From Lepidodermella squamata (taxonomy: Eukaryota; Animalia; Gastrotricha): a DNA stretch of 64,000 nucleotides. Below the pieces are notes generated by a model that was not told where the DNA came from, ran no database searches, and saw nothing but the letters and a program-made list of their open reading frames with translations. Below, piece by piece: positions 1 to 64,000 of this stretch (the first letter of the stretch is position 1; every line of letters starts with the position of its first letter). The stretch covers positions 2,232,001 through 2,296,000 of the forward strand of contig JBLDXI010000054.1 of NCBI GenBank assembly GCA_047495785.1, given 5' to 3'. Made by a program: the position numbers and the translations under genes.

Positions 1-1022
1 AAAGATAGCAAATATTGAAGCAGCCGCTGCGATTCCAGAGGGAACTACGGCCGAGGAAGACGTGTATTTAGCCGCTTCATCAGTGTAAATTTTTATCATT
101 TCAATTTCTAATTCTTGCAATATTAGTTAAATTGATCGATTTCTTTATTTTCGCAAAATTTCAAAATATGCGTTTTTAAGGCGGATTTTTTAAATTATTA
201 TTTTTGTTAAATTTTGATGATTTTTCTCATTTTTTTCAAATAATTTTAGAACGCAAATGGACGAGCTTGAAATGATGTTATCGTCTTTGAATCTCACAAA
301 TCTCCTGCCGATATTTCGCGACAACAACATAACCATGCAGGAGTTGCTGTGCCTCGACGATGAAGATCTGAAAAAACTCGGCGTTCAATCGATGGGCGCG
401 CGCAAGAAAATCATGGAAGGCGCTCATTTATTCACAGTCACGCCATTCGACGACAAAACCAGCTTGCCATCAGTCTATGATCGCCAGTTAACCTGCAAGG
501 ACTGTGTTCATGTTTTCTCGAATATTTCCAGCCATTTGAGCTGCATTGTTGGATCGACCCAGTACGCGAGGCGACAAGTCTGCCGATTACCCCATCTCAT
601 CCTAAATACTGAAGCGGTGAATTTTTTACTCTTTCATCAATTTTTTAAAAATTAAGGAGGAATTATTATAAAAAATTGTTTATTTATTTTAGGGTCCCAA
701 CTCAAATATTGACGCTTTGTTGAGTTATATCGATGATTCGGAGCACTGCGCCGCTCAACTTCAGGCCGAGTTGAAATTACTCAAGTCGAATTTGCAGCAA
801 ATTCAAACAAAAACAGAAATTATGCCTCAATTCCACGACTTGCGGCAAAAAACACCGCCTCGTTCTAGCCGTAGCAATTCCAAGTCGTGGACGATTCGGA
901 GCTTTCTTCTCGGCGGTGTTGTCGGAGCCGGTCTATTAGGCGCCGGTTATTTTGTCTATAAAAATCCGGATATAATTCCGCAAAAATTATCGGATAAATT
1001 TCAAAAACTTCTTCGTTATTAA
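1..1022 (+). CDS. ASZ1: ASZ1/GASZ-like piRNA-pathway protein, 3' part (SAM domain, coiled coil, C-terminal membrane anchor); 5' end outside the window
   Basis: Exons <1-84, 250-616 and 693-1022 join in frame across GT-AG introns. SAM motif LSSLNL..LLPIFRDNNITMQELLCLDDEDLKKLGVQSMGARKKI, then a heptad segment LQAELKLLKSNLQQI and a hydrophobic tail FLLGGVVGAGLLGAGYFVY. This order matches GASZ; its ankyrin repeats would lie upstream and are not visible. Confidence 0.65.
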
Positions 1023-1374
1023 TTATGTGATCTTTCTCTTTGAATCTTGAAGTGCTTCATCTCACGCCTGGTGATGGAAATTTGCATAATAACAAGCTGC
1101 AATAATCTTTCAGATTTGAGACAAACTATCCATGATTCGTCTATTGTTGCCGTTGTGTGCTAGAATTGCCTGACAAATTTCATGTTTTTTCTCTCTATCT
1201 CTGCCATAATATTGTGCTCAGAAATAGCTAAGTCATATCGCCGCTTTCTTCGTCGTTTTTCATCGTTGCTATTCACGTTAGTTGCTTCTTAATATAAAAA
1301 CACCAGTATTTACCTTGATTAAAAATTGAATGGTACAAATATATTAATTTTTGATGTTTTTTTTGTGTAGGAAA

Positions 1375-4300
1375 ATGACCTTAATATTCAGAGAAAATTC
1401 GCAGAAAATTGATAATTTGCCGGCCAATCGACCCCCGGTTGAGTTAATCAGTTGGCGTCTATTGCCGAGTGACGATTTTAAATCGATTTTTCTATATGGA
1501 GTCAACAACAAAACGCGAATCCTCGCCAAAACATCGCCGATTGTTGATCGTATCGATTTTAGGACGGTTCGAACTCAGAGCGGCTCTACAATCGTTCTGA
1601 CGGGATCGACTCGTCGTGATGACATGGCGAAAATTTTCCAGCCCGGCTTCGTCGACATGTTTTGGGATGGTTTTCCTGAAAATTGGAGCAGCCTAGTCCG
1701 CGAAGAGTTGCTTCGAATTTCGCTGTCGAGCGATAGAAGCAAAATCGCGCAGCTCGTCAGAAATATTTCTGGATATCACCTTGGCAAGGTAAAATTATAT
1801 TAATCATTTCTACCTGTATATGGGGTAACATTTAAATTTTTCGGTTCACAATATTTAAATTGCATTTAAAAAATTTCAAAATGAAAAAAATTGAAAAGAA
1901 TTACCTCGCTTCACGCTTGAAAATAGAATTTAAATTGGCGTCGGATACAAAAATTGTTTACTTCCGCTGAAGTAAAAAATATCAAGTCTTCTTAAAAAAT
2001 GAGATCAAAAGTTGATATTTTGACTGATTAAAATTTTTGGGAATTTTTATCATTTTTCTAGTCGTCGAACGATTCCTCGAATGCAAATATTCCCGACAAT
2101 GTATCAGACTGCTTTTCATCTCGAAGCTCACTTCCACTACCCGTTTCTACATTTGTTCGAATGCCGGTTACAATTTACACACCCGAGCCTAGTATATCGA
2201 GCAGGAGCGAAAAATTCTCCGAAAGCAGTCTTTCAATTACCAAAGCACCGATTTTCAACCCAAATCCTGTGTCAGTTGAAAAAATTGATCAAATTTCTGA
2301 ACCGGCTTTGAAAAAGAATGAAGCGACTTCAAAGTGGCTATTTCAGCCCAACTCCTCCTCGAAACCAAGAAAAACAACAGCAAGTGTAATTTCGAGTCGA
2401 AAATCAGGTGAAGTCAAGCCGGATTCTGACTTCGATTTTAATTTCGCCTGTGATAATGACGAGCTATCGACTAATTTTGGCTTCGGCATGGTATTTTGAT
2501 GCTCGTTATATTATTTTGATTTTTTCAAAAATTTATAATTTTTCAGCAAAAACGACGGAAATGGTATTTGCATCCGGACGAGCGTGGTCTGGATTATATC
2601 CGAAAATTGGACGATATTCCAGATGACACTGATTCGTCTGATTTTTCGATCGATGAAAGCGAAAAATCGTATCAAAATTCTGAAGATGACCCGGAAGAGG
2701 CTATTGCTTTGGCTTTAGAGCTCAAGGAACTTGGCTCGGTGCCTTTGGAAAATGACGCAAATGTTGAACCCGCTACAAAAGGCGAGAACAGCGCCGAAAA
2801 GGTATGCTCAAATTCAAAATATGGAATTCTTCAAATTTCATCGATTTTAATTTAGAGTGAAGTCGATTCGAAGAAAATTACAAAAAGGAAGAAGAAAATG
2901 ACGAGCGATGACGTGTGGTCTCGAGAAGACGTATCGTGGGCTCCCTCCCGAAGAAATTCGATACCTAAGAAAAGGTTCCGAACTCGCAGAATTGAAGCTG
3001 GCACATTTGATGACGAAGGAAATGAAGTCGAGGCTGAGTCTGCAGCTCCGCAACAAGAAATATCTACGGAAAATTGCCAGAACACAGCCGAGATGAATGT
3101 CCCTGAAATGGATGTCTCAACAAAGAGCAACAAGAAAGAACGAAAAGTAGGTCAAACAAATAAATCGCTAAGAAATTGAACCAATTCAAAAAAGTGGGAT
3201 TGGGAAAAAAAAATTTCTAACCCTGCTCTAGTTAGCAGGTTCCGAATTCAAAATTCATTTCTATAGGGACAGCAAATTCTTACATGCATAAATGACAACG
3301 TTGAAATTGCTACTTCATTTCGTGTAATTCTTGTTAATAACGAATTTCATCTTTATTTCAGTCAGTGATGGTCAGCGAGGAACTGTTTTCCGAGGTCGCA
3401 TCGGAGCCCATTCAGATTAGCCTTGCCAAAGTAAAGAAAGCAAATCCCAGCGTTGAATCTGGTTCCATCGATCTACAGGAGCCTGAGGCACAAGCTCAGT
3501 CCAATGAACCGATGTGCGAGCCAGTTGAATTAGCTGAGGAGCTGTTTGAAACAGCTCGAACGGGCCTGAATGCGACTTTGGCGTTCGAAAGCTCGAACGT
3601 ATTGAAGAAAAAACGAGTGAAAGCTGTGAAAATTCGAGGCGCGATACAGCCTGAGAAGAAATCTACCCGTGAACGAATGAAACCTGAACTCTTAGCCAGA
3701 GTTATGCAGGCTGAATTCGAAGCTAGCCGGAACATACCTCGATTGGTAAGAAATTTTGCGAATTTCCTGCGGCAGTCGTGAACTTATTTTCTAAATTGTT
3801 CAGCCAACACCTGTAGACGAGGACAAATTGTTCCGCAAGCCGGCTTGGATGATGAGCGAAGAGGAGCGGGCTAACTTTGAGGAGCAACGCCGATTGGAGA
3901 TAGATAAACTGGCCCAGAAAATATTGCGTAAACAAGACGCGAAGGAAATGAGGGAAGAGCTGAAAGAACTCAAGGAGAGGAGCGAATTGCCGCCGCCGGA
4001 GATTTTCGAATTTGAAGACGACGAATCGGAATTTTCTGACAGGTATGCTTCAAAATATACCTGTATATTGTAGCTTTTCAAGTTTTTCAATTTCGCTGCG
4101 ATGCGATGAGAACGGGTTTATTCGATCGTACTCGTGTTTTAGAAATTCTCAAATTGTTAAGGAGGATTTTTTGTATTTTTAATCATTTTTTTTTAATTTT
4201 GATTTTTTAGTGTGAGCGTCTGTTCGGCTGAAGTTGACGAAATCTTTGAAATGGACTATTCGGCGATGCCTCGTGACAAATCGAAATGTCAATGGACGCA

Positions 4301-5357
4301 AGAGGAGTACGAGGCTGTTGTTAACGGCTATCGCCGCTACTGCGGCACCCGCATGAAGTGGAAATTCATCCAAAAAGCGTACAAATGCCTCGCAAATCGC
4401 ACCCCTGTCCAGTGCCGAGACGCTTGGCACCGCTTGCGGCGGTGGCGCAAACGGCCGAAGAAGCCCGAACCGAAACAACGGCGAAAAGTCATCCCGTGGA
4501 CGCCCGAGGAATATCGAGCTATCAAAGCCGGGGTTGAAAAGTTCGGCACAGGGCGTTGGCGCGATATTCAGAAGCAGTACGCGTGCTTGTGGAACCGCAC
4601 GAATATCGACGTGTTGGACGCGTGGAAGCGATTGCAGAAGAATCCGAAGCTCACGGAGGAGAATTTGCATTCGAATTATGCGTACAACGAAAATCCTGCC
4701 GAGACGGAAAAGCGGCGTAGGCAAAGGGAAATGCGCAATAAGAGGAAGGAGGAAACCATGGGCGAGGACATTTCGGACGAGGAAGAGTCCCAAGTCGAAA
4801 AAGAGCCCGACGAGGCATTGCGAGAATGGCAAAGAAGTGAGATCAGGGCGTTGAATTTAGCTTATAAAAAGTTGGGACCCAACTGGGAAGAGATTTACAG
4901 ATCTTACAAGGCCCTGAAACACCGGACCCCAGCCGAAATTAAAGTCAAATGGCTTGAGCTTAACAATAAGGATGATAAATCCGAAACCTCTGTCCCTAAT
5001 ATCGAGGGCGAAATTAATATATGTGAGACAAAGAGCGACTCGCCAACAGTCGAAAACACTGAAAACAAGTCCGGGGAAGTTGAGGATTTGGGCGAAGAGA
5101 CTGAGGAAATCGGCGGGAAATTGTGGACTCGGACTGAACTGGTCGCCCTTCGAGCCGGGGTTCAGAAATTAGGGCTTCGGAAGTGGAAAGCGATGCGTGG
5201 TTCTTACCCTTGCCTTCGGAAATTCTCCGATTCTGAACTTAGTCTGGCGTGGCATAAAAACGTGATGCTTCGACGTGAAAGCCTGAAAGTTTGGCTGAAT
5301 AAGCGCGGCCAACCTGCTGAAGAACATGTTCCGTCTAAGAAGTCGAAAAAATCATAG
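1375..5357 (+). CDS. MIS18BP1: KNL2/Mis18BP1-like protein: N-terminal SANTA domain plus four C-terminal Myb/SANT repeats (~1052 aa, 7 exons)
   Basis: SANTA signature LISWRL...TSPIVDRIDFRTVRTQSGSTIVLTG...FWDGFPENW. Exons 1375-1788, 2062-2490, 2547-2801, 2856-3146, 3362-3745, 3804-4042 and 4211-5357 all join in frame with GT-AG sites. The last exon has four WT..E...G..W...RT....W repeats. Confidence 0.8.
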
Positions 5358-5686
5358 CCGGTCGAATGCGGTTTTTTATAATGTATATGCTGTTGTATTC
5401 AAACGCGCTTTGTATTCCATTGTTAATGATTTCCAATTTTCAATTTTTCAAATACCGATGATGACTTTCAAATAAAAGTTTGCTCACGAACAAATTTCTT
5501 TTATTTTTAAACAGGATCTCGGTGCAAATGAGAGGCGAAGATTTTAATTGAATTTCGAGATAACAACAACCGCACTACGTTGGATATATTTTAACCTAAT
5601 ATATTAAGCTAGAATACAATATACATCAACACTAGTCACGCTGAGATGCACGGGCAAATATGGATTCAGTTTAATACTGCCAACCT

Positions 5687-7993
5687 CTAGAGACAATTAA
5701 ACGAAATGGTTGAAGCTGAAACAAATATTGAAGAGAACGCAACGACGGCAAACTTAGCGTAAGGATCGCGTACTAAGGTTAAAATCAACATTGCAGCAAC
5801 GACGCATGTAATGTAATTGCCGGTTGATATTCTCAAAAAGTTGAATTCGCGCTCAGAGCCCACGCCAGGATATTGCCAACGCAGCTGGTTAAGATTCAAA
5901 CATGCCTTGATCATTATCAGTAGATTAATCGCTGCAAATGCCAACATCCATTGGTATTGATACACTGCTTCGCATAAGAAGCCTTTTTGATGAATCATGG
6001 TGTCCAAAGTTTCAGAATAAATGCTGCTTAATTCGATCGAGTTAGCTTGAAAACTCTGCTGGTTTGAAGCAATCCAAACAGCGAAAACAGCGATAGACAA
6101 ACTGGCGAACAGCAGGGCACGGCTGATGAGATATCGATTGAGAAGAGACTTTTCTTGGTCTGTAGATGGAATAACGATGTTGAAGGCGGATCTGAATCGC
6201 CTCTTCGACCTTTTCCTTGAATGGGCTCCGGGTGTATTTACCGATATGCTACTGCTGGTCACAGCGGTGGTGGATATGACGATCGTCGGAACAAGCTGAG
6301 CTGTGGCAAGAATTTTCGCTATGTTCGGCGAATTGACCAATGCGTTAGATTTCGCCCACAATACACTACTTGTGGCGCACGAACCAATTATCAAAAAAGC
6401 AAACTGAAATGCACAAAGGTAGCCCCCCTTTTCATTCGAATTGGTAACGAAAAGAACTGCAGAGATTGTTGTCAGGACACCTCCAAACCATAAGCAGGCG
6501 GTCCACATTCTCAAGGAGCGTTGATATCTCATTGATTTCTGAGCAAGATAGCAATGCAATAGGAAATTCATCGAAGCCAGAAAGTAAAGAGTAGCAGAGG
6601 CTGACAACGGTACGCCAATCGCTCTGATTTTATTAAGCCATCCATCTTTTGGTAGGTTACCGTCAGGCGAGCCGCTCCAAACGAAATTCCCGCCAATAAA
6701 TTGATAGGCTTCGACATTAGTGAAATCAGCGCTTTGATTAAGTACCACTTGATTGATCAGCCTCAGTCCTATTTCGCGATTGAAGACCCCGTAGAACATA
6801 GGCTCAAAGTCCATTTCCTTACGCGACGAGTAGAGAGCTCTACCGACTCTCAGGCCGACGAAGTTCGATTGACCAACGCTTTCGTTCGCAAGTTTCATGA
6901 CCAACTTTGGTTGCTTGCCGTAGTCTCGAAGCGTGAGATTGATTGTATTCAGTTTCCTTTCTGTGCTATCAAGAGCTAGAACTAAAAGCTCCATTGCATC
7001 ATGACAGAAGTATTTTGATTTCGGATCAGAATTTTTTGGGGCAATAGCTGCATATCGCTGCTCAAATCCAACTAAATCGTAACCCATTTCCGTTTCTCCG
7101 AAGTTCCTAGCAGGAGACAGAATCGGTCCGATCCATATCGCTATCTTCAATTGTTCATACAGCATTTCGGCAGTGCAGCCTGAGGGTCGGTTAGCCGTAG
7201 TAGGATCGAAAAGATGGAGAGTTTGCGAAAAATAGGCGTATCGTGGGCCAGTTATTCCAACTTGATATGCCTTGCAGAGGAAGCTGATCAAATAATTAGC
7301 ATCAGAAGAATCTATTGAAATGATTCGCAAGTTGCTGGCTTTCAAAGAAAGCATCTGCTCATCAGTGATTGTTGATGACAAATCAAACCAAGGAACATGA
7401 ATTCCTAAGTCGATACACAACTGATAGAACAATTTAGCAGTTCCGACATCGAAAAGGTTGTCGGAAAACGCAAGAACAGCTATCTTGCTCCATCCTATCT
7501 GCAGATGGTTGAGTTTCATGATCGCAGCCCGTTCGTAAGCAACACTCAGACCAGGCATTCGAATTCGGTATACGTTCGGGAACTTGACTCGATCGCCGAC
7601 AAGATTTGGAGCTCCGCATCCGAATGCGACGCTGACCAAGTTGAGATGATGCAAGATAGGTCCACCCTTTTCGCAGCCAGGGCTGAGAGACGGTCCGAGG
7701 GTTATTGGCGATAAGGTGGCATCCTGGCTTGCTCCGCTTTGGGTGAAGTTGAGGTAAGATGGAACAGCATATACAGCTTGAGGTCCTTCGTCGTAGTAGA
7801 CTGGTTCGATTCTGTAGTCTGGTAACAGTTTTTGGTTAGAGTTTGCTGCATTTATTGCGACTTGAACTGCAGCTCTACAGCTCTCATCGATGCCTTGATT
7901 CATCACCATCACTCGAAGAGCATTCCGCTTTACAGATAAAGCTTGAGAATAGATTGATAAGAGGAATCCAAACGTTAGAAACAAGTTACCCAT
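5687..7993 (-). CDS. Intronless class C GPCR, GABA-B-like (signal peptide, ANF/Venus-flytrap ectodomain, 7TM), divergent
   Basis: 768-aa ORF. Signal peptide; AAVQVAINAANSNQKLLPDYRI, GWSKIAVL and FLCKAYQVGITGPRYAY are typical ANF-receptor motifs; seven hydrophobic segments; no cysteine-rich linker. Confidence 0.8.
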   Translation of the reverse strand: MGNLFLTFGFLLSIYSQALSVKRNALRVMVMNQGIDESCRAAVQVAINAANSNQKLLPDYRIEPVYYDEGPQAVYAVPSYLNFTQSGASQDATLSPITLGPSLSPGCEKGGPILHHLNLVSVAFGCGAPNLVGDRVKFPNVYRIRMPGLSVAYERAAIMKLNHLQIGWSKIAVLAFSDNLFDVGTAKLFYQLCIDLGIHVPWFDLSSTITDEQMLSLKASNLRIISIDSSDANYLISFLCKAYQVGITGPRYAYFSQTLHLFDPTTANRPSGCTAEMLYEQLKIAIWIGPILSPARNFGETEMGYDLVGFEQRYAAIAPKNSDPKSKYFCHDAMELLVLALDSTERKLNTINLTLRDYGKQPKLVMKLANESVGQSNFVGLRVGRALYSSRKEMDFEPMFYGVFNREIGLRLINQVVLNQSADFTNVEAYQFIGGNFVWSGSPDGNLPKDGWLNKIRAIGVPLSASATLYFLASMNFLLHCYLAQKSMRYQRSLRMWTACLWFGGVLTTISAVLFVTNSNEKGGYLCAFQFAFLIIGSCATSSVLWAKSNALVNSPNIAKILATAQLVPTIVISTTAVTSSSISVNTPGAHSRKRSKRRFRSAFNIVIPSTDQEKSLLNRYLISRALLFASLSIAVFAVWIASNQQSFQANSIELSSIYSETLDTMIHQKGFLCEAVYQYQWMLAFAAINLLIMIKACLNLNQLRWQYPGVGSEREFNFLRISTGNYITCVVAAMLILTLVRDPYAKFAVVAFSSIFVSASTISFNCL

Positions 7994-8555
7994 TTGAATT
8001 GAAAAGTTTTAGGTAATAAAAAAGTTGTACTGAAAATCATACGGTTTCTGCATGTCTTATAGCATTTTTGAATCCGGTACATCGGCTAAGACTGAATGTC
8101 ACGGGGCTCTTAGCGCAAGGAAGGGGAGTGTTACGTCAATTTGTTGGACATTTCCCAAAGTGTCAGGTGTTTCGTTTGACTCGTTTATAAAGAATATATT
8201 GAGAGGGACAGGATGTGCATTAAGCGAAATCAATCAATCAATCAAACTTAGAGCGTCTTTATTCGGTGTCGTAAACAGGAACACTGACCACATGACGTCG
8301 GAATCGTCCACTCTACTAGAAAGCCCCAGTGCCCCAGTTATGAATGATTCCTGGATAAAAAGCTTCAAAGCCAGTAATTCGTTGATTCATGGAAGAAGCG
8401 AACATGCCTGCGCGAAATTTTCCAGATCAATACTTTACCAGCTGACTAAATAAACACCAAAACATACAACCTTATACTACGGTGTTTTCAAGTCATGCGA
8501 TTAAGCTTCAGCCTTGTATAGGTATAGCTCATAGCTGCTACGTTAGTTTGTAGTC

Positions 8556-10451
8556 ATGAAAGTAATGGCCGAAAATGTGAACGTCTTTTCCAACAAAAGC
8601 AAGGAAGTTGAAGAAAAACTTGTAGAGCAGCCTAGAGTTCCCCATGTGGCCAAATACACCCGATACCACGCTGTCGTCTATTTCTCCACATTCATAGCGT
8701 ATGATTTATCATAATCCCCACCAGGAATAACCAAAATCGTAATTTTAACTAGAGGTTCGTTGGTCTACGTTAGCCGTAAATCGTTCAGCAATTCCAAATC
8801 TACGATCGCCGAAGAATGGACACCTTCAAATCCGATAGGAAATTCTTCCGCACATCGGCAACCGTTTCAGGTCAGTTACCATCCATTTCTCAGCTACATT
8901 ATTCAATGCATTAATTTGTAGATATGGAATGCCCATGAGTTTTTCCCCCACAGCGACGATCCTGGTTTGAAAGCTTTTCTCGGGGTTCTTGATACTATTT
9001 GGCAGCTCTTCTACGCCCTCGTACGTTAATCGAAGGAAAATATCGTAATAAATCGCTAGTTTTGATGTTTTGGTACCAACAATAGGCTCAAATTTGCAGT
9101 GGTACGCTTGGCGATAACTTTGACTTGAGACACGTGCTTTTCATATCCCTTTTCGGCAATGCTGTATCCCAAATCGTATTCGCATGTATTACCGAGTGGC
9201 TCAACTTCTACAGAATTCCGATGTACTTGTGCCTCACTGTCATCAACAGCTTGTTTCAATCAATTCATTGGGCTGCCTTTATAGCAATTTTAGGAAACTG
9301 GTTTGGCAAAGCCAAGTAAGCTAAAATCAAGGCTATTAGCCTTCAATCAAGTAAATCATTGAATGTTCTAGCCGTGGGCTCATCTTCGGCTCTTGGAGCG
9401 TATGCCAATCAGTTGGGAACATTATAGGGGCTCTATTGACTGCAGAACTCCTTCACTATGGATACGACATTGCTGTTCTTGTTCCCAATCTTCTTCTCTT
9501 ATCATTTAGTATAATTCTATTTTTCGGACTCGTACCGACGCCAAAAGAAATAGGACTAGATGTCCCGCTTGCTTTGCACAGTCAGAAGCAGGAATCTGTG
9601 GAGGATGATAATGAACCCCTCGTGGAGCCAGAAAATCGACCAATAGCAATTTGGGAAGCTATTAGGCTGCCTGGTGTTTTAATGGTTAGTTTGGCTTTAG
9701 TTTGTCTTTTGTCTTCATTCGATCTATTTCCGATTTCTAGTATTCGCTTGCTCTCGCTGCAATTAAAGTTGTGAACCAGTCGCTGTCAGGTTGGCTGGCG
9801 TTCTACCTGGCACGAAACTATAAATGGGGAGCTGCTGAGGCATCATCCCTATCGAGTTGGTTTGATTTCGGGAGCATAATAGGGTCTATCATTGGCGGGT
9901 TCGCCTCGGATAAATGCGGCCGATCACTTGTTTTGACTTGCATGATCACGGCAGCCATTCCCTCGTTTTTCATTTACAAGAGTAAGTCCTGAATCGTTTA
10001 TTCTAACATTCAGGCATAATTTGTTGCGTATAGCTTTGCCGGCCGATCGATTGATGAATTCAGTTGTCCTATTAGCTATCGGCATCTGCGTCGGTGGCAA
10101 TAAGAATATCATTGGTTCAGCAATTGCCGCAGATCTCGGTCGTCAGCCCTGTCTTAAAGGTAACACTGCAGCTCTTTCAACAGTCACTGGTGTCATGAGC
10201 GGATTGAGCAGCCTTGGATCTGCGCTCAGTCAAATGCTCGTTCCACTACTACAGACAAGGTTTGGTTGGGAAGCTGTTTTTGAGATGTTGATTGCCGCCG
10301 TAAGTTGCCAAATCATTATTTATTTTGAAGCCTGATAATATAAGAAAGTTCGTTTTTCCAGTGTTTCATTGCACTGGCCTGCATGGTTCATCTTCTCTGC
10401 AAAGATCTGTGCCTTTCAGAATCCCGAAAGCAAGTCAGTTCTCGGAAGTAG
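8556..10451 (+). CDS. SLC37 family sugar-phosphate exchanger (MFS), multi-exon
   Basis: Motifs YVSRKSFSNSK, GRLADNFDLR, LGNWFGKAK-RGLIFGSW..CQSVGNIIG and IGSAIAADLG...ALSTVTGV. ATG at 8556, TAG ends at 10451, many ~50-bp introns. Confidence 0.88.
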
Positions 10452-10962
10452 ACACCAACTGTCAGAAAAATTTGTATCTCATAATTGAATAAAATAAGGA
10501 ATATCACTTGTTCATTCTTATATTTTTCCAGAGAATTTCTCTCCCCTTGCAGCTGTGCCCAAGTTATGTGTTGTGTTGGTTGAAACCCGAAATCCGGAGA
10601 GCCCATGAGTTTGCGAATATATGCAACACGACTTCACTTGACACATGAAGGCTCGCCGCCATGCAAAGCAGAGGCAAAATCAAACCTCAAACATGATATT
10701 TTATCCAACAAAGTTTATTTCATTCGAAACAAAAGAATAGAAAAATATACAACATAAACCATGGAATTAATGGAACTATGGAACCAGAAAGTTGAACTAT
10801 AGCAATACCTCTATCCTCCATAAAGCAAACGTGAGAGCTTATTCAATCCTGGTAAATTAATGTCATTTAATTGACGATAAATATATTTTAGGAAGGATAA
10901 AATGAATTGTGGGTGTGCTTATTACTCAAATTCAAATCTAAAAGTTGGGAATCAGTGCTTTG

Positions 10963-11002
10963 GATTTGATTTGATTTGATTTGATTTGATTTGATTTGAT
11001 TT
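10963..11002. repeat. (GATTT)n pentanucleotide microsatellite, ~8 units
   Basis: gatttgatttgatttg... read directly from the sequence. Confidence 0.9.
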
Positions 11003-11245
11003 ACACCCTATTTTCACTGATTTAGATTTGAAATGATTGATTTATAGGGGGAGCATTTTGATTTGATTGATTTTGATTTACCCTTGAGGATGCAATCGAA
11101 AAAAGTGATAAGCGAAACTAAGATCTCACCTCTTTTTGATGAAAATTTGCTTTATAGAAAGGGAAAAAGATTCACATTCGCGATATTTCATCCATTTCTT
11201 GTCATTTCGAAGCACCACGCGCGCGCGCGCATTTTCATGGCCCCT

Positions 11246-12808
11246 TCAATTTTCATTCCGTATTATGATCACAATGGTTGCAATGTTGATACCGAGAAGC
11301 ACGAGAGAAGCCACGAAGAATGACGTGACGTCGATAAGCCTGAAAAGAGCTATCTTTCCGATGTTGGTGTTTGATTTTTCCGGAGCCAGCGTGACAAAAG
11401 CACACATAGCAGCTGAATAGACGGTGATAGCCATGCCGTAAAAGGTCGCACCAAGTAAATAGTAAGACGCGACGATATCGTTCGGAGAAGGCGGGAGCTT
11501 CGACATAACCTGGTCGTGCAGGACAAACATGGCCAACATGATGGTGCAACCAAAAGCTGGACGATCCGGAGCATCGGCTGGGATAAAAAACGACGCGAGT
11601 TGCATGATAGTTAGCCCAATGCCTGGGATAAATAAGTTGAGGAAAAAGTATTGAGGCTTGCGCTGCAATTGCAACCAAAATGTGACTGTTGACTTTGAGG
11701 CTGGTCCGCTTCCCCACACGCTAATACTTGTGCCATTGGCAAGCACACGCCAGTTCGAGTTTAAGGGCAGATAGTTGTCGGAAAATATAAGCCCCGAATC
11801 AGTTGCGTTGATGGTCAACGCCTCAACGGTATTTATGTATAAAAACGTAAGGCTACAATTTTGAATGTCCATTGGAAAGTAGAAGAATTCCAAGTCGCAA
11901 AACGATTCAAACGTAGCGTAGATGGTCTCCATAAACTGTTCCATGGGTTTCACCACAATTAGTTGCCGGAGATAGTCTCCAATCATGCCTACATTGCTGG
12001 CACTATTCTTGTGAATCAGCATCGGTCGCCAGTAATCATCAGGCTTCTCGTTGTACAAAAACGATAATGAAGAAGGCCATAGATTTTCATTGCTCCGAGC
12101 GAAACTCCCCAGGCATGGCGATATATACCAAGTATTTAGTACAGCACCAGCGATTGTAAAAGTTTCGGCCTGGTCATCGACGTGGAGAAATCGGTCGAGT
12201 TGTAGCCGTAGCGAAACTGGGGTAGGTGTCCCCACACCCATTGGCCAATTTGTGGACGGAGAAAGATGACATTCCTCTATCAAAGCTTGACTTAAGTTGC
12301 CTACTTCATAAATTGGCGTAAGATTTCCTGTGCCACCCGGTGGCCCACCTTGACCGTTGCCCCCATTTGATGGGCCAGGGCCACCGACAGGCCCACCCCC
12401 AGGCCCTCCTTGGCCGTTACCCCCATTCGACGGACCAGGGCCAACACCAGGCCCACCTCGACCGTTACCCCCATTTGATGGGCTGGGGCTGCTCCAAGTC
12501 CCACCTAGGCCGGGGCCCGAGTTTAGTGGGCTGGAGTTGCTCCCAGTTCCACCTTGGCCGGGGCCCCCGTTTGAAGGACCGGGGCCACTGCCAGTTGCAC
12601 CTTGGACATTGCCACTATTTGGTGGGCTTGGGCTGCTCCCAGCTCCACTTTGGCCGGAACCGGTCCCCGTTCCACCTAAGCCGTGGCCCTCGTTTGGTGG
12701 GCCCCCATTCGGCGATGGCTGAGCGTTGATAGGTGGGTCAAGGGATGTTACCACGTTAGTACTAGCGAATGATAGCGATATCAGCAGCAAGCAAAACTTC
12801 GCGGCCAT
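11246..12808 (-). CDS. Intronless Cys-loop ligand-gated ion channel subunit with a Gly/Pro-rich N-terminal repeat
   Basis: Cys-loop CDLEFFYFPMDIQNC, YWRP motif, LQLQRKPQYFFLNLFIP before M1, four TM segments. The likely start MAAKFCLL (12808) gives a signal peptide; the ORF track starts at 12868. Confidence 0.9.
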   Translation of the reverse strand: MAAKFCLLLISLSFASTNVVTSLDPPINAQPSPNGGPPNEGHGLGGTGTGSGQSGAGSSPSPPNSGNVQGATGSGPGPSNGGPGQGGTGSNSSPLNSGPGLGGTWSSPSPSNGGNGRGGPGVGPGPSNGGNGQGGPGGGPVGGPGPSNGGNGQGGPPGGTGNLTPIYEVGNLSQALIEECHLSPSTNWPMGVGTPTPVSLRLQLDRFLHVDDQAETFTIAGAVLNTWYISPCLGSFARSNENLWPSSLSFLYNEKPDDYWRPMLIHKNSASNVGMIGDYLRQLIVVKPMEQFMETIYATFESFCDLEFFYFPMDIQNCSLTFLYINTVEALTINATDSGLIFSDNYLPLNSNWRVLANGTSISVWGSGPASKSTVTFWLQLQRKPQYFFLNLFIPGIGLTIMQLASFFIPADAPDRPAFGCTIMLAMFVLHDQVMSKLPPSPNDIVASYYLLGATFYGMAITVYSAAMCAFVTLAPEKSNTNIGKIALFRLIDVTSFFVASLVLLGINIATIVIIIRNEN

Positions 12809-13479
12809 TTTTTTGAGGACTCCAGCAGAATGCAAGAAACTTTTGATTGCGGCTTGTTGGCAGAGCATTTAATTTCCGCTGCATAGGAAGCAGGGGTGTT
12901 TTTTAGATTGCATGAAAACAAATAACTCCATGTGAGAATTCAATTGCAGTTTCCTCAATTTCAGCGGCGTTTCAATCGCAAGCAATTGTCTTTTCTCACC
13001 TCGAAAAACTAGGACTCCATGAATTCATGAACCTGCAATCATTGCCACAATTTCCAAACAAAGCCCGTCAAAAGCTGCTCAGGAATTAGTGTAACATGCT
13101 AAAGTGGTGCGGTTTTGGCCTAAAGCCCGTCACAAAGAAGCCTTTGCATGGCCCATGACCCAAGAAAAGGCGATTCAGTATTCCTAAATGCTAATGCTAA
13201 GCCCTTCAGTAACTTCTTCGGGTTTTCTCGTCGTTTTGGATGTTAATTAAAGCTCTCTCATTTGAATCTGCAAAGTTAAATGCCGGTGATCCATTGATGA
13301 AAATAAAGAATATATTGTTGACTGAGCGCCAATGCTTCAACGAGTAGAAATTAGTCCTGTTCGCAAAAAATTGGTAAAAACGTTTATTGTTGAGCTTTTT
13401 TAAACAAATGAAACATAAGATTGTGCACAAGTAAAAGAAGCAGATTTTGGGCAACAACGTTATATGATGAGCAAAGTCA

Positions 13480-14165
13480 TTATTCTTGAACTGGCAGTTC
13501 ACAACCTTCGCAGCAGTCTTCCAAGGCGTCTGGAACCATGCTGATAAGCGGTGGCTCTTTTGCCTCCTCTTTCACTTCTGGTCTCTTCAGATTGCACATG
13601 AAAACATTCTACAAAAAAATACATTGGAAATTTGGATCTCCGCAATTGAGATGTAGCTCACCACAGGTACAAGACCGTCATTGCTTTTGGCTTCGGATTT
13701 GAACAGCGGCTTGGCGTGCCGCCTCTTTTTCGATTTTTTGCCATTTTTCGGCGATTTTCTACCCGATGAGATAGTCGCTTCATTCAGATCGTCCTCCTCA
13801 ATAGACACGACATCCTTTCTCAACGATTTCGCCTCCTCTTCATCGGCGTTTGCGATTTTCGACACCAATTCTTCGGTATCTTTCAGTAAAAATGGAATAA
13901 ATTGTCTGGCTGAATCGAGAACTGTGGAATTCGAGGTTGAAGTCGAAGTTGAAGGTCCATGTCCATCTAAATTTGAAAAACGATATACGCTAATCTATCA
14001 TAAGAAAAAACACATACTTCGCTGCTTTAACGATTCGACGTATTTTCTGAATTCTTCTCTCTTATCTTCATAAAGCAACTTGTCTGAAAAAATGGTTGAG
14101 TTATGAAATTGCAAATTGAATAAATATAACGTACTAATTATTTTTTCTTTCCCATCTTCAGTCAT
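13480..14165 (-). CDS. Small multi-exon protein resembling NOPCHAP1/C12orf45 (NOP58 chaperone)
   Basis: ATG 14165 (MTEDGKEK), short exons, TAA at 13480-13482. The segment STVLDSARQFIPFLLKDTEEL...VVSIEE...VNVFMCNL recalls the family pattern S.vL.r...FLP......eeL...IE...i.m.l. Recognised from memory only. Confidence 0.45.
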
Positions 14166-14231
14166 TTTTATCAAAAAAATCTATAGGAAAATGCCAAAAA
14201 ATGTAGATGAAACAGCAACAAAATAATAAAT

Positions 14232-15062
14232 TTAAGCCTTCCGAAATCGAATGAAATCCACCGCGATATCGACGTTATTTTTCCGGTGAAATTTATACAT
14301 TTTCTTGATCGGAAACGACATTTCAGCAACAACTTTAGCTTCAATACCCGCCGCCGCGCAGTCTTTGACAATGAACGATCGGCACGCAGTTTTGTGGAGT
14401 GAGTAAACACTCCCGTTATTAGGTTCGACCAATCGAAGGCCTTGTTTCACGAAGGACATATCATTGCCGTAATTTTTATCGTTGCATCCGAATGGCGGGT
14501 TCATCAACTGAAAATATTATGGAAAATTGATCAATTGCATATCGAAAGTTTTATATAAATCTTTCAGTTTTTATTTTTAGAAATTAACTTTTTGATTATT
14601 TTTAATTTTCCTTAGTCAACTCCGGGTTTCCCGAATGATTTCTAAAAGCTTAAAGGAATAAATATTTATGAAAGGGGAAAAATTTACCACAGTGTCGAAG
14701 CTAGTAGATTTCGCGAGGAGTTTATCCAATAATAAAATATCCGCCTTAACAAAATCGATGCATCCTTCCGTCTCCTCAAAGGCCTCAGCATTACTACTCG
14801 CCTGCGCCAGTGCATCGTCATCGACATCAAAGCCGAAAACCTCAGCGGCTCCGAGCATTTTCGCGCCCAGGGCGAACACCCCGGTACCGCAGCCGAAATC
14901 AGCCACGGTTTTCTCGCAAATTTCGTCGAATGAATCATCGATTTCGAACAAGGCACTAGCGGCTAGGCTCACCGGAGTCGGGTACTGTTCTAACGCTGCT
15001 TTCGGTTTCTCGAAATCGAGGTCGAACCTCGACAGTTCCATGACAATTTCCTTCAATCTCAT
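14232..15062 (-). CDS. METTL5: 18S rRNA N6-adenosine methyltransferase METTL5 (2 exons)
   Basis: FEKPKAALEQYPT, ADFGCGTG SAM-binding motif, MNPPFG catalytic motif, VYSLHK, MYKFH...DIAVDFIRF. Confidence 0.95.
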
Positions 15063-15523
15063 CTAATTTAATTGCAAAATAACACGTCATTTTTGTTGAT
15101 TGAGATGCCAACAACCCTTTATTGGCAAAATTAACAAGATAGCAAAACTCAAATTTTGTTGTTGACAGTAAGTATATCATATCATAGTGTTGTTTTTGAC
15201 AATAATGACGAGATGAAGCAGTTTTTTGTTGTTTTCACAATAAGCGGCTGCTGGTATTTCACTGGGCTAGTCAGACTAGTGCCAACTTTATTTCTGCTCT
15301 TTTTCCGCGACCAATCATACGCCAGAGACAAAAACGAGCAACATAAAAAGAAGATTTCAGGTAAGGTGGGCGCGCAGCTACAAACGATAAAGATTGCAAT
15401 TCACACACGCACGCTGTAATTATCATATATCAAGTAATATTTTAAAAGTAACGTCTTCGTTTCATTCATTACGTGAATAAGGAATCGAGAGAGAGAGATG
15501 ATTTGCAGCTGATTTCGTTATCA

Positions 15524-16102
<579 letters not shown>

Positions 16103-16273
16103 GATACTGCCACAGTCTCGTGATAATTATTAAATAATTCTACAGTAAACAAAATATGATTGACTTTGAAAATACAATCAGCAAAAATCAAAACCAGAGT
16201 ATGTAGGAAAGATTAGAAAAATTGAAGTAGCAGAGAACAAGAAATATTGGCTAGCTGCCTAATATAATTCTAT

Positions 16274-17403
16274 TCACGACCCAGTGTGACCAGGAACACA
16301 ATGCCATTCCCCGAGGTGATCACATTTCCACAAATAAACCGAACCATCGTCATGCGATGTAGCCAAAATTGTCCCAGTGGCATTCCAAGAAACGCACCAA
16401 ACTAGAAGATTATCATGACCACCAGACTCACGCATCGCGGCGTAATTTATCTCATAATTCTGACTAGGTGGAGCAGGTCCGAAGGAATTTCTTGGCGTTT
16501 GATCCGGGTTCTCACATGGGATAGATGGAGTTATATTCAAAATTGACAAGCGTTTGCCTCCTACGCCCAAAACGTGGAAACTACGACCAACTGATGGGGC
16601 AAAATCTATGTCATTGACCGGGTCGAAAATGGGACACACAACTTCAATCAATCTACAGAAATAACACTTAGTAACTCAATTGAGCTAGAGACATTAGATA
16701 TACCTAGTTAGTCGACGTGTATCGGTTGAATATGAGAATAATAAAACATATGATCCCTTTATCGATGATGTTGGCGTTGCTAATTGGGCCTCAGCCATTC
16801 CTGTTGCTAGCAAAGGTGGCAGCAGAATAGAAGTGCTCCAGGTTACACAAGACAGTCGACCTTGGATTTGCTGAGTATCCACAACGCTCATATGTCGAAC
16901 ATTAGGAGCATCAGCAGCTTCGTAAACGCGTAAAACTCCGTCAGTCGAAGCGGCGGCTAACATCAACCCCAGATGCTTAGGAGCAAAACGAATGTCGACA
17001 ACAGGTGTTTTCGCGTCAACAAGCTGGGTTCTCTTAGCCCACGTATGTCCAGATGATTGAGTTTGCATTTGGTCGGGTAATTCCTCCCAAATAGTAACAA
17101 CTTTATCAAAACTGCAGGTAGCTATGACTTGCCCAAAGTCAGGATGGGCCCAAGTAACCTTCCAAACAGCTCCTGAATGCGTAGAAACACTAGCAACTTT
17201 CTTCCACCGACCACCCTCATCCATATCCCAAATGCTAATCTGTAAGATCAATACTATCATTCAACTACAATAGCAGCAATAAGGCAACTGACTGAGTGGT
17301 CAGCAGATGCCGTAGCCATCCTGTTTCCATAGTAATTGTAAGCTACATCCAGCACAACGTCTTTGTGTCCAGAAGGCAAAGATGTCGCCGAACTCAAAGC
17401 CAT
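16274..17403 (-). CDS. SEH1L: Nucleoporin/GATOR2 subunit SEH1 (WD40), 3 exons
   Basis: HKDVVLDVAYNYYGNRMATASADHS, HSGAVWKVTWAHPDFGQVIATCSFD, FAPKHLGLMLA, FAPSVGRSFHVL, VSWNATGTILATS. Confidence 0.93.
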
Positions 17404-18967
17404 TATTCAATATATACCAAAACGATCCCGATGACCTATCGAATAAAAGTAGCTGCTAATCTAAGTAAAATGGGTTTATAGAGTCTGTGCGCATTGCTCG
17501 AAACAACGCCAATCACTTATTCGATGATAACATGCAGGTCCTCGGTGCTCTCCAACGAACAAGCGGAAAAAAAATAAACTTCATAACTGACTTTTCTGTG
17601 AAGAAAATATCCTTAATAGCCCATAACTCACAATAATGATGCAGTCACATCAGGCAGAAAAAGGGACGCTTCGTACAGCAGAGGACAGAGGACATATAAG
17701 GCGACGCGGGCAAAGGAGGGGAATACAAAGGGCACAAAATAAAATATTTTACACGTCACGTGACTTAGTCAACCCCACGCGTAGTATTCACCTGAATTTT
17801 TTGCAAATGATTAATTTATTTTATCCCATTTATTCAACATTTTAATCAAAAATAACAAAATTTGAAAATTTGAAAAGCGCGCTTTGGCGGGTAGTTCAGA
17901 GTTTCGAAAGGTTTCGACATCAGGAAATCGTTGTCTGTGCTATGAAGTTGCTGCTGAGCATCAGCATACCTAGCTGTCCGATGTTACAATCCCGCATCTC
18001 GTTACAGTTTACATGTGCCGTTGGTCATCTGCCACCCATGTTACTTGAAATTGTCCTTGTCGTAAATCCTTATTTAGATTCTAGATGTAATAGCCTGATG
18101 ATGACCTCAGATCGTAACATCGCTGTATTGTCCCTGTTGTTCAACCGCAATTTGTTTACAGTTATAATTCGATCATAATGAATGCTATGTATCGAAATTT
18201 TGTTCATAGTTGCCCCATTAATGCTCGATTCTTGATTGAGATCTCTATAAGAACTGAGGGCATGCGAAGCAACCCTATACCCTCTCCGCCCATACTATCT
18301 CGGATACTTTCGACCGTCAAATTGCTGTCTTCCCTTTGATTAATCATTACGTCAAAATATACGGTAATAGATTTAGCAATAAATAGCCCTACTGAGATCG
18401 AGCCCGAAGGTCCGTTCAACATACGAGACGCACGCCTAGAAAAGTATCCACTACTGATTTGAGCTGACGCTTGTATGTGTAACTATCCGTTTTATTTGAC
18501 GACGTGGAAAAATATGGGCCATTTTCTTGGCCTAATGTTGCATTGAATTTAGTGATGGGATAATTCACTAGTAATGGATAGACCTGATCCTTTGGCATTC
18601 GAAGCTTGTAGTATTTTAGTAATTATCAAACTCGATACAACTGAAGTGAAAAGTTGTCACTAATTGTGCCTTCTTGTTGCTACATCCAACCGTCCACCTG
18701 TGCACATCTATGGCTCATCAGCGACTTCCGATTAGTTGAGTTTAGCGATTGGCGATCAAGTTAATTTAAGTATCTTTCTCTCATAGTCAATGGCATCTAA
18801 GGGGCTACAGCGCATGTAGCGTAAGACCGGATAATTTTTAGAATTTAAATGATCGAGTTGTCTCAATTATCTCCGATAATACCTTATTCTAGGCTTCAGT
18901 AGCTGGATACCAAGATCCCTTGGCTATGATTATTTATGCTCACCTAGGACTTTCACTAACGCTTAAG

Positions 18968-20046
18968 ATGACCGATTGGAAAGCCAAACAGGCTCAGAAA
19001 AAGCAAGCTATGAGCGATCTATTGGACGCTTTCAAATCGGGCACTGGACACAAGCTTTTTGATTTGCCGCAAGATATAAAGAAGCTCAAATTGGATGACT
19101 CAACCTACGTATCGCAGGAAATGTTGGAATATGTTTCTAAACAGTTTTTGGACTTGGAAGAATTGAATGTGGGTATCGAATATGACGACTATGCGCCGCG
19201 TTTGAATTTAGCCAATCTTTCCTTCCCGAAATTGACGAGCCTCTCTCTGAGATGCGTTGGAATAACTGCAATCGATTTCAAGAAAGAAAACTACCCAGCT
19301 TTGAAGAGCCTCACCTTTGATAACATTACTGGCCGAGTTGATTATTTCCACCTTGATCTTCCAACTTTGGAATCATTCTCGGCCGATTTCGTGACACTTG
19401 AAGACACGAATGACTTCTCTGCTTCGTTGAATCGCTGCCCTAATCTGAGGAGTTTTGGCACTTACAAGTTGTGGGGTCTTTCCGACACAAGAACCAAACA
19501 CAAGTTGATTCTCCCTAATTGTGAATACTTTGGCATTTATCGGTCAGGTGAAATAGCGGAAATTCTTGTAACATGCTGTGATATCGATATTTTTCAGATG
19601 ATGTGGAATTTCTCGAACTTTATGCACCAAAACTGACTGACTTGAATCTTCAAGCTTGTTACAGTAATTGCGCATTATTTTATTGTTTTCAAATGTGTAA
19701 TTCGTTTTTTTAAGGTTTGAAGCACATCCGCCTCGTCAATAAGCCTTTTAAAAACACTATCACTTGTTTCAATTGTCAGAAAAAAGACGGTTCTCTTAGC
19801 GATGGGGCCAAAATCGTGCTGAAAAAATGCACTAAGTGCAGAATGGCCGCCTACTGTTCAAAGAAATGCCAAGTCGAGCACGCGGAGCAACACAAAGCGT
19901 TCTGCGCCAAGTCTATCGAAGTCACTATTGTCAATGCTAACATTGGAAAATTGTCGATGGCCCATCTGAAGAAGCATCCTCGAGTCAAAAGTGTTACTGC
20001 CAATGACAGTGATGATGACGATAACATGTCAAACGGCAGTTTTTAA
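18968..20046 (+). CDS. LRR-like/zf-MYND protein, array copy A (3 exons)
   Basis: L..L.L repeats (FPKLTSLSL, YPALKSLTF, LPTLESF), family motif YKLWGL...YRSD...YAPKL..LNLQACY, MYND finger CFNC...CTKCRMAAYCSKKCQVEH..QHKAFC. Confidence 0.85.
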
Positions 20047-20169
20047 CCGATTTTATTCTTATGCCCATGATGATCTGAATTTTCTTCAATTTCGTTTTAA
20101 TCTTTCTTAAATTGTTACTCTTATTTGCCTATCTTGATCTAGGATTTTAATTTGTTGAAATTTTCCATA

Positions 20170-21221
20170 ATGGATGATTACGAGGCTAAGGAAGCTCAGC
20201 GGAAACAAGCTATCCAAGGAATTTTGGCCTCTTTCAAAACAGGCTCTGGGCACAAACTTTTCGATTTGCCTCGTGATACTAAAAAGCTTGTGTTGGACGA
20301 TACGACCTATGTTTCGCAAGACATGTTGGACTACGTCTCGAAGAATTTCTTGGAACTGGAAGAATTAGACGTCCGCATCGAGTATGACGACGATGCGCCG
20401 CAGTTGGAATTCAGCCAGCTGTTTTTCCCGAAATTACAGCGTCTATCTCTGCATTGTGTTGGAGTTAAGGCGATTGATTTTCAGAAAGACAACTACCCTG
20501 CTTTGAAACACCTTGGCTTTGACAATATCAATGATCGAATCGAGTATTTCCGTCTTGATCTGCCTACACTGGAGTCGTTTTCGGCTGATTTCATGACTCT
20601 TCTCAACTCAGATGATTTCTCAGCCTCGCTCAATCGTTGCACAAATTTGCGAACTTTCGGCGCCTATAAGTTATGGGGTCTTTCTGACACGAAGATCAAA
20701 CACAGATTAGTCCTTCCAAATTGCGAGAGTTTCAGTATCTATCGTTCAGGTAATTTATTCATATATTTTAGTGACTATCAAAATTCTTGATTCCGCGTTA
20801 GATGACATCGAATACCTTGAAATTTACGCTCCTAAGCTGCGAGGCTTGAACCTACAAGCTTGCTACAGTAAGTCGGGAATAATTATTGGAAATTAATTAA
20901 GTTGGATTTATAGGCCTGAAACACATTCGAATTGTTGATGAGCCGTTTGGCCGCCCTGTTGCTTGCTTCAATTGCAATAAGGAAGAGGGCAGTTCTGATG
21001 GCGAGGAAAAAATCCAGCTTAAAAAGTGCGAAAAATGCCTAATTGCTCAGTATTGCTCAACGGAATGCCAAGAAAAGCACTGGGAACAGCATGAAAAAAC
21101 CTGCGCCAAGTCCATTCGAGTCAGTGTTGTCAACGCAAGCCTCGGCAAAGCGTCAATGGCTCACCTGAAAAGTCACCCCAGAGTTTCGAAGATCGTCCGT
21201 CGAGATGAATTTATGTTCTGA
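20170..21221 (+). CDS. LRR-like/zf-MYND protein, copy B (3 exons; last exons absent from the ORF track)
   Basis: Close paralog of A. Last exon read by hand: KHIRIVDEPFGRPVACFNC...CEKCLIAQYCSTECQEKHWEQHEKTCAKSIRVSVVNA...HPRV. Confidence 0.85.
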
Positions 21222-21347
21222 TTTATGACATTGCTCAAAACTCATATTTTGAATTGTTTTTTTTGCCTGGATCTTTCTTGAAATAATTTTTTCGATATTT
21301 TTCTTATATTCCTTTATTTCTGCTTTTAGTCAAATAATTCAGGAAAA

Positions 21348-22294
21348 ATGAATAGAAAGCGCAAATGCGCGATCAAATATGGGGATTCTATTGAAAAATT
21401 CCCGAAACATTTGACATCTCTTGAACTGGACGATTCAATCGGCACAATATGTCAGGAAATGCTCGAATACGTCGAGGTTCATTTTCCGAATTTAGAACAG
21501 CTGAAACTCAAAACAGAACAGCGCGCTGAGGGGCCGATGCTCACCTTCAAGCATTTGTCTTTCCCGAAATTGCACTCTCTCACCATGGACATGATTCACC
21601 TAACTGCGATTCATTTTGACAAGGAAAACTACCCGAATTTAACAGACTTGCGTATCGAAAATTCTAGCGATATCGCGTATTTGCGCCTTGATCTTCCTTC
21701 GCTGAAAACGCTATCAATTGTGCACGTATGTTTGAAAGACTGTGGTGATTTCGCCCCGTCACTCAATAGATGCGTTAATTTGCTGAGATTTGACTGCTAT
21801 AAGCTAGGCGGCCTGTACCACCGCGTTCATCACATTTCGCTGCCGAACTGCACTTATTTCAGTTTGTATCGATCCGATGGCTTGGAATCGATCGAGCTAT
21901 ACGCTCCGAAATTAATCGATTTCGTTCTTCAAGCCTGCTATTGTAAGCTACTTAAAAACAAATTGAATGGAAGTTATTACTTGAGTTTTTAGTTCTTCAG
22001 CATGTTCGATTTGTTGATGAACCTTTCGGTCAGCCTATTTATTGTTTCCTATGCCGCCAGCCGGAGACGAAGCAGTCGCCTTTGGTGCAGTGTTCTCGCT
22101 GTAAATTTGCTCGATATTGCTCTGAAGAATGTCGAAAAGATGACTTGAAAAATCACAAAACGAACTGCGCTAAAACGGTTACTGTCAATTTGGTGAATGC
22201 TAATATCGATAAGGAATCGATGAGCCTACTTGAGAAGCATCCTCGGATTGGAAAGTTCCTCATTGATCCGGCATCTATCGGAATGGAATGTTGA
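21348..22294 (+). CDS. LRR-like/zf-MYND protein, copy C (2 exons)
   Basis: Same motifs; single intron after QACY; MYND CFLC...CSRCKFARYCSEEC...HKTNC. Confidence 0.85.
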
Positions 22295-22457
22295 CATCTG
22301 ATAATTTCGCGCTACTGATCTGATTTTTCATTGATTACGTTGTTTTGCATTCTCAACCGTTGGGCGGAAACTTGAAACAGCTTCGTTGATTTGCACGAAT
22401 ATTTCTTTTCTCCATTGATAGAACATAATTTGCAGAGTGGGCGAAGAAAACGAGGAC

Positions 22458-23593
22458 ATGAGCGATGTTTCTGGCGATGAAAGCGATGAAACGTCCTCAC
22501 AGCCAGAGAAACCCATCGAAGATTTTCCGAAAGATCTGACAGAGCTTGATTTGGACTACCAAACCGGCTATTCTCAGCATATTCTCGAATATATTTCCGG
22601 AAATTTCCCGAATTTGAAATCTCTCAATTGGGAGGTTGATTATGAAGATGATATGCCAAAGTTGTCTTTCGAAAATTTGCCATTTCCGAAATTGGAAACG
22701 ATAAAATTCAATGGAGTTCAACTCCACGCGATTCATTTTGAAAAGGAAAACTGCCCATGTTTGAAATCGATTACGCTTGAAAATGCTAGTCAAGTTGACT
22801 ATTTCCGCCTCGATTTACCAACCCTGGAATTTATGTCAATTCTATACACGGAAATTGAGGACAGCACCGGTTTTGGCCCATCGATTTCTCGCTGCACGAA
22901 TCTCAAGGCGTTTTTCAGCACCAAATTGTGGGGCATGGAGCGAGCTCTTCATAAGCTTTATCTACCGCAATGTACCGATATGAGCCTTTATCGATCCGAT
23001 GACCTTGTCGCAATCGAGCTCTACGCTCCGAAACTGACGAATTTGAGCCTTCAATCTTGCTTCCGTAAGCTTGCTGCCCTTTTTGCCATTTTTCTAAAAA
23101 TTCCAACCGGCTGAGAAATTTGAAAATTTTCTGCGACAATCTGTTTGAAACGCTCAACTTGAAAATTGAGAATTCGAATTAGGGGTACAATTTTCCAAAA
23201 TTTTCAATGCAAATAGTGCCCATATTTGAACCGTATCTTTGAAGGCTGATTATTTGCAGGATAATTTCAGCTATTTGAAATTTTGAAATTTAATCAGCAT
23301 TGCGACATATTCGACTGCTCGACAAGCCATTCGGTTGTCCAGTTGCTTGTTTCCGCTGCAAAAAGGAAGAAACCACTGAAACCCCGTTTCAAACATGTAG
23401 CCGCTGCAAAACTGCTCAGTAATGCTCAAAGGAATGCCAGGAAAAAGACCGGGGAGATCACAAACCGAACTGCGGTAGAAAAATGACGATCAATTTGGTC
23501 CATGTAAATATCGACGATGTTTCGCTGGCTCACTTGATGCAGCACCCTCGCGTTCGCAGGATTTGCCGCGACCCTGATGCCCCTGAATACTGA
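22458..23593 (+). pseudogene. LRR-like/zf-MYND copy D with one nonsense codon in the MYND finger
   Basis: Exon 1 intact. Exon 2 reads CFRC...CSRCKTAQ*CSKECQEKD...HPRVRRIC, with TAA at 23420-23422 where paralogs have Tyr; the frame otherwise continues to TGA 23593. Confidence 0.75.
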
Positions 23594-23780
23594 CTTCGAA
23601 TCAGTATTTTTCGTAATCTGGTGGAAAATTGACCCAATCTTTTCTTAGTTCTTCTTTCTTCATACTCCCAAAAATTTGCCATCGTTAACCCTAAAATGCA
23701 TTACTTTTATTTTATTTATTTGCTAGGTTATCCTTTAAAAAGCCATTAGCTAGGAATCACGAATGAGAGTGAGCGATTTT

Positions 23781-23985
23781 GGACCTATGCTATCGTTTCG
23801 GCTGGTTTCTTTTCCGAAATTGGAGACTCCCATAGTCAGCTGTATTATCTTCGATTCATTTCGAGAGCGATAACTATCCACATTTGAAGCCGATAACAAT
23901 CGAATTTGCTGTAAAAGTCGATCATATTCGCTTAGATTTCCCCAATCTCGAATGTCTCTCGATTCAACGAGTCAAACTGGGAGAT
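23781..23985 (+). pseudogene. LRR-MYND copy E, 5' relic
   Basis: Frameshifted PMLSF..VSFPKLE / IHFESDNYPHLKPITIE..VDHIRLDFPNLECLSI matching the LRR part of the paralogs. Confidence 0.7.
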
Positions 23986-23999
23986 CGGCCGAATTCGAG

Positions 24000-26900
24000 C
24001 CGAAACCGACCGATTTTAATCTGCGGGCTTGTTAAGGTAAGAGTTTTCTCATTTGTTTTTGTTTCCAATCCAAATCTTGGCAAATTTTGTTTTTGACGTA
24101 ATAAAGATTTACTGTAAGATCTCTGTAAACTACAAATAGAGTATCGGAAGGAAATTAACCATTTACGAAATTTTCTAATTCACCCATCGTGGCAATATAA
24201 TTTCTGGAGAAATAGAGATAAACCTCACCTCACAGAGGAAACCTAGCCTTGAATCTTTTTAATTGAACCCAGTCGCTAAAGCCCTGATCAATTCGATGGT
24301 AGAAATGGCAAAGCGAAGAGCAATTTATTTCTTGACGCAGATTGTAAAGTCTGAAGCTTATGTTGAGTTTAAGTAGCCAACTGAGAAAAACAATGGATTA
24401 AAACTTGAGACTTGAGAGAAACTATTTATATAAAACTGCGCCCTTCAGAGAGTCGGGTAGAGCGTCAATCGCGTTAAGATTCTTGAAATTTGCTGCAATC
24501 GTAACATCTTAAGCAAGCTGTTCGCAGGATTGAGCCGCTCTCCGGGCAGCGTCGTGGTAGGTGGAGATGCTGAATACGCGCTCAATCTCGGAAAACGAGG
24601 CCGGGAATGAGAAGGCCATTTGCGCCGATTGCGAAACCAGTGGATAGCTTGCGGCGTTTTTCCGCCTCCATTCGTACACCGGCTCGCAGTGGCCCCAGGA
24701 AATCCCCTTTCCACAAAATCATCCGCTGGCGGGACCAGCTCGTTCATTCTAGGTCAAGAGGTGCAGTGTAACCTTGAAATTATCCAATTCGTCAGTAGAA
24801 ACCGAGCTACAACAAATTTACAAGTTTGCAATAGAGCAATGGAATACTTGATTTCAAACGTTCAACGACTAATTGACCGACTATAGGCCAAGCATGAACA
24901 GTGTCCGGTTAGAAGGGAGACAGCACCAGTTTGTCCGCTGTGTTCACTAGTTACAAGGCAAGTGTTATTTGACTGGTCCAACTCGTAGCTGAAACTGGGT
25001 CGTATCGACCTCTAATATAGGACACAAATCGCAGCTTTGAATGCTAACATCCCTTTCGACTATCGGGCTCATTAACACGAGGCTTGATTGCTATGCAAAT
25101 ACGATTTCAAAAGGAGAAATAAGGCGTGTCCTCTTACATTTCCTGAAGTTGATAACGTCTTTCAAATCGAAAGAGGAAAATGACAAATAAGGATTAACAG
25201 TGCATCAGTGCAAATGAGTTCAGAATGCGTGTTGTAGTCAGCGATATCGATATTTTGCAACAGCGGCAGCGGTAAAAAAAATAAGCACGAGAAAATGATC
25301 GGAATGTAGCTGTTAAAATTCGCACATTTTCTTGGGCATTGACGAAATCGCAATTCAAAATGTCGTTGGTCCCGAAAGCCCTATCCGAATTCGATACGGT
25401 CAATGATTTGCAAATGGTAGCCATGAAGCCTACTTGGTCGTTGGATAAAAAGGCTACTGTCGGGGTGGATTTCTAAAGCTACGAGCAAAGTGCCGTGAAA
25501 GGCTTCGCCAATACGAGATGGGCGGTCGAGTCGGAATTCGTGAGGCGGTTAGAATTTGATTTCAAAATTGACATCGATTGCGCCTTTGAGGGCTGTGAAT
25601 TATGCTCGATCTAAATTGAATTTGTTAGCATTTCTATCCAAAAAATGAAGGTTTAATTACTTTTGCGTCAAACTTTCAACCGATGACTTCATTTCTTCCT
25701 TCGTCCGGCGTTCGCAGTGACGAATTTCTGCTTGTTAATTTGCCGGGTCTTCCTGTGATAATTTTTCACGCTAACTTCAAGCGCGAGGTAGTCAATGCTC
25801 TCATTTAAGGCGGTTTGATAACTTTCTCCATCTACATCGAACATCAATACTTCATTGCATTTGAGCGGAATTTTTCGGATGAGTTCTTTCTCGTGGTGCA
25901 GAATGATCGATAGCGTCATGGCGTCGAAATAAACAGGGTCCACGCGGCCGTCATGGCAAATGGGTTACAAGGCCTTCTGCATGAAGGAAATTCGGCTTCT
26001 CAGACGTGCGTAGCGAGTCGCATCTGTGCTAAAAAGTAAGCACTTCGAAGAGCTCCTGTGAATGTTTTTGAATGAACCGCCTCGTCCTGTGAATGAACCG
26101 CCTCGTCAGATTTTTGTGCTTTCCGCATTCTATTTCGCTGATTGCTCTAACGAGGACAAAGCAACCAGCGGCGGAGGGCTAACAATGCGCGAGTAAGACG
26201 GAGGGGAAAGCTCAGACGCCAATTGGGTTTTGACGCAAAAAAGTTCTGGGGCTCGGCGAATGCAAACAATGTTGGATCCACGTGCTTTGCCGTTCGGCTG
26301 CAATATCTTCAGCATAATTGAGTTCTATTTTTTCACCACAGAGTCGAGGTCTTTGCTGGTCAGATTATCGGCGGCAACGACATTTGAGTGGTTTTGCGAC
26401 ATAATTACGCTGATGAACGGTAATTACGGCTTTTGAAAGGCTTTGCGCTGGCTATAGTGGCGCGTAAAAGCAGAAGAGAATTATATAAATCGATGTGCTA
26501 GTTGTAATTCACCGTGGTCTTCGTCTTGAGATGCTGAGGCAATCCGTTGAGGAGGCGAGCCATGGTAGGGTGACGAGCGCCGCCTTAGCCACATCGAACT
26601 TGGCTGAAAAGCTGCTCGAGAGGGTCAAGCGAATGATTGCCAATTGGGGCGAGGTTGTTTTTTCGCGTGCCGAGGAAGCTGTAACAAGAATTTATGAGGA
26701 AGTAAATTGAATGAAATCGTAGGCGGATGGGCTTTTCAGGAGAAACGAAAGAGCTATCGTCGTGTACAAATCGGAATATCTAGAATAACAACGCAAACAA
26801 TTAGTTGTTAGTTCGCATTCGAAAAAGCAAGCGACGAAAAAGGATTAAAAGGATTAAAACGACCTTCTGGTTCTCGTGCTTGTCCACGTTCATCACCACG

Positions 26901-27230
26901 TGTGCCCAACACATCTGCTGCGCCATGCCTACCCGACCGGCACGTGGTCGCGGTCCAGGTCGCCCGCCGGAAAACTCAAGAAAATAAGTACTTGGTTCCA
27001 ATTTCGAGATTTTGTTCCAATTTCGATTAATAAAATACGTTGTGGCACTTCAACTTGATAGAGAGCGAATTCACTCATTTAGTTCACGCTTTTCGTTTCA
27101 AGTGGCATATGGCGTGTTAAAGTGGCGTTTTAAGGATTAAGTGACGATTTCATTTTATGTGACAGTTTCCAGATTTAAGTGACGCAATCAATTATGGCGA
27201 AGTGTTTCAATAATTCCTAAATGTTTAAAT
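24000..27230 (-). mobile_element. ~3.2 kb degraded insertion splitting copy E; carries RPA1-like OB-fold fragments (possible Helitron derivative)
   Basis: Lies between the two halves of copy E. Minus-strand fragments at 25160-25430 resemble the RPA70 C-terminal domain. Tandem duplication tgaatgaaccgcctcgtc at ~26070-26107; repeated aagtg(g/a)c near the right end. Ends not resolved. Confidence 0.4.
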
Positions 27231-27236
27231 TTTTAG

Positions 27237-27372
27237 GTCGATCTGCCAAACAATGAAAACAGACCAAAAGTTGCTGCTGGAATGTGGTCGTTGGGGAATA
27301 GCTCAATATTGCTCGGAAGAATGCCAGGAAAAAGATTGGATCGATCACCAGTCAAATTGCGCTGAGTCATTA
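27237..27372 (+). pseudogene. LRR-MYND copy E, 3' relic (degenerate MYND)
   Basis: LLECGRWGIAQYCSEECQEKDWIDHQSNCAES; one zinc-binding Cys has become Trp. Confidence 0.7.
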
Positions 27373-27555
27373 GGTGATTTATCCACCATCTGGCAGATGC
27401 GATTAGCGATTCAGGGGCTATACAATTTGTCGGAAAAAGGCCTTATCGTGTTGAAAATGTTTGCCACACCTTGAAATCAATCTGACTTGAACAGTGTTAT
27501 GTAAGTAATCGAAATATCTACCTACATTATTTTCATTTAATAGTCGATTTTTCAA

Positions 27556-28611
27556 ATGGTTGAGGAAGATGATGAGGCAAATTGGGAGGACGTTTCTGAC
27601 GATGAAAGTGATGTTACTCCATCGAAACCCATCGAATCGTTTCCCAAAAATTTGACCGAACTGGACCTGGATGAAGATACCGGCGCATCCCAGCGAATTC
27701 TCGAATATATCGCTGAAAATTTCCCGAATTTGAAGAAATTAAAATGGGAGATAAATTACGACGACGACCTTCCCAAGTTGTATTTTCAAAACTGCACGTT
27801 TCCGAAGCTCGAATCAATTTCGCTGAATTGTGTCCAGTTGAATACGATTCATTTCGAAAAGGACAATTATCCCCGTTTGAAATTTATTGAACTCGAAAAT
27901 GCGAGTCATGTCGAATATTTTCGCCTCGATTTGCCATCCCTGGAGATGCTTTCCATTCAATACTCAGAAATCGAAGATGGAACTGGTTTCGGCCCGTCGA
28001 TATCGCGTTGTACGAGTTTGAAATCGTTTTACAGCTACAAATTGTGGGGCCTTGAACGTGGCATTCACAAGCTGTATATGCCTGAATGCAAAAATGTGTG
28101 CATCTATCGTTCGGATACACTGGTTGCTGTCGAGTTTTATGCGCCGAAATTGACCACTCTAAGCCTTCAAGCTTGCTACTGTAGGTTTCCAATTTGATTG
28201 ACAATATTAAATCTACCTTAACTGAGAGTTCTCCTGTTATTTCCCAATATATGGCTATTATAAAAAAATTTGGAAATTTTAAATTTTAAATTAAATTTAT
28301 TAATTTTTTCCTTAGCTTTAAATCGCGTTCGCTTGCTCGAAGAGCCATTTGGGCGCTCCGTTTTGTGTTTTTGTTGCAAGAAAGAAGAGACTGATGAAAA
28401 CCCGCTGAAGAAATGTAGTCGCTGCAGAACTGCTCAATACTGCTCGATTGATTGCCAGAAAAAAGACTGGATGGCTCACAAATCGATGTGTGGCAAATCG
28501 CTCACTGTCAATTTGATTAATGCCAGCATTGATTCTGAGTCAGTAAAACAACTGAAACAACATCCTCGAGTAAAACGAATTTGTCGAAATCCAGAATCGG
28601 TTTATGACTAA
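27556..28611 (+). CDS. LRR-like/zf-MYND protein, copy F (exons 27556-28180, 28316-28611)
   Basis: Acidic N-terminus, LRR block, canonical MYND CFCC...CSRCRTAQYCSIDCQKKDWMAHKSMC. Confidence 0.88.
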
Positions 28612-29779
28612 GCCCGTTTTCATCTCCATACCTCCCGGCATTCATCCTTTTAATTTTAATTTTAATTTTCGATTATGATTCAGTTTTTACCTCGTGTACT
28701 TCGTGGCATGAAATGCATCGTGGAGTTTCGTTTTGGGAGGGACGGTTTGTTGTTTAATAATTTCATGAATCTCTCGCGTTCAGTTTTCAAGTATTTTGCA
28801 ATTTTTGTATCTTTTTGTTTAAAATTTAAATGTTTGCTTCTTCATAAATTAAGGCGTTGTTATTTCAAACCCTATTTCTTGTCTTTTAACCGCCTTAATT
28901 CTAATTGTCCTGAGTTTTTATGCCTCATAGTTTTTTGTTATTTCCTAATAGTTGTAATTTAATCGTCGAAATGAGCTACGAACTAAAAGCGAAAAACACG
29001 TGAGACGATTTTGGAACGAGAGCGACGGTAGTTGTGTCGAAAGTAGTGACGATTTTCGTCACGAAACTACGAAGCCGCTAAAAATTGCTCCGATGTTCTG
29101 TGCTGGTTGAAAGAGGTTGATCTACAAGCGTGCCATGGTAAGATTTCATGATATCAACATTTTTATACCTATAGGTATTATCTTGGTAAAAAATGAAGCT
29201 ATTTTATAGAATAATTCGAAGTGAAACCTAATAAACTATTTTATAATATAACCAGCAATCTGCCTCAAAAGTCATCACAATCTAAAAGCAGCCAACTACG
29301 TTAACATTAGCATAAGAGCCGATCTGAATGGCCAGTGGTGTGAGGATGCATCAAACGGGATTTGATGCAGTTGTCTAGTTGGGGCATAATCTTGGTATCA
29401 GAGGCGCCTTTAACCCACGGCATGGAGGACCATGATCATGAACTATGCTAGAGATGGGTTTAAAGTGGCGCATCGTATTCAAAGATTCGATCATTCTTCG
29501 GCCAACGCCTATCCCGGGGTTTTTTTTAAGGTGGGATTTGATGTAGTTCATGTTTTGTGTATTTGCAGCACAGAGGTTTTTTTCGTACCATTCTTTTCAT
29601 AATATTTCTGTGACTTGCGATATCCGGCACGCTAAAGCAAATCGTAAAACGCCTTGATTAAGTCAAACGCAAGCAGAAACATCAATCAAATTTTTCTTTA
29701 CTACTTTTCTCACCTCGCGCCTAAGCGCGGTTTAAAGCATCGAAGAAACCTAAGGGCGGTTCAAAGTTGTGACAATGAC

Positions 29780-31140
29780 AGTCAGCAACTGCTTGATCTC
29801 TTCAAGGAGTTTCTCGACATTCGAGTTAGCCCCGGTGTAGGGGGCGGAGGCGGCAGCGGCTGCTGCTGCTGACCAACTGGGGCCGGTGGCGGGGTCGGCG
29901 GCTCCAGGAATGGTGTAGTCGGAGGTAGCCGTTTAGCCGTCCCAGGCGTATGGTTGCCTTTGTAATTTGCGAGCGCCGCCTTAACCATCGAACATTGGGT
30001 AAACCTGTGCCCATGTTTCTGACACGCCGTACACCTATATAGTAAGTTAACAAATAAGACCCGGAGATTGGGAACATTTAAACACTTACAAAACCATTCG
30101 AGCGGAGGTTTGTTGGACCGATCCAAGTGCAAAATTTTATCGCCTAATTGATGACAACAACATCAAGTCCCAGTCGGGTACTACGGGTTCGGCGTTAGCA
30201 ATCTAAGATACGACTATTAGTTGGGCATAGTACAACTATAGGCTGCTGCTGTCCAGCGGCGGCGGCGGCTGGTGCTGGTGCTGAAATGCTACCGCCGGCG
30301 GCTCCAGGAACGGTGTAGTGGAAGGAAGCTGTTTAGCGGTCCGAGGCCATAAACTGAAAACGGAACTATAAACGTTCGAAAAATCACGAAAAGATGAAAA
30401 GTTAGAGAGCATGGTTAAGTGTCAGTCCATACTGTCAGTCCGCGCAGATAGCTAAAAACTCGAAGATCTGGCTTTTGCGATTTGTTGGTCATAAGGATTT
30501 AGCATACGGAACAGCGGACTTCTTTTTGGTCAAGGTTGCAAGGAGTCAAGGAGCACGTGGAGTTGGTAAAAAATGACCGCAGCGCATTTGAAGGTCCCAT
30601 CTACGAACGATCTCGTCGATTGAGCCATTATTACTAAACCGCAGTCGGTGAAGTAGACGACAAAAGGTCCTGGAACTTTGATACCTATCCCGAATCGAAA
30701 TAATTGCTTTCGAGTATTGAATCGATACAATTTAACCTTAGGTTCGCCAGTGCCGAGTTGTTCGAACCATTTCACGTGTCTCGTTCCAAAACAAATTTGA
30801 GCTGGGTAGCTTGCTAAGGCAATGATTGCATTGTTCTCTTATTTCAACATCGCGAGGCCACACAACACAGTAACCGTCGAATAATTCGGCGGTCTCAACC
30901 GCATCAATCGTTGGATGTGCGCGAGCGGTGATAGAAAAATGGGACATGACCTCGACGAACAGGGTATCTTTGTTCGGTTCGCAGTGATGTGCGTGAAATC
31001 TTTGTAGCCACTCAACATAAATGTCGCTGTTAGTGTAGCTTGAATCGGACAGCCTCGCTTTTTCTTGGACCTAACCTTCGGATCGGTCCATTTGCCCTTG
31101 AAAGTTATTTCTGGATGCATGAACTCACCTGCGGCATTTC
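29780..31140 (-). mobile_element. Degraded Mutator-like (MULE) transposase relic with downstream CCHC knuckle
   Basis: SFVDGTFKCAAVIFYQLHVL matches the MULE domain D-G-T-F...F-Y-Q-L motif. CTACQKHGHRFTQC is a CX2CX4HX4C knuckle. Frameshifted; ~50-bp direct repeat at 29897-29948 and 30297-30348. Confidence 0.7.
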
Positions 31141-31983
31141 AAGCCCCTAAAACAGTGATGTTTGCGGCCAAGACGAGCCGAGTCAATCGCATCTTTTCCA
31201 TCGAAAATCTGAAAACACAAAAAAATCCTGTTAATTAGCCAAAAAGAGGCGGACCGACGAGTAGCCAACAAATATATAAATGTTCTAGTAAAGCGAAGGT
31301 AAAGTTTAATTAAGGTGTTGGCCGAGGTTAAGGTGTTAACGAGCGATCTAGCGGCAAAGCAGGTATAAGTAGAAAATACGAGAAATTGTTATAAAAGAAT
31401 AAAAGAAAAAAGAAATTTAACAAAATTATACGAGAGGGGCGGCGCACGCGACCGCGAATCGCGTTTTCAATGGAGCGTGGCGGGACTACAACCTGTCACC
31501 GCCACAATTTCGAAATTATATAAAATTTGGAAAAAAAATTATATAAAGAAACCGGTTTCCAATACAATTTTGTTAATTTTTTATTAACACTTTTTAATTT
31601 TTAGCCTGAAGCATCTTCTCGTGCTCGGAGACCTGTTCGATAGCCCAACTTCGTGTTTCCATTGTAACATGGAAGAAACCGACAACTGCCACGCGAATTG
31701 AAAATGCGTCTAGAAAACGACAATGGCCATGAGTGCACATGTGGCAAAAGACTGGCTTTGCACCTGGCTTTTGCGGACATTGTGCTGCGTCGATGAATCA
31801 AGTGAATTGAAAACGCGAGTCAGCGAAATCCTCCGTGATTGTGAATTTTTTTATGATTTATGAAAGTATCGATTTCGATATTTCGAATTTATTTTTGACC
31901 TGAAAATAAATGAAAATAAATAATGAAAATTGTTATTTTTAGCCATATTTTACTTGATTAATAGGCTAAATTTTGCTTTTAAA

Positions 31984-34900
31984 ATGAGCAAACAAGCGAA
32001 GAGAAACAAGTTGAGTGACGTCTCTGGTGACGAAAGCGACGAGGGCAGTGATGAGAGCGAAAATTCTCCCTCAAAACCAACGGAATCAATTGAAAGCTAC
32101 CCGAAAGATCTGACTGAACTCGATATGGACAACTCAACCGGTGTTACCCAAGAATCGCTGGAATACGCGGCTGAGAATTTCAAAAATCTAAAAGTACTCA
32201 ATACCGGCATGGATTATGACGACGAAGCGCCGAAACTGACGTTCCAACACTTGTCATTCCCGAAATTGGAATCAATTTCTTTAGAGGGCGTTGGTGTAAC
32301 TGGGGTTCATTTCGAAAAAGACAATTATCCGTGTTTAAAATCGATTTCATTGGATAATATTGACGGCGATGTAGCCTATCTACGCCTTGACTTGCCGACC
32401 CTAGAATCGTTTTCCGCTCAACACGTCACGATTGAAGATAGCAATGATTTCGGGTCGTCCCTTTCGCGTTGTGTGAATCTCGAATATTTCGATTGCTACA
32501 AATTGTGGGGCCTGTCGTCGGCTAACTGCCACAAGTTGTACCTGCCTAATTGCTCACAGCTGGGTTTGTATCGGTCGGATGACCTTCGCGGCTTGGAAAT
32601 CTACGCGCCGAAATTGGAACATCTCAATCTTCAAGCTTGTTATGGTATAAAATTATATATTTTTTAATCTTAATCTTTTAATTAACTTTTTAATTTAATT
32701 TAATTAAGGGTGTCTCATTAGTAAGTGAGCCATAGACAGTACTGGGAGTAAAAAATATCTTAAAATCAGGGCGATTTCTTATTTTATAATTTGAGGGTAT
32801 GTATCTGGCCAAAGCCAATCAGGATTTATCGCCCATGATGCCACACAACTTGCATCTATGGCTAAATAAAGGGGTCTTCCTGTTACCGGAACCAAATTTA
32901 CAGTGAGCGGAACCAAATTTTAGAATTTTCTAGTGGCCTGAAACCGCTTTTTGGATATTTATTGCATGTCAAAATTGGCCCCAATTATTCTAGAAAATTC
33001 GCCAGTGCATTCAGCGCAACATTCTCTATAAGACGCAGTGTTCAATTCAGAATTCATGCTTAGCCTAAAATTCTTAGAAATATTCAAAAAATGACTCTTG
33101 GCATATTTCGAGTTTGGTTCCGCAAAAAGCAAATTTGGTTCCGCTACAGCATATTTGGTTCCGATAGAGCAAAGGACGAGGGTCGGTTATAGGCTAAGTC
33201 GGCCTACGGTGCAAATGGCTATTTCCAGTTTATTTATTTTTTAATTTTATAATTTTTCATAAAAAAGCGTGTTCTTCGAAAAAAATCCATCGCATCCTTT
33301 CTCTTTAATCAACTTTTTAAATTCTTATTGCCGGTGTTTTTGGATACGAACAGATAAGTCATCAAATAAAGACGTGTAGGCCGCCACGATGCAGTAAATT
33401 TTGTTGTCGTATTAACAATACCAAGCATCCTTTTCAAGGATGGGCTTATATATTTTTGTTGGAAAGCATGCAGCATGATTGTCTTCGACTTAGCAAACTG
33501 TCTTAGACTTGGCGCACGGGCCTTGTGACTAATACCACGAATAATACCACAAGGCACGGGCGCCCAGGGCGCGTTCGAATGCGCGCGCGCGGGGGTAGGC
33601 TATAATTATCTTGGTATGTTGCGTAATAAGCCCCAACCAATAGGAGCGCGCGCGCGGAGGAAACACCGGCGGGCCGGAAAATGTGCAATATTTTTAGATC
33701 AAAATGAGCGTCTCAACGAGAAGAATCTTATTATGCAAGAAAAAAATTAGGAAGTCAGGTCTGCTGGGGGTCAAATAGAGAAAAAACCGATTTGCGAAAA
33801 TCGCATGTTTTTCATTGAAATTTGAGGTTTTCCCAGTCATTTGACCTTGACATGAATTAATTTTTTTTATTTTTGAATTGGATTCCAAATAAGCTATATA
33901 TTTCAGTCTACCTAATAGCATGTTGAAATAAATAAATTTTTTGCCGCAGGAACACGCTAATGAATTTGATGAGTTTTGAGTCATGCGACCGGTTTTAACG
34001 TGAAATAGTATCAACTTTACCGAATTTTGTACCCGCTACCTGAGCGTTTCACCGCACCCGGATTTTTTCTATGATATATGACAGTCATTTCTTAATTATT
34101 AAAATTAGTTTTAAACAATTTTACACCTGGGGCGGATTTTACCTACTAACCGGTCCTCGTTCTTTGGTTCCGCTCACCGAAAACTTGGTTCCGCTAAAAG
34201 ATATTCCCCTAAATAATAGTGAGCTATTGCTGGAACACTGGGACACTGGAATCAACCGGAATACCTTGAAAAGCAATTTATTTATCATGGAACAAACTGA
34301 ATAATTACCATCAACTTCTTGAAAACCGGTACTTCGTCAAATTATCAAATTATTATTCCTTATTCCTTTCATTCCTCGACTTTCGTGATAGTCCACTCGC
34401 CACAAATGGCTGGACCAATCACCTTTGTTTTGCAGGCTGAATTTATAGCATGGGGTTACTTGTATTTGATGGAGAAAAGTGAACTTGACCTCTTTCCTTG
34501 CAGATTAGTTTCACAATCTTTTCATTGCGATACCGCACTATCATGTTGCAATGTTGATTAGCTACTATCGCATTGGCGATTCGAAGCCTTACAGCTTGAA
34601 CCAGTTCACCGCGGCTCGCGAAGCAGGCTTTTGAAGACATAATTACAACGATAAAACAGAAATGCAACGATAATTCAACTTCAGATGTTCAAATGTTGAG
34701 GTTCTTCACGTTTTTTCGAACGAATGCGAATTCATGTGGAAAATTTCGGCTAATGACAGACCTTCACTGAGAAACTTAGAATAAAGCTCAGCGATTCAGG
34801 GAAAATGAATAATGAAAAGCATTGAAACCTAGATAACTGGGCTTGACAGTGTAGAAATAATCCCATGGAGCGGTAGCCGTTTGAGCGGCGATTTCTTTTT

Positions 34901-37318
34901 GCTTCCTTGAAGAATCGAATTGGTCGTAGTTTAATGAAGTTTGAGTGGCATCATAACCGATGCTGCCTTTCTCAGCTGCCATATCAAAACCGCGCCGAAA
35001 TACTTGCTCTGAACTGGCGTGGTTTAATTTCTGGCAATGACTGAGGTCGAACAAAAGGTGTATATATTCGAGACGACGATTTGTTGGTAAAACTGGTCAT
35101 CTGTGTAGCGTTACTTGTAGATATTTATTGTAATGAGGTGAACAATATTGGTAATTTGGCAAAGCCCATACAACATTGCAGTTTAATGTAGCATGGTACA
35201 CTGATGGATACATGTTGGCTTCGGGATACATGAGAGTATCAACCGGGGCATTGCCTAGCTGGTTTAAGTTAAGGTTCGTTCGATTAGATGGATGTGGAGT
35301 TTCATTTCCCTCCATGACCGTGAACAAACCTGGGCTGCGTATGCAACTCGCATTTTTTGAGGGTCAGTCGAGTTAATGAAGATTGCGTGAACGTGATGCC
35401 GATTTACCCGCGGTATCATGCGTCACTGTTGCTTTTTGTCCCAATCGAATAGAGCTCGAATGAGGTCCCGACAGGTTGTTTTTGACGATTCGAATTTGAC
35501 AGGTTGCTGTGCACAAAGCAGGAAGAAATCGTACCATCATCAAACTATTTATTCATTTTAAGAATCATATAATCTCTAATACGTCGTCATGCAAAAGCTC
35601 CGAGATTGGTCGTAGTTAAATGAAATTTGAGTGTCATCAGAACCGCGAGCTTTTCTCAGCTGCTAACTCAAAACTGCGCCGAAATACTTGCTCTGAACTG
35701 TCGTGGTTTAGTTTCTGGCAATGACTGAAATCGAATAAGAAATGCAAATAATCGAGGCGACGATCTGTTGGTACTGGCCATTTGTGCTGCGAACTTGGGA
35801 TATTTATCTATTAGTGCGACTTTTTCGAATTTTTTGGAATCAGGTGAACAGTATAGATAATTTGGCAAAGCCCCTGAAACACTGCCGTTTGATGTAGCGT
35901 GGTACTCTGATGGAGACATGTTAGCTTCGGGATACATGAGGGAGCATTGTCTGATATGACGGGCTGGTTTAAATCAAGGTTCGTTTGACTTGATGGATAT
36001 GGGGCTTCATTTCTCTCCAAAATTCGAAAAGGCGTTATACGCAAAGAAATTAAGTCACCGCCATTGTCATCAAACTCAAAGTTCAACCGAATGACATGAC
36101 ACGTGTGACCTAGTGAATGTGAGTCTGCTTAATTATTCTATTCGTTTATCCATGCATAAAAGTGCTGCGCAACTTATCAACATGACCTGATTCATTTGAG
36201 CCACAACTCCAATGAGTAATCTTGTCGCAAAATGGCAAAAGGCTAGAAACACTATTCTACATCATTTAATTTATTTAATCATCATTATTTCTTCAGCTTC
36301 CCCTTCTTCTTTTTTATCTACCTAGTGATAATAGAAGAAAATGAGTTGAGAAGAAGAAATCAATCACTTGTTTGAATGAAACTCACAAGCCTTGCGGTAA
36401 AATCCCTCTCGCTTACAAACTCATATTGGTTTGCGTGGACGTTTGCGGCGTTTGCTCAGCCAGCTCGAGCGACCTGTTTCGGCGCTAAATTCAAAGAACA
36501 ACAAAAAAATTAGTAGCAAATTGATAATTTAGGATTTAATCTTCACAAGCCGTGGTGGGTAACCTATTGCCAGGCATCTGCAACGTCGCTACTGGTGGTC
36601 GCTCCATTTCCAAATCACCGATGATTTCGCCCCACATTGATTAGTTGAAGAGGATTAGCAGAGGCCGATTTGAGCTGCCGAGTTACTACGCTCAAGTATG
36701 ATTCGTAAGTGAAGGATAAATACTTGTACAGCGGGCCATGAGTGGCGATGTATTCAGCCAGTTCAAAGGATATGAACGTTGAAGGTCATTGCTTCGATTC
36801 CATACAGTCTTTCAGAGTGAGGGATTCATTTTTCGCAGTCAACTTTTTCTCGACCGGTGGATTAGGTCTCAGCGCTTGGTATTTATGCGTCATACAGGTT
36901 TTCAAGAAGCTTTACGTCATCTTTAGTGTTCCGACCTGCTTTCCGTCTATAGCTCAATCGTATAGGAAAGCTTTAAACTAGGGTGAAATTATAAGACATT
37001 TTTTAATAATTTTTAGGACTTGAACATGTGCGACTGGTGGAGGAACCATTTGGCCGCGCAATCGCTTGTTTCCGCTGTAAAAAGGACGAATCACCCGAAC
37101 AGCCGCTACAAAAATGCGGCCGTTGCAAAACAGCTCAATACTGCTCGCGAGAGTGCCAAGAAAAAGACTGGGATGACCACAAACCGCGCTGCGCCAAATC
37201 AATCACCGTAAATCTAGCCAATGCCAACATTGATCCCGTCTCGTTGAAGCATCTCAAGCAACACCCACGCATTAAAAAAATCAGCCGAAACCCCGACGCG
37301 TTGGGTTTGTTCATGTGA
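31984..37318 (+). CDS. LRR-like/zf-MYND protein, copy G; exons 31984-32644 and 37017-37318 separated by a 4.37 kb intron
   Basis: Exon 1 ends QACY-G|GT at the family intron position; exon 2 resumes in phase (LEHVRLVEEPFGRAIACFRC...CGRCKTAQYCSRECQEKDWDDHKPRC). Confidence 0.82.
32870..34210. mobile_element. Non-autonomous DNA transposon with imperfect ~47-bp terminal inverted repeats
   Basis: Left end AGGGG..tta(c)cggaaccaaatttacagtgagcggaaccaaa versus the reverse complement of the right end AGGGG..tta(g)cggaaccaagttttcggtgagcggaaccaaa. AAATAA flanks both sides; three more tttggttccg copies at ~33113-33163. Confidence 0.7.
34370..34640 (-). mobile_element. Relic MuDR/FAR1-type DNA-binding domain
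   Basis: FASRGELVQAVR...VKLICKERG...*INSACKTKV...GEWTITKV resembles the Mutator F.s..el..av...C...C...W.i.k pattern; in-frame stops present. Confidence 0.5.
34900..36030 (-). repeat. Two diverged ~420-bp direct repeats with coding-like content (~34910-35325 and ~35605-36025)
   Basis: Both translate to similar peptides: (G/R)NE(T/A)P(H/Y)PS..TNL.LNQ...MYPEANM.PS.YHAT.N..V..ALPNY.YCSP. Confidence 0.8.
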
Positions 37319-37632
37319 AGCGATGATTCATTATCATTCGCGAACAAAAAATAACCGGTTAATTTTTCCAATTTTTTGTGTTGCGTGCATCAAATATTTC
37401 TTTATTGAAGACTTAATCCAATTATCTCTGTTCATGAAAGCTGTAATAAAGATAATTATCCTCACTCACGCATTTTTTCGCGGTGCGAAGATTGCGTGTT
37501 CGTGTCGCGCTGAACATATGTCACCACTAATTTGCGGCCCGTTCCGAAATTTTTTTACTAACAAATTCATTTCCCTGAATTTTTCCCCTAATTTACTTTA
37601 CCCATCTGAAAAACCGTATTTTTTGCCACATA

Positions 37633-40600
37633 ATGGGGGACCCTGAGAACCCCAAGGACTCAGGCGGTTCCCAACTGAGCGGTGACAAACCGACGGATTT
37701 TCAAATCCGCCTTAAAATTGTTCAAGCCCACCAGTTGGCCGGGTCTAACATCTCGCCGTTTTGCCGGCTGACTGTCGCTGGGACTACGCGACAGACTCGA
37801 ACGCAACAGTCGACCACATCGCCTGAATGGGACGAGAGCATTATCATCAACACGAGGAAAGCACCGGCTGAACTCGCGGCTATGAACATCGAATTCGAAG
37901 TCGTGGACGAGAAGGGTACCTTTGCGTCAAATGTCGTAATTGGAAGCTTTTCGGTAAGTCAGTGACCTGAAAAAAAGACATTTTCTTCCATTTTAATTAT
38001 TTATTAAATTTATTAAAAATTTATTTAAAATTTTTGATGTAGTTACCAGCGAGTCAAGTTTACAGCGAACCGAAACACGGTTTGCTAGATAAATGGCTGT
38101 TTTTAACCGACCCGGCTGATGGTTCAACCCATACTGGTTATCTCCGCATGTCCGCCGCTATTTTGGGGCCCGGAGATGAAGCTCCCGTAATTTTCTAAAA
38201 TTTTCTGATTTTAAGGGATTTTTTCTACCAATTTATTTGTAGGTTTTCCCGACACTCGCTAATTCGGCAGAAGAAGATTCCGAAGATATCGAATCTCATC
38301 TCCTTAAGCCGTCAAAGGCAGCTACAACTCCAGCTGAGCTTGTCCTACGAATTTATTCCGCTGAAGATTTGCCTCAAAGTAAATCATTAACAATTATTTT
38401 TTTCACACCCTAATGAAATACGATCTAAATTTTGAGAAAATTCCCCTACATAAATGAAATCGCTGAAAAATGTTTTGAAAAATTCTTTAAATTTGAAAAT
38501 TTGAGTTTTTGCGCTCGAAAAATAATGTTCCTTCTTCTCATAGTGGATCCAAGTGAGCTGATGGAGTCGATGAAGAAATTTTTCGGCTCGAAACCTAAAG
38601 AAGTTGACCAAGTCGACCCTTACGTCCTAATTAAGTTCTGCGGAAAAACCGGCAAAACCGCAATCAAAGAAGCCTGCATGTCCCCGAAATGGAACCAAGA
38701 ACTTGTCGCGAAATTTCAAGTATTATCTGCGCTTTAAATTATTACCTCTATTATCGTTATTTTTTCTAGTTACCATGCGTTTCTGATCGATTGACTATCA
38801 CCCTTCGAGACTAGTGAGTTGCTAATTTCGAGTGTTTTTGAGAAAATTCCTCATTAATTTTTTAGTGATCGAATTGGAGATGACGAAACGATAGGGACAT
38901 TTACTGTTTCATTTCGAGACATTACCCTGGGCGGGGACGGAGGTTTCCCGGTAACATTCGGCCCAACCTGGGTCAATTTCTACGGCTCGCCTCGAGAATA
39001 TTCCCTTACAAACCCGCTGAAAGAACTCGACGAAGGCAAAGGCGAGGGCGTCGCGTTTCGCGGGCGAGCTTTTCTCGAATTTTTCGTCCGACAAATCAAC
39101 CCGCCACCCGAAGAATCGGAGGAGAAAAAGGCCGAGGACGAAAACATGAAAGTCATGCTAATCAACCACGAGGACATACTGAAAACCGAGGCGTTTAACA
39201 AACGCCGCAAATTCCGGCTAATCGGCGTGGTTTACGACGCTGGTTGGCTGCCGTCGAAAGATGGGCCCGTTGAAATTGAAGCCTCGATCGGGCTATGCGG
39301 CGATAAAATCGATAAACACGCCTCACCCGCCGCGTCAACAACCGCCCCGGCTATGCCTCGTTTCGACGGATCGGCCTACTACTACCTACCCCATTTATGT
39401 TCATCCCGGAAAACTTGTTTAATGGTCGAAGCGCCGTTTGAAGATTCAGCATTTCGCCTGGAAACGATGAATTACTTCAGTAATGCTGGCAAAATTGTTA
39501 GCAAGGGCGTTAGTAAGTACGAGGCGATGGAAGCGACTGATTCAAGCGCGTTGAAAAAGGCCGCCTTAAAAAATGTCCTCGGGCAGCTGAAGGAGTATTT
39601 AACAAACACCTCGCTGCCGAAGCCTAAACAAGACCTGACGGATTTGGATAAGCATTTGAATAAACATCGGCTGCTCGTCATTGATGAGATACATAAAGAC
39701 CTCGACCGCCTTAATCATCAGTTGGATTCGTCGAAATTGGACTCGCAGGAGCGCGAAGCTGCGTTTGAGAACACCTTAAAAGAATTACGGGCGATGCGAA
39801 AAACCCTCCGAAAGTTGGGCATCGAGCTTCAAAACTCGTTCCCGGACGTTTTTGTATGGATCCTGCGCGATATGAAGCGGTTTGCCTATGCCCGAATTCC
39901 GGCCTATAGGATTTTTTTCAGTCGATGCGCGGCCTATAGCGGCAAATGGGCCGGGAAATTGCTGACACTCGAATTCAAATTTCCAACCGCCCCGTCATCG
40001 AGCGGGTCAGATTCGAGTTCGTGGGGCTTACCCGGTATTGTCCGGGCCCGGTTTTGGTTTTGTACCGACAACCGCTTCGACGAGTGGTACAAGATGTGGC
40101 CGAAGGGTAGTGTTGGCTTTTACGCACATTGCTTCGAGAACCAGGTGAAGCCTAAATTCGGCCTAGGCTGGTCGTCGGCGAAAGCGCCGAGTGATAAACG
40201 GCCCGGGTTTTCGGATGAAAGCGGCGAGTTGGATCTGGGTGACCGTAATTCGATCCACCCACCGCCTGGCTGGTGTTGGGACGACGATTGGACCCTGTCT
40301 ACCGCACTCATCGACCAGTACCAGACCGGGGATGAAAAATCAGACGCGAAGGCTGTGAATAAGGAACGATCCGCTATTGATGAGGTTTTTGAGGTTCAGA
40401 AACGGGCCCCGGATAACGCGTGGGTTAAAAATGAAGAAATGCCTTACATGAGTTCCAAGGCGGAGAAGTCGAACCCGCCGCAAGACAGCGACCCGCCCCC
40501 GCCCGGTTGGATCTGGGAGAAGCCAGCCCTGTGGAAGGTCGACACCCATCGAGCGTGCGATGACGAGGGTTGGGATTACGGTGAAGGCTCAACCGGGCCC

Positions 40601-43600
40601 TGGGAGCCGGTTGATAAGTGGTATCTGAAAATTCGCCGCCGACGTTGGATTCGAAAGCGGGTGGTAGCCGGCGAGACGACTCCATTAGTCGCGAAACCGC
40701 CGAAGGAGGCGGAAAAATTAGGCGCGGACGGGTGGGTCTACGCCCCGACCTTCGACTCGTCATCAATCAGCCCGAAAGAGCGGTCCCTAGACTGGACGCG
40801 GTGGCGGCTGTGGCGGCGTAAAATTGTCCCGAAATCTGGGACAGTTCGAGCTGCCCTGGTCGGGTCTAGCCCGAAGCCGAAACAGCCGCCTGGGTGTTTT
40901 ACGGCGAAAGCAGGTGAATCGCAGATGATATTCCCGCCCAAGGCGTTTATCGAGCTGCCTGAGTCGCATTCGTTCCAACTAAGGGCGTATATTTTCGAGG
41001 CGCGGAATTTGTTGCCGGCTAACCAGGACGGGTTTTCAGACCCGTTTGCGCTAGTTTCGTGCGCGACGTGCTCAGCGCAGACGGAGGCGTACCTGCGGCA
41101 TTTATCGCCTCGCTGGGACCAGACGCTGATTTTGGATGACATCACGGCGGCGGGCAAAATTGAGGAAATCGAGGACCACCCACCGACTGTTATGGTCGAA
41201 TTTTTCAGCCAGAATCAATTCGTAAGTGATATTGAATAATTGATGCGGAAATTAATGGGTTATTTGAATTATGAAAAGTAGCGCGATAAAGCAGACGCAT
41301 GCTGTAATTAAAATATTATCTAAAACAAATTAACCATCAAATTTTTGTGTAATATTGCGAAATCATTGGACCGTGCAATTTTAGACCTTTTGAGGCTAGA
41401 AAAAACAACACACTCTTTTCTATAAAAAAAGCTAATCACTATAAACAGAAAAGGAAAATTTTATAACTGAGAATCTATTTTGAAAATATGCAATTTTAAC
41501 AAGATTTTCGGAATTTTTTCTCGATTTTTCTGGTTTTTTTTATTTTAAAGAATTTAATGCATTCTAAATTTTATAATCATTTCTGTCTTTTCTGTGTTTT
41601 CTGTCTTTCTGTGTTTTTTGGAAAATTTTCTAAATTTTAAGCATGCTAACTTATTAAGGTGGACTATTTAGGAAACCGACGAACCCAAATTTACCGAACT
41701 AGTTGAGAGTTTCCCTGTTTCCTTTGTTTATTTCTTACTTCCTTATCTAGTTCTTTCTCATTTTCAATTATTAAAGACTGCTCCCGATTTTCTGGGCCGA
41801 TGCCGCGTAGAGCCCAGAATCCGACTGTCCCCTGACGATAATTCCGACCCAATCGAGCTCGAATGGTACGACATCACACACCCGAGCGGCGCCGAGGCCG
41901 GCCAACTGCTCGCCGCATTCGAGCTGATCCGCGTTGTCCCAGACAAAGAAATGCCGATATTGCCTACAATCCGCGGAAATGTGTACCAAGTCCCTTCCGG
42001 CATTCGACCCGTCCTCGGCCGCACAGCCGTCGAAATTCTGTGCTGGGGCGTGAGGAACATGCGAAGGTACCAGCTGGTCTCAGTCAACTCGCCTTCAATC
42101 ACCCTGGAATTGGGCGGGGTGACGAAAGAAACGCCGATTATTCGCGATTTATCGTCAACTCCGAATTTCCCGAAACCGGTTATTACGTTCGACATGGCTC
42201 TGCCGGTTAAACCCGACTATGTCCCGCCGTTGAATTTCCGAATCTGCGATAATCGTCGATTCGGCCGGAAACCGATAGTTGGCACGTGTTCAATCGCTGA
42301 TATTCGTCAATTCACCCGGGGTGACATTGAAGAGCGGTGGTTTTCAGAGCCGAGGACGCTGATTGAATTTCTCCGGCGGTTTTCGACTAATGTCTTCGTT
42401 TCGGCATCTGCGGCCGGGACGATTGGCAAAATGTCGAGGAAGAAACGGAGTGAGAGAACAAGTCCGGTTGTAGCGGCTGAGAGTGCGATGGGCAGCGGGG
42501 TGGATAAAATGAAGCTGCTGAAGCATGACGCGAATGCTACGACGAGCGAGCATCATGAGAAGAAAGAAGACGATCATGAGAAAAAACCGGTTTGTTACAA
42601 GACTATTAATTTAAGCTGGAATAGTTGGTTTATTGAACAAAAATTTAATAGTCAGTGAGCCGCTATGCGGTTCTTTGCCTTATAGATACTGATAGTTAAT
42701 TGCTATTATGTTTCATCGGTAAATGAATTTTTTTTTAAATATCATGTTTTATTTGGATTCCAGCCCGCGATTGTATAAAGCCATAACAATTTGTAACCGC
42801 TAATTGTTTTTAGGTTAGTATAAGTACAATAATGTAGCAATATTTTGTTGGAACGTGTTCGATTTTTTGTTAATTGTTGGTTTCAGTACAAGGGCTATGA
42901 ATTTAGTTGACAAATGTATAAATAGTGATAAGTATAATTTGGTAAAATTAGGTAAAATCAGGTAGAATTGTTTTCAACGTAATGTTATAGAATGATATAA
43001 TACATTGATTTTATATCGCCCTACAGAGTAATCAGTTGTGAAGAATCGTCGCAGATAGTCAGTATAAGCTGTGTTCATCAGTTTCCAGAAGTGTTTAAAG
43101 GAGGCTGACAATGTTCAATTAGAAGAATATAAAATAACGATTAGTACTGATGTCAAGATTATTAAGAACTATTAGGGTATCTGGTAAAGATGATTTATAA
43201 GAGTATCACGGATTACATCAAGTGGAGAGATTACGGTTTGGCGCGAAGGGATCAATGGTTCTTGTTCGAGGTATAGGCTGGTTTCGATTCCGGCGTCTGT
43301 ACCGACTTGTATTGCTATGAAAGTGTAATTTCGAGTGCTGTCGAAAGCGGGATTCTCATTTTTAAGTATTGAATTACAAAACTTCTGAAAAGACCCATCT
43401 CCCGCTTTCTGGCTCGCTTTCTGGCTGCTGCTGTTGCCACTGCGACCAGTTTCATTCTTCTTGCTCTTGTTGCCTGAGGATGTATTCGTCGCTTGCGTCT
43501 TGTTCTTGTTCTTACTCTATTCGCTTCCGCTGCCTTCTTTCTTCGCCGAAGCCAAGTTCTTCGCTGGCTGAAGCCAGGTATCTCTTTTGGCCGCTCTTTT

Positions 43601-46600
43601 TGCCGCTCTCGCTTTCGCTGCTTGAAGTAGAGTGAATACTCGTGGTTTTACTGACGTCTACGGGGCGAGTGTCGTCGTTGCGTTCAACTTGCGATGGTGT
43701 CGTATCGGCGTGTGATGGCGGCGCCTCGACGTCGTGCTGGAGTTTCTCTTGCTTCCGACTGAAATCCTCCTGCGCAGCAGCTATGCCTTCCAATTCACCT
43801 TTAAATTAAAAATTGAAAAATTAAAATTAGCCGGCCTGAAGACAATTCCGGTCGCGACTTCTGCGTCCCTGAACTTTACGCCCCGGCTATATTCCGTCCA
43901 AAAACATGTCGAGCATTCAACGAATTGCTGATCGGTGAAGCCATGGCGGGAACGCTGAACCAGCTCGAAACAGTGACATTGTGTGGCTTGGCCAGCTGGC
44001 CTCGTTGCGCTAACGCTCTAGAAAAATGTAGAATTGCGGATGAACTCCTAGCTTTCGCCTGAATAGGTGGTGCCTTCCTTCAAGGCTGAAATCAGAGGAA
44101 GTCGGTGCCTTGAAAAAAATAGTTTATTCATTGATGAATGATGCGAATTTATTTCGAAAAATACCTGATTCTGATTCTACTCAGCGATTTTGTACTTACT
44201 GGTGAGGTAGCCGTGAGGTTGCGCCGAAAATAATCGTACAGGTCAGCGAGGTGCCAAGAATTGAAACGTTTGTTGTAGCCAAAATATATTTTCGCAGTAC
44301 ACTCGGTTTAATAGTAAGCCTGGTCAACTCGATCGCCAGTACTCACTATGGTAGAGATTCGAGGTCGATTTCAAATAGCTATTAGAAGGTATTAGTTTGT
44401 TAGAAAGGGTAACAATCACTGTCATTCTTTATTGAAACTTCAAAATCGTCAAACGAAACTCATTAGAATTCAGGCGGCGATGAAAGCGATTATATGCGAC
44501 GGAGAACCAAATCGCAACCAGATTTCGATGTTTCGAACGTGAGGCAGAAATTGTAGCTGGAATTACTGCAAGTAAGAGTAGAGCTTTACAGGTTGATTAC
44601 GACGAATAATTAACAATTTTTACACGGCCCAGCTCGAGGATGACATTTGATGCCACATTTAACGGTTAACCTCCTCAGAAAACTGTTGTAGCCTTGGTAT
44701 TTCAGGCAATTGCATAAGATCGAATTGGTCCGTGCGGATTTCACGCAGCAGTTGAACAAACTCCTCGTAAAAAATAGGTGAAATTGGCTCGAACGCACTG
44801 CGCGATTTTGAGAGTTTCTCGCAGATACGTCTTACATAATCTGCGCCGACGTATGCTGACAAGCTGGTAAAAGTTGACGTTTTCTCGGTCCCGATTTGAG
44901 TGAAGCGGATTCGGGCTTCGGCTCGTGGCGACTAGGGTTATCGCGGCGAGGCATGCATCACTACCGAGTTGAGAGGTGCTGGCAATAGCGTCGGTAAACA
45001 GATTGTTTATCGTTTGTTTGTTGTAACTGATGAATGAGTTAAAAACGCTCGTCGCAATCAAGCCGGGGTTTGCTTCCTAAGTTCCGAGAGTGGACTTCGG
45101 TAGAGCAACAGCTATAACTGCCGTTAAATGGGACTCGAAATCCGCTGGTGTCGAATCATACTCGCGCGTGAAAAGAGCGATCTCATTTGAAAATGAGATG
45201 CTTTTTATGCTGTTCTTGTTCACCACGCGCATCCAGATTGCCCCAAAGGTCAGAATCCAGTCTAACAGGGGCAGCTTTAGGCTGAGTGGGACGTGGTGTC
45301 TGGCCTTCTTGAGAAGCATCAGCGTTTTCGAGCCGTGTAGTGGCTGTTCTTGTTGTGAGACAGCGTCGTTCGAGTTATAGACATCAGTCTTACTAGCTTG
45401 ACTGTTCCCGGGCTTGTTCAGAATAGCCATTTAGGAGTTAATGAGTAATAATTATGATTATTTTCTAAATTTTCTAAAACTTTTCTAAAAATTCTGAAAA
45501 GACAATTTTTCCCATTTCCTTAGGCTGTCGAAGCTGGAACTGTCAACTTGGCTGATGTTGACTTCTGGTCGCGTTACTACGCTTCAATACCCGGCCGGGA
45601 AGAAATGGCTGGAATCTACTGCGAACTCCACCTCGAAAAACTGACGATTTTCCCGTGTGAACTCGAAAAAGTCCCCGATTTCAACGGCTTCAACGACTTC
45701 TGCGATACGATTTCTATCAAAAAAGGCAAGAAATTCGAGGGTAAGAAGGACGACGATGACGAGGACGATGAGGCTGGCGAGTTGAAGGCAACGCTATGCG
45801 TCTATCCGTTGCCTGACGAGCAGTCTGAAGCTCCCATCGAGCCGTTTTTCGCCGATAGCATCCTGCCAGCTGTTGCGCCTGTTGATTGTGTTGTTAGGCT
45901 GTATTTGCTCGAGGCGATTGATTTACAGCCGACTGATGCGAACGGGTTGGCGGATCCTTTTGCGGAAATTCAGATTGGATCGCGCACCTTCAACAACCGC
46001 AATGAATACGTTCCTAATTGTCTGAACCCTGTTTTTGGAAAGTGAGTATGAAATATTTATGGAAAAAATAGACCGAATTAATTATCTTAAAATTGAATTG
46101 AATTTATTTAAACGAGCTGTTAAAAATCTAATAAATTAAAGACGGTTTCAATATTATAGGAACAACAGAATTGTGAATATAATTTCGAATTTGCATGAAT
46201 ATGGAATTTTTGAAAATTTTAGAAAAAATTTGCCTCACGAAGGGACTCCACCAGAACAAATGCCTTATGCTACCAAAGGAACTAGCTATCCATCTAAAAA
46301 TATATCAGATCAAAAATTGGCGCCCGCGGGAAAATTCAAAGTTCATTTGGCAGCATAAGGTGAACCTAAACTAAAAGGCACCGCAACAGCCAAACTTTTA
46401 TTGTTGCGCAACGAGAAAAATCGAAATTTTTGGCTGTTACATTGCCTTCCTTTATTTCTGGCTGTTCTAGAGTATTCCCTTTACAAACAGACCTTGAAAC
46501 TATTTTTTTAATTCAAATTTTTTCGAGTTATTCAATGCATTCGAGTGGATTTGTTTTTAGTTTCAGGTGATGGAATTTATAGGGTCAATTCTTTGAAATT

Positions 46601-49600
46601 TTTCATGTGATGGGCATTATATTTCATCCCAAATCTACGAAATACTGCTTTTTATGTGATTCCCCCTAGCGGATTTTTAAAAAATGGGATGGCAGCAAAA
46701 GCTACCATTGGCCTTTAGGGCGTTTTATTTTTATGGAATTTCGAATTAATAATTAAGCAGGATGTTTTTATTTCGATTTCTTATTTCTTATTTCTTATTT
46801 CTTATTTCTTATTTTTTATTTTTTTTATTTTGTTCTACCTTTTCTAGTCTAAAACTATTTTACCTTTCAGATTGTTTGAGTTCAATGTGAAAATTCCAGT
46901 GGAAAAGGACTTGTACGTGCGACTTCGCGATTTCGATTTAATCGGAGGCGATGATATCATCGGTGAGACGAAAATCGACCTCGAAAACCGGCTGATGACG
47001 CAACACCGCGCCACAACCGGCCTACCCGAGTGCTACCTGGACAGCATCGCGGTCATGGAACGAAGCGAAAATCCAGAAGCCGTAGTCTCAAACCCGCTGG
47101 TATGGCGCGACACCGAGAAACCGAGCGATATCCTGAAAACCGTGTGCCAGCGGCGAAAAATGGGCCCGCTGGTTTTCCCGGACCGGGACACGATCAAAAT
47201 CGGCGAGAGGGTGTTCAAACGCAGTTATTTCCCTAAGCGGCGTGAGAGCCCATTTTTGGCGAAAAAATCGAAAAAAGAGAAGAAGGAAAAGCACAAAACT
47301 CTAACGGATTCGATGATAACCGGCGGCGGGATTGACGAGCAATTTTGCCTGGATGTCCTGAATTTGTTCGAATTAGTGCCCGAACACGTTGAACGGCGGC
47401 CGTTGTTCAGCGAGAACCAACCTGGGGTCGAGCAGGGCCGAGTTCACCTGTGGGTTGACATGTTCCCAGGCCCGCCGGCTAACCTGCCCCTACCGCGCGA
47501 CATCCGCCCGAGGAAGCCGGTTAAATTCGAGCTGAGATGCGTGATTTGGAACACGAAAGAAGTCATTTTATCCGACACGTCGCTCACCGGTGAGAAATCG
47601 GTGGATATCTACGTCAAGGCGTGGCTGAAGGGCATGGAGGAGGACATTCAGGAGACGGATGTTCACTACAACTCGCCCGATGGTGATGGCATGTTCAACT
47701 GGCGGTTCATTTTCAAATTCGACTATCTAACCGCGGAACGGCGTATTGTTGTCAAGAAAAAGGAGCATTTCTGGTCGGTTGATGAGACTGAAATGAAATT
47801 TGCGCCGATTCTTGTCGTTCAAATCTGGGACAATGACCAGTTTTCCGCCGATGATTTTCTCGGGCAGATTGAAATGAGCCTGCCGGCTATTCCTAAACCG
47901 GCTAAAGACGCTGAGAATTGTAAACTGGATATGTTAGCCCAGTTCGGCGGTAGTAAAGCCGCACCGGTTTGTAACCTCTTCACTGCTAAGCGGTTAAAGG
48001 GCTTCTGGCCTACCTATGGCGAACCCGAGGGTTCGTCTACCATGGAACTAGCGGGTAAGCTTGAGATGGAAATCGAGCTGTTGGAGGAGGAGGATGCGAA
48101 GCAGAAGCCAGCAGCTAGGGCTCGCGAGGAGCCGAACGCGAATCCGCATCTGGACCCGCCGAATCGGCCTGAGACGTCGTTCATGGCATTCACGAATCCG
48201 TTGAAGATGTTCAATTTCGGCATCTGGCGCAAGTACAAGTACAAGTTCCTCTTCGCTGTGTTCATTTTTCTCGCGTTTTTGCTCCTATTCTTGGCGCTTT
48301 ATTCGTTCCCGGTGAGTTCAATTTATTTTTCAATTTTATAGGTAAATTTTGGCGACCCTCCGCTAAAATGAAGGCGTTTTTGGGTAGTGCATTTTTATTC
48401 ATACGATTTAAGGTATAGTGCATATTTTCAATTTTCACATCGCTGCCGGTGTTGAGAATCGCTGCCTTAGACACGTAATGAGAAAATATATTCTTCAAAA
48501 GTAATTTCTTTTTGACCTTCGATAAAAGTATATAGATCATACAGATAGCTTAACATGGTATCGACCACGTGGCAAATTGGGAACGTGGAACGTGGGCAAA
48601 CTTGAACTATTCAAGCCGGCGAGTGATTAGAATACCTCCAAAAAAGACCGGGCAATTCAAATCGTTTTCAGTCTCTGATTAGTTCGAGAAATGAAGGGAC
48701 TGACGTAAACTGCTTTGCTGCCAATCGGATCTTAGTAAATCTGCTATCAAGTGAGACGGTTTTTCCGGCGTAAGGCGTCAGGGTAATATTCTCAAGAAGT
48801 AGCTGAGACGGCCTTTAACAAGAAGAGCGTGCTCGGAGAGGTCGCGCCATGCTTCGCCTTTCGTCACACAAATAGATTTTTCGGCGTTCCTAAAAATGTC
48901 GGCAACTTTTATTAATCCAAAGTAGAACCGTTGATAAAATCTCACTTAGTCGCCTTTCGGGCATTCTTTGTCTTCGAAGACTTTGAATACCGTCGCCTTA
49001 AGGTTGATAGGAACCTTATCAACCTTTCTCTTTACCAGGTCCGATACACTAAGAAACGTCATCGCCTCAGAATCCACTTCCGAGCTAGCCGAACGTCCCT
49101 TACACTTGCCCTTTGCGCTTGGTGAATCATCTCTTTTTCCGCTGACACCAAAACAGTCGTAATGTCCTTTCCACGAATTTGGGGCTTCATATGAAGTAAA
49201 GATTAGAAAACCAAATAGCGGATAAAGTTATACCTGGATTCTAGCATCCTTGAATCTATACAGAATTGAACTAATCGATCCGAAACTCATTATCTTTGAG
49301 CCTCCGAGAAAAATGAATCCCCAGCAGAAACGTATCCTCAAAGAAACGTTGGCGTTTTCCCGCGGCCATAGCCGCTTGCTCCGTTGCTGGCGTAACCGCT
49401 GCTTGGCCCGCTGGTAGCATTGCCACTGGCAGATCCGCTGGGGTTGCCAACAGCGCTGGATGCGGCCTTGTCCTTAACTGCCCACTCGAGGTTGACGAGG
49501 CGGACAATTATGCCGTCGAAAGCTTTCTCTGAGGCCGTTTTTGAGTCCTTGACATCTGAAGTCTAGGGCAAAAGATATTTTTCAATTTGCTCAATTCTTT

Positions 49601-51109
49601 GTACGCTGACAATGCCAGGGCTTCTGTGCAATCAAATGTGGATTTTGTGGCTGTTGTGAGGGCCAGGCGGACTTTGTGGTCGGCCAGGCCTTCGTGAAAG
49701 GTATTTATTAGGGTGTCGACTTCTACCCCGAGGCGCGCTGCAAGTAAGCGGAGGGCCGAAGCGTATGCTTCGATCGATTCGCATTGAGAATGCAATACAC
49801 AGTAAACATGAGTAAAACCACTAACAACGCTCCTAAAAACGCCCATTTGGCTTTAATAATACCGCCTGAGACGACCACTATTCGAGGTAAACTGACTTCG
49901 TCGGAGGAAATATTCGCGCCGTAGTAATCGCACTATAGAAAATAGCGAAAAATCGGGAATCAGCAAGAAAGTGTGCATATTTCCAGGACTCCAAGAAAGT
50001 AATGGTAGTATGACAGTAGCATACAATTTCTAAGGGGTCAAAATGAAGAGTGAAGAAAAGCCGGAATTGAAAGCAGTTTGATCGGTGAATGAGTTTCGAT
50101 TTTAGTCCACGAGACATGGTCACACTTACTTGATAACAGCGTTTTTTCAGCATAAGATCGGTTTCGTAGCCACGCGCTCCTGGTTCGAGTAGGTTAGACG
50201 TGAGGAAAACTGTTTTCTTGACTTTTTTGGCAGGTGAAAGCTTTTCGCAAGTGGGACTTTCGGCCGGGGATGTAGAATCACTTTGATGGATGGACGCGAC
50301 AACTTTTACAACTGGGATCTCTGACATATCTGACATCAATAATAATAGTAGGATCTTATAAAAGTCCTTCTATGAGAGCTTGCTGTATTTTTGGGACTGT
50401 TGGCGGTGGTATGCGATTTACAAGCATAAACCGAATGTTAGAAATACACTCTGGAAGCGAGTTGAACAGAACCCATCTTTGCCAACGTATTTCAACCGGG
50501 ACATTTGCTCTATACAAAATCAACTTTTTGTCCGGATGGAATTTCGGCGAAAAACTTGGACGGGCGATGGCTAGCCGGAGAGTTGGGATTGTTAATGTGC
50601 TCAGCGGAAATAATTATACAGAGTGGATAGTCGTACATCGTTGATGTATGTTTAAGGATTATTCGTAAATCAAGTGTATTATTCATGTTATTCATGAAAA
50701 TTGAAAGAGCAAGTGTGAGAAATTAAAGTTGAACGAAAAAAATCAGGAATTAATAAATTAGGAAACAATATGCGGAGCTAATTGCTAGATAAATAAAAAA
50801 GGCGATGTAAATAACAAATCCTGAGAAATCAAATAAAATCAAATCAGGTGAAATACCGAAAATTACTATCTGGATTTTTCGGTTTTTTGGAATTTTTTTT
50901 ATTTCCTGCACCAAGTTTTGCAATCAGAAAATGACTGCGTAACTTACATGGGACACGTTGGGTAACTTTTATTGTTACCGCTAAAAAAATTTAATTTAAT
51001 TGCATTTCGTCCGATTTTTATTGCTAAAAATCCAACAATAATTACGTATATTTTTCTATTATTTTTTTAGGGTGCTGTTGTCAACCGAATCGTCAATCCC
51101 GCTGGATAA
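37633..51109 (+). CDS. Type I ferlin (dysferlin/myoferlin-like): C2 domains, Fer domains, nested DysF, C-terminal TM
   Basis: C2 motifs, FGPTWVNFYGSPRE, DysF (PPGW.W...W...D.EGW.Y...RRRRWIRKR), DFWSRYYAS, ETDVHY.S.DGDGMFNWRF, PNRPETSF. Final exon found by hand at 51071-51109 (GAVVNRIVNPAG*), in phase with ...LYSFP|GT at 48311. Confidence 0.93.
43200..45430 (-). pseudogene. Nested antisense degraded gene or element ORF in the ferlin intron 42590-45523
   Basis: ORF 45430-45077 continues in frame past a TAG into 45061-44741, then frameshifts. Further pieces at ~43990-43830 (CHC...FVECSTCFW, GRF-finger-like) and 43793-43380 with scattered stops. Confidence 0.5.
46777..46813. repeat. (TTATTTC)n tandem repeat in a ferlin intron
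   Basis: About five 7-bp units read directly. Confidence 0.8.
48680..49860 (-). mobile_element. Degraded retrotransposon gag (plus possible protease) relic in the last ferlin intron (48312-51070)
   Basis: SQCESIEAYASALRLLAARLG..DTLINTFHEGLADHKVRLAL matches the gag Q..ES...Y...L..LA...F..GL pattern. Broken HGATS / ITLTPYAGKP downstream could be protease remnants. Confidence 0.65.
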
Positions 51110-51746
51110 CAAAAGACGCATGTGTCGATCAAATAACCCAGTTCGTTACGATAATTCAATTCATTTCCTTATCTTATCAAATGAAAATTTATTGTGTTGC
51201 CTAAAAGGTGAAATGCGTCTCATTTTTTGTTATGATTTACGCTTATATTATGGTGAAATATTTTGTGTTGTTGAATATTTGAGTAATTTAATAGCGACTT
51301 TCGCGATCTCCGTCCTCTTCTTGCTCCATTATAACATTATTCCCTTGCAACAAAATCATAATATAGCCTTAGTCCTTCATCGTCCTCTACTTATGCATTT
51401 TAGTCATTTTCGTGTGTTTGCGAAAACTTGACTGCTCGGCGCTTGTTTGCGCTGCGGCTTGTTAGGGCTAATAATATTGAAATAAAAAGACGATACTGTG
51501 AGTGATAACATCTCATATTGGCTCTGTAGTATGGTTGCTTGATCGATTTTTTTTCGTCGCGCGCCCGCGCGCTCAGGAGGCAACAAGTTCCGGCCGTTGT
51601 CGCATTCAAAATTCGAAATGAGCGCGCTAAAAGTCACAAAAAAATCTTACACAAGTAATAAGTTATACGCTCCACTTATTGCTGTTCTTTTCTAGGTCTA
51701 GTAATAAAGTCGTCCTTGTTTTTTTGCAACTTGTATATGAGCTGAA

Positions 51747-53751
51747 ATGACGCTGAATTTCGACGACCGAGTTTTGGGCGAGAAGGCCGAGAATTACGTG
51801 AGCAGCAGCGAGGAAAGTGAAGATGAAGCTGGGCCTTCTGTTGGCGCCGTGGCAGCCGAAATTATGGCCAGCAGCCGAGCTGTTCGGGTATGAACACATT
51901 ACACATTTATTCGCTAACTGAGTTTGGTATTTGTTTTATGAAAATCGGTGACTGGTTCCTATAGGCTTAAAATTTGAGGATCAAGCACTGAATTTCCCCA
52001 AATTTTCAGTTTTTTTGCCAATTTTTTTATCTTCAACCGATGGTCGGTATATTTTCGCTATCGAAGGTCTTTTTTGAGCCTGCCTAGTTGATATCGATTC
52101 CTGGTATCGATTTTACAAAAATCAGTGATTTTTTCGATTTTTCAGTAATTTTTTCGCTATTTGGAAGCCTAAAATAAAAAAAATTGTCCGCAATACCTGA
52201 GGGTATTAAGGTAGCTGAAATCAATTTATACTTTTCGAATCAGGAAATGTGTTAACGTTGGCAAAAAGGGAGCACTCCTTTTGGAAAAGTGGGATTTTAT
52301 TTCCTCAGAAAAATCTTATAATTTGTTGATTTATTCAATTTCCGTTCTATATTTGAACGCGTAGGAAAATTTCAACCAATCAGCTAATAAAATAACCAAA
52401 TCTTTGGTCACGGGGACAATAAGGCTAATGTTATTAGCGGTCGTGAAAAAATTCCTGAAAATCAAATTTCAGAATTACTCAATTGTTTATTTTTTTCGAT
52501 CGAATAATCTCATATTTTTTGTGTTTCTCTATAGACTGGGCCAAAAGGCGTGCTAGAAGACTATCAAGATTTCTGCCGGGAAGAGAAAGAGCGGCGAATT
52601 GAAGAACAGGCGAATTTCTATGCACGGCTCAAGGCGACTGCGATGTCGGTGAAAAGCGACCGCGAGGAAGAAGAGGAGCGGCGCAGGCTCGAGGAAGAGT
52701 ACAAACTGCACAGCGAGAAGAGCAAGGACGAGGAAGACGACGACGAATTCATGAAAGAGTACCGGCTGAAGCGAATGCGAGAAATGTACCGCTCTCAACA
52801 AGCTTCCATGTAAATATTTATTAAAATTTTAAAATTCATGAAATCAATAGTTTATTCGAATTTCTATCCAATTAGTAAAATTTAAATTTCATGGAATATA
52901 AGTAAATTCTCTTGAATCATCACATTTCTGATTTGTTCTTGAACCTAACAATTTGAAAGTTTTTTCCCATTTTTTTCGAATAATCTCAAATTTCAATTTT
53001 TGAATTTTGTTCGTGTATGAAATTTCTAAAATTTAAAACTTCGAAATTTTGATAATATAATGAAATTCTCGAATTTGAATGTTTATTCGATATTTTTCTT
53101 AATTTAGAGTTCAGGATTTGAAAGTTTGAACTTTTTTTTCATTTTTCATGACTTAAGGAGTCGATTTGGTGCTTTGTTAACGCTGAATGCTGACAATTTT
53201 GTGTCCGAAATCGATAAAGAATCGCCCCGGACTGTTGTCGTTGTCCACGTTTACGAGCCGGATATTGCCGCCTGTGACGCGATGAACGGCTGTCTCATCG
53301 TCCTCGCCTCGGATCATCCAACCGTGAAATTTTGCCGAATTCGGGCATCAGCCGTTAAAATGAGCCATAAATTCGTATGTTCGATTTTTCTCGAATTTTT
53401 TTAAATTTTAACGATTTATTTGTTAATTTAGATGACGAAGGGCTTGCCTACTATTCTCGTCTATCAGAATAAACAGCTCATTTCGAGTTTTGTTTCCATT
53501 TCTCAATACCTTGGAACTGACTTTTTCGCCAAGGATGTCGAGCGATTTCTGCAAGAGTGAGTCTTGGAAAAATTTTCAAATTTTTTTGAATATTTTTCGA
53601 ATTTTCTAGGTATGGCTTGCTGTGCGAAAATGAGCCGTCGAAAATGCTCGGCTCGCCCAATGTACCGAAACCAGTTCGCGAACCAGCTGCTCAGAAGCCG
53701 AATCCTCAGCGGTTGAACTCGGATTCCGGAGATGATGATGATGACGAATGA
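51747..53751 (+). CDS. PDCL: Phosducin-like protein 1 (PhLP1), 5 exons
   Basis: N-terminal DDRVLGEKAENYVSSSE, signature TGPKGVLEDY, FVSEIDKE...VVVHVYE...MNGCL..LA..HPTVKFCRI, GLPTILVY. Confidence 0.93.
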
Positions 53752-54119
53752 TCATAGCGAAGCCACATAGCAAAAAATGCATGCTCATTTTTCGCGTCTC
53801 AATATCAATCTCTCTCGTTATTCATGCCGAAATTTCAAACTTCTTTATCGGTGTCAAAAAATGATAATAATGTCACGTGATTCTTTGATTTGTCTCGTTT
53901 TTGAGTTAGTTAGTTGAACGTTTTTTTTATCGATTGCGCTTTATGATTTTTGCCAAAATAAAATTGCAGCGGTGTTTTTTTCTGAAACGAGTTTTATTGC
54001 AATAAAGGTGTCTATAACATGAACGCAACTCTCACAATAATTTCCCAAAATAAATTTCGACCACAAAAAATAAACATAAATAGACGTCAAATTTCTTGAG
54101 TGATTTTCCTTGCTAATTT

Positions 54120-55832
54120 CTAAGCAGTTGGGTTGATGGGGTCGGTTTCGCGAAGGCCGATCGTAGTGTGGGTCGAGAGAGGCTGTTCGTCGCAGAGATA
54201 ACCGTTTCTTGACGCGTTAAGCTCGTCGTGTTGCAGCAGGCTCTCGTCGTCGTCGTTAACGTCGTTGTACTCCTTGTTGTAGGTGAAGCGTTCGAACGGG
54301 TTTGAGGGGCGGCGGATGCGGCAGACGTAAGCTGATCCGACTGCGGAGATGACGGCGATGAACATTAGGACTAGGCCGATGGCAATCAGCAGTAGATAGC
54401 CGCGGTCTTCTTCGCGATCTTGCGTTCCGGATGACGCGGAATCGTCGTCTTGGAACGGGTTCGAGGCGAACTGGCTCAAATCTTCGCCTAAAAAGATTAT
54501 TTAAAATTTAAATTTAAAGATTTAAAGATTATTTAAATTTGGCGGGGAAAATCAACTATTTTGAAGGTTCTTGATTTAATTCGATTCAATTCAGAATTCA
54601 CTTACGAATTCCAAAATTTAAAACATCCACCTTAAAAATTTTTTTAATAAGAAATATAGCACTTTTCTCACCGATTTTGTGCGAAATGCAAACGGCGCCA
54701 ATGAGCCCGCTGACTTCGAACGTCGTAGCGTTGAGGCTTGCGCGGCTTTCGTCGATGTTAACCGCGGCAACGGCATCGAGTTCGCCTTTAGCCTGCTTGT
54801 AAGACACGCATGCAATGCCGTTGTGAACAGACAGGCGCATAATTTGATCCACAGAGCTCCACGAGGCAATGCGAACCTCGTAAGACCTAGGAAAAAATAT
54901 ATTTAAAATTTAAAAAATTTAAAAAAATTGACTAACCTAACGATTTCACCGTTTCGAATCTGGTTCAGGGTGATTTGTGACAATGAGTTGACACCAGCTA
55001 CCCACAATTCACTCTTTTCGTCGTCGTAAGCAATCGCAACCGCATCTTTCGCCTCAAATTTCTCCAGCTCAACCACCTTAGTCAACACGTCAGAATCACC
55101 GACGAAGACACCCCTCGCCACGCCGTTGCCATCCAACGCCTTGAACACCGTGAAAACATCGAGGCTAGCCGTAGTTAAATCAACGATTTGCTTGCTACTT
55201 TCCATCGGCTCTTTAACCACCTTGAAAGGCTCGGATGCGCATGACATCACATTGCCGACCTCTTTATCGGCCTGTGAAATCTGGGCGCACTTGACCTTTT
55301 TAACGTAGGCCGTAGTCGCCGCGTCCAGTGACGACCACATATAGTAGGTCATTTTTTTCTTGTCCTCGGAATTCTTCGCCAGGAATCGAACTCGGTCGGC
55401 GGAGAAGCCGTCATCAGACGCCGTCGTAGTCATGTTAGCGCCCTGAACCAGCCGAGCTTTATTCGCCGTGAAATCCGAGTAAGAAATCACGCTCGGAAAT
55501 TCAATGACGTAGAACTGGCTGAGGCCGAGTTTCCACTCGGTCAATAAAGCCAGGCGGCGCGTTTTGTGGTCGAAATCATAGTCGAGATTAGCGCCCGACC
55601 AGGCGTAGTAGGGCAGTTCGAGTTTTTTGTAACCCTCCGTTGCTAAGGGTTGAATTCGAACTGATTTGTGCGTGATGACAAGCGCCGAAGCTTCGCGAGC
55701 CAATTCATCGCTCAGCTTCGTGTCGTCGACCGTGTCGTTCGAAACGCCGGCCAGGCTAAGCCGGTACGAAGCATCAATAGGCCGTGAAATTAGGAGGAAA
55801 CAACCGAAAATTACGGGCAAAACGGTGATCAT
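54120..55832 (-). CDS. Uncharacterised type I single-pass membrane protein (3 exons)
   Basis: Signal peptide MITVLPVIFGCFLLISRPIDA; exons 55832-54937, 54886-54672 and 54487-54120 in phase; TM YLLLIAIGLVLMFIAVISAVGSAYVC followed by RIRR. Confidence 0.75.
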
Positions 55833-56714
55833 TTTATTAGTCAAGAGAAATAAAATAAATAAAACTGAGCACAGATTTTGTATTTCATCGTCAAAGTGCC
55901 AGCTTGATTTTTTTCTGGCTCGTGCCTTTCTCATTTTTCCACGCGATTCTTATCCAGATGAAGAATAATCTAGGCAATTCGGACTGGGACTTTTTTGTCA
56001 ATGATTCATAAAATACGAGAAGGGTATTTTTAGCGAACATTGAGAATAACCATGTGATGGACATCGGTCAATATCGGTGAAGAAAATTAAAAGCAGGAGT
56101 CGCAATAAATCTAAAGAAAATTGTCACGCTCAAATTTAGCAATAATGGGGAACCTAAAAAGCGAAAGTTTGATCAATTTTTCGATAATTTTATGAAAATT
56201 CCGGAATTTACCGCTGAACTCGAATCTATTTTTTTCGATCATAAACATTTTTGGAAAATGCATTACAAGTTTCGGAGTTTTTTCAATTATTTTTCAAATT
56301 CAATTTATTTCCATTTTAAAACATAAACATTTACCGGGAATCGGCGTGAAATGTTATTTGGCAGAATTTAATTATAGTAGCGGCCATTTCGCTCAATCAG
56401 GTCAGATTGGTATTTTTTCCCCCCGCACCTCTCGCCGTCGGTTTTGAATGTCCGCTACGCTCGACTTGAGGCGGGTTTTTTTTCGAACGAGGACCGGCTC
56501 TCAGGTGCGCATTTGTAGCAATCGCATCACACATCATTAAGACTCCGAAATAAAAAGCGCCCGAAATGGCTCATTAGCCACCGGCTAGACTCCTGGTTCA
56601 CTTTGTTTTAAGCCGGTTCACTTTTCAATACCTATTTCAGTAACATTTTTCAACCACAAATCAAACGCTCTAATTTATTTGCAATATTGCTTTATTTTTG
56701 CGATATTCCTAATA

Positions 56715-57250
56715 ATGGCCGATGCAGCTAGCGAATCTGGGAAAAAGTCCGAAGTAGCCGATAAGGTTGCGTTCTTCTCGAATCTGACTGTTAAAGAGAC
56801 GAAAACCGTCGAGGTTGATTCGAAATTTACGATCAACAACGGCGGTGATAACAAGGCGCATTCGGCGACGATTAATCTCGACACGAATGGAAATCAAATT
56901 ACCCTGACGAACTCGACCAAGGCTGGCGATAATCAGGATGTGGTGAGTACTTTATTTCATTTTTTGCTATTACCTATCAGGATTTAAATAGGATGCTAGC
57001 TCAAGCCTCAGCGTCAAGAATAGCGATCCTAATAACAAGGTTCACAAGGCCGCTATAACATTCGGCATTGACTTGGATCTGAAAGGTCAGTTCATGCTTT
57101 TGATGAGAAATGTTGGTAATTTTATCCTATATTTCAGATGGAATCAATACAATTGGTGCCAATGCTAGTATCAATGCTAACGGCCGGCACCTGAGCACAA
57201 GCAGCAGCAAGCCAAGCTCGCGGCGAACTTCGAACATCAGCGGCAAATAA
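56715..57250 (+). CDS. Small orphan protein with two internal Asn/Thr-rich repeats (3 exons; true start uncertain)
   Basis: Exons 56715-56942, 56992-57085 and 57138-57250 join in frame. NNGGDNKAHSATINLD resembles NSDPNNKVHKAAITFGID. Confidence 0.55.
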
Positions 57251-57413
57251 TTCTTCCTAGATGCTTCATGAAATTCGAATCACATTCATACACAATGATT
57301 CTGTTGGAAAAAGACAATGAAATTATACTCCCCATATATAAATATACTGTTTTCGCTGCCCCTAATTTTCATCAATTGCCGAGCTGAGCAAATTATCACT
57401 GCCATTCCAGATA

Positions 57414-57646
57414 CCGTAGAGCGGTACAATTTTGAACAGGGTACAACTTTGAACATTTTTTCAAAAGTACAATTTTGAACGAACGTTTGCATTGAAAATT
57501 TCGTTAATGTTCAAAATTGTACTTCACACTCACGAAAGTACAATTTTGAACACTTTCATTTTTTTCAATGCAAACATTCGTTCAAAATTGTACTTTTGAA
57601 AAAATGTTCAAAGTTGTACCCTGTTCAAAATTGTACCGCTCTACGG
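57414..57646. mobile_element. Palindromic MITE with TA target-site duplication (Tc1/mariner-pogo type)
   Basis: TA|CCGTAGAGCGGTACAATTTTGAACAGGG...CCCTGTTCAAAATTGTACCGCTCTACGG|TA; ~85-bp near-perfect inverted arms built of gtacaattttgaac subrepeats. Confidence 0.92.
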
Positions 57647-57941
57647 TATTCAATTTTAAATTAGAATAAAGAAAGCAATGTCTTGTAAATTTTACAGGGC
57701 GCCAATTTATATGAATGCTTTTATTTATATGACACGAGTGCTGAAAGACAGCATATACTGTGAAACTGGGAGGATATAAAAAATTGAAGTTTCTTTACTT
57801 CATACCGGGGCTCATCATCAACAGGAAATTGAATTTAAAAGTAAGATTTAATGTTATAATACCACTAAAACTTAAGAAACAATATTGAGAAGACCAGTCG
57901 AGGTACAATGATGCAACAATGTATGTAATAAAATACAAGAA

Positions 57942-60900
57942 TTAACGATCTTTCAAGTCGCAGCCATAAACATCGTAACTTCCATCGAGTATGCAGTATC
58001 TTGACCAATATGTCATTGCTAAAAGACAGGAGCACTTATGTTCGCGACCACAGTTGTAGAATAGCGACTCGTCAACCCTGAATGGAAACAAGAAAGATCT
58101 GCATTCATTTTCATAAGACCCGCCAGCTCGGCAAGGGCATAGTATCAGTTGCGAGAAAGTGGCAAGACCTAGCATGTGCTTGATAAGCTGATATTGAACA
58201 GGTTCATTACGGGGTGACAACTGCCGAGCGAAAGTTAACGCCGTATTTCCATCAGTGCTTTTCGCAAACGCGTTGGCTCCCATTGACAGCAGGAATTTCA
58301 TTGTATCCGCATGGCCCTGTTTAACTGCAAACATCAAGGCTGTATCGCCGTTGCTTCTGCTTGCGTTAATATTTGCTCCTTTTTCGAGCAACAGTTTCGC
58401 ATTGATTCCAAACCCGTTGAAAGCAGCATCGCTGAGTGGCGGTAAGTTATCAACCGATCGTCGAGCGTTGGGATCAGCCCCACGGTCTAGCAACAGTTTA
58501 ACATTGTTTTCGTTGGACGAAGCAGCGGCGAGGTGCAGCGGAAAGGAGCCGTAAGTGCTCTCAGCAGCTTTGATATCGGCACCGTGATCCAGGAGAATTT
58601 GAATCAAGGCCGTAGGAGCGTTGGCCAACAGAGCTCGATGAAGAACTGTATAATTCGCAATAGCATAACCAGAATTCAACTTATCGGGGCTTCGCCAGTT
58701 GACGTCAAGACCCAAAGAAAGCAAACGCTTGACCTCTAATGAATTGTGAGCAACAGCAGCTTCCATTACTTGATTTTGAAGAGCGACATTCACCTGAAGG
58801 TATTCAAGAATTATTTAATAATATCGGACTAGTAGATTAATGGAAATTAACTGTTTTCCGTTCCAAAATACTTATCATGGCCCCCACACGGTTTCCTTTG
58901 GCAAAATCGAGAGCACACTTCCCATCGCTTTTCTTGATAGACTTGTCTGCACCACGCTTGACCAGCAATTCAACAATGTTAGTAATCCTCCAGGCAGCTG
59001 CTTCAATAAGAGCTGTAGAGCCGTCTGATCTCAATGCATTGATATTAGCACCAGCGTCTAGAAGCGCATTGACCACGCCTTCGTTCCGAGACCACGCTGC
59101 ATAATGGATAGCCGCATTTCCATTCTCGTCAGTCTCGTCGATGTTAGATACGCGGGGGATCAGAGTTTTCACAGCACTTACATCGCCGATTGCTGACGCC
59201 CTGCGAAGATCAGCGCCCCAAGTAGCACCCTGAGAGAAAAATGTACATACTTCGCCCTGGAGATTAACTTTTCGCTAAAAACTTACATCATCAGGCCATA
59301 TTAGCTTCAAAACTTCAATTTGGCCACCCCTTGCAGCCATATCGATTGCTGTTGCACCTTGCGGGTGCCGCAGTTTCCGGATGGATGTGTCGGCCCCTCG
59401 TCCCATTAGCACCTTGACAACAGCTGTCGCACCGTACCAGGCAGCCTCGATTAGGGCCGATGAACCGTCAGTTCGCAACGCATTAACGCTGACACCTGCA
59501 TCAAGCAAAGCGGCTACAACAGCGGCGTGATTTCCCTGCGCGGCTTTGTGTATCGCCATATTGCCATCTGAATCTTGCCACGTCAGATCAACGTTAGGCA
59601 TCGAAATCAAGCGTTTGACCTCTGGCAAGTCACCGCGCCCAGCAGCATCAATCAGTGCTTTTCGAACTTCAGCTAATGGCAAAGTTGTCGTTGTTATCTT
59701 CGCCGTAGTGGTGGTAGTAGTCGTAGTGGTCGTTGGGTTAGCCTGTTTCGCATCATCATAAACGCATTTTAGTGTAAACAAATATTCCATTCATTTATAA
59801 TCTAACCTGTTTCAGCAATCTGAGAATTGTTGAGTCGCTGGCATAATCAAATGCTGTAAGACCGCTCGAGTCGGCGAGGTTGACCTTGGCTCCTCGTTCG
59901 ATTAACAACCTCACTACATCCGTTGCATCAGAGTCTGCTGCTTCCATCAGTGGCGTGGTTTTGCCGGAACCCAAAGCATTGACGTCAACACCAGCAATCA
60001 ACAGAGCCCTGACTACATCGACGCGATCGTTCGCCGCAGCTCGATGAATCGCCATATCACCATCCGCGTCGCGCCAACTGAGGTCAAGTCTACCTGTTGC
60101 CATCAACCGCCTGACTTTGACCAGATCACCGTCACTGGCAGCATCAACCAGTTGCTGCTGGAGGTCGCGTAAGCTCGGTGTTGTGGTAGTGGTCGTCGTA
60201 GTAGTTGTCGATGTAGTGGTTGTTGTTGCCTTTGAAAATTGAAAGACATTGGCTATAAACTGGATAAACTGGGTTTTTAATCACTCTAATACGCGTACCG
60301 CATTTTTTCCTATAGCAGATAGCAGCCCGGGCTACTAAAATCCCAACCTCGAAATTTTGAAAAGTTCCAAAAATAATTGTTGATGGTGAATCCTTCATAT
60401 CATATGGTGAATCATTTGATGTTTTTGAACCAACTTGACCCCTCAACCCTGGGCTAATATTGGGGATGGGCGATTATTAGTTAATGGGCATCAATCAATC
60501 AATACTATTAGAACAAATACGAAAATCACTAAAAAAGCCGTAATTCTTAGTCTTATTCTTCACCACTGCCCGATAAAACCTTTTTATTCTTCCACACCTT
60601 TAAAGGTAATACTTGGAAATCTGGCTATTGAATTATCACATACCTTGAATCGTCGTCTGTTGAAAACTTCAACTAGGTCATTAGACATAGCGCTAATCTG
60701 ATCATCCCTGAAATCTGAAACATCGACCCCTTTATCGATGAGCAATCTAGCAATGCTCTCGTGTTTCTTTCCGACAGCAACACTCATCGCTGTTTCGCCG
60801 GACAAAGATTTTGCATTAACGTTGGCTCCGCGATTGAGAAGAAGCCGGACAGTATCTATTCTTCCTTTCTCAGCAGCTAGTATTAACGCTGTAGATTCGG

Positions 60901-63900
60901 AACGATCTTCCTTGGCGTCCAGACACGCCCCATGGTCTAGCAACAGCTGCACGATATCCACACTGCATTCAGCAGCCGCCATGCCGAGAGGCAGTGAGCC
61001 GAATTTACCCTCTCTGGCGTTGACATTCGCTCTACCATCGACAACAAGCAGTCGAACCAACTCGAACGGGGAGTTCAAGGCAAGAGCTAAATGCAGGGCA
61101 GTACCATTCAGAACTGGCCGATGGGTCAATTCACGCGAGTCTCGCCAGTCAACATTCAAGTAACCCAGGTTCAAAAGCTGCCGAATTTGAGTTGCGTTAG
61201 CTTCAATGATAGCTTGCATCAATTGCCGTTGCTCCACGGTAACATCCTATTACGAAGCATTTGCTTTTCAAATTAAAATAATGACTAAATTGATTACCTT
61301 TTGACTACACCGTCCAAAGCTTGGATGCCAGCTAGAATTAGCTCCACATGATGAACCGTGTGAACCATCAACAACTTCAAAACCGAGGTTGCAGTGTAAA
61401 AATGAGACAGAGCCAGGCGGGGATGCAGTGTTCGGCAGCATAACCCGTCCGTCGACCGAAATGAGTTTCCCATTCGAGATTTCAGGAGTCGTACACGAGC
61501 CTTTCGGAAGAATAAAATAATCACTAATCACAACATGAATTGTTCGTTAACAAACCAATTTCGGAACAAGTTCCAGGCGCTGACCACGTATTATTTGAAC
61601 GGCAAACAATGAAATCTGTACCGCGAAGTTCATAGCCACTGTCACATGAAACAGCTAAAATCGTAGCCGCTTCATAGATATCCACGGGAGCGTTCGCGAC
61701 ATCGATGCGCCCATGAAGGATGGCGGGGATATCCTTACATCCTTGCGGAGGAGCTGAAAATGTTAGCGAACTTTAGCTATATCTAGAACAAGACAGCATT
61801 CAACTAACCATCAACGCATCGACCAGGTTCAGACCAGGTGCCAGTCTCCAGACAAGTGATGGTATTAGACCCTTCAAGAATTGAACCTTGGAGGCACTCA
61901 AAAGTGACAGAGGTTCCAACAGTCATCGGGAGCTCAGGCATATCAGACATTGCTGCATTTTCTGGTATCGCAATTTCATCGCTACAGGCTGAAAACGAAA
62001 ATTTTGATTTGAAATTAAAATACACAAACAATTAGTGTCTCACTCGGTTGAATACAAGCCCCCTCGCTGACCCATGTTCCATTATCCAAGCAAGCAATAA
62101 TGTTCGTGCCTTCCAGCTCGAATCCTGACATGCAATTAAAAGTAGCGGTTATTGACTGGTATCCGGGGAGATCTCTTGAATTCGATCCGACGACGGCATT
62201 CTCAGGGACAGGCACATCAGTTGGACAGGCTATGGTAAACAAATATAACGCAGGGTACTGAGCTGCAAAACAACTTACGAATCACGCATCGTCCTTTCAA
62301 GCTCCAAGAATTTGTTGCAGTGATAAAGCAAACGTCGTGAGAGCCGATTAGAGAAAACCCGTCGTCGCAAATGATTGAACCACAGCACGAGTCGGGCGCA
62401 TACTGGATCTTACCATGCGAAAGCCTCTTCGGCCTCGGGGTTAACACTAAAATATAATGAGCATAAATATATTTTAGTTTGGCTAGTTTAGCAAACTAGT
62501 GGCGAACAACTCTTAAATTAAGGGTTCTAAATTTCGTTAAAAAGCCTACCTCTTAGTTTGACGATTTCGGCGCGTTCATCCCCACATCCACTTTGCGGCG
62601 ACAGGCTCGAACAGCGACTAAACTTGGCGAATAACTGGACGAGTTTGTTGTAGCCAGCAGCCGATGCCCACTCAGAGGGCGAGTTTCCGTCTTCATCAGC
62701 CTCGCATGTCGCATTGTATTTAGTTAGCAAGAGCTCGATCAGCGGGACGCAGTTTTGCTCAATCGCCATCCAGAGAAGTGTTTTGCCGCGTTGATTCTTA
62801 TGAGACAGCGCAGATTTGAGTTGATCGGGGTTCAACCCAGATAGAAGAGAATCGATCATTTCAACGCCGTTGTCGTAACACCTCGCTGACTGATGAAGCA
62901 TTGATCGGCTGGTTTCATCATCCTGGACAAGAGACGCGTAGTTTGAACGCGTAAACGCCTGGATTAGTTGGTTGTTTTCCGACTTCACCGCCAGCCCGAA
63001 TGGAGTGTCACCGTTCTTGTTTTTCTCTGTATGCAGGCCAGCGGAAGCTTCAAGCGAAAAAATGTTAGCAACCATTTCGGCATTTCCGTTCAAGACAGCT
63101 AGATGAAGGGCGTTGTCACCTGTGATTGAGTTGGGCAATTTTACGAGACTTGAATTAGCTTCAGCCAAAACCGAGAAGCATTGAGTCAGGTTTCTCTGAA
63201 CAGCAAGCAGCATCGGCGTGTTGCCTTTCGAATCAAATTTTGCCAGATCCATCGAACCGGCGAACTCTTTCAGAAAAGCAGCATGATTTCTCCCTACAGC
63301 CAGATGAGCCACCGTTTGATCCAGGCTGTTCACAGCCGATAAGTCAGCATTCCGTGTTTTAACAAGGTAACGAATGAATTCGATTGGCTTTCCTTCATCG
63401 ACAGCGACTAATAGAGGCGTCATACCAGTAGGACCTTCGAAGCCATCAGACGGCCAAGTTGGGAGGTTGATATCGCTGAAGCCAGCCTTCTCAAATAGAA
63501 AATCCACTGCTTCAATCGAGCTGGCGAGGTGCAATGCCGAATAGCCGCGAATATCGGTAACCCGGCTATCAATAGTGAACTCGTCATCAGTCAGCACCTT
63601 GGCGAAGGAGATGGCATTTGATGCGATCGCCGTTAGGAATGGAGTCCTGCCCATGCTATCCTTTTCATCAGCCAAGCCCGGGAATTTGGCGAGAAGCTTG
63701 CTAGCAATTTGCTTGCTGGTTGCATCACTTATTTTCATCGCACGTAAATCGGTGTCAGGCAGCAACGCCATGGCATGAAGAGCGTTGCCAACTTTAGAAA
63801 ACGCTTCGGCAGAATCTTCTATTTTCGCCTTGAGAAGCTCATCGAGAACGTTGATTTTCCTCAGGAATGCAGCAAGGTGTAGCAAAGAGCCGATGCCTTT

Positions 63901-64000
63901 CGAGATTTTCTGGCGATTAGCGGTCGTCAATTGGCATTGCAAGGCAACTGAGTTCGGCTTGTTTTGAAAGTACTTTCTAATGAAAATGAAGAAGCCCTTT
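57942..64000 (-). CDS. Large ankyrin-repeat / sushi (CCP) multidomain protein, 5' end beyond the window
   Basis: Exons >63942-62550, 62446-62279, 62229-~62044, ~61989-61810, ~61753-61557, ~61500-61298, 61246-60644, 60229-59807, 59742-59287, 59229-58852 and 58793-57942 join in phase. Ankyrin G.TPLH.A repeats; five sushi exons (C..GF.L.G...C...W...C). Confidence 0.85.

Follow-up and report, generated by a model that had tools for sequence, protein, structure and literature searches.

Positions 18,968 to 37,318 of the 64,000-nucleotide stretch of Lepidodermella squamata DNA analyzed here (contig JBLDXI010000054.1; the window, to which all positions refer) hold a tandem array of eight co-oriented, forward-strand copies of a gene that combines leucine-rich repeats (LRRs) with a MYND zinc finger (Table 1). 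Five copies (A, B, C, F, and G) are intact and encode proteins of 298-325 aa, D and E are broken, and a small remnant between F and G is probably an eighth, dead copy. The original prediction described seven co-oriented paralogs of ~300-330 aa with shared motifs, a description that we confirm and extend by this remnant; the motifs YKLWGL, YRS(D), YAPKL, and QACY are found in the copies, which form one clade (SH-aLRT 92). A profile search of the 121-Mb genome placed every copy of the gene in this array, where the intergenic spacers between copies measure 123-163 nt. The array is flanked by a ferlin gene of animal type and by a WD40 gene, and its contig is at least 2.3 Mb long.

Gene models were drawn from the open reading frame listing and tblastn mapping and then checked at their splice sites, with database searches and structure predictions run exon by exon. 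All introns are bounded by GT..AG, and a phase-1 intron following QACY is common to all six readable copies. Genes A and B, which are 73% identical across the LRR core, have an additional phase-1 intron after YRS and so three coding exons each; the introns of A are 50 and 51 nt long and its frame is open. The earlier account of A, B, C, F, and G as intact therefore stands, though this extra intron was absent from it. Gene G, which starts at an ATG at 31984, has a repeat-filled intron of 4372 nt with donor GTATAA and acceptor TTTTAG.

Table 1. Features of the LRR-MYND array, in window coordinates
Feature	Position	Strand	Description
Gene A	18968..20046	+	Intact, 325 aa; exons 18968-19547, 19598-19663, 19715-20046; MYND in last exon
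Gene B	20170..21221	+	Intact, 317 aa; exons 20170-20749, 20802-20867, 20914-21221
Gene C	21348..22294	+	Intact, 298 aa; exons 21348-21942, 21993-22294
Gene D	22458..23590	+	LRR exon 22458-23064 intact; last exon from 23298
Copy E, LRR remnant	23760..23988	+	Two pieces in different frames (frameshift); profile positions 61-138 only
Insert splitting copy E	24000..27240	.	~3.2 kb; dispersed-repeat fragments 77-98% identical to other contigs
Copy E, last-exon remnant	27241..27372	+	Second half of MYND; 184 nt upstream of F start
Gene F	27556..28611	+	Intact, 306 aa; exons 27556-28180, 28316-28611
Last-exon start remnant	31606..31686	+	Strand plus the finger's first Cys pair, then stop
Gene G	31984..37318	+	Intact as modeled, ~320 aa; exons 31984-32644, 37017-37318
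Dispersed multi-copy repeats in G intron	32884..34165	.	137 matches, 626 first-look candidates

The broken copies are as first described, D by nonsense and E by shattering. A single in-frame stop (23420-23422) interrupts D in the middle of the MYND finger, after its fourth Cys; the rest is readable up to 23590, and the downstream piece still weakly matches zf-MYND. Copy E survives as LRR pieces and half a finger, the latter recovered both by profile search (iE 1.8e-14) and by Pfam zf-MYND (1.3e-8, 35.2 bits, profile positions 8-39), while the probable eighth copy reached an iE of 3.3e-4 in a 3.4-kb search space. The transposable-element debris reported between copies is also present, in that the gaps are filled by dispersed repeats; in the G intron, a ~290-nt element (32884-33173) that occurs in at least 30 places at 87-96% identity, with inverted-end matches, is followed by two more elements of ~475 nt. 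Open reading frames of the inter-copy DNA had no match in Pfam.

Domain architecture of the array proteins

Structure prediction, proposed along with the original description, returned a confident solenoid for the LRR exon of F (AF2 pLDDT 88.7, pTM 0.83). This model matches LRR clusters of a structure atlas at TM 0.62-0.72, and both Foldseek against the PDB (E ≥ 2e-3) and an atlas feature search yielded generic LRRs only. The curated Pfam LRR models score the array proteins below the cut-off of 27, the best being the F-box-associated LRR_At5g56370 (24.4 bits) followed by LRR_4 (20.5 bits); a few relatives (see below) exceed the cut-off. When a profile of the wider family was compared with solved LRRs, the nearest were those of DRC6/FBXL13 (1.8e-6), an F-box protein (6.3e-6), FBXL17 (1.4e-4), FBXL2 (1e-3), and TIR1 (4e-3), although the generic LRRs of TLR13, TLR4, and internalins score nearly as high. 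Judged by sequence, the module is of the F-box/FBXL type, lacking the F-box.

The array proteins thus share an LRR sequence type and a solenoid fold with F-box/LRR proteins such as FBXL2, FBXL17, FBXL13/DRC6, and plant TIR1, but those proteins have an N-terminal F-box, which binds Skp1, and the array proteins do not. Pfam gave no F-box match on the N-termini, even at E ≤ 10, nor on whole exons, and the short spacers leave no room for an upstream F-box exon; for these two reasons, we do not file the array proteins as FBXL members. Pfam likewise detected no NACHT, TIR, death-fold, or other signaling domain and no SET domain in any exon. With a maximum Kyte-Doolittle 19-residue mean of 1.12, the array proteins have no transmembrane segment, nor do they have a hydrophobic N-terminus. 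These checks bear out the initial impression that signal peptide, transmembrane segment, F-box, NACHT, and TIR are all missing, and they are consistent with a cytosolic or nuclear location.

The last exon encodes a MYND finger (PF01753) well above the gathering cut-off of 22.7 bits, as exemplified by A (1.6e-9, 38.1 bits) and F (4.3e-10, 39.9 bits). All five intact copies retain the eight zinc ligands in C4-C2HC order with canonical spacing, as determined by regular expression and inspection, and the nearest sequence matches of the finger are SMYD1-3, ETO, and DEAF1. In work on the ETO MYND finger and SMRT, one finger Trp reportedly contacts the peptide. In B, F, and G alone this ETO-type groove Trp is retained; A has Ala, C has Leu, and D has Arg instead, and its absence from these three copies counts against a reading in which the finger docks peptides, which for MYND domains are of the PxLxP type.

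An unnamed eukaryotic LRR family

A word search with a single copy (the LRR exon of F) found no relatives, and the alignment query alone recovered them. The resulting profile search returned 889 cluster representatives, 357 of them at E ≤ 1e-10 and 71 at E ≤ 1e-30, with E down to ~1e-54 for proteins outside the profile-building set. The family ranges over molluscs, a cnidarian, green algae, Rhizaria, and metagenomes, and its named sources are Littorina (L. saxatilis XP_070195959.1 and XP_070195965.1), Clytia, Gonium (G. pectorale KXZ53461.1), Astrephomene (GFR46310.1), Tetradesmus (T. obliquus WIA41948.1), Enallax, and, from EukProt, Elphidium (E. margaritaceum) and Leptophrys (L. vorax). In the opposite direction, a family profile made of outside proteins only recovers the six copies of this genome at E 4.5e-69 to 3.3e-54. 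Array and family have in common the LRR core motifs EYDDD, FPxL, YKLWGL, YRSDDL, (Y/W)APKL, and LQACY, as well as a terminal strand-loop-strand-helix unit, and by these sequence criteria the array proteins belong to this family. The family is without a Pfam model of its own, its name-carrying members are all annotated as hypothetical or uncharacterized, and most have no other domain. The LRR module is therefore not lineage-specific but old, widely distributed, and usually single- or few-copy; the special feature of the array is the architecture with an internal MYND.

The position of the finger emerges from comparison with finger-less relatives, in which the same strand leads into a plain loop of 10-130 residues and then a "VNLxNANID"-type strand. 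In the array proteins that place is taken by the MYND finger, which fills a variable loop between the final LRR strands. For the nearest named relative, an AF2 model (pLDDT 91.4) puts the loop between two consecutive solenoid strands, and the whole model (residues 1-249) matches InlJ, XopL-LRR, and SDS22 at Z 16-17; where the finger sits with respect to the concave face would follow from this model. A MYND within the C-terminal LRR loop was not found elsewhere in the best 150 of the 889 profile matches, and a metagenome scan with the last exon gave 80 MYND-bearing loci, none of which had this LRR core within 3 kb. As no such family was reported in a full-text literature search for LRR plus MYND either, the earlier view that no named animal family is known to have this compact architecture holds.

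Two distant relatives from environmental assemblies, P0002 and P0117, do combine the same LRR core with a MYND (Pfam 1.4e-9 and 1.1e-7), but their finger is N-terminal, whereas that of the array proteins sits in the C-terminal loop. P0002 falls elsewhere in the family tree, and the core match of P0117 is too short for placement. Both look like independent fusions to the LRR core.

Four polar residues stand out within the core. Across the family, Y161, K162, R185, and S186 (F numbering) are each shared by 71-92% of members; among the six readable array copies, K162, R185, and S186 never vary and Y161 is replaced in one. From the LRR register and DSSP strands, they are predicted to form a conserved Tyr-Lys/Arg-Ser patch on the concave face.

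The F-box-type LRR raises the possibility that these proteins are substrate receptors of ubiquitin ligases, with the MYND taking the place of the F-box in docking the LRR to the ligase or a co-factor. Beyond the nearness of solved F-box proteins and the F-box-associated Pfam model, the UniRef label of the Gonium member ("F-box domain-containing protein"), sub-threshold F-box signals in two volvocine members (E 0.03 and 0.19), and a weak RING-like match in one relative all point this way. However, the sub-threshold F-box signals were rejected as grounds for membership, an F-box above the Pfam threshold was found in 0 of 116 relatives, the array proteins have neither this domain nor space for its exon, the near-equal scores of TLR13, TLR4, and internalins dilute the resemblance, and a link between MYND and cullin ligases was not found in the searches made. 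We consider this reading unlikely.

A second alternative is that the gene was horizontally transferred from a protist or alga into this animal lineage and then expanded. Consistent with such an event, the tree groups the array with Rhizarian transcriptome proteins (Leptophrys and Elphidium) and metagenome proteins rather than with the molluscs, and the family is patchily distributed among animals. Yet the Rhizarian grouping comes from a quick tree search with weak support (SH-aLRT 80-81), and transcriptomes of predatory or benthic protists may include sequences of their prey. The array genes also have introns of host style, 46-52 nt long, and lie between the animal-type ferlin gene and the WD40 gene on a long contig. 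Given family members on a mollusc chromosome and in a cnidarian, vertical descent with loss fits the distribution equally well, and we regard transfer as improbable.

Age of the copies and selection

In all pairwise comparisons of the copies, synonymous divergence has reached saturation (pS 0.62-0.88, with pN 0.17-0.43), meaning that no duplicate is young. Because saturation made NG86 dS impossible to compute for most pairs, omega was instead estimated by maximum likelihood under a codon model for each exon block, which gave global estimates, from six saturated sequences, of 0.13-0.16 in the LRR exon and 0.13-0.19 in the last. Open frames, splice sites, and zinc ligands have been kept in five copies despite this saturation, for which selection is needed. 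The original prediction had named purifying selection throughout as a finding that would refute it, and that is what we find, at least by global omega.

These values bear on the proposal that the array encodes cytosolic recognition receptors with fast turnover, in which the LRR face would diversify to follow changing ligands such as those of pathogens. The tandem cluster with some dead copies is what would be expected of such receptors, and strand positions that face the solvent vary a little more than other positions of the protein (3.0 vs 2.35 residue types per column); the variable residues reported between the LRR leucines are thus real but slight, an ordinary LRR pattern rather than a special one. 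Against this, omega is low, all pairs are saturated with no young duplicate among them, the genome has only eight copies, and the LRR module is ancient and usually present in one or few copies. NLR and TLR-like receptors join a signaling module to their LRR, whereas the array proteins have none. The polar patch, moreover, is conserved from algae to animals, and conservation across kingdoms argues for a conserved partner and not for changing ligands. We judge this proposal very improbable, and neither the fast turnover and diversifying specificity nor the link to immunity in the original prediction is borne out. An intracellular protein of two parts, LRR and MYND, is supported by the sequence; a receptor of diversifying specificity is not.

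That the array is mostly decaying, its "intact" copies being unexpressed relics or mis-modeled and the exons of G possibly stemming from different dead genes, could be argued from the three broken copies among eight and from the repeat-filled G intron with its weak donor, but this is scarcely credible given that, despite saturation, five copies have lost neither their frames and splice sites nor any of the eight zinc ligands, and that non-synonymous divergence in both G exons is as low as in the other copies.

Proposed origin and function

The reading that we favor, and consider reasonably probable, is a tandem expansion of one ancestral gene with a single LRR solenoid and an inserted MYND, held under purifying selection and encoding intracellular two-site adaptors. 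A MYND finger would first have entered the gene ancestral to the array, at the variable loop that separates its last two strand-forming repeats, after which the whole gene would have been duplicated in tandem in this lineage and the copies would have diverged under purifying selection, leading to the present state of five working copies, one recently stopped, and two wrecks. An adaptor function is most likely by analogy. One partner may bind the LRR surface with its Tyr-Lys/Arg-Ser patch and another may dock on the MYND finger through a proline-containing peptide, and the paralogs may long ago have divided partners or expression domains among themselves.

Known MYND proteins offer partial parallels for this design. 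In SMYD methyltransferases, to whose finger that of the array is closest in sequence, the MYND interrupts its host domain (a split SET) instead of being appended to it. Their host is a SET domain, whereas the array proteins have an LRR solenoid as host and no catalytic domain, so the likeness is an analogy of insertion only. ANKMY1/2, ZMYND12, and ZMYND10 have ankyrin or TPR repeats plus a MYND finger at an end; they resemble the array proteins in design, a repeat scaffold with one MYND in a small intracellular protein.

More tentatively, the LRR core could represent an ancient adaptor family whose patch recognizes one universal partner and to which lineages have repeatedly added docking modules. 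The modules added would include MYND at least twice, SAP, and possibly a degenerate F-box or RING, and the gastrotrich array would be one receptor multiplied and re-targeted through its internal MYND.

The array raises no immunity question. If the favored reading of an expanded, internally inserted two-site adaptor holds, the gains are two, both modest. First, a coherent LRR family without a Pfam model of its own or a descriptive name would emerge, comprising ~900 cluster representatives of animal, green algal, Rhizarian, and environmental eukaryotic origin, and its unusually well conserved polar patch would be a concrete target for mutagenesis and the search for partners. Second, the array would be a clean case of a domain that interrupts a repeat solenoid within a loop and is not attached to its end, an insertion that would have been fixed, duplicated, and selectively maintained in Gastrotricha, a phylum whose gene content is almost unexplored.

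Organization and decay of the array

Seven units in one orientation, A to G, were mapped in the window from six-frame open reading frames and tblastn searches with the copies themselves, and gene models with consistent GT..AG boundaries throughout were built by reading exon junctions directly. This reproduces the seven co-oriented LRR + MYND-finger paralogues, five of them intact, of the original prediction, whose description of the array proved correct in all essentials. None of the exons of the array genes is hydrophobic enough anywhere to suggest a transmembrane segment or signal peptide, again as predicted. Every readable copy shares a phase-1 intron immediately 3' of the QACY motif, and the extra intron of A and B was either gained in their common ancestor or lost in that of C, D, F and G, inside one tandem array.

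Features of the array and its surroundings (window positions)
Feature	Position	Strand	Description
WD40-propeller gene	16694-17260	minus	left flank
Gene A			325 aa, three coding exons
Gene B			317 aa, three coding exons
Gene C			298 aa, two exons
Gene F			306 aa, two exons
Gene G			about 320 aa, two exons, 4372 nt between
Extra intron, A	19548-19597		50 nt, phase 1, after YRS; A and B alone
Extra intron, B	20750-20801		52 nt, phase 1, after YRS; A and B alone
A-D spacer	20047-20169		123 nt
A-D spacer	21222-21347		126 nt
A-D spacer	22295-22457		163 nt
Acidic tail, B	21200-21218		C-terminus
Acidic tail, C	22270-22291		C-terminus
Acidic tail, G	37295-37315		C-terminus
In-frame stop, D	23420-23422		mid MYND finger
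E, LRR remnant	23760-23988		two pieces, mutually out of frame
E, finger remnant	27241-27372		second half of MYND finger
Extra remnant	31606-31686		start of last exon (strand + first Cys pair), then stop
MITE-like element	32884-33173		~290 nt
Two further elements	33213-34165		about 475 nt each
Ferlin gene	from 37633	plus	right flank; C2, FerB, C2

The A-D spacers contain no AATAAA, and each ATG is preceded, at a distance of 10-50 nt, by an acceptor-like AG and its pyrimidine run, as are those of F and G. Short spacers and AG sites together would be consistent with a spliced-leader operon, here built of paralogues. D has GTG where F has its start ATG (22437-22457), with an acceptor-like AG at ~22434; starting instead from the in-frame ATG at 22458 would give it a slightly shorter N-terminus.

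The nonsense codon predicted in D is its sole in-frame stop, after which the open frame resumes to 23590; with the frame otherwise clean, this stop can only be a recent change, a polymorphism or an assembly error. E is shattered, as was also predicted, its pieces being parted by about 3.2 kb with fragments of dispersed repeats. When the rest of the DNA was scanned with the profile, a further remnant emerged ~300 nt before G; it lies between F and G, is probably a dead eighth copy and was absent from the original list. The reported transposable-element debris between copies is likewise real, with pieces of dispersed repeats inside E and genome-recurrent repeats occupying the F-G spacer and the G intron. 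Among these, the ~290-nt element, whose two ends are inverted matches of each other, recurs at no fewer than 30 genome sites (87-96% identity), and the two elements of about 475 nt follow it.

The LRR solenoid and its MYND finger

Pfam matched the first exons to curated LRR models below threshold only, the top one being the F-box-associated LRR_At5g56370. AlphaFold2 gave a confident beta-rich solenoid for the LRR exon of F (pLDDT 88.7, pTM 0.83), with TM 0.62-0.72 to various LRR clusters and generic LRR matches only in the PDB. Since the family profile hits LRRs of solved structure in DRC6/FBXL13, an F-box protein, FBXL17, FBXL2 and TIR1 (E 2e-6 to 4e-3), with TLRs and internalins scoring close behind, the LRR is of the FBXL sequence type. 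That the array proteins are themselves F-box proteins was rejected, because no F-box is detectable, in agreement with the original prediction, and the spacers span just 123-163 nt.

The zf-MYND matches of the last exons clear the Pfam threshold by a wide margin, and all eight zinc ligands are present in A, B, C, F and G. Among solved fingers, SMYD1-3, ETO/CBFA2T1 and DEAF1 come closest. After QACY, the array proteins run from a strand (LxHVRL) through 'EPFG' and the finger to 'ITVNLxNANID...LKxHPR'; in the relatives nearest to them over this stretch, a linker of about ten ordinary residues connects the same two strands. Because these strands are consecutive solenoid strands (residues 196-198 and 209-212, followed by a helix and the last strand) in a model of the Leptophrys protein (79-sequence family alignment, pLDDT 91.4), which aligns over the whole of residues 1-249 to LRR structures at Z 16-17, the finger is predicted to fill a naturally variable loop within the C-terminal part of the solenoid. 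Finger and flanking strands lie within a single exon, and there is therefore no exon-shuffling signature. This arrangement was not found elsewhere among the best 150 of 889 relatives, in collections apparently without this species and its close kin.

Relatives of the LRR core and history of the copies

A single-sequence word search found no relatives; an alignment of six LRR exons retrieved three proteins, and a full profile search, run against 1.84 billion cluster representatives, retrieved 889 at E<=1e-3, including 357 with E<=1e-10 and 71 with E<=1e-30. By source name, members come from the periwinkle Littorina saxatilis (at least two genes on one chromosome), the hydrozoan Clytia, the green algae Gonium, Astrephomene, Tetradesmus and Enallax, and the Rhizaria Leptophrys and Elphidium, with many more on metagenome contigs. 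All named members are 'hypothetical' or 'uncharacterized', bar one UniRef label, 'F-box domain-containing'. They share EYDDD, FPxL, YKLWGL, YRSDDL, (Y/W)APKL and LQACY, then a strand that leads through a loop of 10-130 residues to a second strand, 'VNLxNANID...HL..HPR' or 'VN..NT...GN..H.RC'. A Pfam search of 116 relatives turned up few accessory domains (MYND in two, both N-terminal; SAP, TFIIF-alpha and ankyrin in one each) and no F-box above threshold. After the last strand, B, C, G and many relatives end in a short run of acidic residues and then aromatic or hydrophobic ones (for example ..DP..G[ML]F), which may be a conserved tail motif of the family.

One relative, P0002, is an intronless gene (L008:10001-11071) on a 998-kb environmental contig, with an N-terminal MYND and the same LRR core, apparently joined in a separate fusion event. 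Nearby genes encode, among others, a Sel1-repeat kinase, a profilin, a DUF389 protein and an OTU protease. The Littorina proteins XP_070195959.1 and XP_070195965.1 (P0004 and P0170) have nearby accessions and share one 111.8-Mb chromosome, so that in a mollusc, too, the family may have undergone tandem duplication.

In the 121.2-Mb, 151-contig genome, a profile from outside proteins recovers only the array, with no further family members; the one other match (G000:C15:3365314-3365805, L020, E 1.2e-5) is weak and generic, and falls within a minus-strand open frame of 652 aa that probably encodes an unrelated LRR protein. A maximum-likelihood tree built from 102 cores places all six readable copies in a single clade (SH-aLRT 92), branching as ((A,B),(C,(G,(D,F)))). 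Beside this clade it sets, with weak support, Rhizarian and metagenome proteins, not mollusc genes; a horizontal origin would be possible, though unlikely, and is not needed.

Selection and putative function

Synonymous sites are saturated in all 15 pairs, A/B and D/F included (pS 0.62-0.88), non-synonymous differences between copies are 0.17-0.43, and separate codon models give omega of 0.13-0.16 for the LRR block and 0.13-0.19 for the last exon, on trees about 9 substitutions per codon long. The duplicates are thus old in substitution terms and kept by purifying selection, and the immune reading of the original prediction, with diversifying specificity, fails on this result. Columns at solvent-facing strand positions hold slightly more residue types than the others (3.0 vs 2.35). 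In adjacent C-terminal repeats, four polar positions, Y161, K162, R185 and S186 (F numbering), are kept in 71-92% of all family members, the last three being invariant in all six copies and Y161 kept in five; from the repeat register, they would face the concave side.

A ligase-receptor role, suggested by repeats of FBXL type, is a live alternative. An intracellular adaptor with two binding sites would fit the data better than a diversifying sensor. That MYND and this LRR core have come together repeatedly and independently, in two distantly related proteins, is a hint that the two modules have a functional affinity. In such an adaptor, one site would be the ancient LRR surface bearing the conserved polar patch, and the other a peptide-binding MYND finger acquired in this lineage.
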